This document shows, piece after piece, positions 1-45,550 of a stretch of 45,550 bases of DNA. The stretch spans positions 1 to 45,550 of the forward strand of contig JAEOTZ010000065.1 of NCBI GenBank assembly GCA_016839585.1, written 5' to 3'. The stretch comes from Promethearchaeota archaeon. GTDB lineage: Archaea; Asgardarchaeota; Lokiarchaeia; Sigyniarchaeales; SOKP01. The translations under genes were made by a program, and so were the position numbers. Each line of letters opens with the position of its first letter. Within the stretch, counting starts at the first letter, position 1. Below the pieces are notes generated by a model. That model saw nothing but the letters and a program-made list of their open reading frames with translations. It did no database searches and was not told the origin of the DNA.

Positions 1-297
1 TAAAGTAGAATCAACATAATCAATTGTAGTCCCTGAAGTTCCTTCAAGCTCGTTTTCAAATCCAAAAGTTGCAGGGTAGTACCCACTCATCGGTCCTGTA
101 TAGGTTTTATTCTCAGGTGTAGTAATATTGATTTCTTGCCCACTGGTTCTAAGATTATAAAAATCAATTGAGTCATCTTGGCTTTCAATAATAGATTTAG
201 AATGTTTTAATGAGGTTAAAATTAGTGTAAAATTTATAGAAATAGTTAATAATAGGATTAGTACTAATAAAATCTCTGATTTAAAATATGATTTCAT
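1..297 (-). CDS. Secreted/surface protein, N-terminal part (runs off the window); carries an extracellular motif typical of Lokiarchaeia
   Basis: Not in the ORF track. Manual translation from ATG at 297: MKSYFKSEILLVLILLLTISINFTLILTSL...INITTPENKTYTGPMSGYYPATFGFENELEGTSG..., open to the window edge. It has an N-terminal hydrophobic signal/anchor and NxT sequons. The TPENKTY-PMSGYYPATxGFEN motif is recalled from Lokiarchaeia secreted proteins. Confidence 0.8.
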   Translation of the reverse strand, partial: MKSYFKSEILLVLILLLTISINFTLILTSLKHSKSIIESQDDSIDFYNLRTSGQEINITTPENKTYTGPMSGYYPATFGFENELEGTSGTTIDYVDSTL

Positions 298-473
298 ATT
301 AATATCAATTCTGGACTTTTTTTAAGTTAAATATACAAATATTTATAAGTTAGTTATATATTTAAATATAATTTATAGCAGATTAAATTTCAATCTCTCT
401 CCAAGATTCATATGTAGATTTATTTTCTCCTAAAAATAATATGAATTTATCTTTTAAAACTATAAAATTTTAA

Positions 474-681
474 TCTAATTCAAGATAGGACTATTTTAAG
501 CCTAATTTTCCGTGAAAGGTTTAAATAGGGTTAAGATTTAGAATATATATAACGAAAAATTTAATTAATTAAATTTAGAACCATGACGATTGAGCTAAAA
601 AAACAAGTTATTGATATTTTGAAAATTCTCCAAGAAAAGGATATTGAAATTGAAGCATCAAAATTAGCAGATAAACTTAAT
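474..681 (+). repeat. Diverged direct repeat, copy 1 (pheS promoter plus first 33 codons)
   Basis: Aligns without gaps to 1186..1393 at a constant offset of 712 bp. There are 7 differences in the 99 coding nt and more in the upstream part. Confidence 0.95.
514..528 (+). promoter_or_regulatory. BRE-TATA promoter element (duplicate copy)
   Basis: GAAAGGTTTAAATAG, a purine-rich BRE followed by TTTAAATA; homologous to 1226..1240. Confidence 0.55.
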
Positions 682-696
682 TCATTACAACAATAG
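583..696 (+). pseudogene. pheS: Truncated 5' duplicate of pheS (37 aa)
   Basis: MTIELKKQVIDILKILQEKDIEIEASKLADKLNSLQQ*; the first 33 aa match the PheS N-terminus at 1295 at 31 positions. Confidence 0.9.
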
Positions 697-923
697 CAGA
701 TATTAATAGAGTCAAAATTATTGAATTAAATGATATATATGGACCGCCCATCAATGAGCCTGATTATGATGGAATAGTCGTTAGTCAGGAAACTTATAAA
801 GTAGCTGTAAAAATTAACGAGATTAGGGAGAATAAGGGATTTAAACCTTTAATAATTATTGTTATATCGATAATAAAGGATGAAAATAACCAAAAAATTA
901 GTTCTACTTCTATTAGAGAGTAA
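681..923 (+). pseudogene. coaD: 3' remnant of an archaeal/eukaryote-type phosphopantetheine adenylyltransferase (PPAT)
   Basis: Manual translation: FITTIADINRVKIIELNDIYGPPINEPDYDGIVVSQETYKVAVKINEIRENKGFKPLIIIVISIIKDENNQKISSTSIRE*. It shows the LND.YGP, IVVS.ET, IN..R...G..PL and ISST.IR motifs of archaeal PPAT. There is no start codon and no HxGH half, and an in-frame TAA precedes it (678-680). Confidence 0.85.
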
Positions 924-1075
924 CTTTTATAATAAAATTTTTTAGTTAGAATTAATATATTCAATTATAAATAAATGAATACTTGAGTAGAGTAAAGTAT
1001 GAGTTCTTATATAGATAATATGTGTATAAAGTATAAACTCAATCAAGATTCATTTTTCTTTGATGTTTTTATTCT

Positions 1076-1117
1076 GCCAAGGTAATAATTAAATAGATTT
1101 GATGTTATTTCCTTGGC
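1076..1117. other. Imperfect inverted repeat / hairpin upstream of pheS
   Basis: gccaaggtaataa...ttatttccttggc: the arms match at 12 of 13 positions, with an inner ttaaat/atttga stem. Confidence 0.6.
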
Positions 1118-1185
1118 TGTGGAATTAATTTTAGATTCTTATTAAAAAATAGTGTTATATACTTCTTTTTATTGTATATTATTAC

Positions 1186-1393
1186 TCTAATTCATGATAG
1201 AGCGATTTACAGCGAGTTTTTCCACGAAAGATTTAAATAGATTAAATATTTAAAATATATATAACGAAAAATATAATTAATTTAATTTAGAACCATGAGT
1301 ATTGAGCTAAAAAAACAAGTTATTGATATTTTGAAAATTCTTCAAGAAAAAGATATTGAAATAGAGGCATCAAAATTAGCAGATGAACTTAAT
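1186..1393 (+). repeat. Diverged direct repeat, copy 2 (functional pheS promoter and 5' end)
   Basis: Homologous to 474..681. Confidence 0.95.
1226..1240 (+). promoter_or_regulatory. BRE-TATA promoter of pheS-pheT(-pheA)
   Basis: GAAAGATTTAAATAG ending ~55 nt upstream of the pheS ATG; the core is conserved in the duplicate copy while its flanks diverge. Confidence 0.6.
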
Positions 1394-2836
1394 GTTGATT
1401 ATATTGTACTCATGTCTGCTATAAATGATTTAATTGATAATAACTTAGGAGGATTTAGAGAAGAAGAAATGTATCAAGTTTCTTTAAGTCAAGAAGGGTT
1501 AACTTATTTGGAAAAAGGATTACCAGAACGTCAAATTCTTCAAATATTATTAAAAAATGAGATTAAAGAAATTAATTTAGATGATTTGAGGGCAGAAGCT
1601 AAATTAGATGAAAATCTTTTTTATGTTGGCATTTCTAATTTAAAAAAAAATAAATGGGTTACCCAAAGTAAAGCTACGGGGGAAAATAAAATTTTTCTTA
1701 TTGCTGAAGAATTTCCTGAAACACAATTAGAAAAATTTCTTAAGAAATTCGAGAGTAATGAAATAGTCGATTATTCTATTTTATCAAAAGAGGAATTAAT
1801 GCAATTTGATGTTTTAAACAAAAGGAAATTGATGAACAAGGTTCGTAAAACTCAAAGAATTATTTATTTAACAAAAAAAGGTAAATCTATCCCAATTTCT
1901 GAAATCCAAGAATTAAAACAAGTTAGCAAAATCACTTCTGAGATGCTAAGTTCTGGAACTTGGAAAAAATACAATTTGAAACCTTTTGATGTCACTAAAC
2001 CAGGTCCGTTATTAAAAGCAGGAAAAATTCATCCATTAGTAAATTTAATTAATGAAATACGAGAAATATTTTTATCAATGGGTTTTATAGAAATAAGGGG
2101 TCCGATTATAGAAAGTGCTTTTTACAATTTCGATGCTTTATTTCAACCACAAGATCACCCTGCAAGAGAATTACAAGATACATTTTATTTAAATAATCCA
2201 AAAGTTGCAAAGTTGCCAGAAAAGGATAGAGTTTTAGCTGTGAAAAAAACTCATGAAAATGGTGGTGATAGTGGATCTATTGGATGGGGGTACGAATGGG
2301 ATGAAAACATCGCAAAGAAAACGGTATTAAGACCCCATACTACAGCCACAACTATGAGAAGATTAGCCCAATTTTATAGAAACAACGAAAAAGTACCAGT
2401 AAAAGTATTTTGTGTGGATAGGGTATTTCGAAATGAAAAACTTGATAAATCTCATTTAGCAGAATTTACCCAAGTAGAAGGGATTGTAATTGATGATAAC
2501 GTTACTCTATGTGATTTAATTGGATTATTATCGGAATTCTATAGAAAAATGGGTTTTAAGAAGATAGTTACTCGACCAGGATTCTTTCCTTATACAGAAC
2601 CTAGTATGGAAGTTTCGGTATATTATGATAAATTAGATGAATGGTTAGAAATGGGAGGCTCAGGAATTTTTCGACCAGAAGTTACTTATCCATGGGGAAT
2701 TAAAGAACCTACACGTGTATTAGCCTGGGGTCAAGGTCTTGAAAGAATAGCAATGCTGTATTATGATCGAACAGATATTAGAGATTTTTATATTAATCCA
2801 ATTAAATGGTTGAGAGAGCAATCATATCTTAAATGA
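1295..2836 (+). CDS. pheS: Phenylalanine--tRNA ligase alpha subunit (long archaeal/eukaryotic type)
   Basis: GLPERQ N-terminal domain; NFDALFQPQDHPARELQDTF, RVFRNE, HLAEFTQVEG, FPYTEPSME and GIFRPEV motifs; 513 aa. Confidence 0.99.
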   Translation: MSIELKKQVIDILKILQEKDIEIEASKLADELNVDYIVLMSAINDLIDNNLGGFREEEMYQVSLSQEGLTYLEKGLPERQILQILLKNEIKEINLDDLRAEAKLDENLFYVGISNLKKNKWVTQSKATGENKIFLIAEEFPETQLEKFLKKFESNEIVDYSILSKEELMQFDVLNKRKLMNKVRKTQRIIYLTKKGKSIPISEIQELKQVSKITSEMLSSGTWKKYNLKPFDVTKPGPLLKAGKIHPLVNLINEIREIFLSMGFIEIRGPIIESAFYNFDALFQPQDHPARELQDTFYLNNPKVAKLPEKDRVLAVKKTHENGGDSGSIGWGYEWDENIAKKTVLRPHTTATTMRRLAQFYRNNEKVPVKVFCVDRVFRNEKLDKSHLAEFTQVEGIVIDDNVTLCDLIGLLSEFYRKMGFKKIVTRPGFFPYTEPSMEVSVYYDKLDEWLEMGGSGIFRPEVTYPWGIKEPTRVLAWGQGLERIAMLYYDRTDIRDFYINPIKWLREQSYLK

Positions 2837-2845
2837 GGTGATAAA

Positions 2846-4522
2846 ATGCCTACTATTGAATTAAAAATTGAAAGATTAGAAAGGTTAGTTGGAAAGAAAT
2901 TAGACTTAAAAGAATTAGAATACGATTTACAATGGATAGGATTAGATTTAGAAGATACTAACGTAGAAGAACAAAAAGTTAAGGTAGAATATAATCCCAA
3001 TAGACCTGATTATTCGAGTCCGGAGGGAATTGCTAGGGCACTTAAAGGATATTATGAGCTCGAACTAGGAATTCCCTCATACGAAGTTAGACCAGGAGAA
3101 ATTACACTCAATGTAGATCCTAGTGTAAAAAAAGTTAGACCATATATAGTCTGTGGAGTTATTCGAGATATTGATTTAGATGAGGATGAGGTTGCTACTT
3201 TAATGAATATACAAGAACACTTACATTGGGCAGTAGGAAGAGACAGAAGAAAGGTTGCTATTGGAGTTCATGATTTAGATAAAATTATACCTCCTTATAG
3301 GTATACAGCAGTAAAGCCAGATTCAGTTAGTTTCATACCTCTACATGGAGATGGATATCCTATGAATTTGGAAGAGATTTTGCTATTGCATGATAAAGGT
3401 ATTGAATATGCCCATATTTTAGAAGGGAAAGACGTTTATCCTATAATTTTTGATAATAACGATGAAGTTCTTTCATTTCCACCGATTATAAATGGTGTAC
3501 TTACTACTGTTACAAATGATACAGAAAATTTGTTTTTGGATTTAACAGGTACTGATTTTAAAGCAGTGAATTTAGCATTGAATATTTTATCAACAACGTT
3601 ATCAGATATGGGAACAAAAATAGAAAGCGTAAAAGTAAATTATCAAGGAGGAAAAGAAATTATCACTCCTAATCTAAATCCCAAAAAATGGGAAGTAAAA
3701 AAGGGTTATATAAATGATATTATTGGCTTAGAATTATCATTGACAGAAATGTTAAAATGCTTTCAAAAGATTAGAATGGATGCTAAGAAATCTAAAAAGA
3801 ATGGCTACTTAGATATCTGGGTTCCGGCATACCGAGGAGACATAATGCATCCAGTAGATTTTACTGAAGAATGTGCTATTGGTTATGGATATTTTAATTT
3901 GCCACTTACAATTAGGGAAGGTGGTGTAGGAGCATATCATCCTATCCAAGATTTTTCAAGTAAAATAAGAAAAATTATGATAGGGGCAGGATATTTAGAA
4001 ATCCTTAATTTTATCCTAACAAGTTCTGAAAAACAATATGATTTTATGAAGCAAAATTATGATAAAACAAATATAGTTGAAATTGCTAATCCAGTTTCAA
4101 AAGAATACAATACAACGAGGAAGAAATTATTACCTCAACTAATGGATACACTGCTTTTAAACAGATCTGAAGAAAAGCCAATAAGGATTTTTGAAGTGGG
4201 AGATATAATATTATTGGACCCTGATGAGGAAACGGGTACTAAAAGGGAAGTTCATCTTTCTGCCGCTTCCTACCATGAAGAAGCTGATTTTACAGAGATT
4301 AGATCTACTTTAGACTTTATAATGATCTCACTTGGATATGAAAACGATTTTGAAATAAAACCTAATAAGAATCTTAGCTATATAGATGGTCGTTATGGAG
4401 AGATTTATTTAAAGGGTAGTAAAGTAGGTGAGATAGGCGAAATTCATCCTGAAGTTTTACTCAACTTTAAATTGGAGTTTCCTGTTGCTGCTTTCGAATT
4501 AAATCTACAGGATTTTTTATAA
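2846..4522 (+). CDS. pheT: Phenylalanine--tRNA ligase beta subunit (archaeal type)
   Basis: MPTI start; PNRPDY, RRKVAIGVHDLD, VLSFPPIING, YRGDIMHPVD and GEIHPEVL motifs; GAGGTGA RBS upstream; 9 nt after pheS. Confidence 0.99.
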   Translation: MPTIELKIERLERLVGKKLDLKELEYDLQWIGLDLEDTNVEEQKVKVEYNPNRPDYSSPEGIARALKGYYELELGIPSYEVRPGEITLNVDPSVKKVRPYIVCGVIRDIDLDEDEVATLMNIQEHLHWAVGRDRRKVAIGVHDLDKIIPPYRYTAVKPDSVSFIPLHGDGYPMNLEEILLLHDKGIEYAHILEGKDVYPIIFDNNDEVLSFPPIINGVLTTVTNDTENLFLDLTGTDFKAVNLALNILSTTLSDMGTKIESVKVNYQGGKEIITPNLNPKKWEVKKGYINDIIGLELSLTEMLKCFQKIRMDAKKSKKNGYLDIWVPAYRGDIMHPVDFTEECAIGYGYFNLPLTIREGGVGAYHPIQDFSSKIRKIMIGAGYLEILNFILTSSEKQYDFMKQNYDKTNIVEIANPVSKEYNTTRKKLLPQLMDTLLLNRSEEKPIRIFEVGDIILLDPDEETGTKREVHLSAASYHEEADFTEIRSTLDFIMISLGYENDFEIKPNKNLSYIDGRYGEIYLKGSKVGEIGEIHPEVLLNFKLEFPVAAFELNLQDFL

Positions 4523-4552
4523 TTTATTTTTAAACAACTATTATTTATTATT

Positions 4553-5644
4553 ATGGAAGAGAATACTAAACAATTAAAAGAATATAGGAAATTAATTGAT
4601 CAGATTGATAGTGAGATAATTGAACTGTTGAATAAAAGAGGTATAACGGTTTCTAAGATAGGAGAGATCAAAAAACTGTTAAATCTTGAAGTTTTTCAGC
4701 CCGAAAGAGAAAGAGAGATACTTGAAAGGATAAAATCTCAATCAAAAATATTAAAACCAGAAAGTGTTAAGGCAATATGGAAGGAAATTTTGAGTGCCAG
4801 TAGATCAATTCAAGGGGTTATTCCAAAAGTCGGATATCTAGGCCCTAAAGGAACATTTACGCATCAAGCAGCTCTTGAATTTTTTCCTAAAGCAGGTACA
4901 GAATTTGTTCCCTATAATACTATTTCAGAGATTTTTATAAATATTGAAAAAGAAAATATAGAATTCGGGGTAATTCCTATTGAAAACAGTCTTCAAGGAA
5001 CAGTTAGAGAGACTCTTGATTTATTAATCGATAAAGATCTTGTTATATATGGAGAAATTGAGCTTCGAATTATTCAAAATTTAATCTCATTAGAAAAATC
5101 CAATTTATCAAGGATTAGAACTATTTTATCCCACCCTCAAGCTTTTGCTCAAACAAGAAACTGGATTAAAGCAAATATTCCAACAGCAGATATAATAGAT
5201 GTTAATTCTACAGCAGAGGCAGTTCGTAGAGTTAAGGAATTAAATAGCGAATCTTATGCCGCGATTGGTACGGAATTTGCAAGTGATGTTTATGGATTGA
5301 AAATCTTACACTCAAAAATCGAGGATAATTTATTAAATTCTACAAGATTCCTTATAATTTCGAAGAAAGAGAATATTGAAAAAGAAGGCAAAATTAAGAC
5401 ATCAATATTATTTGTTACCCGACATATTCCAGGAGCTTTATACAGAGTATTAAAACTTTATGCTGATGCAGAAATTAATTTGCTTAAAATTGAGTCACGT
5501 CCTCGTAGAAGAGGACGTTGGGAGTATATTTTTATTATGGATTTTGAAGGAGATAAGGATAATCCAAAGGTAAAGAAAGTTTTAGAAAACATGAATGAAA
5601 TTGTGATATGGAATAAAATTTTAGGATCATATCCTATGACTTAA
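4553..5644 (+). CDS. pheA: Bifunctional chorismate mutase / prephenate dehydratase (P-protein with ACT domain)
   Basis: N-terminal AroQ helix (RKLIDQIDSEIIELLNKR...PERE); GYLGPKGTFT, PIENSLQG, SHPQA, TRF and IESRP motifs. Confidence 0.97.
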   Translation: MEENTKQLKEYRKLIDQIDSEIIELLNKRGITVSKIGEIKKLLNLEVFQPEREREILERIKSQSKILKPESVKAIWKEILSASRSIQGVIPKVGYLGPKGTFTHQAALEFFPKAGTEFVPYNTISEIFINIEKENIEFGVIPIENSLQGTVRETLDLLIDKDLVIYGEIELRIIQNLISLEKSNLSRIRTILSHPQAFAQTRNWIKANIPTADIIDVNSTAEAVRRVKELNSESYAAIGTEFASDVYGLKILHSKIEDNLLNSTRFLIISKKENIEKEGKIKTSILFVTRHIPGALYRVLKLYADAEINLLKIESRPRRRGRWEYIFIMDFEGDKDNPKVKKVLENMNEIVIWNKILGSYPMT

Positions 5645-5801
5645 ATGTTTATTTTCGGCTTTTTTATATGTTTTATACTATGTTATTTTCACATTCCTAA
5701 AAGTATATTAATAATACTTATTTTAAATAAGGTATAAAAAATAATTTATACTAATTAGATTTAACAGAATATACAATTGACAAAAATCTGGTTCGGTTCA
5801 T

Positions 5802-6530
5802 ATGCTTGGAAAAGTAAGGTTTGACGGACGAAAATTTGACGAAATGAGAAAAACAACGATAGAACGGAATTATCTTAAGTACCCAGAAGGGTCCGTTTTG
5901 ATTACTCAAGGTGCAACGAAAATAATTATTACAGCTTCAGTTGTGGATTATGTTCCACGATTTTTAGCTGATACTGGAACAGGATGGATAACAGCAGAAT
6001 ATAATATGCTACCAAGAGCAACACAAGTACGAAATTCAAGAGAAAGAGATAGACAGAGGATAAAAGGAAGAACACACGAAATACAAAGGTTAATCGGTCG
6101 GAGTATGCGTGCTGCTTTTAATTATGAAAAATTAGGAGAACGTACAATCAATATTGACTGTGATGTTATACAAGCAGATGGAGGTACGAGATGTGCATCA
6201 ATAACTGGGGCTTTTATAGCTGTTTTTGATGCAATAAATTATCTGTATAATGAACAGATAATTCATGAATTTCCGGACTATAAAGTTACAGCAGCAATTT
6301 CATTAGGCATAAAAAATGATCAAGTTATACTAGATCTTAATTATAGTGAAGATTCTAAGGTAGATGTTGATTTTAACTTAGTATTAAATGAAGATTCAGA
6401 ATTTATAGAAATTCAAGGTACGGCAGAAAGGGCTACTTTTAACAAAGATAAATTAAATGAAGTATTAGAGTTAGGACAGAAAGGCATTATGCAACTAATT
6501 GATATACAGAAAAAGGAATTAAATTTATAA
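5802..6530 (+). CDS. rph: Ribonuclease PH (bacterial type)
   Basis: EGSVL, GWITAEYNMLPRAT, GRTHEIQRLIGRS, IDCDVIQADGGTRCASITG, DLNYSEDS and IEIQGTAE motifs. Confidence 0.95.
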   Translation: MLGKVRFDGRKFDEMRKTTIERNYLKYPEGSVLITQGATKIIITASVVDYVPRFLADTGTGWITAEYNMLPRATQVRNSRERDRQRIKGRTHEIQRLIGRSMRAAFNYEKLGERTINIDCDVIQADGGTRCASITGAFIAVFDAINYLYNEQIIHEFPDYKVTAAISLGIKNDQVILDLNYSEDSKVDVDFNLVLNEDSEFIEIQGTAERATFNKDKLNEVLELGQKGIMQLIDIQKKELNL

Positions 6531-6651
6531 TTATATTTTTTTCATTTTATTTATTTCTAAATAAATTAAAGAGAACTAAGAAAAATAGAGTAATAATTTT
6601 ATTTTAGCTATAATTTTTTCTAATTAATTTCAAGATAATAGTAATTGATCT

Positions 6652-7887
6652 ATGATAAGTAATTTTATTTTTAATTTAATTCAAAGGGTATCTTTTATTA
6701 AGAAATATAGACTATATGATTTTTCTAAACAGATCATTTATCCATTTCTAATAAAAAACATTTCCAAATTATGGACGGATAGAATAGACGAAAAATTAAT
6801 TATTATGGGAGCTCATTATGGAGGTGCTTATTTAGACAATACAAAATACTTATTTGAATATTTGAATAAAAATTCGGATTATAATTTAGTTTGGATAGCA
6901 AAATTAAGAGACGTTGCAATAGAGATTAGAAAAAAGGGATATTCTGTTACTCCATTTTTTAGTTTTACGACAATTAAATTATTACGTAAAGCTAAATATA
7001 TTTTTATTTCTCATGGATTAGAAGATGTATTACCAATAAAATTTTCTCCAAAAACAACTATTCTATTCACTTGGCATGGAACTCCTATTAAGATAATAGA
7101 TAAAGATTTCGAAAAATCGTATATTTATAGCAAATGGAGTGATATTTTTCGTTTAAAATTGAAACATGATCAATATATTGATTATATATTAACTCCATCT
7201 GGAAATAAAAAAGAACGCGAAATATTGAGTAAAACTTTTAAAGTATCACCTAAAAAGATCCTTAGTTTAGGATATCCAAAATTAGATCTTTTATATAATC
7301 AGGATGAAAAATTTATTGCAAATTTAATTGAGAAATACGAGATTCCCAAAAATATAAAAAAAATTATTCTGTATTGCCCTACTTGGAGAGATGATTTCAA
7401 ATTAAATAACCCTTTTACTTCTTTAGATCTAAAGAAATTAAATGATTTACTTGAACAAACTGCTACTTTATTTCTTATCAAAGCTCATATGTTAGTGAAA
7501 GAAATTAATTTCGAAGATTATCATAATATTAGAATTGTTCCTAAAAATGCAAATATTGAAGAATTATATTTAATTACAAATGTTCTTATCACTGATTACT
7601 CATCAACAATGCTCGATTTTTCATTATTAAATAGACCAATTCTTTTATACCCTTATGATCTTAAAAACTACTCAAAAAATTGGGGTTTATTATATAATTT
7701 GGAAGATATTGCTCCTGGCCCTATTTTTTACAATGCTGAGGATTTAATAAATGGAATTAAAAATATAGATAAAATCGATAAGGAATATGAGGAAAAAAGA
7801 ATAAAAGTAAGAAATAGATTTAACAAATACAATGATGGTAAATCAACAGAAAGGCTTCTAAATTTTCTTGGAATTAAATATATATAA
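6652..7887 (+). CDS. CDP-glycerol/ribitol:polyol-phosphate transferase, TagF/TagB family
   Basis: WHGTPIK, GYPKLD, LYCPTWRD, LITDYSS..DF..LNRP and DGKSTER motifs. Confidence 0.9.
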   Translation: MISNFIFNLIQRVSFIKKYRLYDFSKQIIYPFLIKNISKLWTDRIDEKLIIMGAHYGGAYLDNTKYLFEYLNKNSDYNLVWIAKLRDVAIEIRKKGYSVTPFFSFTTIKLLRKAKYIFISHGLEDVLPIKFSPKTTILFTWHGTPIKIIDKDFEKSYIYSKWSDIFRLKLKHDQYIDYILTPSGNKKEREILSKTFKVSPKKILSLGYPKLDLLYNQDEKFIANLIEKYEIPKNIKKIILYCPTWRDDFKLNNPFTSLDLKKLNDLLEQTATLFLIKAHMLVKEINFEDYHNIRIVPKNANIEELYLITNVLITDYSSTMLDFSLLNRPILLYPYDLKNYSKNWGLLYNLEDIAPGPIFYNAEDLINGIKNIDKIDKEYEEKRIKVRNRFNKYNDGKSTERLLNFLGIKYI

Positions 7888-7909
7888 TTTAAGAAAGACT
7901 CAATCTTTT

Positions 7910-9061
7910 TTAATGAGCTTCAATTCCTAATTGTTCTGGGTGTTCTTGAAAGTATTGAACACCTTCTTTTATTATATCAATAATAGATCTTATAGGTCGC
8001 CATCCAGTTTCCTTTACAATTTTATCGTTTTTACCAATTAATAAAGGTACTTCACTTGGGCGCATTCTTTTTGGATCAATAAAGATCTCCGCAGTAACAT
8101 TAAAAACTTTTTTTGCTATTTTAGCATAATTACCCGTTGTAATGCCTTTCCCTGAGCATACATTAAAAGGATCTCCAAATTTCTTTTTCTCACTTACTAA
8201 AATATAAGCATTAACAGTATCTTTAACATGAGTATAATCTCGAATTGCATTAGGATTACCAATAACAATATTATTTCTCAATTTTTTTAAATTTTCTACA
8301 ATTTGTCTATGAACTACACTTGTTAAGAATTGTATACCACGTCTAGGTCCTTCATGATTAAAACCCCGAGTGATAATACTTGGTACCCCATATGCACTAT
8401 GGTATAACCATGCTATTTGTTCAGTAGCACATTTAGTTATTCCATATATACTTCTGGGGCGAAATGGATTTTTTTTTAAATCTTCTGTAACAGGAACTTC
8501 ATGAGGATCTACTAATCCATATTGTTCACTACTACATGCAACTTGAATACTTTCTAATTCACTATCAAATCTCCTTGCTGCCTCAAATATTTTAATTGTA
8601 CCAACTATATTATTATGTGATACCCTAACAGGCTCCCTAAAGGATGTTGGCACAAAAGATTCTGCTGCAAGGTGAAAAACAGCGTTTGGTTGTATTTTTT
8701 CAAAAATTTCAAGTATTCTTTCAGCACTAGTTATATCTGCTTCATGGAGAATAATTTTACCTCTTAAATGCTCAATATTTTCATGCATCGGAACCGCATG
8801 CCTACGAATTGTACCATAAACTTCGCAACCTAAATCTAATAATTGTTCTGCTAAATGACTGCCGGCAAATCCACTAATTCCCGTTATTAATACACGTTTT
8901 TCTCTCCAATAATTTTTATTAGGTAAAGATGTTATTCTGTTTTTAAAATCTTTTAAATAATTATCAATTTTATCAATATTAATTATATAACCTTGTTTTT
9001 CGAGCTCTCTTACTCTAATATTTTCTTCTAATATTTTCTCAATAGGTATAAGTTCATCCAT
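7910..9061 (-). CDS. GDP-mannose / GDP-heptose 4,6-dehydratase family SDR
   Basis: ITGISGFAGSHL, HLAAESFVPTSF, CSSEQYG, YGITK and FNHEGPRRG motifs; ~50 aa N-terminal extension. Confidence 0.85.
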   Translation of the reverse strand: MDELIPIEKILEENIRVRELEKQGYIINIDKIDNYLKDFKNRITSLPNKNYWREKRVLITGISGFAGSHLAEQLLDLGCEVYGTIRRHAVPMHENIEHLRGKIILHEADITSAERILEIFEKIQPNAVFHLAAESFVPTSFREPVRVSHNNIVGTIKIFEAARRFDSELESIQVACSSEQYGLVDPHEVPVTEDLKKNPFRPRSIYGITKCATEQIAWLYHSAYGVPSIITRGFNHEGPRRGIQFLTSVVHRQIVENLKKLRNNIVIGNPNAIRDYTHVKDTVNAYILVSEKKKFGDPFNVCSGKGITTGNYAKIAKKVFNVTAEIFIDPKRMRPSEVPLLIGKNDKIVKETGWRPIRSIIDIIKEGVQYFQEHPEQLGIEAH

Positions 9062-9354
9062 AATAGTATTTACAATAAATTTTTTATTTCTTTTTAACTT
9101 ATTTATTAAAAAATTAGGGCAAATTTAATATTTAGGTAAATTCTTAGATGTATAACAAAATTCAACTTAATAGGACTTTTATTATCATTTTATAGAAATA
9201 ATTAAGATAAAACATAAGAAATAATCAATTTTATTTAGATTCAAAAATTGTTTAAAATGTAATCAACAACAAAATATTTTTAAATTGAATAAATCTTGAA
9301 AATTTTTTACCAAAATTGGTTGATTTTCTTTTTATATAAATATTTGATTGATTC

Positions 9355-10548
9355 TTGAGCTTTTATATGCTAAATATTCTAATAATATCTTCACTTGCAT
9401 TAGAAAATGGAAGAGGAGGTGAAATATCATCAATAGAATTAGCCTCTGGTTTAAAGAAATCCTATAAAGTAATTTTAATGGATACAAATATTTTCATTGG
9501 TAAAGGGTTGTTGTCAAAGGAAGTAATTAATAAAAAGTTAGAAGGGTTAAATCAAAGGGGAAGGATAAAATTTGCTACATTAAATATTTTTAATAAAACT
9601 TTTAGTTTTCCTTATCCTTGGGAAGTTATTAAATTATTTAAACTAATTAAAAAGAATGATATTATTTACTCCCCCTTCTCTACCGTTAAATTGAATCTGA
9701 TAATATTATTTGCTAGTTTAATTTTTCGACGTGTTAAATTTATTATAGGATTTAGAAAACCCTTGTATAGTGATAAATTATTATCACAATATAATCTTAA
9801 AAATAGAATTTCAATTCTGTTATTTTCCCTTTTTAAAAAAAGATTTTATTATCATACAATATCAGAACATGCAAAAAAATTTTTAAAAAATTTCTATAAG
9901 CCTAATAGAATTTACCACATTATACATGGAATTGAATTGGAGAATTACAATAAAAAAATATCAATATCAGAAAACAACGATAAATTAAGATTCATTTATG
10001 TAGGACATCTAGACAATCCTCATAAAGGTGTAGGAATATTATTAGATGCCATAGAAATGCTTTTAAATGAACATCAAAATTTAAAAATATTCTTTGAATT
10101 TTGTGGCTCTGGTCCCTTAGAGGAAAAACTAAGAATATTGAAAAATAAATTTCCAAAGTTTATTAACTATAATGGTTACATAAGTAATGAATTAATAGCT
10201 CATTATTATAAAAGAAATGATATATTCTTGTTTACTTCCAAAAGAGAACCTTTTGGAAGAGTCATAATAGAAGCTTTAGCATCAGAATTAATAATTATTT
10301 GTAGTAAAACTATAGGATCTGTTGAAATTCTAAAGGGAAAAAATTTTGCATTTTTTCTTGAGGAGTTAGATGCTAAAATAATTAAAGAAAAAATATTTGA
10401 AATTTATAATACCTGGTTAAAGGATCCTGATAAATTCAGACAATTAAAAAAATCAGCAAAAGATTATGCTTTCCAAAATTATTCTGTTTCTCAAGAAATT
10501 TTATCGTTTAAGAATTTAATTGAAGGTGTAAGTAAAAATAATGTTTAA
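9355..10548 (+). CDS. Glycosyltransferase family 4 (likely start ATG 9367)
   Basis: GRGGE, YVGHL..HKG and EPFGRVIIEAL (E-x7-E) motifs. Confidence 0.9.
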   Translation: MSFYMLNILIISSLALENGRGGEISSIELASGLKKSYKVILMDTNIFIGKGLLSKEVINKKLEGLNQRGRIKFATLNIFNKTFSFPYPWEVIKLFKLIKKNDIIYSPFSTVKLNLIILFASLIFRRVKFIIGFRKPLYSDKLLSQYNLKNRISILLFSLFKKRFYYHTISEHAKKFLKNFYKPNRIYHIIHGIELENYNKKISISENNDKLRFIYVGHLDNPHKGVGILLDAIEMLLNEHQNLKIFFEFCGSGPLEEKLRILKNKFPKFINYNGYISNELIAHYYKRNDIFLFTSKREPFGRVIIEALASELIIICSKTIGSVEILKGKNFAFFLEELDAKIIKEKIFEIYNTWLKDPDKFRQLKKSAKDYAFQNYSVSQEILSFKNLIEGVSKNNV

Positions 10549-10620
10549 AGCGATTACCAGAAAGTATTTAAGGAATTTGTTATGCAAGCAAGGAAAATTT
10601 TTAGATATTTTTAAAAATAA

Positions 10621-11685
10621 TTGAAATTAATAATATTAAAACACCTAAATAATAAATCTGTTGATAAATATTTAGTAAAAGTATTCTATTTATCGAAATA
10701 TTTCAAAATATCAATAAAAATTATAATTTTCGTTATGTCGGTTATAAATTATTTTCTTAATTTTTTTAAAAAGTTTATTCAAATCAATTCGAAGTTAAGA
10801 GATTTTATTTTAATTCTATATTATCGCTCAATATTTTATAGGAAAAAGCAACTTAAAAAAGGTAAATATTATTGGTTAAAAAATGTCAATTTATCAATCT
10901 TAAATAAATATGAAGGGAAATTAATATATGATGATCTTCACATTATAATACCAAAAAACGATTACAAAACAATACCTTTACACCAGAAGTACCTCTATGC
11001 AGCATTGGTAAATTATTACAATATTCCAAAATATTATGTATTATTTTGGGATGCTTTATTGGTATTTAACGAGATTTTCTTATTGGAAGAGTATAGTAAA
11101 GAATTTAAAATTAGAAAAGGTGATACAATTTTAGATATTGGAGCCAGTATAGGTTGGTATACTTGTAAGGTCTCAAAATTAGTAGGAGATAATGGTAAAA
11201 TTATTGCTATCGAACCAAATCCAAGAAATTATGAATATCTAAAAAAAAATATTGAAATTAATAATTTAAATAATATAACTACTATTAGGAAAGGGGTATG
11301 GTTATTTAAAAAGGAGTTAAATTTCTTATGTAAAGGTTATGGATCAATGTTAGAATTTCATAAAGATTTTAAAAACAAAGAAAGAAATCTTATTACTATC
11401 AACGTCGACACTATTGATAATATAATTTTAGAATTAAAATTAAACAAAATAAATTTAATTAAAATGGATATCGAAGGTGCAGAAATTGAAGCGGTCTTAG
11501 GAGCTAAATACGTTATCGATAATTTTAAAATGCTCAAACTAATAATTGCGGCATATCATAAAAACCAAAAAGGGCTAGAAAGTTATAAAATCTTAATACC
11601 GTATCTAGAAAAAAGAGGATTTAAAATTTTTAAGGAACATTTGCCTTATATTGTAGCAAAAAAAAAAAATAATTATAATCATTAG
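10621..11685 (+). CDS. FkbM family SAM-dependent methyltransferase (likely start ATG 10735)
   Basis: LDIGASIG, AIEPNPRN, IKMDIEGAE and AAYH motifs. Confidence 0.9.
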   Translation: MKLIILKHLNNKSVDKYLVKVFYLSKYFKISIKIIIFVMSVINYFLNFFKKFIQINSKLRDFILILYYRSIFYRKKQLKKGKYYWLKNVNLSILNKYEGKLIYDDLHIIIPKNDYKTIPLHQKYLYAALVNYYNIPKYYVLFWDALLVFNEIFLLEEYSKEFKIRKGDTILDIGASIGWYTCKVSKLVGDNGKIIAIEPNPRNYEYLKKNIEINNLNNITTIRKGVWLFKKELNFLCKGYGSMLEFHKDFKNKERNLITINVDTIDNIILELKLNKINLIKMDIEGAEIEAVLGAKYVIDNFKMLKLIIAAYHKNQKGLESYKILIPYLEKRGFKIFKEHLPYIVAKKKNNYNH

Positions 11686-11774
11686 ATAATTATTTCGTGA
11701 GTATTTTTTTGAAAATATAAATTAAATGATTGATATAATGTAATTTTTTTAAAGAAACGTTAAAACTTGATTAA

Positions 11775-12977
11775 TTATTCAATTTTAAGTAGATTTTTCC
11801 GCTTTTTATATGCTTTTCTATAAAATAACATTTCAAAAGACACAATAATATTCATTAATAAATCAAAATAAATGTAAAACAGTAGTTTTATATAGAACTT
11901 TGGATTCAAGTTAAGTGAAGTTTTTCCATTAGTGGTTATTAAAAACAGAATTTTCCTTAATTTCTTTAAATACATACTAAAAATTAAAGCTATTCCAATA
12001 TAAAAAACATTAGGATTAAGAAAGATTAACAATGGACTTATGTAAATATAGATAGAAATGAAAGTTAAACCTAAGAACTTAGTAAATCTTAGTTTATTTT
12101 CTTTGAAGGTAGTAAAAAGAAAATTCTCTAACCATCTTAAATTTTGATTAAGGTAATCTTTTAATGTTAGTGGATAATTATAGGATTCAACCATAGAGTT
12201 AGAAATTACAAAAATCTGATACCCCTTTTTTCGAATATCAGCCCCCATAACATAACCATCATCAGCTAGCCTACCTTCTGTAAATTTACGCACATTTGTT
12301 ATAACATCATAGCTTATAATAGTATTTTGACTAATAAATTTCGCATATCTTGAGTATTTATGTAAAAACCATGGATTTCTATTAATCAAAACATATTTAA
12401 CTAAATCTCGGTTTCTAATAGAATTATGGGGTTTAATCATGGATATAGCAACTTTTTGATTATCATTTAGGATAGAATAAAGCATTTGGAAAAAAATATC
12501 ATCATCAAGATAAATGTCAGCATCGATCAAATATACGATCCCTTCGGAAACAAGTCTTAAGCAATCATTGATTGCTTTTATCTTTCCTTGACCAGTTTTT
12601 TGATAAATAATAGAAAATTTCATATCGTTTTTAAACGATTCCGCAATACTTATTGTTTCTTGTGAACCGCCAGCATTTACAATCACATTTAAATAAGGAT
12701 ATCTTAATTTTTTTAATTTAAGTAGGCAATCTTTAAAGATTTTCCCTTCCTTCCACGCAGGAACTATTATATTTACTAATGGAGTTTCTCTTAAATCTTC
12801 TAATTTCACCTTATCCATCCCTTTAAAATTATTATAGGATTTCTTATATGACTTATCCCTTCTAACAAATTGAAAAAGATGATACAGAATTATTAAAATT
12901 ATGAGAATAATTATAAAATTAGTTGAAAATAAGAATCCAAAAATTATTTCAAGTATTTTTTGTATTCGACTAATCAT
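11775..12977 (-). CDS. Membrane-bound glycosyltransferase family 2
   Basis: N-terminal TM segment; IIVPAWKE, GKIKAIN, IDAD, ADD and QNLRW (QxxRW) motifs; C-terminal TM helices. Confidence 0.85.
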   Translation of the reverse strand: MISRIQKILEIIFGFLFSTNFIIILIILIILYHLFQFVRRDKSYKKSYNNFKGMDKVKLEDLRETPLVNIIVPAWKEGKIFKDCLLKLKKLRYPYLNVIVNAGGSQETISIAESFKNDMKFSIIYQKTGQGKIKAINDCLRLVSEGIVYLIDADIYLDDDIFFQMLYSILNDNQKVAISMIKPHNSIRNRDLVKYVLINRNPWFLHKYSRYAKFISQNTIISYDVITNVRKFTEGRLADDGYVMGADIRKKGYQIFVISNSMVESYNYPLTLKDYLNQNLRWLENFLFTTFKENKLRFTKFLGLTFISIYIYISPLLIFLNPNVFYIGIALIFSMYLKKLRKILFLITTNGKTSLNLNPKFYIKLLFYIYFDLLMNIIVSFEMLFYRKAYKKRKNLLKIE

Positions 12978-12991
12978 GACTAGACTTTAGT

Positions 12992-14278
12992 TTATTTATT
13001 TAAAAGATTTTCATAAATAATATGATAATGTTTTATTATTATATCCCAATCATAGTTTTTAATAACAAAATCTCTGGCACTTTTTCCTAAATTTTCTCTT
13101 AGTTCAGAATCGGAAATATATTTATATATTTTATCTGACAAATTAACAGGATTTTCAGTTTCAAAAAGATCACCAGACACATAAGGTTTCACCATCTCTT
13201 TAAGAGCTGGAAGATCACTAGTGATTAACAATTTTCCCATAGCCATAGCCTCCAAAGGTTTTAAAGGAGTAACCAATCTTGTTACTCGACTATTAATACG
13301 TGGAATAATAACTATATCAAATATTGAATAATAGTTATGAATTTCATCATTAGGGATTTCTCCTATAAATGAGATATTATTCTCAATTCCTAATTCTTTT
13401 GCGAGAAATTTCAGTTCTCTAAAATATTTAGTTGTGTATTTACCTACAATTACAACATATAAATTTTTTATTTTTTGTTCGAGAAGTTTTGCTGCCCTGA
13501 ATAATATCTCAAGACCTTCAATTTTTCTGATAGACCCAACATAACCGATTATTAATTTTTCTTCTAAGCCTAAGGTTTTTTTTAAGGTTAAATTGGGTTT
13601 CATAGGAGATAATAATTTAGTATTTACAGCATTGGATACTAAAAAAATTTTTTTTTCATCAATCCCACGTCTAATTATATCTTTCTTCATAGCTTCTCCT
13701 AATGTAATTACTAAATCAGCTCTCTTCATTAGAAGGTTTTCTTGTTTTCTTCTTCTTAAATATTTTCGAGAATTTTTTCTTATGAAACCTTGTTCCACAA
13801 GAGTATCTTCAACAAAACCACGGATTTCATAAATAAAAGGTATCTTCTTTTTTCTCGCAATTTTTTCTCCATATTTTGCGAATTTAGCTGTCGAATGACC
13901 ATGTATGATATCAGGGTTTTGAATTTCGATAAACCTTTGTAGATAGATTAGTGGAAGCTTTAACAGAGAAAAATAAATTATTTCAAATAATTTTGTGATT
14001 CTTAATTTATTAAATATTTCTGGTTTAGAAAAGAAATTAAAAACTTTGTCAGGAGGGTATCGGAAATAAATTATGTTATTAATAATATCTGGTAATTTTT
14101 TTTGAAAACATGTAGGGGATGTCAATGCAAATGGATTAACAAATTTTTTTTGATAAAGCAAAATATTGTGGCTTCTAATACTATAACCTGATAAATCTGG
14201 AAGAGAGGTAGCCAGTAAATGTAAGATTTTTGATTTGAATGTATTATGAATATCGGAATTCCTTTCATTTAAACTCAT
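12992..14278 (-). CDS. Glycosyltransferase family 4
   Basis: SLPDLSGYSIRSH, YEIRGF.E, GYVGS...EG and VTPLKPLEAMAMGK motifs. Confidence 0.92.
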   Translation of the reverse strand: MSLNERNSDIHNTFKSKILHLLATSLPDLSGYSIRSHNILLYQKKFVNPFALTSPTCFQKKLPDIINNIIYFRYPPDKVFNFFSKPEIFNKLRITKLFEIIYFSLLKLPLIYLQRFIEIQNPDIIHGHSTAKFAKYGEKIARKKKIPFIYEIRGFVEDTLVEQGFIRKNSRKYLRRRKQENLLMKRADLVITLGEAMKKDIIRRGIDEKKIFLVSNAVNTKLLSPMKPNLTLKKTLGLEEKLIIGYVGSIRKIEGLEILFRAAKLLEQKIKNLYVVIVGKYTTKYFRELKFLAKELGIENNISFIGEIPNDEIHNYYSIFDIVIIPRINSRVTRLVTPLKPLEAMAMGKLLITSDLPALKEMVKPYVSGDLFETENPVNLSDKIYKYISDSELRENLGKSARDFVIKNYDWDIIIKHYHIIYENLLNK

Positions 14279-14519
14279 GTTAATTTAACTCAAGTTATTT
14301 AGAGATATTCTTTGAAATTATTACATTATTTAAATCAAAAAAATTAATTATTTATCAAATTTCAATAATTCTTAAATACTTTTTTATGATTAAGTTTTCG
14401 AATTTACATTAAGTAAAATAAATTTTATTTAATTTCCTTAAAAAAATTTTAAAAATGAGCAGAATTTTTAAGATTTAACTTTAAAAATATTAAAAAATCT
14501 TTCTTAATAGCAGAATGTA

Positions 14520-16103
14520 ATGACTTCAGTAAATGTTAACAATGAAGCAAAACTTAATGGATTACTTAGCAACACATTTTATTCTTTTTTAATCAATTAC
14601 AGTATATATATTGTTACTATAGTTCTCACTTTCATTAAAGCTAGATTTTTAACTCAAAATGAATGGGGCGTTTTAATTTTATCTCTGTCGATAATAAGTA
14701 TTTGGATAATAATTATTGATTTGTTTCCTCCCGGTTTAGCTTATTCCTTAAGTTATTATATACCTAAATATTTAGGATCTGGTGAATCTTTTTCCCTAAA
14801 ATCCTTAATCGGAAATTCTTTAAAACAAAAAATCATTATATTATTACCTTTATTTTTAATTGGTTTAATTATAATTAATTTTTTGCCTATTTATTACTTA
14901 GAGAATTTAGTAATATTTTACATTTTAGCACCCCAGGTTATATTTACTACATTAAATACCATTTTTAATTCTATTTTCTATGGATATAAACTGTTTAGAA
15001 CCTTGTTTTTAATACAAATATCTATTCAATTAATTCATACACTAAGCTATTTTTTACTTATAATATTTGGACTATTTAACATCCTTAGTATTTCAGTTGT
15101 TTTAACAGTTAAATCAATAATTACTCTAATTCTTAAAATGTTTATCTTAAGGAAAAAAGTAGATATATCTTTCAAAAAAAATAAATTTCAAGATAATTTC
15201 AAGGAAGATCTAAAGAAAAATATCAAATATGGCACACCATTATTTATTTCTGGACAAATGAATTCACTTTGGAATGAATTAAAAAAACAATCAGTAGGAT
15301 ACATTTTAAATCCTTCTTCTGTTACAATTTATAATATTGGAGAAAATACAGTTCAAATACCTTTAATGATGTCTTTATCATTCCAGCAACCAATTATTAG
15401 TCATTTTTCTGGTTTGAAGTATGAAAAAGAGAAATATATTATTAAAAGGCAATTTACATTAATGTTTGAATTTGCACTAATTCTAACTTGTTTTTTAAGT
15501 GGATCTTTTATTTTTTTAATGGATTTTTATGTTTTTATTATATATGGTAATGATTATTTTATATATATTTTCTATTTTCAATTGATATTAATTTCAGCTA
15601 TTACTAGAGTTTTAGGTGGTCTATTAACATCTTTATTAAGAGCAAGGAATAGAGTTAAAATAATTCCTCTTTTAAATCTGATTTATCACATATTCTTAAT
15701 TAGTGCTTTTTATATCGGAATATTTCACTTTCAATTGCGTGGTTATGCTTATTTATTAATTTTAGGAACATTTATAATCTTTTTAATTCAAATTAGATTT
15801 ACAAATAAATTAGGAGGAATAAAATTATCAATTAAAAAAATTATATTAATTCTTATTAATTTTAGCATTTCTTTTGTAATCTCTTATATAATTATATATT
15901 TCATTATTCCAGAAATATTTTTATTAAGCAGCATTATTGGAGTCGCGCTTTTTATTATATTATTCTTTTTTCAAATGATATTTTATAAAATTTTAACTAT
16001 TAAAGATTTAGAGTTAATTGAATCTATTTTCAAAAAAGATACTAAAGCTCATAAATTATTGATTAAAGTTACAAATATATTAAAAAAATTGATGCGAGGA
16101 TAA
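14520..16103 (+). CDS. Oligosaccharide flippase (Wzx/MOP family)
   Basis: More than 12 hydrophobic segments; ARFL...EWG in the first loop and a KYGTPL motif; located among glycosyltransferase genes. Confidence 0.85.
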   Translation: MTSVNVNNEAKLNGLLSNTFYSFLINYSIYIVTIVLTFIKARFLTQNEWGVLILSLSIISIWIIIIDLFPPGLAYSLSYYIPKYLGSGESFSLKSLIGNSLKQKIIILLPLFLIGLIIINFLPIYYLENLVIFYILAPQVIFTTLNTIFNSIFYGYKLFRTLFLIQISIQLIHTLSYFLLIIFGLFNILSISVVLTVKSIITLILKMFILRKKVDISFKKNKFQDNFKEDLKKNIKYGTPLFISGQMNSLWNELKKQSVGYILNPSSVTIYNIGENTVQIPLMMSLSFQQPIISHFSGLKYEKEKYIIKRQFTLMFEFALILTCFLSGSFIFLMDFYVFIIYGNDYFIYIFYFQLILISAITRVLGGLLTSLLRARNRVKIIPLLNLIYHIFLISAFYIGIFHFQLRGYAYLLILGTFIIFLIQIRFTNKLGGIKLSIKKIILILINFSISFVISYIIIYFIIPEIFLLSSIIGVALFIILFFFQMIFYKILTIKDLELIESIFKKDTKAHKLLIKVTNILKKLMRG

Positions 16104-16175
16104 TTATCCGAGAATTATGGACTTATGCCATATTTTTAACATTAATTTTGAAAAGTCTTATAAAAATTATCTATT

Positions 16176-17249
16176 TTAACCATGAATATTTTTATCATGT
16201 TTCCACGGTGGATAAATTCTAATATTTTCAGAGTTAGGAAAAATTAATTCTTTAAAGAACATTAATAAACCTTTCCTACTCTTTATAATCATTATATAAA
16301 AATATTTAATAAATTTTATTGGCAAGTGTTTCCAAAATGTCAAAGATCTAGAATAATCAATTGTTCTTAGAATTAATGGCAATAATTTGAGAAATAAGTA
16401 AGGAGATTTATAAAAAGTTATAGCAAGTAATTTGGCTGCACTAACTCTTTCTTGGTTAAGTAATTTTTCTTTCGTCTTAGGGGAATTTCTTAGAAGATCA
16501 TATAATAATTTTCTTTTAAATTGCATTTGAGTAAATCTACTTAATGGAGAAAATGGTGATATACTTATTTTTTTAAATGATTTTATTGTAATGTTTAAAT
16601 CTCTTTCAGCACTAATATCACTTTCGTAATTTTGATAACAAATAATTTTTGGAGTAGTTATTGTTTTTCCTTTTACCATTGCTTGAGTCATTAAGATTTG
16701 ATGCATATATGCACATCCAACATATTTTTTTGCTCTTTTTAAATCAAATACATCTCTTTTTAATATAATACCTGAAAAATAACCATGTTGAAAAAACAAT
16801 CTGCTTAATGATTGATAACCTGGATTTAATATCTGATTTTTACATTGATAATCATATAAAATATCCTTATGTATATTACCTTTAATACCTATTTTACCTA
16901 AAATTTGTGAAAAATCTTCATGATTTTTTATTATTTCTATAATCCAATCAATAACATTCAAATTTATAATATCTTCATCACTAAGCATAAAAACAAATTT
17001 ACCGTTTGCCTTCTCTATAACTTTTATTATATTAAGATCAACACCTAAATTTCTACTGTTTCGAAAATATCTAATTCTTTGATCATCTAATTTATTTATA
17101 AGGGATTCTGTTCCATCAGAAGAAGCATTATCACTAATAACAAATTCAATATCTTTTTCTGGACATTGAAGATTATATCTTAAAGTTTTATATAAAATTT
17201 TTGCTCGATTATAAGTAGGTATGCATATACTAAGCCATTTCTTAGTTAA
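16176..17249 (-). CDS. Glycosyltransferase family 2 (RfbV/WbaV-like); N-terminal domain lacks a canonical start codon
   Basis: The frame is open 87 codons upstream of the track's ATG (16988): LTKKWLSICIPTYNRAKIL...EFVISDNASSDGT...NLGVDLN...FVFMLSDED. It is bounded by an in-frame TGA at 17256-17258 that lies within an AAGGTGA RBS-like site. Confidence 0.85.
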   Translation of the reverse strand, partial: LTKKWLSICIPTYNRAKILYKTLRYNLQCPEKDIEFVISDNASSDGTESLINKLDDQRIRYFRNSRNLGVDLNIIKVIEKANGKFVFMLSDEDIINLNVIDWIIEIIKNHEDFSQILGKIGIKGNIHKDILYDYQCKNQILNPGYQSLSRLFFQHGYFSGIILKRDVFDLKRAKKYVGCAYMHQILMTQAMVKGKTITTPKIICYQNYESDISAERDLNITIKSFKKISISPFSPLSRFTQMQFKRKLLYDLLRNSPKTKEKLLNQERVSAAKLLAITFYKSPYLFLKLLPLILRTIDYSRSLTFWKHLPIKFIKYFYIMIIKSRKGLLMFFKELIFPNSENIRIYPPWKHDKNIHG

Positions 17250-17351
17250 GATTTTTCACCTTAATTTTTTTGATATCTATACTAAATCAATTAATTTTTG
17301 AATTTAAAAATTATTAACTTTTAATCTTATAAGAGAAATAAGATAATTAAA

Positions 17352-18341
17352 TTATAAATTAATCCAGGCGATTAGAGTTGTGTCAAAAAAAGGCTTTAAG
17401 GGAGCTAATTTTCTTATAATTATTTTATATTTTAAATTTAAATTTTCCAAAAATCTCTTTATTTCAAAAAATTCTTCTCCATTATGGTAAATTGAAATTA
17501 ATAGTACAGGTTTATACTTTTTTATAGTTTTTTTTGCTCCTTTTATCGCTTCAAATCCATAGCCTTCGATATCTAATTTAATTAGACCAACAGATAAGTT
17601 ATTATTTTCTACATATTTATCCAGTGTGGTTATATTGACTTCTTGACTTCCATCATCACTAATATAAGAAGCTTTTTCTAAATCTTTGATCTTTAACGTA
17701 TTTGTTTTACTTCCTAAGCCCATTTTAACGGGAATAACATTTCTTAAATTATTTAGTTTAATTGTGTTTACTAATTGATTGAAATTTTTCTTATTTGGCT
17801 CAAATGAGATTATTCTTCTTTGCTGATAATATTTTTCAAACATTAAGACTGAATCTCCTAAATAAGCTCCTCCATCAATAAAATCTGTATTTTTTAGATT
17901 ATTGATGACATTATTAGGGATATACTTTAAACCATGTCTATAATAAAAGATCGTACTATCATAATCTCTAATTAAAAAGTTACTTCTTTTTTCGTATTCA
18001 TTCATTATTTTTTGGACTTTAATATACTTTCTAATTTCTACCTTAGAAATGATTTTATCCCTTTCTAAGATATTGTGAGTGTAAATATAATATAGTCTTC
18101 CAAACACAGTATTAATAATATTTCTACTTTTTTGATCTAAATTAGTTACTAATTTTTCAAGAATATCAGGATTTTTAATTGCATGCTCAACAATACTTTT
18201 AGAAAAAGAGAAATAATATTCACCTCGAAGTACATGCTTGTTGCTACTAATGTTATAATCAATTTTAGGTTTTTTTCTTAAAATAGTATCCTTAAACTTA
18301 TTAAGAAATTTTAGAATATAATTAAAGGACATATTAATCAA
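17352..18341 (-). CDS. FkbM family methyltransferase (likely start ATG 18332)
   Basis: FIDGGAYLGDS, SFEPN, IKLDIEG and PVLLISIYH motifs. Confidence 0.9.
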   Translation of the reverse strand: MINMSFNYILKFLNKFKDTILRKKPKIDYNISSNKHVLRGEYYFSFSKSIVEHAIKNPDILEKLVTNLDQKSRNIINTVFGRLYYIYTHNILERDKIISKVEIRKYIKVQKIMNEYEKRSNFLIRDYDSTIFYYRHGLKYIPNNVINNLKNTDFIDGGAYLGDSVLMFEKYYQQRRIISFEPNKKNFNQLVNTIKLNNLRNVIPVKMGLGSKTNTLKIKDLEKASYISDDGSQEVNITTLDKYVENNNLSVGLIKLDIEGYGFEAIKGAKKTIKKYKPVLLISIYHNGEEFFEIKRFLENLNLKYKIIIRKLAPLKPFFDTTLIAWINL

Positions 18342-18366
18342 TTTATAATTATTATAATAATTAGAA

Positions 18367-19344
18367 TTACTCCCAGATAAGTTTATATTTTATCCATATA
18401 TTCTTATTATTTTGCCACCATTTTATCGTATCACTTATTCCTTCTTCAAGATTCCATTTTGGTTCCCATTTAATAGCATTTCTAATTTTATTTATAGAGC
18501 CGTAGAAATGCATGGCTTCTCCACGTCGATATTGTTTATCTCCAATCAAATATTTAGCATTAGGAAATTGTTCTTTAATTAATTCAACTACATTTATTAT
18601 TGGTGTTTCCTTACCTGAAGCAATATTAAAAATACCCATATCTTTTACTTTTGAAGCATTTTTAGCCAATTTTATATATGTTTTAGCCACGTCTTCTACA
18701 TGGATGAAATCTCTTGTCTGTTCACAGGGTGTTAGTGATAATTTTTCATTTTTGATCCCAGCAGAAATTAGTGATGGAATCAATGAAATAGTAATTTGCT
18801 TTGGTCCATAAACCAAGAAAGGTCTAACGGTAATAACTGGTTTGTTATATATTTTAGAAATCATTTGACATAAATAAGTTGAAGCTGTTTTAGAATTGGA
18901 ATATGGGGACACAGGAAATTCACGCATATCTTCTTTAAATGGTGCTACATTTATTCCATATTCTTCACTAGTTCCTGTATTTATAAATAATTCATATTCA
19001 AGATCATTTAAAGATTGTAATAAATTTTTAGTGCCTATAAAATTTATAGAAAATGCTTTATCTATAGCATTGAAATCGCTTTCAGGATTAACATATGCTG
19101 CCAAATGAAAAATTATTTCTGGTTTAATTTCTTTAATACATTTTTCTAATTTGTTACGATCTCGTAAATCTATATTATAAAATTGACATGGTTTTTTATT
19201 ATCTAATCTCCAAATGGATTCATTTGAATTTGAATCAATTATATTTATGTTATTACATCCTTGTTTAATTAATTTATTTACTATTGTAGATCCTATAAAT
19301 CCAGTTCCACCTGTTATAAGAAATATCTTACTATCTAGACTCAT
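18367..19344 (-). CDS. NAD-dependent epimerase/reductase (CDP-4-keto-deoxyhexose reductase-like)
   Basis: ITGGTGFIG, GTSEEYG, YSNSK and QTRDFIHV motifs; directly downstream of rfbG. Confidence 0.8.
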   Translation of the reverse strand: MSLDSKIFLITGGTGFIGSTIVNKLIKQGCNNINIIDSNSNESIWRLDNKKPCQFYNIDLRDRNKLEKCIKEIKPEIIFHLAAYVNPESDFNAIDKAFSINFIGTKNLLQSLNDLEYELFINTGTSEEYGINVAPFKEDMREFPVSPYSNSKTASTYLCQMISKIYNKPVITVRPFLVYGPKQITISLIPSLISAGIKNEKLSLTPCEQTRDFIHVEDVAKTYIKLAKNASKVKDMGIFNIASGKETPIINVVELIKEQFPNAKYLIGDKQYRRGEAMHFYGSINKIRNAIKWEPKWNLEEGISDTIKWWQNNKNIWIKYKLIWE

Positions 19345-19364
19345 TTTTCCAATATATCAGGTAC

Positions 19365-20441
19365 TTAAATTACTTTTTTAAGGTAATCATTAATTTGGTT
19401 AACATCAAAATCATATCCTATTTTCTCTTCAAGGTACCAATCACATGTCATTTTTATTGCCTCTTCTAATGTTAATAATGGTTTCCATCCTAAATTTTCA
19501 TAAGCTTTACTATTATCAAGCAATAGGACTTTACTTTCATGAAATTTATCATTTTCTTTTTTCAATGAAAATTCATAACTACCTTTACCTATATAGTTAA
19601 TAATTTTATCAACAATTTCTTTTACTGAAAAAATAGCGTTTTTGTCGGGACCAAAATTCCATGCACTTGAATATTTTTCTTGGCCTTCCGACATTTTAAC
19701 TGTTAAAAGTAAAATCCCACGAATTGGTTCTAATACAAATTGCCAAGGTCTTACGGATTTAGGATTTCTAATTTTTATTGTCTCACTGTTTCTTATAGCT
19801 TTCATACAATCAGGTACAAGCCGATCTTCTTGCCAATCACCTCCTCCAATAACATTCCCACTTCTAATTGAGGACACATATTTTTCATTTTTTAAAGCTT
19901 TATTTGTAAAATAGGATTGTCTATATGCTGATGTAATAAATTCAGAGCAAGCTTTACTTGAACTATAAGGATCATGTCCCCCTAAACGATCAGTTTCTTT
20001 ATATCCTTCGATATTTTCAAGATTTTCATAACATTTATCAGTAGTAAAATTAATCATTATTTTACTTGACTCATTCTTTCTAAAATTCTCAAAAACATTA
20101 ACTGTCCCTCCAATATTTGTATCATATGTTTCTTTAGGGATTATATAAGACATTCTCACAATAGGTTGAGCTGCAAGATGAAAAACTATTTCTGGTTTAT
20201 AAGTTTTAAAAACTTTATTTAATTTTTTGTAATTTTTGACATTACCAATTATACTAACTATTTTTTTTTTAAAATTTGTAACTACAAAATTATCTTCTTT
20301 TGTAATGGGAGGTAAAGCATAACCAACAACATTTGCGTTCAATTCATTAAGCCAAATTCCTAACCATGAACCGATAAAACCAGTATGTCCTGTTATCAAA
20401 ACATTTTTATTCTTAAAAAAATTTCTAAACAATTGTTTCAT
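19365..20441 (-). CDS. rfbG: CDP-glucose 4,6-dehydratase
   Basis: TGHTGF.GSWL, HLAAQPIV, TTDKCY, GGHDPYSSSK, GNVIGGGDW and RPWQ.VLEP motifs. The start is placed at 20441 because of the ATGA overlap with the rfbF stop (the track starts at 20456). Confidence 0.95.
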   Translation of the reverse strand: MKQLFRNFFKNKNVLITGHTGFIGSWLGIWLNELNANVVGYALPPITKEDNFVVTNFKKKIVSIIGNVKNYKKLNKVFKTYKPEIVFHLAAQPIVRMSYIIPKETYDTNIGGTVNVFENFRKNESSKIMINFTTDKCYENLENIEGYKETDRLGGHDPYSSSKACSEFITSAYRQSYFTNKALKNEKYVSSIRSGNVIGGGDWQEDRLVPDCMKAIRNSETIKIRNPKSVRPWQFVLEPIRGILLLTVKMSEGQEKYSSAWNFGPDKNAIFSVKEIVDKIINYIGKGSYEFSLKKENDKFHESKVLLLDNSKAYENLGWKPLLTLEEAIKMTCDWYLEEKIGYDFDVNQINDYLKKVI

Positions 20442-21214
20442 TCCCATACCTTCCAAAATGCTTTATTATTTTCCCATAATTTATTTAGATACATAACATC
20501 TCGTTCATGATCCATACATTCCCAATTACCTTGATGTTTATATACCATTACTTCTCCTTTTAAAGACAGCTCTTCAAGAGGCCCTTTTTCAAGTTCACAA
20601 TTTACATCAGTAGTAAGGTAATTCAAGAAAGATTCATTAAACACCATAAAACCACCATTAATTAATCCTATTGATGTTCGTGGTTTTTCTATAAATAACT
20701 TTACTTGACCATTTTCTTCAACAATTTCTCCAAAACGGGCTGGAGCATGTACTCCTGATATTGTAATAGTCTTTCCATGGGATTTATGGTACTCTACCAA
20801 TTTCTTTATATCAATATCAGCAACGCCATCCCCATAAGTAACCATATTAATTCCTTGATCTAAGAATTTTTCAACTCGTTTTATCCTTCCTCCTTTTAAT
20901 GTATTTATTCCAGTATCAATCAGAGTTACTCTCCAGTTTGTGTTTTCATTCCTGTCGTAATACTGGATATTTCCATTAGATAAATCAACAGTAAAATCTT
21001 TATTTCTAATTTCATAATGATAGAAATAATCTCGAATAACATCTCCTTTTACTCCTAAACAAATGATGAATTCATTGAGTCCGTAATGAGAAAATATTTT
21101 CATAATATGCCATAATATAGGTTTGTTGCCTATCTTTATCATAGGTTTTGGAACAAATTCCGCTAATCTTCCTATTCTAGTTCCCCATCCACCAGCTAAA
21201 ATAATAACTTTCAT
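20438..21214 (-). CDS. rfbF: Glucose-1-phosphate cytidylyltransferase
   Basis: ILAGG.GTR, PKPM..IG.KPILWHIMK, TYGDGVAD, INGGF and W.CMD motifs; ends AFWKVWE. Confidence 0.96.
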   Translation of the reverse strand: MKVIILAGGWGTRIGRLAEFVPKPMIKIGNKPILWHIMKIFSHYGLNEFIICLGVKGDVIRDYFYHYEIRNKDFTVDLSNGNIQYYDRNENTNWRVTLIDTGINTLKGGRIKRVEKFLDQGINMVTYGDGVADIDIKKLVEYHKSHGKTITISGVHAPARFGEIVEENGQVKLFIEKPRTSIGLINGGFMVFNESFLNYLTTDVNCELEKGPLEELSLKGEVMVYKHQGNWECMDHERDVMYLNKLWENNKAFWKVWE

Positions 21215-21306
21215 TTCTTTTTAAACGTTTGAAATTTTGATAGATTAAAAAATTCTAATTGATAGAATTTTTCTTAAAAATATTATGTTTGTGAACTTAT
21301 AAAATT

Positions 21307-22716
21307 TCATAAATATTTAATAATTTCTTTTGAAGATAAGTTAGAAACAGTAAATCTCCATTTCTGAGCATCCTCTCGTTTGGTAATATATTTAAAAGAT
21401 ATTTTTAAATTTCCTATAAATTTTTTCAATTCATTAATAATTGTTTTTTCTTCATTTTGATTATATTTCTTATCTGGAATAATTTTTACTATAATTTCAT
21501 CTATTTTTGGTTGAATTAATTGTATGTATGAGATATTAGGAATTTTTTCGCTAATAATGTGTTTCCAATAATGATAAAATGAAATTCCTGATATAATACT
21601 TTTATCCTCGGTAATAATTTGATCTAAAATTCTTCCTTGAATAGATTTCAATTTTTTTGTATTTCTACCACATGCACACTCATCTCCTCCCATAATGGCT
21701 AGATCCTCAGTACTGTATCGAATTAAAGGCATTGAAAAGTTGAATAAATTAGTACCAATAATTCGTCCTAGTTCTCCTTCCGAAACTTCTTGATGGTTTT
21801 TATCTAATAATTCCAAAATATTATTTTCTTCTACTACATGATACCCTTTTACTGGTTTACATTCATATGCATGAAGAGCAAGTTCTGATTGACCATATAA
21901 ATCAATAAAAGGACATTTAAATGTTTTTGATATGAAATCTCTATGTTCTTGGCTAAAAGATTCTGAACTTGATAATATCATTTTTAAAGAAGGAAAGGAT
22001 ATACCATATTTTTTGATATATAATGAAAGTGTATATAATGCCATTGGATAAACCATGAGAAGTTTTGGTTTAAATTGTATAATTTGAGAAATAATTTTTT
22101 TGCAATTAATTTCATTTAAATGAAAAGTATTAAAAGCAATAGATTTAGATAAAAAATTAAATTTCCATAGAAAAGCTTGTTGTTGACCATGCTCTTTGAC
22201 TAATGTACCTCTTAAAATCGCTTGTTTATCGCTAAATTTTACATTAAAAGTTCTCAAAATTCTCCAAATAGAGGCTCTGTATCTAATATTTGCATATTTA
22301 TCTATAAAAAACTTAAAAGGTACTCCTGTTGACCCAGAAGTCATTTGTAAATGTGGTTTATATTTTTTAAAATTTATTGAGATAAATTTATGGAAGTTTT
22401 TTCTTATTAAATCTTTAGTTAGAATAGGTAATCTTTTTATATCTGAAACCTTTTTAACATCGGTTAGATATAAATTGTTATTTCTAAACCATAATTTATA
22501 AAATTGAACATTATTGTAAGCATGTATAATTAGTTTCCTGAAATGGAAATTTTGATAATCATTTAAATTCTTTCTATTAAAATATTGAATTTTTTCTATT
22601 TGATTAATTTCTTTTATTAAATTAAAATAATTTCCTTCAAACTTTGGGAGTGGTGTAAAATTATAAAATTTATTTAAAAATTGCTTCAGAAATGTTTTTC
22701 TATTCATGAAATTCAC
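21307..22716 (-). CDS. Adenylate-forming enzyme, phenylacetate-CoA ligase/CapK family
   Basis: LPILTK, TSGSTG, YGQSE, MPLIRY.T.D and IQGR motifs; its GTG start overlaps the upstream TGA. Confidence 0.88.
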   Translation of the reverse strand: MNFMNRKTFLKQFLNKFYNFTPLPKFEGNYFNLIKEINQIEKIQYFNRKNLNDYQNFHFRKLIIHAYNNVQFYKLWFRNNNLYLTDVKKVSDIKRLPILTKDLIRKNFHKFISINFKKYKPHLQMTSGSTGVPFKFFIDKYANIRYRASIWRILRTFNVKFSDKQAILRGTLVKEHGQQQAFLWKFNFLSKSIAFNTFHLNEINCKKIISQIIQFKPKLLMVYPMALYTLSLYIKKYGISFPSLKMILSSSESFSQEHRDFISKTFKCPFIDLYGQSELALHAYECKPVKGYHVVEENNILELLDKNHQEVSEGELGRIIGTNLFNFSMPLIRYSTEDLAIMGGDECACGRNTKKLKSIQGRILDQIITEDKSIISGISFYHYWKHIISEKIPNISYIQLIQPKIDEIIVKIIPDKKYNQNEEKTIINELKKFIGNLKISFKYITKREDAQKWRFTVSNLSSKEIIKYL

Positions 22717-24740
22717 TTATTATTAATTGGAGCAATTTCAGTTATGATTTCAATTGATTTATTGTTAATTAATTGGTTCTTTAAACTAACATTTAATATT
22801 TTACAATTTTTTTTTACTCCGTAACGTGGAGAATAATAAAAGTTCTCTAGTTCAATTTTAAAGTTATGTTCTGAGTGAATTTTAATTTCTAGCTCATTAT
22901 TGATGAAAATTTTTTTATTCTTTAATAGAATATCTGTTTTCGTATCGAAATGTAAATAGAGATTTATATTAATTAATTTATCTTTCTTTTGATATTTAAT
23001 TGGGATTAATTTATCATAGATGATTATCTTATTGAGGTTTTTTACAGTATGAATTTGTCTCTTTACTAAAAATCCTTTATAACCATTGTGAAAACAAATT
23101 AAATTTAATTGATTTTCATTAGATTTTTTAACTATTCTCTTGATTTTAGGTCTATTATCCCATGCAAACCAATCTATTATATCTGCTTGATTATTGTTAT
23201 TAATAGATAATATATTATGAGCTTTACTCCCACGGAATAAGTTTCTTTCGATCCATGATTTATTATAACTATAGGTACCTGAATCGTTTAAAATATTATA
23301 TCCTTTATAACAAAATATTACATTAGTTATATCACTATGACAATGGGAGGCACTATTTGGACCATATTCTCCAAAATCGACCAAAAAGTAATTTGCTTTA
23401 TTAGACCAATTATCTCTGATAATAAGATATCCTGCATCCTTGAAATATTGTAATGTCTTACTCGGTTCTTGAGTAGGGAGGTTTTTAAAAGTGTTATAGC
23501 CTTTTAATCCTAATAATAAAATCGAAGTAAGAGATATTTTTTTTGAGATATACTTGAACTCTCCATTTCTAAATAAAATTGAACCTAGGTTTATTAAATT
23601 GATGAAAAGGTTGTCATTATAGTTATTTAATAATAGTACTGTTCCATCATCGCTATCACCTATCAAAGGAAAAGTACCATTAGGTTTAATTATCATCAGT
23701 AGATAATAAAACATTTTTTCAATAAATTCTCGAGTATTTCCATTAATCTTTTTAAAATTAAAAATTAAAAATAATGCAATAAATTCGAGAACAAATCTAT
23801 GATAATTTACTGATAACTCAATATGTGTCCCATCAGGTTTAAATTGTCTATGAATCTGATACGAAAATAACCTAAAAAATTTCTTTTCCCATCTCTTAAA
23901 GAGTTTAATCTTATTGAAAACTTTTGAAAATAAATAAATACCGAAGATTTCACCTATGGTATGATTAAATGACTTTTTACTATAAAAATATCTTAAAAAG
24001 TATGCATGAAGAAACATAGATTTAAAAATTTTCTTAAAAAATTCATTATTGTTAATTTCTTTGGAAGAACTGAAAAATAATAGGCTAGATATCCATGAAA
24101 TTAATCGAATTGATATTTCTAATCCTGAACGCCAATTTATTCCATACAAAGGAGGATTTATTTGTATCCAATCATTTATGATATTCTTGAATCTTAGTGC
24201 GTATTTTATATCACCAGTATAAAAGTAAGCAAATCCTAAATAAGGCATGAATAAATGCCTATTTAATTCCCATACATATTTTATATCAACATTTTTATTT
24301 TTGGGGTGTTTATTTATTTTTTCTGTCTTTATCAAATCCCAATTATAATTATCAGCAAAACCATAATGCCAGTTGATTTTTTCTTTAAAAATAGAAATTT
24401 TTTCAAATATTCTAAATTTTCCTTCAATTATTTCGTCAGCATATTTCAAACATTTCTCTAATTCCATTGAGCAATTACTTTCAATATAGTTGAGTAGATT
24501 TTCTTTCTCTGTAATATTTGAATAAGCAAATATATGACTTTTAAAGAATTGATTACGAATATCTTCTATATTTGAAACCCTTAGAACTTTTTTAATTAAT
24601 TTTTCATAAGCATAGGGATTTCTTATAATTTCTTGTTTTTTGTTATAAAATTTCGCATGAAATAATTTAACTATTCTATTTTTTATTTTTCCAACAAAAT
24701 TAGAAACATTAAAGGATCGTAAAGCATGAAAAGAACTCAT
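22713..24740 (-). CDS. Heparinase II/III-like protein
   Basis: WELNRH, WIQINPP..GINW, ELS..YHRFV, IGDSDDG, HCHSD, DSGTYSYN and AHNIL motifs; no evident signal peptide. Confidence 0.88.
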   Translation of the reverse strand: MSSFHALRSFNVSNFVGKIKNRIVKLFHAKFYNKKQEIIRNPYAYEKLIKKVLRVSNIEDIRNQFFKSHIFAYSNITEKENLLNYIESNCSMELEKCLKYADEIIEGKFRIFEKISIFKEKINWHYGFADNYNWDLIKTEKINKHPKNKNVDIKYVWELNRHLFMPYLGFAYFYTGDIKYALRFKNIINDWIQINPPLYGINWRSGLEISIRLISWISSLLFFSSSKEINNNEFFKKIFKSMFLHAYFLRYFYSKKSFNHTIGEIFGIYLFSKVFNKIKLFKRWEKKFFRLFSYQIHRQFKPDGTHIELSVNYHRFVLEFIALFLIFNFKKINGNTREFIEKMFYYLLMIIKPNGTFPLIGDSDDGTVLLLNNYNDNLFINLINLGSILFRNGEFKYISKKISLTSILLLGLKGYNTFKNLPTQEPSKTLQYFKDAGYLIIRDNWSNKANYFLVDFGEYGPNSASHCHSDITNVIFCYKGYNILNDSGTYSYNKSWIERNLFRGSKAHNILSINNNNQADIIDWFAWDNRPKIKRIVKKSNENQLNLICFHNGYKGFLVKRQIHTVKNLNKIIIYDKLIPIKYQKKDKLININLYLHFDTKTDILLKNKKIFINNELEIKIHSEHNFKIELENFYYSPRYGVKKNCKILNVSLKNQLINNKSIEIITEIAPINNK

Positions 24741-24885
24741 GAGCTAATTCTCTGTTATGAAAAATCTCAATAATTTTATAAAAAAAATATTCCTTCTAAT
24801 TTTAAATTAATTTCAGATGATTAAATTTTAATTAATTTTAATTTTCTTTTATATAAAAAAAATTTTTTGGGTTACTGATAATAAT

Positions 24886-25986
24886 ATGAGTAATTTAATT
24901 TACCTAGTTGCTGGGGCAAGACCGAACTTTATGAAAATTGCTCCTTTAATTAAGGAATTCCTTAAAGAAAATATTAAGTTTAAGATTATCCATACAGGAC
25001 AACATTATGATTATAATATGTCAAAAGTTTTTTTCGATAAATTAGGGATTCCAGAACCTGAGATTCATTTAAATGTTGGCTCAGCATCTCATGCTATTCA
25101 AACGGCAAAAATAATGATTGAATTTGAAAAAGTTCTACTTAATGAAGAGCCGGATTTAGTATTAGTTGTTGGAGATGTTAATTCTACTATTGCATGTGCA
25201 TTGGTTGCTAAAAAACTTTTTATAAAAGTTGCCCATGTTGAGGCTGGATTAAGGAGCTTCGATTTTAGAATGCCCGAAGAAATTAATAGAATTTTAACAG
25301 ACCAATTATCTGATTATTTATTTACAAGTGAAAAAAGTGCAGAAAATAATTTGAAAAAAGAAGGTATCTCTCCAGAAAAGATTTTTTTCGTTGGAAATAT
25401 CATGATAGATAATTTATTAATGAATTTGGAAAGAGCAAAGAATATTAATGTTCTTAAAAAATTTAATTTAGAAAAGAAAAATTATGCTTTAATTACTTGT
25501 CATAGACCTTCCAACGTGGATCATAAAGAGGATTTAGAGCAAATTGTGGAAATCCTAAATTTTATTCAAGAAAAAATCAAAATCTTTTTTCCTATCCATC
25601 CTAGAACTAAAAAAAATTTGAAAAAGTATGAATTAAACTCAAACATTAAAAAAGCGAATATTATTATTAATGACCCGGTTGGATTTTTGGAGTTCTTAAA
25701 TTTGATGTTAAATTCTAGATTTATTTTAACAGATTCGGGAGGAATACAAGAAGAAGCATCATATCTAAATATTCCCGTATTAACTTTAAGGGAAAATACA
25801 GAAAGACCTATTACTGTTGAAAAAGGAACAAATACTATTGTTAATAAAGATTTTAAGAAAATTAAAAAATATGTTAATGATATATTATCTAACAATTATA
25901 AAAATGGGCAGACGATTGAAAAATGGGATGGACAAACTGCTAAGAGAATAACTAAAATAATTAAGCAAAGATTTTTAACTGAATAA
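24886..25986 (+). CDS. wecB: UDP-N-acetylglucosamine 2-epimerase (non-hydrolysing)
   Basis: GARPNFMK, HTGQH, GDVNST, HVEAGLRS, PEEINR and TDSGGIQEE motifs. Confidence 0.96.
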   Translation: MSNLIYLVAGARPNFMKIAPLIKEFLKENIKFKIIHTGQHYDYNMSKVFFDKLGIPEPEIHLNVGSASHAIQTAKIMIEFEKVLLNEEPDLVLVVGDVNSTIACALVAKKLFIKVAHVEAGLRSFDFRMPEEINRILTDQLSDYLFTSEKSAENNLKKEGISPEKIFFVGNIMIDNLLMNLERAKNINVLKKFNLEKKNYALITCHRPSNVDHKEDLEQIVEILNFIQEKIKIFFPIHPRTKKNLKKYELNSNIKKANIIINDPVGFLEFLNLMLNSRFILTDSGGIQEEASYLNIPVLTLRENTERPITVEKGTNTIVNKDFKKIKKYVNDILSNNYKNGQTIEKWDGQTAKRITKIIKQRFLTE

Positions 25987-26130
25987 TTAATGCTCTTCAA
26001 TTTTTAATGGTTTTTTTAATTTAACAGTAAATTAGAATTTTTTTAATCTTTTTGCAGGTTTATGAAGAAGTAATGTTTTTTAATGCTATGTAATTATATA
26101 TAATTAAACTTAATTAATGATGAGAAGAAA

Positions 26131-26370
26131 ATGCCTAAAGAGGAACATAAAGTAGAATATACTACTGTTTCGATACCTAAACCTCTTGTGGAAAAAATTA
26201 AGGAGCGAATGAAAGGAACTGGTTTTTCATCAGTATCTAGTTATGTTACCTATGTGTTGAGACAAGTTATTTCATCTATAGAGGAAGAAGAACGATCGAA
26301 ACAGGCTTTCACAAAAGAAGAAGAAGAAAAAGTGAAACAAAGATTAAGAGATTTGGGATACATAGATTAA
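26131..26370 (+). CDS. Ribbon-helix-helix (CopG/Arc/MetJ) protein with C-terminal RLRDLGY tail
   Basis: YTTVSIPKPL beta-ribbon followed by helix-G-F-S-S-V-S-helix; acidic linker; ends EEEEKVKQRLRDLGYID. Confidence 0.85.
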   Translation: MPKEEHKVEYTTVSIPKPLVEKIKERMKGTGFSSVSSYVTYVLRQVISSIEEEERSKQAFTKEEEEKVKQRLRDLGYID

Positions 26371-26420
26371 TTATAAAAGATTTTAAAATTATTAAAATTT
26401 AAAAAAGGTTTTGGTATTAA

Positions 26421-27569
26421 ATGATAGAGCCACATGGTGGAACTTTAATAAATAAAGTCTTGCCAAAAATCGAAAAAGAAAGGATAAAGGGAGAAATTAA
26501 CGAATTTGAGAAAATAGAAGTCAGACCAGAGACAATTAAAGTGATTAAGAACATCTGTTTTGGAGCTTTTAGTCCCTTAGAGGGATTCATGAATGAAAAT
26601 GATTATTATTATGTATTAGATACTATGTACTTAGAGAATAATATTGCCTGGCCATTTCCAATCACGTTGGACGTCTCAGAAAAGGAAATTAAAAATATAA
26701 AAGCTGATGATAAATTAATCCTTACAAATAGCAGTGGAACTCCAATAGCACTAATGAATATAGAGACTATCTTTGATTACGAGAAGAAGGAATACGCAGA
26801 AAAAACATATGGTACATTGGATCAGAATCATCCCGGAGTAAGTAGTGTTTTCAATTATAAAGAAAAACTCATTGGGGGAGAGATTTTCTTAATTAACGAA
26901 CCTAAACCAACTTTTTTATATTTAGATTTAAAACCTCTTGAAACGAGAGTTTTATTTAAGGAAAAGGGTTGGGATAGAGTTGTTGCATTTCAAACTAGAA
27001 ATCCTCCTCATTTGGGTCATGAATACGTTCAGAAAGCAGGATTAACTTATGTAGATGGTCTATTTATAAATCCTGTGATTGGAAAAAAGAAAGTAGGCGA
27101 TTTCTTAGATGAAGTAATAATTGAGGCATATAAAGCACTTATAAAAGAATATTATCCTAAAGACAGAGTTGTGTTAAGCACATTTGAAACAGAAATGAGA
27201 TATGCTGGACCTAAAGAAGCCATTTTTCATGCCATAGCAAGAAAAAATTTTGGATGTGACCATATTATTATTGGTCGAGATCATGCTGGAGTTGATAATT
27301 ATTATGGTCCTTATGATGCTCACAAGATCTTTAATGAGTTTCCAGATTTGGGTATTGAACCAATTAAATTTAGATCTTTTTCGAAATGTGCTAAATGTGA
27401 TGCTGTTATTAATGATAAGATTTGCCCACATCCTCCTGAAATGCAAAGATATTTCGCAGGAACAGAGATTAGAACTGCATTGCAGGCTGGAAAGCCACCT
27501 AGCGCTGAGATTATGCGTCCAGAAGTCGCTGAAGTAATTCTTAGATATAAAAATCCCTTTTTAGTATAA
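26421..27569 (+). CDS. sat: Sulfate adenylyltransferase (ATP sulfurylase)
   Basis: PHGG.L, FSPLEGFM, QTRNPPHLGH, YAGPKEA and GRDHAGV motifs; CxxC...CPH zinc site. Confidence 0.98.
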   Translation: MIEPHGGTLINKVLPKIEKERIKGEINEFEKIEVRPETIKVIKNICFGAFSPLEGFMNENDYYYVLDTMYLENNIAWPFPITLDVSEKEIKNIKADDKLILTNSSGTPIALMNIETIFDYEKKEYAEKTYGTLDQNHPGVSSVFNYKEKLIGGEIFLINEPKPTFLYLDLKPLETRVLFKEKGWDRVVAFQTRNPPHLGHEYVQKAGLTYVDGLFINPVIGKKKVGDFLDEVIIEAYKALIKEYYPKDRVVLSTFETEMRYAGPKEAIFHAIARKNFGCDHIIIGRDHAGVDNYYGPYDAHKIFNEFPDLGIEPIKFRSFSKCAKCDAVINDKICPHPPEMQRYFAGTEIRTALQAGKPPSAEIMRPEVAEVILRYKNPFLV

Positions 27570-27619
27570 AAAATTTATAAAAATTGAATTTCATTAAAAA
27601 ATAGATAAAGATTCAAATT

Positions 27620-29008
27620 ATGGGCAGAAATAAGAAAAAGTTAGTCATTATCGGTTTGGATTGTGCTACTCCGAGGACTTTCTTTCAAGATTTTAAAGAT
27701 GATTGCCCCAATATAAAAAAGTTAATGGATTCAGGAGTCTACGGAAAACTTAGGTCTTGCGATCCTCCAATTACAATACCAGCCTGGATGGTAATGTCAA
27801 CTGGAAAAAAAGCAGGTACTTTAGGATTATATGGTTTTAGACATAGAAAAGAAAATTTATATGATGATTTTTGGATAGCAACCTCCTATAATATAAAAGA
27901 ACCAAAAGTTTGGGAAATAATTGGAGATAAAGGATTAAAATCTTGTGTTTTAGGATTGCCACCAACATATCCAGTTCAAAAAATTAATGGATGCTTAGTT
28001 TCTGGTTTTATGACTCCTGATAGTACCACAGAATTCACCTATCCAGCTGAGCTTAAAGAAGAAATTATAGATAAAGTAGGAGATTATATTTTTGATGTTA
28101 ATTTTAGAGTAAATAATAAAGAGGATTTGATAAAAGAAATTTATGCTTTAACAGAGATTCATTTTAAAACTGTAAAATTTTTAATGCAAAATAAAGATTG
28201 GGACTACTTTAAATTTGTAATAATTGGTTTAGACAGATTCCATCATGCATTTTGGAAATATTATGATAAAGGACATCAAAAATATAAGCCTAACAATAAA
28301 TTCGAAGGGGAAATGAGAAAGTATTATAGTTATTTAGATAAAAAAGTTGGAGAAATTTTAGATTTATTAGATAACGATACTGTTGTTATGATTGTATCTG
28401 ATCATGGTGCAAAAGCAATGAAAGGTTTAATTTGTATAAACATGGTACTTGAAGAGTTGGGTTTATTGAAATTTAATACAAAACCAAAACCTAGAACAAG
28501 AATCAGAGATGCAGATATAGATTGGAATAACACATATGCTTGGGGTTGGGGTGGATATAACGCCCGAGTATTTTTAAATTTAGAAGGAAGAGAACCAAAT
28601 GGTATTATCAAAAAAGCAGATTATGAAAAAATACGTGATAAGATTGTAATCATGTTAAAAAAGATTAAAGATGTCAATGGGAATCCTATGAATACTAAGG
28701 TTTACAAACCCGAAGAATTATTTGAAATTATACGGGGAGATGCTCCTGATTTAATGGTCTATTTCGACGATTTGAATTGGAGATCTGCTGGAACAGTTGG
28801 GTATGATTCCATCTATTTGGATGAAAATGACACAGGTCCTGATGATGCCGTTCATGATTGGTATGGGGTATATATCATTTATGATCCAAAGAAGAAAATA
28901 GGTAAGGATTTAGGAGTAAAAAATATTCTTGATATAGCACCCACATCTCTTAATATTTTGGGAATAGATGTCCCCTCTGATATGGAAGGAAATATAATAA
29001 ATTTCTAA
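27620..29008 (+). CDS. Alkaline-phosphatase-superfamily protein (NPP/phosphodiesterase-like, COG3379-type)
   Basis: IGLDCA, PPITIPAW..M.TG (Thr at the nucleophile position), DRFHH.FW, VSDHG and DIAPT motifs; no signal peptide; no CxPxR sulfatase motif. Confidence 0.88.
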   Translation: MGRNKKKLVIIGLDCATPRTFFQDFKDDCPNIKKLMDSGVYGKLRSCDPPITIPAWMVMSTGKKAGTLGLYGFRHRKENLYDDFWIATSYNIKEPKVWEIIGDKGLKSCVLGLPPTYPVQKINGCLVSGFMTPDSTTEFTYPAELKEEIIDKVGDYIFDVNFRVNNKEDLIKEIYALTEIHFKTVKFLMQNKDWDYFKFVIIGLDRFHHAFWKYYDKGHQKYKPNNKFEGEMRKYYSYLDKKVGEILDLLDNDTVVMIVSDHGAKAMKGLICINMVLEELGLLKFNTKPKPRTRIRDADIDWNNTYAWGWGGYNARVFLNLEGREPNGIIKKADYEKIRDKIVIMLKKIKDVNGNPMNTKVYKPEELFEIIRGDAPDLMVYFDDLNWRSAGTVGYDSIYLDENDTGPDDAVHDWYGVYIIYDPKKKIGKDLGVKNILDIAPTSLNILGIDVPSDMEGNIINF

Positions 29009-29023
29009 AAGAGGAACAAAAGA

Positions 29024-29557
29024 ATGGAACATAAAGGATTTACATTATGGTTTACCGGACTCCCATGTTCCGGAAAAACTGTTCTTGCTAACGCTATAGC
29101 AGATGAATTAAGAAAAAAAGGAATGAAAGTAGAACGACTTGATGGTGATATAGTTAGAAAGAATTTAACAAGAGATTTGGGATTTTCTGAGGAAGACCGA
29201 AATATGAATATTGAGAGAGTAACATTTGTTGCTAAATTATTAACTCGTAATGGGGTTGCTGTACTCGCGTCATTCGTATCACCATACAATAAGATTAGAG
29301 CGTATTCACGAAAGGAAATTGGAGAGTATATTCTCGTCTATGTAAAATGCTCTCTTGAGGAATGTGAAAAAAGGGATATAAAAGGGATGTATTCAAAAGC
29401 TAGAGCTGGAGAAATAAAAGCTTTCACTGGTATTGATCATCCTTTCGAAGAACCTGATACAGCTGATATAGTGGTTGAAACAGATAAACAAACAGTTGAA
29501 GAAAGTAAGCAAATTATTTTAAAAGCTTTAGATAAAATGGGATATTTGCCAAATTAA
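29024..29557 (+). CDS. cysC: Adenylyl-sulfate (APS) kinase
   Basis: WFTGLPCSGKT, LDGD.VR, DLGFS.EDR, RD.KGMY.KARAGEI and FTGID.PFE.P motifs. Confidence 0.98.
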   Translation: MEHKGFTLWFTGLPCSGKTVLANAIADELRKKGMKVERLDGDIVRKNLTRDLGFSEEDRNMNIERVTFVAKLLTRNGVAVLASFVSPYNKIRAYSRKEIGEYILVYVKCSLEECEKRDIKGMYSKARAGEIKAFTGIDHPFEEPDTADIVVETDKQTVEESKQIILKALDKMGYLPN

Positions 29558-29571
29558 AATTGAATCCCTTT

Positions 29572-30504
29572 TTAATTTATTTTTATTAATTCTATTATTT
29601 TTTCTTTAATATTTTTCACATTTAAAGAATAAGCATTTAATAAAAGTTCTCTTATCCCTGATTCCCCAAATGAATTATCTATGCCAATAAATTTCATAGG
29701 AAGAGGATTATTTTCAGATATAATTCTTGCTAATATACTACCTACACCACAATATATATTGTGTTCTTCTATAACAACAACCCCCTTTGTGTTTTTTATT
29801 TCATTAATCAATTTATTTTTTTTAATTGGCTTAATACTTGGAAGATTAATTACTTTTATAGAAATTTTTAGTGTTTTTTGGATTTCTAAAGCAGATTCTA
29901 AAGCTAATATACTACCATAACCAGTTCCAATTAAACAAATATCATCACCTTCTTTTAAGATATCAGGTTTACCTATTGAAAATTGATAATTCTCATCATG
30001 AATGGTAGGAAAAGCACCTCTTGGTAATCTGATATAAATAGGTCCATCTTTATTAAATGTATATTCTAATATTTTAATAAGTTCAATATTATCTGAAGGT
30101 ATCAAAACTGTCAAATTTGGAAGAGTTGACATTAGGCTTAAATCTTCTAGTGCATTATGAGTACTTCCATCTTTACCTACAATTCCTCCATGTGTAGTTA
30201 TAATCTTAATATTTAAATTATCATGACAAGCAAATCTTATAAATTCCCATGCTCTCCCAGTTGTAAATATACTGAAACCACTAACTACTGGAATTTTTCC
30301 GGAGATTGCAAGCCCTAAAGCTGTACCAACCATGTTCTGTTCAGCGACGCCCATATTGAAAAATCTATCTGGAAATTCTTTAGCAAATTTAAAAGTCCTA
30401 GTAGAGGAAGAGAGATCAGCATCTAAAACTACAATATTATTGTTTACTTTTCCCATATCAACTAAAAAATTTCCAAAAGTATCTCTAAGATCAGTTTCTG
30501 GCAT
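29572..30504 (-). CDS. tkt: Transketolase, C-terminal (pyrimidine-binding) subunit
   Basis: LDADL..ST, RFFNMGVAEQNM, DGSTH, GPIYIRL and IEEH...G.GS motifs. Confidence 0.95.
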   Translation of the reverse strand: MPETDLRDTFGNFLVDMGKVNNNIVVLDADLSSSTRTFKFAKEFPDRFFNMGVAEQNMVGTALGLAISGKIPVVSGFSIFTTGRAWEFIRFACHDNLNIKIITTHGGIVGKDGSTHNALEDLSLMSTLPNLTVLIPSDNIELIKILEYTFNKDGPIYIRLPRGAFPTIHDENYQFSIGKPDILKEGDDICLIGTGYGSILALESALEIQKTLKISIKVINLPSIKPIKKNKLINEIKNTKGVVVIEEHNIYCGVGSILARIISENNPLPMKFIGIDNSFGESGIRELLLNAYSLNVKNIKEKIIELIKIN

Positions 30505-30517
30505 CTGATGCTAAACC

Positions 30518-31375
30518 TCAAACTATACTTCTTTCAATTTCTTCAAGTTCTTTTAGAGCTTTTTCATATTCTGTTTTATTTGGTGCACGTCCATGATATT
30601 TTCGAGTATGTTGCATGAAAGAAACATCTGCACCTTTTATTAAATAAGAGATAATTACTTTGGGCTTGCCTATAAATTGTTTAACTCTCTCAAAACCTTT
30701 TATCATTTCATTTAGATTTGAACCATTAATATCAATTACTCCCCATCCAAAGGCTTTCCATTTATCAGCTAACGGTTCTAAACCCATTATTTCTTCGGTT
30801 GAACCATCTATTTGTATTCCATTTCGATCGACTATAGCAATTAAATTATCTAATTTATAATGGCTCCCAGCTAAGGCTGCTTCCCAAATAGCTCCTTCAT
30901 CTAATTCACCGTCTCCTAATAATACATAAATATTTTTTGGTTCATTATCTAGTTTCGCAGCTAAAGCACAACCAACGCCAATGGATAATCCCATACCTAA
31001 TGAGCCTGTTGAAACCTCGATTCCAAATTTTGGATTCTTTACAGGATGCCCCTGTAAGTTTGAGCCAAAATCTCTTAAAGTAAACAATTCATCTCTTTTT
31101 ATAAAACCAATTTTAGATAAAACTGCGTATAAAGCAGGTGCTGCATGCCCTTTACTTAGAATAAAGATATCTCTTTCGCTCCATTGAGGATTTTCTCGAT
31201 TAATTTTCATAATGTTATTATAAAGAAGATAAATTATATTAGCACAAGAAAGCGAACCACCTGGATGACCTGATTGAGCCTGATATATCATCTTTATAAT
31301 ATCTTTCTTAATTGCTAGAATATCGATTAAAAGCTTTTTTTCAACTGTTTTAGATAACTCCATCCTTATACCCAA
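30518..31375 (-). CDS. tkt: Transketolase, N-terminal (TPP-binding) subunit
   Basis: SGHPGGSLS, LSKGHAAPALY, LQGHP, STGSLGMG and GDGELDEG.IWEA motifs. Confidence 0.96.
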   Translation of the reverse strand: MGIRMELSKTVEKKLLIDILAIKKDIIKMIYQAQSGHPGGSLSCANIIYLLYNNIMKINRENPQWSERDIFILSKGHAAPALYAVLSKIGFIKRDELFTLRDFGSNLQGHPVKNPKFGIEVSTGSLGMGLSIGVGCALAAKLDNEPKNIYVLLGDGELDEGAIWEAALAGSHYKLDNLIAIVDRNGIQIDGSTEEIMGLEPLADKWKAFGWGVIDINGSNLNEMIKGFERVKQFIGKPKVIISYLIKGADVSFMQHTRKYHGRAPNKTEYEKALKELEEIERSIV

Positions 31376-31384
31376 ATAATAAAT

Positions 31385-32383
31385 TTATTTATCTTCTAAA
31401 GAAGTTAAAATGTAATTTTTCAGTTTATCTGCATTATAAAATTCTACTGGTGGTAAAGAAGCAGTAAGAGCAGCTGCATAAAGAGCTAATTTTGCAGCAT
31501 CAACTATAGAAATATCTGATGCGAAAGATAATCCTAAAGTAGCCATTATCACACTTCCAACTGCTACAAAACTTCTAGCAGGTTGTTTTAAAATAGGAAA
31601 AATTTTCTCTACTTTTTCATAATCTTGAGAAAAAAGATATGATTCAGTTTCTAAATAATTTAATAAAACAGATTTACATTTAGATAAACTTAAAATTCTC
31701 TTCCCAACTATGGAAACACTTGTTTCATTACAACAATCAATTGAAAAAGTTTGTAGTGCCTTTTGTAAGTTTATTTTTATTAAATCTACATTTTCATAAA
31801 GATAATAATTTGAGGTATTGGGACGCACAATAATAGGAATACTCTTATATGTTTTTCTTAATTTAGCTAATAAATTTTGAATAAAAAGATCACTAAATAA
31901 ACCTCCCGTACCATAATCTAAAATCAAGGTTGAGTCAATGTCCTTAGATCTTGTTTCTATTATCTTAAAGAATTTTTCTATTATTGATTCATAGATATCT
32001 ATATTATAATCTGTCTCCAAACGTAATAGATGTTGGTTCATTGCTTTTAAACGAGTGATTTGAGGGGTATTTATACTTTCATCCATTAGGATGCCAGATG
32101 AATCAATGTTTAACTTTTTAATTGCTTTTAAAAAGAAATCTCCTTCAAAGTCGTTGCCGATTACAGTGCACACTTCAGGAATGCCACCTAAAGATTTGAT
32201 ATATTGTAAAACCAATCCTATTCCTCCTATATAGGATGAACTATTTTCTATCTTTATATTTGGAACTGGAGCATCAGGAGAAATTCGATCAGCAAAACCT
32301 ATAATATATTTATCTACTAAAGCTTCTCCAATTATTAAAATCTTCTTCTGTTTCCATTCTTTTATGTTATCAACAAGAGTCAT
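31385..32383 (-). CDS. HldE/RfaE domain-I-like PfkB-fold protein, apparently catalytically degenerate
   Basis: KILIIGE..VDKYI.G...RISPDAPVP, QHLLRLE and LDYG.G motifs match HldE kinases, but the DxTGAGD signature reads SFVAVGS. Confidence 0.8.
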   Translation of the reverse strand: MTLVDNIKEWKQKKILIIGEALVDKYIIGFADRISPDAPVPNIKIENSSSYIGGIGLVLQYIKSLGGIPEVCTVIGNDFEGDFFLKAIKKLNIDSSGILMDESINTPQITRLKAMNQHLLRLETDYNIDIYESIIEKFFKIIETRSKDIDSTLILDYGTGGLFSDLFIQNLLAKLRKTYKSIPIIVRPNTSNYYLYENVDLIKINLQKALQTFSIDCCNETSVSIVGKRILSLSKCKSVLLNYLETESYLFSQDYEKVEKIFPILKQPARSFVAVGSVIMATLGLSFASDISIVDAAKLALYAAALTASLPPVEFYNADKLKNYILTSLEDK

Positions 32384-32392
32384 ATTACATTT

Positions 32393-33049
32393 TTAACTTT
32401 TTAATTGATTTTTTAATTTCTCCCAATCATCAAGGAAGGCTTTTAATCCTTTTTCAGTATTTGGATGGACAAACATCTTTTCTAAGACAGCAAATGGAAT
32501 AGTTGCTATATGAACTCCCATTTTAGCTGCTTCAATTACATGTCGAGCATTTCTTACAGACGCTACTATTATTTCAGACTTAAAATCATAAGCATTAATG
32601 ATTTGCATTGATTCCCATAACATATCGATCTCATCCTGTCCGTTGTCCATTAATCTTCCAATAAAAGGGCTAATATAGGAAGCTCCTGCCTTGGCTGCTA
32701 TTAAAATTTGATTCTGAGAAAAGACTAGAGTAACATTAGTATTAATTCCTTCAGATTCCAAAATTTTAACCGCTTTTATTCCCTCTTTTGTCATAGGAAT
32801 TTTAATTACAATATTTGGAGCAATTTTAGCTAATTCACGTGCTTCTTTAACCATTTCTTCTGTTTTTAAACCTATAACTTCAGCACTGACTGGCCCATCA
32901 ACAATTTCACAAATTTTTTTCAATTGTTCTATAGGTTCAGCACCTTCTTTTGAAAGTAACGTTGGGTTTGTTGTTACCCCATCAATTATGCCTAAATCTT
33001 GCATTTCTTTAATCTGTTTTAAATTTGCTGTATCTATAAAGAATTTCAT
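32393..33049 (-). CDS. tal: Transaldolase (short TalC/FSA family)
   Basis: FFIDTA, GVTTNP, IKIP and NVTL.FS motifs. SAEV (Glu) and SPFIGR (Phe) are the transaldolase-type residues rather than the FSA-type Gln/Tyr. Confidence 0.93.
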
Positions 33050-33100
33050 AATTTTTACAAGAATTTACATTTTTTTAATAGATTATAATAATGAATTTAA

Positions 33101-33649
33101 TTAAAAATTTTTAGCAAATTCTAACAAATTTTCAAAAACATAATCTGGTTTAATGGAGATCATTTTTTTACGTTCTTCCAAACCATAACCTGTTAATACT
33201 AAAACAGTCTTACAATTTGCAGCTATACCTGTTTCAATATCAGAAAGGGTATCTCCAACCATATATGAGGTTTGCAAATCTATATTATATTCTCTTTGGG
33301 CTTTTAGTATCATACCTGGTTTAGGTTTTCTACAATTACATTCACCTGTGAAATCTGGATGATGCGGGCAATAAAAAATGTCATCTAAAATAATATCATT
33401 TTGATTTAGAATTCTTCTCATTTTATTATGGATTTGATTAAGAATCTCTTCCGAAAAAAGGCTACGAGCTATTCCTGCTTGATTTGTTATAACTATCAAA
33501 AGAAATCCCTTTTGTTTTAAAATCTTAAGGGCTTCTATAGAACCTGGAATAAATTCAAATTGAGCTGGATTTGATAAATGATTTACTTCCTTGTTTATAA
33601 CACCATCTCTATCCAAAAAAATCGCACGTTTTTTATTAGTCATACTCAT
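33101..33649 (-). CDS. gmhB: D-glycero-D-manno-heptose 1,7-bisphosphate phosphatase
   Basis: FLDRDGVIN, TNQAGI, CPHHP...CNCRKPKPGM and MVGD...D motifs. Confidence 0.95.
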   Translation of the reverse strand: MSMTNKKRAIFLDRDGVINKEVNHLSNPAQFEFIPGSIEALKILKQKGFLLIVITNQAGIARSLFSEEILNQIHNKMRRILNQNDIILDDIFYCPHHPDFTGECNCRKPKPGMILKAQREYNIDLQTSYMVGDTLSDIETGIAANCKTVLVLTGYGLEERKKMISIKPDYVFENLLEFAKNF

Positions 33650-34271
33650 CTGAATTCTTTAAAGCATGAATTATAGTATTTGGATCTTTTGCTTTTAAAA
33701 TTGTGCTAGCACTACTTAAAATATCTGTATTCTTTAACTTCTTTGCATTTTCAAGGTTTATTCCACCATCAACATCAATTTTAAAGTTAAATTTGTTCTT
33801 ATATTCCGCTAAAGTATTTATTTTTTCAACAGTCTTTTCTATAAATTTCTGACCTGACCATCCTGGAAACACAGACATTACTAACACAATATCTATTTTA
33901 TCTAGATATGGTACAATTTCTGATATTTTTGTATTAGGGTTTATTGCGATTCCTACTTTTTTATTCTTTGCCTTTACTTCCCTGATGATTGCTAATTTAT
34001 CCTCATCATTTTCAAAATGAAAAATAAAATAATCAACAGAATCTATGATCATATTAATATAGTTAATTGTGTTAATAACCATCAAGTGAGCTATTATTGG
34101 TGTTTTGTAATTTTCGCTTAATACTTTAAAAGCATCCAAATTGGTATTAGTATTGTTGATAAATTTACCATCCATTACATCCACGTGTATATAATCAAGA
34201 CCCTTCAATCCATTTAAAATTAAAGGATCAAAATTGTCTTTTGCGTGAATTGAAACAGCAACTTCTTTCAT
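33636..34271 (-). CDS. rpe: Ribulose-phosphate 3-epimerase
   Basis: HVDVMDGKF, HLM, MSV.PG..GQKF and VDGGIN motifs. Confidence 0.92.
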   Translation of the reverse strand: MKEVAVSIHAKDNFDPLILNGLKGLDYIHVDVMDGKFINNTNTNLDAFKVLSENYKTPIIAHLMVINTINYINMIIDSVDYFIFHFENDEDKLAIIREVKAKNKKVGIAINPNTKISEIVPYLDKIDIVLVMSVFPGWSGQKFIEKTVEKINTLAEYKNKFNFKIDVDGGINLENAKKLKNTDILSSASTILKAKDPNTIIHALKNSDEYD

Positions 34272-34277
34272 AACAAA

Positions 34278-34853
34278 TTATCCAAATAGTTCTTTTTCAA
34301 CTAAATAACAAATTATATGTCCTACGGTAATATGTCCTTCTTGGATCCTAGGAGTATCCGTTGAAGGAATTTTAAGACAATAATCTGCTATTTGTTCGAT
34401 TTTATTTTCTTTTTGTCCAGTAAACCCAATAGTAATTGCCCCTTTTTCTTTTGCTTTTGCTAAACCTTTTATTACATTTGGAGAATTTCCTGAAGTACTT
34501 AATCCAATAGCAATATCACCCTCTTCCACAAATGAAGATACTTGTCTCTCGAAAATTATATCATAACCATAATCGTTTGCTGTTGCAGTAATAACAGATG
34601 TATTAGTATGAAATGCTAAAGAGGGAAGTGAAGCACGATCTTTATAAAATTTTCCTACAAATTCTGCCGCGATATGTTGAGCATCTGCTGCACTTCCACC
34701 GTTACCAAAAAGAACAACTTTTTTCTTATTTCTATACGCTTCTATAATTTCTTCAGAAATTTTTCTAATAAGAGGCGTTAATTCTTTAATTCCTTCCTTA
34801 ACTTTAATACTTTCACTCAATATTGAAATAATCTCATTTTCCATATTAATCAA
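34278..34853 (-). CDS. gmhA: Phosphoheptose (sedoheptulose-7-P) isomerase (likely start ATG 34844)
   Basis: GNGGSAADAQH, ANDYGY..IF.RQ, STSGNSPN and TPRIQEGH motifs. Confidence 0.97.
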   Translation of the reverse strand: MINMENEIISILSESIKVKEGIKELTPLIRKISEEIIEAYRNKKKVVLFGNGGSAADAQHIAAEFVGKFYKDRASLPSLAFHTNTSVITATANDYGYDIIFERQVSSFVEEGDIAIGLSTSGNSPNVIKGLAKAKEKGAITIGFTGQKENKIEQIADYCLKIPSTDTPRIQEGHITVGHIICYLVEKELFG

Positions 34854-34891
34854 TTTTTATTAATCTCTTTTTTATATTACATAAATTTTAA

Positions 34892-35905
34892 TTACTCTTT
34901 TAATTTCCAAACCTCTAATCCTTTTGGATTAAAGTGAAAATTAACTATTTTTCCTCCGATTTTTTCTAGTTCTTTTATTACTTCGAATTTTTTGTTAGGT
35001 TTAGAAAATAGCAATAAATGACCTCCACCTCCCGCACCTAGCAATTTACCTCCTAAAACACCATATTTTCTTGAAGTTAAATAAAAATTTTCGATATTTT
35101 TATTTGAAATTTTTGAACTTAAGCTTTTCTTTGCTAACCAACCTTTATGTAAAAATTCACCAAATTTATTTAATTGGCTTATATCTTTGGATTCAATAAT
35201 CTTTCTCATTGAATAAGCAACATCTTTTAGATCTTGCATGGCTTCCATAAAAGATTTTTTTTCAAATTTATAACCTTTTAAAACTTCATCTTGGATATTA
35301 GATGAGAAATGTGATCCTCCAACATAACAAAGGATCAAACTATATTGTAACTCATTTATCATCTCTTCTGTTGTTTTTATTGGTGATACTTTTATACCAT
35401 TAGAAAATTCAATGAAATTGAACCCACCATAAGCAGCAGCAAACTGATCTTGGTATCCTCCTTTTTGTTTTAATTCAACACGTTCTATATTACAAGCTTT
35501 TGATGCTATATCGTGTTTATTTAATTTTAAATTATAAAATTCATTAAACGCTCCTATAAGTGCCACACATAGTGAAGATGAGCCCCCCATACCAGATCCT
35601 GCTGGTAAGTCTGAATAAGTTGTAATATTGAACCCATCATTAATGTTTAAAACATTGATAACTCCTTTAAATAACTCAAAATCTTCAGTATAATCTTTAT
35701 CACCAACATCAAACAATATTTCCTTATTGTCATTAATTGAAAGAACTTGAACTTTATCATCATCTCTAGGCTCTATAGAGACACATATATAGCGGTCAAT
35801 AGTAGTACTAATAACGCAACCTCCATGTTCTGTACAATATGGAGGCATATCAGTACCTCCCCCCCCGAAGCTCACTCGAAATGGTGCTTTAGAACGAATA
35901 ATCAT
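34892..35905 (-). CDS. hddA: D-glycero-alpha-D-manno-heptose-7-phosphate kinase (GHMP family)
   Basis: SKAPFRVSFGGGGTD, P.GSGMGGSS, GG.QDQ.AAAYGG and GGKLLGAGGGG motifs; adjacent to gmhA. Confidence 0.92.
   Translation of the reverse strand: MIIRSKAPFRVSFGGGGTDMPPYCTEHGGCVISTTIDRYICVSIEPRDDDKVQVLSINDNKEILFDVGDKDYTEDFELFKGVINVLNINDGFNITTYSDLPAGSGMGGSSSLCVALIGAFNEFYNLKLNKHDIASKACNIERVELKQKGGYQDQFAAAYGGFNFIEFSNGIKVSPIKTTEEMINELQYSLILCYVGGSHFSSNIQDEVLKGYKFEKKSFMEAMQDLKDVAYSMRKIIESKDISQLNKFGEFLHKGWLAKKSLSSKISNKNIENFYLTSRKYGVLGGKLLGAGGGGHLLLFSKPNKKFEVIKELEKIGGKIVNFHFNPKGLEVWKLKE
35859..35866 (-). repeat. G8 homopolymer in the 5' coding region of hddA
   Basis: CCCCCCCC on the + strand; reads TTC GGG GGG GGA GGT (FGGGG) on the coding strand. 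Confidence 0.9.
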
Positions 35906-36123
35906 GATGGTTATGTCATTTTAATTTGAATTCTTAGATAAAATCTACAATTTATTATGGTTTAATTAATTGTTTATTAAAAAATCCTTTAAATTTTTTG
36001 GCTGTTTTTAAAAAATTAAAGCAATTCTTTAATTTTAATCTAAATTTAGATATGGATATACGTTCATGATATCTATTTTAAAAGAAAAGAGTTTGCTAAA
36101 ATAAAAATAACAGCAAAATATTA

Positions 36124-37191
36124 TTGATATTTACTATGGATAAAATAATCGTAACTGGAGCAAATGGTTTTTTAGGATCTAATTTAATAGATTTTTGTAT
36201 ACAAAAAGATTTTGAAATTTATGCCTTAGATAGACCTGATCAAACTTATAGAAATTTAGCTTATTATACTAATGGAAAGATATTTTTCTCAAGGAAAGAA
36301 AAACTAAAAATTTTTGGAGAAAATATTCAAATTCCAACTGATAATGAACAATTAAAAATTATAGAATGTGATGTAAAAAACTCAATTTTATTAGAAAAAA
36401 TAATTAAAGATGTTAAACCAAAATATATTTTTCACTTTGCGGCACAGCCTTTAGTCATACCCTCATGGGAAAATCCTGTAAATACCATAGAAATCAATGT
36501 TATTGGAACTTTAAATATCTTTGAACCTATTAAAAAATTTAAAATTAAGACTAGAATTATAGTTGCGTGTACTAGTGCTGAATACGGTACAACAACTAAA
36601 TTAAATCGCCCTTTAAAAGAAACTGATCCATTATTAGCAATTCATCCTTACGGAATTAGTAAAATAGCCACTGAACTCCTTGCTCGACAATATTATTTAA
36701 ATTTTGGAATAGAAATAATTAACTTAAGATTCTTTAATCAAACAGGTCCTAGAAAAGTGGGTGATGCATGTGCTGATTTTGTAAGTAAGGTTGCTAAAAT
36801 TGAATTAGGATTAATAGAACCTGTAATTGAAGTAGGAAATCTAAGTTCCTATCGGGACTTTACAGATATAAAAGATTCAATGAAGGCAATATGGTTAGCT
36901 GCTACAAAAGGAAAGCCGGGAGAAACATATAATGTTTGTTCAAATAGGAAAATTCAGATTCGTGAGATTTTAGATAAAGTATTAAGTCTTTCAAGTAAGA
37001 AAATTAAAGTAATTGAAAATGTCTCAAATAAATTGAGAAAGATTGATGAAGATGTCATTCTTGGAGATAATTCAAAAATAAAAGAGGAATTAGGTTGGGA
37101 GATTACAATATCTTTAGAAAACACTCTGAAAGATATGTTTAATTATTGGTGTGAATATTATAAAAAAGAAAGTGGAAGTAACTTTAATTGA
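36124..37191 (+). CDS. GMD/RMD-like SDR, probable NDP-4-keto-6-deoxysugar reductase or epimerase (likely start ATG 36136)
   Basis: VTGANGFLGS, HFAAQP, CTSAEYG, YGISK, FNQTGPR and GNL...RDFTD motifs; divergent from hddA. Confidence 0.8.
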   Translation: MIFTMDKIIVTGANGFLGSNLIDFCIQKDFEIYALDRPDQTYRNLAYYTNGKIFFSRKEKLKIFGENIQIPTDNEQLKIIECDVKNSILLEKIIKDVKPKYIFHFAAQPLVIPSWENPVNTIEINVIGTLNIFEPIKKFKIKTRIIVACTSAEYGTTTKLNRPLKETDPLLAIHPYGISKIATELLARQYYLNFGIEIINLRFFNQTGPRKVGDACADFVSKVAKIELGLIEPVIEVGNLSSYRDFTDIKDSMKAIWLAATKGKPGETYNVCSNRKIQIREILDKVLSLSSKKIKVIENVSNKLRKIDEDVILGDNSKIKEELGWEITISLENTLKDMFNYWCEYYKKESGSNFN

Positions 37192-37347
37192 TAGTTCTTT
37201 AGCTAAAAAGAATTCTTAATAGATGATCTAAATCCGATTTAAGTATACTTATTCAATATATCTCTCTTAATAACAAGATAGAATTAGATTCAACAAATAG
37301 TATAGAATAAAAAAAGTTTTTAATTAGGATTATACTTTTTACCTGCT

Positions 37348-38907
37348 TTAAAATCTTCTGGATAATATTAAAAATATTATACCTACCGCTGCTAATGCTC
37401 CGCCACTGACTCCTAAACCAATAAGTATAGCCATACCAAGGTCATATGGTTCCATAGGTAAATCTTTATCATCTTTTGCTAGTTTATTAACAATATCATC
37501 TCTAAACTTTGGTAGCCAATCAAGAATTTGTTCCATTTGAACATCAGTGAGTACACCATTATATAATTTTAAAGCTACATAAGCAGTACTATTAAAGGGT
37601 TTTGCGCTATACCATTTATTTATTCCACTAACTGTAACAAGTGAATATTCACTTGCCTCATTCCAGAGTGCCATAGTTTGTGTAAGTGTTAAACCTGTTG
37701 CACCTTCTGTTAATCCTACTTCAAAATAGGGTGGTCCATAAATAGGAGGATCCCTCCTGCTTAAAAATCCCTCTGGTAAAATAGATTCACCAAAGATTGT
37801 ACCATTTGCCCATTGTTCATACAAAGCAAATAGTGCAAGTGTTGGTATTGTATAACCTGTTTCAGCTAAAATTAATACTGGTGTAAGATTATTAATAAAG
37901 TTGCCTAACCAACCAAGAACCAGAAGATATTGAGGAGTACTAATACTAAAAGCTATCTCTATCATAGTTTGATATGAGGTATTAAGCCATGCCATTATTC
38001 CTGAATCATTAACAAATGATAAGGGATTTGAATCATCCCAGAGATTCATACAAGTAGACATTGTAAGGTTAGTTGGTATTGGAATACCCGCTTCCAAACC
38101 TGTGGTACCGGGTGGTACTCCAGACTTGAAAAGACTCAAATCAATTGGATCCACAAATTGTGAACCATTTGCCCATTGAGCATAAAATATCATCTCAGCA
38201 AATTCCTCAATTGTAAATCCCCATCCCGAATATGAAGCCTTAACTACAACTTCCCATAAATAGTTATTAATATATCCCGCGAGAGCTTCTAGTTGACTCC
38301 ATGTGGCATTATAATAAAATTGCATTGTAGAATTTAATAGCATATCACCTAATGACGCATTAAGGTAAAGTTCCATATATCCTAAAACGCCTGTTCCTAA
38401 CTCGAGATCGGTTATTAATCCTGGTAAAGATCCATTCCCGTATAGTAAAGAATCTTGAGCATTTGTTGTATAACCAAGATTAGTAATATTTAAATCAAAA
38501 GCTAATAGAGTATCATAATAATCTGATACACCTTGGGGGGTACCATAATCTGCTTGAAAGGTTGGACTATTAAAAAATTGATCTTTAGCAGCGTCTATAC
38601 CAATGAAAAAAGCAACCCCATCTATTGTCTGGTTAATTGCTCTAGCCGCTCCTGAACCATTGATTATTAAAGGTAATTGAGCTATTGCCTCCTCCTTTAG
38701 ACCATTTAAAACGTCAGGAGTAGCTAAACCGGGTAATTGTCCTTCTAAACTTTCAATCGCATCGTCTTTAATTTTTAAAAGCGCTTCAGGTACTCCTTCA
38801 TAGACTTGATCGACAAAATATTGGTTTATAATAAATCCGGTTGGTACTAAACCAGCACCAACAGCTAACAAAACTAATCCAACTATTAATTTAGATTTGC
38901 CATACAT
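37348..38907 (-). CDS. Hypothetical two-TM membrane protein with a large extracellular loop containing an internal tandem repeat
   Basis: Hydrophobic segments at both termini and many NxS/T sequons. YxQWANG and LWx5SL/Fx4GIxxW each occur twice; the QWANG copies are 121 codons apart. Confidence 0.85.
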   Translation of the reverse strand: MYGKSKLIVGLVLLAVGAGLVPTGFIINQYFVDQVYEGVPEALLKIKDDAIESLEGQLPGLATPDVLNGLKEEAIAQLPLIINGSGAARAINQTIDGVAFFIGIDAAKDQFFNSPTFQADYGTPQGVSDYYDTLLAFDLNITNLGYTTNAQDSLLYGNGSLPGLITDLELGTGVLGYMELYLNASLGDMLLNSTMQFYYNATWSQLEALAGYINNYLWEVVVKASYSGWGFTIEEFAEMIFYAQWANGSQFVDPIDLSLFKSGVPPGTTGLEAGIPIPTNLTMSTCMNLWDDSNPLSFVNDSGIMAWLNTSYQTMIEIAFSISTPQYLLVLGWLGNFINNLTPVLILAETGYTIPTLALFALYEQWANGTIFGESILPEGFLSRRDPPIYGPPYFEVGLTEGATGLTLTQTMALWNEASEYSLVTVSGINKWYSAKPFNSTAYVALKLYNGVLTDVQMEQILDWLPKFRDDIVNKLAKDDKDLPMEPYDLGMAILIGLGVSGGALAAVGIIFLILSRRF

Positions 38908-39110
38908 AATATAAAACTTATCAACTTTTTATTTAAAATTTATCATAAAAGTTCGAATAAAATTCATTCTACCCTATAAATTTATTAAGAAATTAAAGTG
39001 CTTAGAAAAAGTAGGACTTGTAAAAAAAATATTATGATCTGTTTTTTTCTAATTCACTATCAGATAGAAAATCATTCCTTAATACTGGTATAGAGAAATT
39101 AAAGATTTTA

Positions 39111-42100
39111 CTATATTTTTTTTAAATTAAATGTTATTGAATTAATGGTATCTTCTTTGATAGCAGAATTACAATATGGACAATTTAAGGCAACTTTTTT
39201 CTTTAATTTAGAGATTATCTTATCTTTCAATGAAGCAGAGCATTCTTTATTAGGACATATATTTAGTTTTGCGAATACTTTGCCATTCTCTTGTGTTAAA
39301 TCATCCAAAAGTATTTCAAGCTTTTTTGCACTTACTTTATCTGATATTAATTCTTTATTTTTTTCAAGATATTTGTTTAAGTATTCAGTTTTAGTACCAA
39401 TTGTTAATGTTATTTCTTCTCCTACTTTAAAATTATTTTTTTTCCGAGAGAATTGAATATTTCTTAATAAATCATTGATTATTCGTTCAGATAAGAGATC
39501 ATCATCAACTGAAACATCTAGATAAACATTACAGAATTTTGATTCAGCTTTAATTAAATTATCTGATTGTTTAACCGATTTCACTATTTCTAATTCTTTA
39601 ACATTTCCAACTTTTTTAATTATCTCTGGAAATTCTATTTTTGGCATGTCTTCTTTAGGTTCGATTATTATTCTTTTATTTGGCCATCTTAATCTTATTC
39701 TATTTTCATCCTTTATCGCCCTGACAATTTCTATTAATTCCCGCGTAAAATGCATTTGTTCCTCTAATTTTAAATCTATTTTTTTCTCATTATATTCAGG
39801 CCAATCTTGTAAATGAATACTTTTTGTATCTTCTAAGCCACTTGATTTTAAGTGTGGTTTATACATTTTAAGAAATAAATCTTCACTTATCATCGGATTA
39901 ACCGGTGCTAATAACAGTAAAACATTATATAAAACACGATAGAGAACAGCCATTATCAAAAGTTTATTAGGATCTTCAGAATATATATCAATTTTTTCCC
40001 GATTTAGCATTATATACCATCTACTTATATCATTTACAATTAAGTCTCTTAATTCACCCGTAATCCATGGTAACTCATAATTATCCGCTAATTCAGTAAT
40101 TTTTTTAATCGTGGAATGTAATCTTGAAAGTATCCATTTATCTAATTTACTAAGAGATTTTTCATCTAATTTTATCTTAGAAGGGTCAAATCCAGCCAAA
40201 TTGAACTTTTCGTTAGCGTATACAAAAACATTCCATATTGTATTTATTATTTTGTAAGTATCAGCATATTCCTTCACTACAAAATTGAAATCCCTACCTG
40301 GTTGTGTTACACCTATGGAATAAAAGCGAAAAGTTTCAATTCCTTTTATATTTGAATAAGATTTATTTTTTTTAAGTTTCTCTAAAGTACCATCAATAAG
40401 ATGTTCAGGATAAATTTGAGTACCTTTTGATTTACTCATTTTTAATTTCTCTCTTAAAGTCCATCCATGCATATAACAAACATTATAATTTTTACGATGA
40501 GATGAAACCATTGCGCTACATAATAGAGTATTAAACCATCCTCTTATCTGATCTTTACCTTCAATTATAAAATCGGCAGGAACCCATGTATCAAAATGAC
40601 TATGTCCATCATAAACTTCATGAGCAGCCCACATTACTGACCCCGAATCTAACCAAACATCTAGAATGTCAGGAATTCTCTTTTTAGTACCTTTATTACA
40701 TTTTATACATTTCCAAGTGACTTTATCAATCCATGGACGATGGAGATCTTCGGGACATTCTCCTGCTATTTCTTTTAATTCTTTCGCTGAGCCTATTACT
40801 GTCATGTCCTTGCATTCTTCATTATCACATATCCATACGCTTAAAGGTATACCCCAAAAACGTTGTCTTGAAATACACCAATCTTTTAATGTAGATAACC
40901 AACTTTTAAACCATTTATTACCTGCCCAATCTGGAACCCAGTAAACCTCACTATTTTTTTTTAGCAACTCAGGTACAAGACTTTCTGTTTTAAAAAACCA
41001 TTGATTTGTCGCTCTATATACTAATTTTGAATCACAACGCCAACAATGAGCATATTCGTGTTCTATTTCGTCAGTTAATATTAATGTACCTTTTTCTTTC
41101 AACAAATCTAAAATTTCTTTATTTGAATCAAATACAAATTTCCCTTCAAACTTTCCTGCTTCTTTCGTATATTCACCCCTTATGTCTACAGGTGTAAAAA
41201 CAGGAATATTATTCGCAACACCTACTTCAAAATCTTCAGGACCATGACCAGGAGCAGAATGAACTAACCCAACACCTTCTGAAACTGAAACATATTCCTC
41301 AGACAATATAATCGAATGAACTGTATCGCTTTCCTTTGCTAATTCTTTTTGATACGGTACTTCATCTAATAATGGATGAATGTATTTCATTCCCTCTAAA
41401 TCCTCACCTTTAAAATCTTCTGCAATCTTATATTTATATCCTAATTCTCCCGAAATTAGATGTGTTATTGATACTTTTGAAAGTATCCAATATTCATCGA
41501 GATCTTCAATATATACTTTAGCATAAGCAGCAAAGGGATTTGCCATAATAGCCTCATTAGCTACTAATGTCCAAGGTGTTGTGGTCCAAATTATAAAATA
41601 AGTCTTTTCCATATCAACAGATTTTATCTTTAAAAACAAACTTATATCTTGAATGTTCTTATATTCATGCTCATGCTTAGCTAAAGCAGTAGCACATCTT
41701 GGGCAGCAATTTAATGGCCTATAAAATTGGTAAAGTAGATTATTCTCCCAGGCCTTCTTTAAAGTCCACCAAACACCTTCAATATAACTATTTTTATAAG
41801 TAATATATGGATTATCCCAATCCCAAAAGTAGCATCCTAATCGTTTAAATTGTTCATTCATTATTTTAAGATTTTTTTGGGCATACTCCTTACAACCCTT
41901 TATAAATTTATCTACACCATAATCAAGAATTTCTTGTTTATTTTTAATTCCTAATTCTTTTTCCATCTGAACTTCAATTGGCAATCCATGAGTATCATAA
42001 CCAGGAGTATCTGTAACTTTAAAACCTCTCATTCGCTTATACTTTATTAAAAAGTCTTTTAAAACTTTATTCCACACAGTTCCAAGGTGAATTAAGCCTG

Positions 42101-42257
42101 TAGTATATGGAGGACCATCAATAAATCGCCAAACTTCCTTTCCTTCCTCTTTTTTTCTTATTTCGGAGTATATATTTTCTTTCTCCCAAAAGTCAATTAC
42201 ATTTTCTTCTAACTTCAGTAAATCTAATTTCTTATCTAATATTTCCACGAAAATCAT
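39111..42257 (-). CDS. ileS: Isoleucine--tRNA ligase (archaeal/eukaryote-like type)
   Basis: DGPPY..G.IHLG, GYDTHGLPIE, WTTTPWTL, DWCISRQRFWG.P, EGKDQ.RGWF and KMSKS motifs. Confidence 0.99.
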   Translation of the reverse strand: MIFVEILDKKLDLLKLEENVIDFWEKENIYSEIRKKEEGKEVWRFIDGPPYTTGLIHLGTVWNKVLKDFLIKYKRMRGFKVTDTPGYDTHGLPIEVQMEKELGIKNKQEILDYGVDKFIKGCKEYAQKNLKIMNEQFKRLGCYFWDWDNPYITYKNSYIEGVWWTLKKAWENNLLYQFYRPLNCCPRCATALAKHEHEYKNIQDISLFLKIKSVDMEKTYFIIWTTTPWTLVANEAIMANPFAAYAKVYIEDLDEYWILSKVSITHLISGELGYKYKIAEDFKGEDLEGMKYIHPLLDEVPYQKELAKESDTVHSIILSEEYVSVSEGVGLVHSAPGHGPEDFEVGVANNIPVFTPVDIRGEYTKEAGKFEGKFVFDSNKEILDLLKEKGTLILTDEIEHEYAHCWRCDSKLVYRATNQWFFKTESLVPELLKKNSEVYWVPDWAGNKWFKSWLSTLKDWCISRQRFWGIPLSVWICDNEECKDMTVIGSAKELKEIAGECPEDLHRPWIDKVTWKCIKCNKGTKKRIPDILDVWLDSGSVMWAAHEVYDGHSHFDTWVPADFIIEGKDQIRGWFNTLLCSAMVSSHRKNYNVCYMHGWTLREKLKMSKSKGTQIYPEHLIDGTLEKLKKNKSYSNIKGIETFRFYSIGVTQPGRDFNFVVKEYADTYKIINTIWNVFVYANEKFNLAGFDPSKIKLDEKSLSKLDKWILSRLHSTIKKITELADNYELPWITGELRDLIVNDISRWYIMLNREKIDIYSEDPNKLLIMAVLYRVLYNVLLLLAPVNPMISEDLFLKMYKPHLKSSGLEDTKSIHLQDWPEYNEKKIDLKLEEQMHFTRELIEIVRAIKDENRIRLRWPNKRIIIEPKEDMPKIEFPEIIKKVGNVKELEIVKSVKQSDNLIKAESKFCNVYLDVSVDDDLLSERIINDLLRNIQFSRKKNNFKVGEEITLTIGTKTEYLNKYLEKNKELISDKVSAKKLEILLDDLTQENGKVFAKLNICPNKECSASLKDKIISKLKKKVALNCPYCNSAIKEDTINSITFNLKKI

Positions 42258-42714
42258 CTAAATGAGTATGTGATTGTATATTATAAGAAATTTAAGTTAA
42301 AAAACTTAATGAATTCACCTAAAAACTTATATATATGAATATAAATTTTAAAAAACCTACTAAATCATTCATTTCAAAAACCCATCCTTAATTTGGGCAC
42401 TAAATTGAAACAGGCTTGGTTTGAACAAACCTCTATTTCGATGATTATGATATTTTTAAAATCTGAACAATGTTTAATTTATCAAATGAAATAACTCTTT
42501 TTTTTTATTAAATAATGTAAAATATTTTTTCAATATAATCGATTGACTTTTAATTAAGGTATTAAATGAGAGAAAATGTATTTTAAAGCAAAACAGGTAT
42601 TTTTTTTAATCAAGAGAACTTTGGTGTGGTAATTCTTCTCGTAAAAGAAACATTTATGAAGAAAAATTAATTAAATCTTAACAATTTTTAATCAAATTTT
42701 AATAGTAAATAGGT

Positions 42715-45550
42715 TTGAGAAACAAAATAAACATTTTTAGGAATTTTATTGTAGTTGCTTTTGTTGCTAGTTTTATAATTGCCTATTTTCTTTTTTTAAT
42801 AAATTTATATATTATTCCTAATAATTATGAACTCCCAATTGTATCATTAATAGGTTTTGCTATAATTATCATCGGGATTTTTTACTTTTTCATTAATTTA
42901 AGTCATGGTAATGAGAGTAATGAAACGTTATTTAATTTCAAAATTTTAAACGAAAATTCTATCAAAATTATTTTAATGAGCCTTATGGTAATTACTTTTT
43001 TTATTCCTCCAATCTCTTTTTCTGATGCAATGATAAATTGGGAACATATTGGATTTTTCAATCTCTTTAGAGCTATCATTTTCCTTATTGGATGCGCATT
43101 TCTACCAGGGGTATGCATTTTTAAAATATTACTTCCAAAGAGTACACTCTATGAGAAATTCAACGTGGAACCTTTTTTACTAAAAATAACTATTTATCCT
43201 CTTTTATCCTTTACATTTTTAGGATGTTATACTTTTATCCTCGATCAAATTGGATTGCTTAGAGAATTTTTTGCGATTGTTTTGTTTATAACAATTATAC
43301 TTTTATTTGTTTTTGATTTCTTGATTCAGAAAATCCGAGATAATAATGAAATAAAATTAAATACAATAGAGATAAAAATATCAAAATACACATCTCTAAT
43401 TTTATTTTTAGCATTAGGGATAATAATAATTGCTCTAGGGATTTTTTTTACCTCAGAATATGGTATGCCAGGTGATTCTTGGAGAGGGATTGAATATGCT
43501 TATTATATTGGCCGCCAAAAAACTATCTATTTGGCTAAATTTTATGGTTCTTATACGGTATATTGGGGTTATATCTCATTTAGTTTAAGTACATTATGCG
43601 GAATACCTTATTTTAATGTTTATGCAATATTATTTCTCTTTTTGTATTTAATTATAACTTCAATATATTTGTTAATGAAGGCTCTATTGCATAGGTTTAA
43701 AGAGATTTATGCTGTATTATCTACCATCTTCATTATAACATTTTCTAATTTATTTTATATAGTTAATTCATCCTTAGGTGGTGTAGGAGCGACATTCGTA
43801 GGAGCAGGGATTTTTTCTTTTTATTTTCGAAGTTATGCCTTTTTTCCGTTATTTTTATCAATAGCTTTATTTATTATCATAGCTAAAACTTCAAATGTAT
43901 CAGAAACTAAACCAATTTTTAAAACTGAGAGATTTATAATTACTTTTTTTGCTGCATTGTTTTTATTACAAAGTTATATGACTTATTTTCTTCCAACTAT
44001 CGCAGGAATATCTCTAACTTTTATATATTGTATATTTTCAAATAAAAAAAGCCAAGATTTAAAATTATTTTTGAATTTTTTATTATTTTTTATCTTATTA
44101 TTTATATCTTTTGATGTGTTATCAGGATTCTTTTTTAGTTGGAAATCCTCTACTTTTTTAACTTACTTTTTAGGAATCTCTCCACCTCTTCTTAGAGAGG
44201 TTTTAATATTAAATGCTATATTAATTTATTTATTTTTAATTGGATTTTTCCTCCTTAGTTTTCTTATTTATAAAATTTATATTAAGTTTTTTTCTAGAGA
44301 TAGAAAAAGAGATTTGAAATTTAAGATTAGTTCAAAATCCATCTTTAAATTTATTTTATTCATTTTTACTGAGTTTTTGATAATTGAAATATTACATATT
44401 ATCGTAATAAAAATAATGGAACCTTTTTTGATAATTAACAAAAATTTCTTTACATTTTACTTAGATCTTATATTTGCAAATATAGGATTAATTGGTATTT
44501 TAGGAATCTATTTATCTTATTTTTGTTTTAAAAAAAATAGACAGCTATTTTATGTTTTATTTTCTTGGTTTCTTTTTACAATAGGTTTAGCTTCGATTTT
44601 AATATTTAGAAGATGGTTACAATATCCATTTACTACAGTTTCAGAGATACCATCTAATGAATCATTCTATATGATGTATTGGTATACTCGAAATTGGTAC
44701 TATTTAATCATTCCTCTTTCTATTTTTTCTTCAATAGGAATAATAAAATTAATAAAAAGTATTAAATCAAAAATACTTATAAAAGACCTTAATAAAACTA
44801 AGAAGTTAATTCCTTATTTAATTCTTATATCTTCTTTAATCTTCTTATCCTTTTCAAATACACTAATTGCCGGATTGAAAATATATAATCGTGGCATCTA
44901 TGACCGTGATTTTCACGTTAAAGATGAAGAAGCTCAAATGTTCGGTTGGGTTACAGAAAATATTCCCCGTGATTCTAAAATATTGATTGATAGATATCAA
45001 ATGTATCATTTGCGTGATATGGGACCATTCAATATATGTTTTATTGAGTTGGAAATCAAAGAAGCGTGTGATAATTTTTATTATGGATGTCAATATGGCT
45101 GGGAAATTACTTATGAATTTGATTCGGACTGCAGCGTTGATTTTATAGAAGAATTAGATAGTCATGAAAGTATTTTAAATTTTAAAGACCAAAATTATAA
45201 TGGTTCAGCATCTATTGTAATCAAATTCAATTCTGCTCAAGAATATGGATCTATTGAATTTTTTATAAGAACTACAAATAAATCAAAACTTTTTGAGATA
45301 GATTTTTCTTCTTCTGAAAATACTACAGGGATTTCATTTTCAATAAATTCTGATGCATTTTGTTATTATAATGGAAGTAGTTTTAATAAAATTCTTGATA
45401 TAGAAAATGACGTATGGTATCCGTTAAAATTTGATTTTGAATGTACAGATGGAAATTATACGGGATTAAGTCAATATAATTGGAAAATAACTATTAATGG
45501 GACTGATTATGGAGAATTTAAATTCTTAAATAATTTAAGTCAAGTAGAAA
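42715..45550 (+). CDS. Large polytopic membrane protein (GT-C-like) with a C-terminal extracellular beta-sandwich domain; truncated by the window end
   Basis: Not in the ORF track because it has no stop in the window. The frame is open from TTG 42715 for at least 945 codons: MRNKINIFRNFIVV..., many TM helices, PGDSW in an early loop, EEAQMFGWVTENIPRDSKIL after the last TM, then GSIEFFIRTT...WYPLKFDFECTDGNYTGLSQYNW. Confidence 0.85.
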   Translation, partial: MRNKINIFRNFIVVAFVASFIIAYFLFLINLYIIPNNYELPIVSLIGFAIIIIGIFYFFINLSHGNESNETLFNFKILNENSIKIILMSLMVITFFIPPISFSDAMINWEHIGFFNLFRAIIFLIGCAFLPGVCIFKILLPKSTLYEKFNVEPFLLKITIYPLLSFTFLGCYTFILDQIGLLREFFAIVLFITIILLFVFDFLIQKIRDNNEIKLNTIEIKISKYTSLILFLALGIIIIALGIFFTSEYGMPGDSWRGIEYAYYIGRQKTIYLAKFYGSYTVYWGYISFSLSTLCGIPYFNVYAILFLFLYLIITSIYLLMKALLHRFKEIYAVLSTIFIITFSNLFYIVNSSLGGVGATFVGAGIFSFYFRSYAFFPLFLSIALFIIIAKTSNVSETKPIFKTERFIITFFAALFLLQSYMTYFLPTIAGISLTFIYCIFSNKKSQDLKLFLNFLLFFILLFISFDVLSGFFFSWKSSTFLTYFLGISPPLLREVLILNAILIYLFLIGFFLLSFLIYKIYIKFFSRDRKRDLKFKISSKSIFKFILFIFTEFLIIEILHIIVIKIMEPFLIINKNFFTFYLDLIFANIGLIGILGIYLSYFCFKKNRQLFYVLFSWFLFTIGLASILIFRRWLQYPFTTVSEIPSNESFYMMYWYTRNWYYLIIPLSIFSSIGIIKLIKSIKSKILIKDLNKTKKLIPYLILISSLIFLSFSNTLIAGLKIYNRGIYDRDFHVKDEEAQMFGWVTENIPRDSKILIDRYQMYHLRDMGPFNICFIELEIKEACDNFYYGCQYGWEITYEFDSDCSVDFIEELDSHESILNFKDQNYNGSASIVIKFNSAQEYGSIEFFIRTTNKSKLFEIDFSSSENTTGISFSINSDAFCYYNGSSFNKILDIENDVWYPLKFDFECTDGNYTGLSQYNWKITINGTDYGEFKFLNNLSQVE

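Follow-up and report, generated by a model that had tools for sequence, protein, structure and literature searches.

The four genes at positions 26,131 to 29,557 of the window (the whole 45,550-nt stretch of Asgard DNA analyzed here) are the Asgard copy of a PAPS-making operon already known from Euryarchaeota and Crenarchaeota. At a probability of about 70%, we read this cassette as a self-contained PAPS-synthesis operon in which the NPP-family protein AlkP hydrolyzes PPi and whose PAPS is used by sulfotransferases encoded elsewhere. Orthology, gene linkage, natural fusions, conserved catalytic residues, and absent assimilation genes form the observed part of this explanation.

The Cassette Lies in a Glycan Locus

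The cassette comprises four plus-strand ORFs, RHH, Sat, AlkP, and CysC, separated by intergenic gaps of 50, 50, and 15 nt and preceded by a short palindrome:

26091-26106, no strand: candidate operator or promoter core, a perfect 16-bp palindrome TAATTATATATAATTA that precedes the RHH start by ~25 nt
26131-26370, + strand: RHH-like protein, 79 aa, from the copG-like gene that opens the operon (RHH_1 E = 0.03, below cut-off)
26421-27569, + strand: ATP sulfurylase (Sat), 382 aa (PF01747 E = 2e-84; PUA_2 E = 8e-47)
27620-29008, + strand: AlkP, 462 aa, cytoplasmic NPP-family (COG3379-like) metalloenzyme with Thr52 as nucleophile (PF01663 Phosphodiest E = 8e-43)
29024-29557, + strand: APS kinase (CysC), 177 aa (PF01583 E = 9e-60)

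Sat scored 481 bits for NCBIfam NF003166 (cut-off 387), and CysC scored 229.8 bits for TIGR00455 (cut-off 138.7). Sat converts sulfate and ATP to APS and PPi, and CysC converts APS and ATP to PAPS and ADP. The earlier note had described four co-oriented, closely spaced genes in a glycan locus, with an AlkP gene between ATP sulfurylase and APS kinase; the ORFs lie exactly where it placed them, and the Pfam and NCBIfam assignments confirm this order. Around the cassette are GT1/GT2/GT4 genes, a flippase, FkbM methyltransferases, sugar-nucleotide epimerases, a UDP-GlcNAc 2-epimerase, and a heparinase II/III-like gene, after which come heptose and pentose-phosphate genes. One 270-aa ORF of the glycan locus has no family match and a GT2-like look. 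PAPS reductase, sulfite reductase, and sulfotransferase families, which had been claimed to be missing from the window, indeed gave no match among its ORFs of at least 100 aa.

The palindrome TAATTATATATAATTA has no second perfect copy in the window, and a similar TAATTATA..AATTA core emerges when the upstream regions of 12 Asgard loci are aligned. With up to two mismatches allowed, there were 3 matches against 1.28 expected, a count that 10 of 100 shuffles reached and that is not significant at ~27% GC. On this weak evidence, the palindrome may be an operator or promoter core.

The Cassette Recurs Across Archaea and Bacteria

We found the cassette again in three of three distant Asgard contigs. 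The neighborhood survey for sat/cysC co-occurrence that the earlier note had proposed was run on 80 archaeal and bacterial loci, spanning Asgard, Bathyarchaeia, Archaeoglobi, Hadarchaeota, Thermoplasmatota, Aminicenantes, Chloroflexota, and others. AlkP adjoins Sat in 62 of these loci, CysC in 63, and an RHH gene in 49. Recurrence in all three Asgard contigs and in most of the 80 loci puts the gene arrangement far from chance. In Archaeoglobi loci, AlkP stands with CysC and Sat is not adjacent; in other loci, it stands with Sat and CysC is not adjacent. A DHH gene lies beside AlkP in 9 loci and matches the solved PAP phosphatase of Methanothermococcus thermolithotrophicus (8A8K; E = 6e-94), which is orthologous to the in-cassette DHH gene of Archaeoglobi-type loci.

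About a third of the 121 sampled Asgard genomes carry the PAPS module, and glycan genes border the cassette in Asgard, Thermococcales, and bacterial loci. AlkP identity is 68-96% within Asgard and ~50% across domains despite very different glycan contexts, and because of this conservation, a small universal substrate fits AlkP better than a variable acceptor. Natural fusions join Sat to AlkP (P0132), CysC to AlkP (P0137), and AlkP to a pyruvate kinase barrel and Sat (P0155), and in the wider family, AlkP relatives carry fused GT2, NTP-transferase, and methyltransferase domains. P0155 joins PPi-removal and ATP-regeneration helpers, which are added as separate enzymes to in vitro ATPS/APSK assays, where PPi removal is rate-limiting (PMC10322725).

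The clusters of Thermococcus onnurineus NA1 and Pyrococcus yayanosii likewise begin with a copG-like gene and have the NPP gene between sat and cysC, and glycan genes are next door in all three organisms. Both Thermococcales clusters, however, carry DHH pApase and TauE genes that the Asgard cassette lacks, and in the Asgard genome, a HAL2/CysQ-like gene outside the cassette would take on PAP removal in place of an in-cluster DHH pApase. The copG-sat-(DHH pApase)-NPP-cysC cluster was reportedly described in 2009 by Lee et al. in J Bacteriol 191:3415. A copG-ATPS-DHH-NPP-APSK cluster was described in 2021 by Jin et al., with PPi removal assigned to the NPP gene (PMC8268124). With many bacterial phyla and the natural fusions added, the range of the module goes far beyond that given in the literature.

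AlkP Belongs with the Pyrophosphatase of the Thermococcales Cluster

Judged by sequence, AlkP is a full-length ortholog of TON_1705, the NPP-family pyrophosphatase encoded in the Thermococcales PAPS cluster. It is 49% identical to T. onnurineus ACJ17195.1 (UniProt B6YUW7) over 453 aa (E = 4e-161, full length) and 49% identical to PYCH_17550 of P. yayanosii (E = 8e-168); identity runs end to end, and Pfam family, length, and catalytic residues are the same. Since the gene for ACJ17195.1 lies between those for the DHH PAPase and APS kinase, where TON_1705 is listed, we equate the two. For PPi hydrolysis by TON_1705, we draw on two secondary sources: one lists it as a pyrophosphatase whose gene is flanked by TON_1704 (APS kinase) and TON_1706 (PAP phosphatase) (PMC4463584), and the other tabulates it as an inorganic pyrophosphatase with a Km of 18.8 μM and a kcat of 2.1 s-1 (PMC9653972, Table 1).

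D14, T52, D205, H209, D261, H262, and H412 show little or no variation among AlkP relatives and align with TON_1705 and PYCH_17550, so that the two-metal site and Thr nucleophile are intact; Thr52 of PPITIPAW is invariant among close relatives. The Thr in PPITIPAW and the lack of a CxPxR motif and of a signal peptide had been noted before, and all three hold, the N terminus of AlkP not being hydrophobic. A formylglycine sulfatase (PF00884) was ruled out by this Thr and by a Sulfatase match below cut-off. A PAP phosphatase of the DHH/NrnA or CysQ/HAL2 type was ruled out by Pfam and NCBIfam, which place AlkP in neither family, and a classical PAPS-dependent sulfotransferase was rejected on the lack of any Sulfotransfer_1/_2/_3 match and on a confident model of the NPP/AlkP fold. 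Two other genes of the same genome (on contigs C41 and C30) carry a CMPNR motif.

The best PDB folds for the AF2 model of AlkP (pLDDT 96.2) are ENPP1, ENPP3, and Xanthomonas NPP (Xac NPP; 2GSN), with Foldseek E values of 3e-19 to 3e-17. TM scores are 0.67-0.70 when normalized by the bacterial NPP and ~0.57 by the query, the latter lowered by an extra region of AlkP. The NPPs have the core fold, the Thr nucleophile, and the two-metal ligand set in common with AlkP, but identity is only 12-16%, and a PDB sequence search found no match. AlkP is, moreover, cytoplasmic and exceeds the bacterial NPP in length by ~80 residues, and PPi, the substrate that the secondary sources report for its ortholog, is a product and not the usual substrate of NPPs.

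A Probable Role of AlkP in PPi Removal

Because of its orthology to TON_1705, its linkage to Sat and CysC, and the fusions, AlkP most likely removes PPi and would thereby pull the ATP sulfurylase reaction. In the proposed pathway, Sat would produce APS and PPi, and AlkP, with its NPP fold, two metals, and Thr nucleophile, would hydrolyze the PPi, which would otherwise drive the very unfavorable Sat reaction in reverse. APS would then be phosphorylated to PAPS by CysC, and PAPS would pass to sulfotransferases encoded elsewhere, here the canonical enzyme of a second glycan locus, yielding sulfated surface glycans or other acceptors, while a separate HAL2/CysQ-like phosphatase would clear PAP. 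The RHH protein would be the copG-like regulator, and its acidic-RLxxLGY tail probably docks on AlkP, tying regulation or assembly to the enzyme. PPi hydrolysis by the ortholog enters this scheme from the secondary literature, and we infer the in vivo coupling to Sat, glycan sulfation as the end use, and tail docking.

Some algae have APS kinase-ATP sulfurylase-pyrophosphatase fusion proteins, in which a PPase is tied to both synthesis enzymes and pulls APS formation. The Sat-AlkP, CysC-AlkP, and AlkP-pyruvate kinase-Sat fusions parallel these in logic. The algal PPase domain comes from a different family, unrelated to AlkP, which would therefore be an analogous and not a homologous solution. 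In M. thermolithotrophicus, as in the Asgard cassette, ATPS and APSK are separate proteins encoded at the same locus, and fast PPi removal is stressed as necessary for its pathway; an ordinary pyrophosphatase encoded elsewhere (WP_018154121) is proposed, and an alkaline-phosphatase- or phosphodiesterase-type gene is not mentioned (PMC10322725). Its pathway continues to PAPS reductase and an F420-dependent sulfite reductase for assimilation, whereas sulfite reductase is missing from the Asgard genome.

We found no soluble PPase of family I or DHHA2 type in the genome, which has a membrane H+-PPase. According to PMC9653972, T. onnurineus possesses an ordinary family-I PPase, Ton1914, as well, and AlkP of the TON_1705 type would thus not simply be filling a gap. 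The tabulated kcat of TON_1705 is ~500-fold below those of family-I PPases in the same table (PMC9653972), so PPi hydrolysis could be a side activity.

This low kcat would suit an NPP-type pyrophosphatase that acts on APS, PAPS, or ATP and sets or buffers the APS/PAPS pool. ENPP enzymes hydrolyze all three, and the closest solved folds of AlkP, ENPP1, ENPP3, and Xac NPP, being nucleotide pyrophosphatases, speak against a PPi-only role. AlkP is also kept with CysC alone or with Sat alone at the loci described above, and in a predicted complex with the RHH tail (below), Tyr77 is set by Thr52, Phe73, and Arg74, presumably much where NPPs bind the nucleotide base; this predicted placement hints at a pocket accepting more than PPi. 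Yet it would be futile to hydrolyze APS or PAPS from within the operon that makes them, and even more so in a fusion to Sat or CysC. The tabulated Km of 18.8 μM for PPi lies within the physiological range, and pAp and PAPS are degraded by the DHH enzyme TON_1706 (PMC8268124). We consider nucleotide hydrolysis an unlikely main function and favor PPi removal.

PAPS Probably Serves Sulfation

Sulfation is the probable use of PAPS because the same genome encodes a canonical Sulfotransfer_3/_1 protein (contig C47, in a second glycan locus) and a HAL2/CysQ-like PAP phosphatase candidate (contig C62), and NIR_SIR sulfite reductase has no match in this 99%-complete genome. Its sole PAPS_reduct-like gene sits among genes for an AAA ATPase, a DNA methylase, and an HhH-GPD protein, and the cassette itself borders glycan genes. 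The earlier claim that PAPS is used in surface-glycan sulfation and not assimilation is thus supported, with glycan sulfation as the probable end use. Since sulfite reductase is found in 0 of the 121 sampled Asgard genomes, sulfation appears to be the only end for which Asgard archaea make PAPS, often next to glycan genes.

The earlier note had gone further and proposed that AlkP is itself a PAPS-using sulfo-transfer enzyme, in effect a non-canonical sulfotransferase with a sulfo-Thr52 intermediate and a glycan acceptor. The setting of the cassette in or beside glycan loci of many lineages fits this proposal, as do the GT2, NTP-transferase, and methyltransferase fusions of the wider family and the lack of sulfite reductase. 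Many cassette-bearing Asgard genomes, furthermore, have no recognizable sulfotransferase or identifiable PAPS consumer: Sulfotransfer_3 has no match in ~21 of ~36 genomes with an AlkP ortholog, and Sulfotransfer_1 and _2 also have none in G038 (closed, 100% complete), G040 (same genus), G007, and G047. (A PF03567 control search matched nothing anywhere, which makes its negative uninformative.) Such genomes leave small residual room for the proposal. Against it, the ortholog TON_1705 is characterized as a PPase in the secondary sources, and the Sat, CysC, and pyruvate kinase fusions belong to the synthesis side and not to acceptor handling. The ~50% identity between bacteria and archaea, whatever the glycan neighbors, is unlike an acceptor-specific transferase. 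A canonical sulfotransferase elsewhere, which the earlier note had agreed would count against its proposal, is present here in the second glycan locus, and T. onnurineus has one a few genes from its cassette. In Asgard family f5, a genome may encode as many as 9 sulfotransferases, CysC lies inside ~580-aa ORFs, and there is no AlkP ortholog, so sulfation does not need AlkP. We regard a sulfotransferase role as most improbable. A role in PAPS/PAP turnover, offered as its alternative, is likewise unsupported, with separate PAP phosphatase genes for that task (DHH in the operon elsewhere, HAL2/CysQ-like here).

Long-form AlkP paralogs adjoin the cassette, for example in G038 and P. yayanosii, where the paralog occupies the place of T. 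onnurineus's sulfotransferase. They are candidates for the missing PAPS user where there is a cassette but no recognizable sulfotransferase.

A Conserved Tail Predicted to Dock on AlkP

The RHH-like protein matched RHH_1 weakly (14.7 bits; cut-off 20.5), and the equivalent gene in P. yayanosii has been termed a putative copG transcription factor (PMC8268124). The protein is 86-94% identical in distant Asgard loci, and its gene occurs in 40 of 42 AlkP-positive Asgard genomes. In one genome without a CysC match (G084:C279), it adjoins a divergent AlkP. An acidic linker leads to an invariant C-terminal tail, ...EEEEKVKQRLRDLGYID, in which L72, L75, G76, and Y77 are invariant in 27 sequences. The CysC encoded here ends in a weaker ...LKALDKMGYLPN tail, and an LGY-like C terminus is found in 39 of 63 cassette CysCs. 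RHH carries the tail in 48 loci, extended CysC in ~9, and AlkP itself in 1; a strong tail is absent from every cassette gene in 22 of 80 loci. The acidic RLxxLGY tail moves between RHH, CysC, and AlkP across lineages, which is new here, as are its predicted docking on AlkP and the observation that a sulfotransferase went unrecognized in many cassette-bearing Asgard genomes.

Residues 57-79 of the RHH protein are predicted to dock in the catalytic cleft of AlkP with an ipSAE of 0.85 (best control, 0.21). Among 80 solved complexes, 58 attained that mark, as did 2 of 110 mismatched pairs; these counts are rough, being made with our own alignments. At least 94% of contacts are shared between runs, the partner has a pLDDT of 73 or more, and Y77 contacts T52. 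Tentatively, then, the tail may be a portable docking peptide (on RHH here, on CysC in Chloroflexota-type loci, once on AlkP) that inserts its Tyr beside the Thr nucleophile.

A bolder version would make the tail Tyr itself a covalent acceptor. In a rival reading, AlkP would act on, or be mainly controlled by, the docked tail, attaching a sulfo, phospho, or AMP group to the invariant Tyr of the RHH or CysC tail or taking one off, or serving chiefly as a sensor that releases the RHH regulator. The predicted Y77-T52 contact, the invariance of G76 and Y77, the spread of the tail over three proteins, and the constancy of the RHH gene, even beside the divergent AlkP, all agree with this. The complex is, however, a structure prediction, and conserved active-site clefts draw peptides in models; 22 of 80 loci lack a strong tail on cassette genes. 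We know of no modified Tyr in RHH or CysC tail proteins. The PPase activity of the ortholog was, as reported in PMC9653972, measured without a partner. Action on the tail as the main function of AlkP seems very unlikely to us, and PPi removal is the role that we retain.

Implications for Asgard Sulfation

The idea of a new AlkP-fold sulfotransferase bearing on the origin of eukaryote-like glycan sulfation does not survive, as AlkP corresponds to a pyrophosphatase known from Thermococcus. Sulfated surface glycans in Asgard archaea are a concrete, testable prediction. In PutA-type "trigger enzymes," an RHH DNA-binding domain is covalently fused to the enzyme. The cassette encodes its RHH module apart from AlkP, as a 79-aa protein whose behavior could likewise depend on the state of an active site, with the docked tail as the would-be link. 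If the docking holds, the pyrophosphatase would be a hub, or trigger enzyme, coupling PPi/sulfate-activation flux to operon transcription and CysC recruitment, and the predicted docking in the AlkP active site suggests a simple coupling of enzyme state and gene control.

A Four-Gene PAPS-Synthesis Cluster in a Surface-Glycan Locus

The cassette consists of four co-oriented, closely spaced ORFs, located exactly where an earlier note on this DNA had placed them and separated by intergenic gaps of 50, 50, and 15 nt.

26131-26370, plus strand: RHH-like small protein, 79 aa (RHH_1, E = 0.03, a weak match)
26421-27569, plus strand: ATP sulfurylase (Sat), 382 aa (PF01747, E = 2e-84; NF003166 above cut-off)
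27620-29008, plus strand: AlkP, 462 aa (PF01663, Phosphodiest/NPP, E = 8e-43)
29024-29557, plus strand: APS kinase (CysC), 177 aa (PF01583, E = 9e-60; TIGR00455 above cut-off)

In Pfam and NCBIfam searches, the remainder of the window reads as a surface-glycan locus, after which come heptose and pentose-phosphate genes. Families of sulfotransferases, PAPS reductases, and sulfite reductases were absent from the window in the same searches, bearing out what had been read from the sequence alone. We considered and rejected a 270-aa ORF (16176-16988, minus strand) as a hidden sulfotransferase: it has no Pfam or NCBIfam match, and an Atlas feature search weakly favors a GT2 glycosyltransferase (score 0.94, with few features in common). 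A 519-aa ORF (37348-38907) matched no Pfam or NCBIfam family, and a 945-aa ORF (42715-45549) had no Pfam match. Upstream of the RHH gene, a 16-bp palindrome (26091-26106) is suggestive as a candidate regulatory element and is not significant in AT-rich DNA. A sigma-70 promoter and terminator scan, which has little meaning in an archaeon, gave no enrichment.

In Loki-, Thor-, Odin-, Hermod-, and Hodarchaeota alike, AlkP has relatives at 68-96% identity. The four-gene cassette recurs on three distant Asgard contigs amid differing flanking genes, with identities of 86-94% for the small protein, 76-84% for Sat, 68-74% for AlkP, and 81-85% for CysC. In two other Asgard genomes, the cassette, whose proteins there are 68-92% identical, is flanked by IleRS-like genes (L001:1546-4725 and L003:3100-6285) that share only ∼32% identity in global alignment with the IleRS-like gene of the window (39111-42257, minus strand). 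This discrepancy could reflect either differing IleRS types or horizontal movement of the cassette.

Assignment of AlkP to PAPS Synthesis

The cassette is an Asgard member of an already known archaeal PAPS-synthesis cluster. In Thermococcus onnurineus NA1, the cluster as summarized in a passage of PMC4463584 citing Lee et al. 2009 comprises TON_1704 (APS kinase), TON_1705 (pyrophosphatase), TON_1706 (PAP phosphatase), and TON_1707 (ATP sulfurylase). The Pyrococcus yayanosii cluster contains copG, ATP sulfurylase, a DHH pApase, a “type I phosphodiesterase/nucleotide pyrophosphatase,” for which Jin et al. 2021 proposed PPi degradation, and APS kinase; the same authors found the cluster in Ferroglobus, Aciduliprofundum, Aeropyrum, and Ignicoccus (PMC8268124). 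Over its full length, the AlkP of the window shares 49% identity with the P. yayanosii protein PYCH_17550 (E = 8e-168) and likewise 49% with T. onnurineus ACJ17195.1 (E = 4e-161), which we equate with TON_1705 because its gene stands between the DHH and APS kinase genes.

The metal ligands of AlkP (D14, D205, H209, D261, H262, and H412) and its Thr52 nucleophile are conserved. An AF2 model was very confident (pLDDT 96.2), and its nearest solved folds were ENPP1, ENPP3, and Xanthomonas NPP; a sequence search of the PDB returned nothing significant. We rejected AlkP as a sulfatase, as Thr takes the place of the CxPxR motif. Nine loci (in Archaeoglobi, Hadarchaeota, and others) carry an extra DHH gene between Sat or RHH and AlkP, and this gene matches the solved PAP phosphatase of Methanothermococcus thermolithotrophicus (8A8K, E = 6e-94). 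This separate 8A8K orthologue speaks against AlkP as the PAP phosphatase, a reading we rejected, as does a HAL2/CysQ-like candidate in the window’s genome.

A profile-guided scan of reference genomes yielded 80 loci spanning Asgard, Bathyarchaeia, Archaeoglobi, Hadarchaeota, Thermoplasmatota, Nitrososphaerota, Aminicenantes, Chloroflexota, Thermodesulfobacteriota, Omnitrophota, and others. Sat adjoins AlkP at 62 of these 80 loci and CysC does so at 63; the small protein is its neighbor at 49. Several of the loci without such neighbors are truncated contigs. Among 1.8 billion cluster representatives we found natural fusions of the types Sat-AlkP, CysC-AlkP, AlkP-pyruvate kinase barrel-Sat, and AlkP-pyruvate kinase barrel. 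Given this linkage and the fusions to Sat, CysC, and pyruvate kinase, we place AlkP on the side of the pathway that makes PAPS. It is most likely the dedicated pyrophosphatase of the cluster (probability about 0.7). Table 1 of PMC9653972 lists for TON_1705 acting on PPi a Km of 18.8 µM and a kcat of 2.1 s-1; this low kcat of the orthologue counts against the assignment.

One of the fusions lies in a glycan locus.

L106:5001-8456, plus strand: P0155, AlkP-pyruvate kinase barrel-Sat fusion, 1151 aa

A PHP-family phosphoesterase is encoded directly downstream of P0155 and a PQ-loop protein upstream, and 13 kb of sequence around the fusion gene contained no APS kinase. Its pyruvate kinase domain could serve ATP regeneration or another role. 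Separately, the CysC-AlkP fusion P0137 is encoded beside an FGE-sulfatase-domain protein of 997 aa (L107:7344-10337, minus strand), an arrangement shared by two independent assemblies.

PAPS Use in the Window’s Genome

The window’s genome is 99% complete. A search for NIR_SIR sulfite reductase was negative in it and in all 121 Asgard genomes sampled, against matches in 11 of 14 control genomes. The only PAPS_reduct-like gene fell below the CysH cut-offs, and its neighbors (AAA ATPase, C5 DNA methylase, and HhH-GPD) make its context look like DNA modification or defense rather than sulfate assimilation. On these two grounds we rejected assimilatory use of PAPS in this genome.

Contig C7, L017:7437-8810, plus strand: PAPS_reduct-domain protein, 457 aa, with an Fe-S-like C-terminal part
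Contig C62, L008:1492-2406, minus strand: HAL2/CysQ-like Inositol_P-family protein, 304 aa (E = 3e-40)

A canonical sulfotransferase gene (Sulfotransfer_3/_1, 403 aa) is present on contig C47 within a second glycan locus, next to genes for a polysaccharide deacetylase, UDP-galactopyranose mutase, GT2, and a hexapeptide acyltransferase. Glycan genes also adjoin the cassette in other organisms. In T. onnurineus, it is directly followed by TauE, a flippase, a canonical sulfotransferase, and sugar-nucleotide genes, and in P. yayanosii by TauE, a flippase, GT2, and an aminotransferase; the gene after CysC in 25 bacterial loci encodes an NAD-dependent sugar epimerase/dehydratase. Because sulfite reductase is missing, a sulfotransferase sits in a glycan locus, and the cassette adjoins glycan genes elsewhere, the earlier proposal that PAPS serves glycan sulfation is well supported.

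The C62 protein is a candidate PAP phosphatase by sequence: its best model is the HAL2-type 3′(2′),5′-bisphosphate nucleotidase, ahead of CysQ and IMPase/FBPase, with a score below the cut-off. Searches with tblastn found neither a DHH-type PAPase nor TauE in this genome. A membrane H+-PPase is present, and no soluble PPase of family I or the DHHA2 type was found. Two ∼507-aa proteins (C41:32087-33613 and C30:39721-41244, both minus strand) match PF01663, carry the classic sulfatase C-x-P-x-R motif (CMPNR), and lack an obvious signal peptide, which makes them putative cytoplasmic Cys-type sulfatases in a PAPS-making genome.

PAPS Users Across Asgard Archaea

AlkP matches occur in 42 of the 121 Asgard genomes, reaching at least 45% identity in ∼36, and nearly all of these ∼36 have a CysC match beside AlkP on the same contig. 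Sulfotransfer_3 is found in 43 of the 121, overlapping with the cassette in only ∼13-15 genomes. Four cassette-bearing genomes, including the closed genome G038 and G040 from the same genus as the window (the others being G007 and G047), had no match to Sulfotransfer_1, _2, or _3, where the result for _2 (PF03567) is uninformative as its control was silent. A literature search combining Asgard and sulfotransferase found no relevant paper.

Genomes of family f5 hold up to nine sulfotransferase matches each, with CysC within ∼580-aa ORFs and no AlkP orthologue; sulfation, therefore, does not require AlkP. Together with the orthology to TON_1705, these genomes speak against the earlier note’s claim that AlkP itself performs the sulfation as a noncanonical, PAPS-using sulfotransferase, a reading we consider very improbable. 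In f5 and f14 genomes (e.g., G026, G074, G015, and G036), the APS kinase domain resides in 576-586-aa ORFs that are possibly bifunctional Sat-CysC proteins, and each f5 genome has several Sulfotransfer_3 matches, with the maximum of nine in G026. This looks like a second, AlkP-free PAPS route in Asgard archaea.

A lead toward a noncanonical PAPS user is instead provided by proteins distinct from the cassette AlkP. These long-form sisters (525-545 aa) have a T-x-P-A-W nucleophile motif, a ∼50-aa insert, and a C-terminal tail, and they adjoin the PAPS cassette in genomes without a recognizable sulfotransferase (G038 and P. yayanosii). Two 525-aa PF01663 paralogues with the T-x-P-A-W nucleophile motif of AlkP and a C-terminal tail flank the G038 cassette, and the P. 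yayanosii paralogue occupies the slot held by the sulfotransferase in T. onnurineus.

L103:14204-15781, minus strand: long-form paralogue, G038
L103:16194-17780, minus strand: long-form paralogue, G038
L098:10386-12023, minus strand: long-form paralogue, P. yayanosii

A long-form paralogue lies within 6 kb in 8 of 89 loci. We rejected these proteins as a general sulfotransferase substitute, support being lineage specific: each of the six f19 genomes carries one, versus none found in family f20, G040, or G007.

A Conserved RHH Tail Predicted to Dock in the AlkP Cleft

Of the 42 AlkP-positive Asgard genomes, 40 have the RHH gene, and in the other two AlkP lies at a contig end. Ten further genomes have RHH without the cassette AlkP, and seven of these have a long-form paralogue. 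The most conserved part of the RHH protein is an acidic-RLxxLGY tail, in which L72, L75, G76, and Y77 are invariant among 27 archaeal and bacterial sequences. Across the 80 loci, this tail is carried by RHH in 48, by an extended CysC in about nine, and by the AlkP ORF in one. The tail-bearing CysC proteins (C-terminal tail at L055, L065, L066, L071, L077, L087, L053, and L054) are 196-204 aa long compared with the usual ∼175 and occur in loci without an RHH gene; one such acidic, RLxxLGY-bearing fusion ends in ...EEEEQILEDRLKALGYL. In the remaining case, at L072, the tail is C-terminal to AlkP. This distribution suggests that the tail is a portable docking peptide.

Complex prediction for AlkP and RHH gave a score of 0.85 compared with 0.21 for the best control. 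Among solved complexes, 58 of 80 reached this mark, as did 2 of 110 mismatched pairs; the counts are rough, since our own alignments were used. At least 94% of contacts agreed between runs, with a partner pLDDT of at least 73. In the predicted interface, RHH residues 57-79 lie in the AlkP catalytic cleft with Y77 against T52, and residues 72-78 contact G72, F73, R74, N403, D404, and D408 of AlkP. The models thus support a putative binding of the RHH tail to AlkP. Should the predicted binding be real, the tail would act as a docking or pseudo-substrate element, and such docking, if true, would tie the regulator, or CysC, to the AlkP enzyme.
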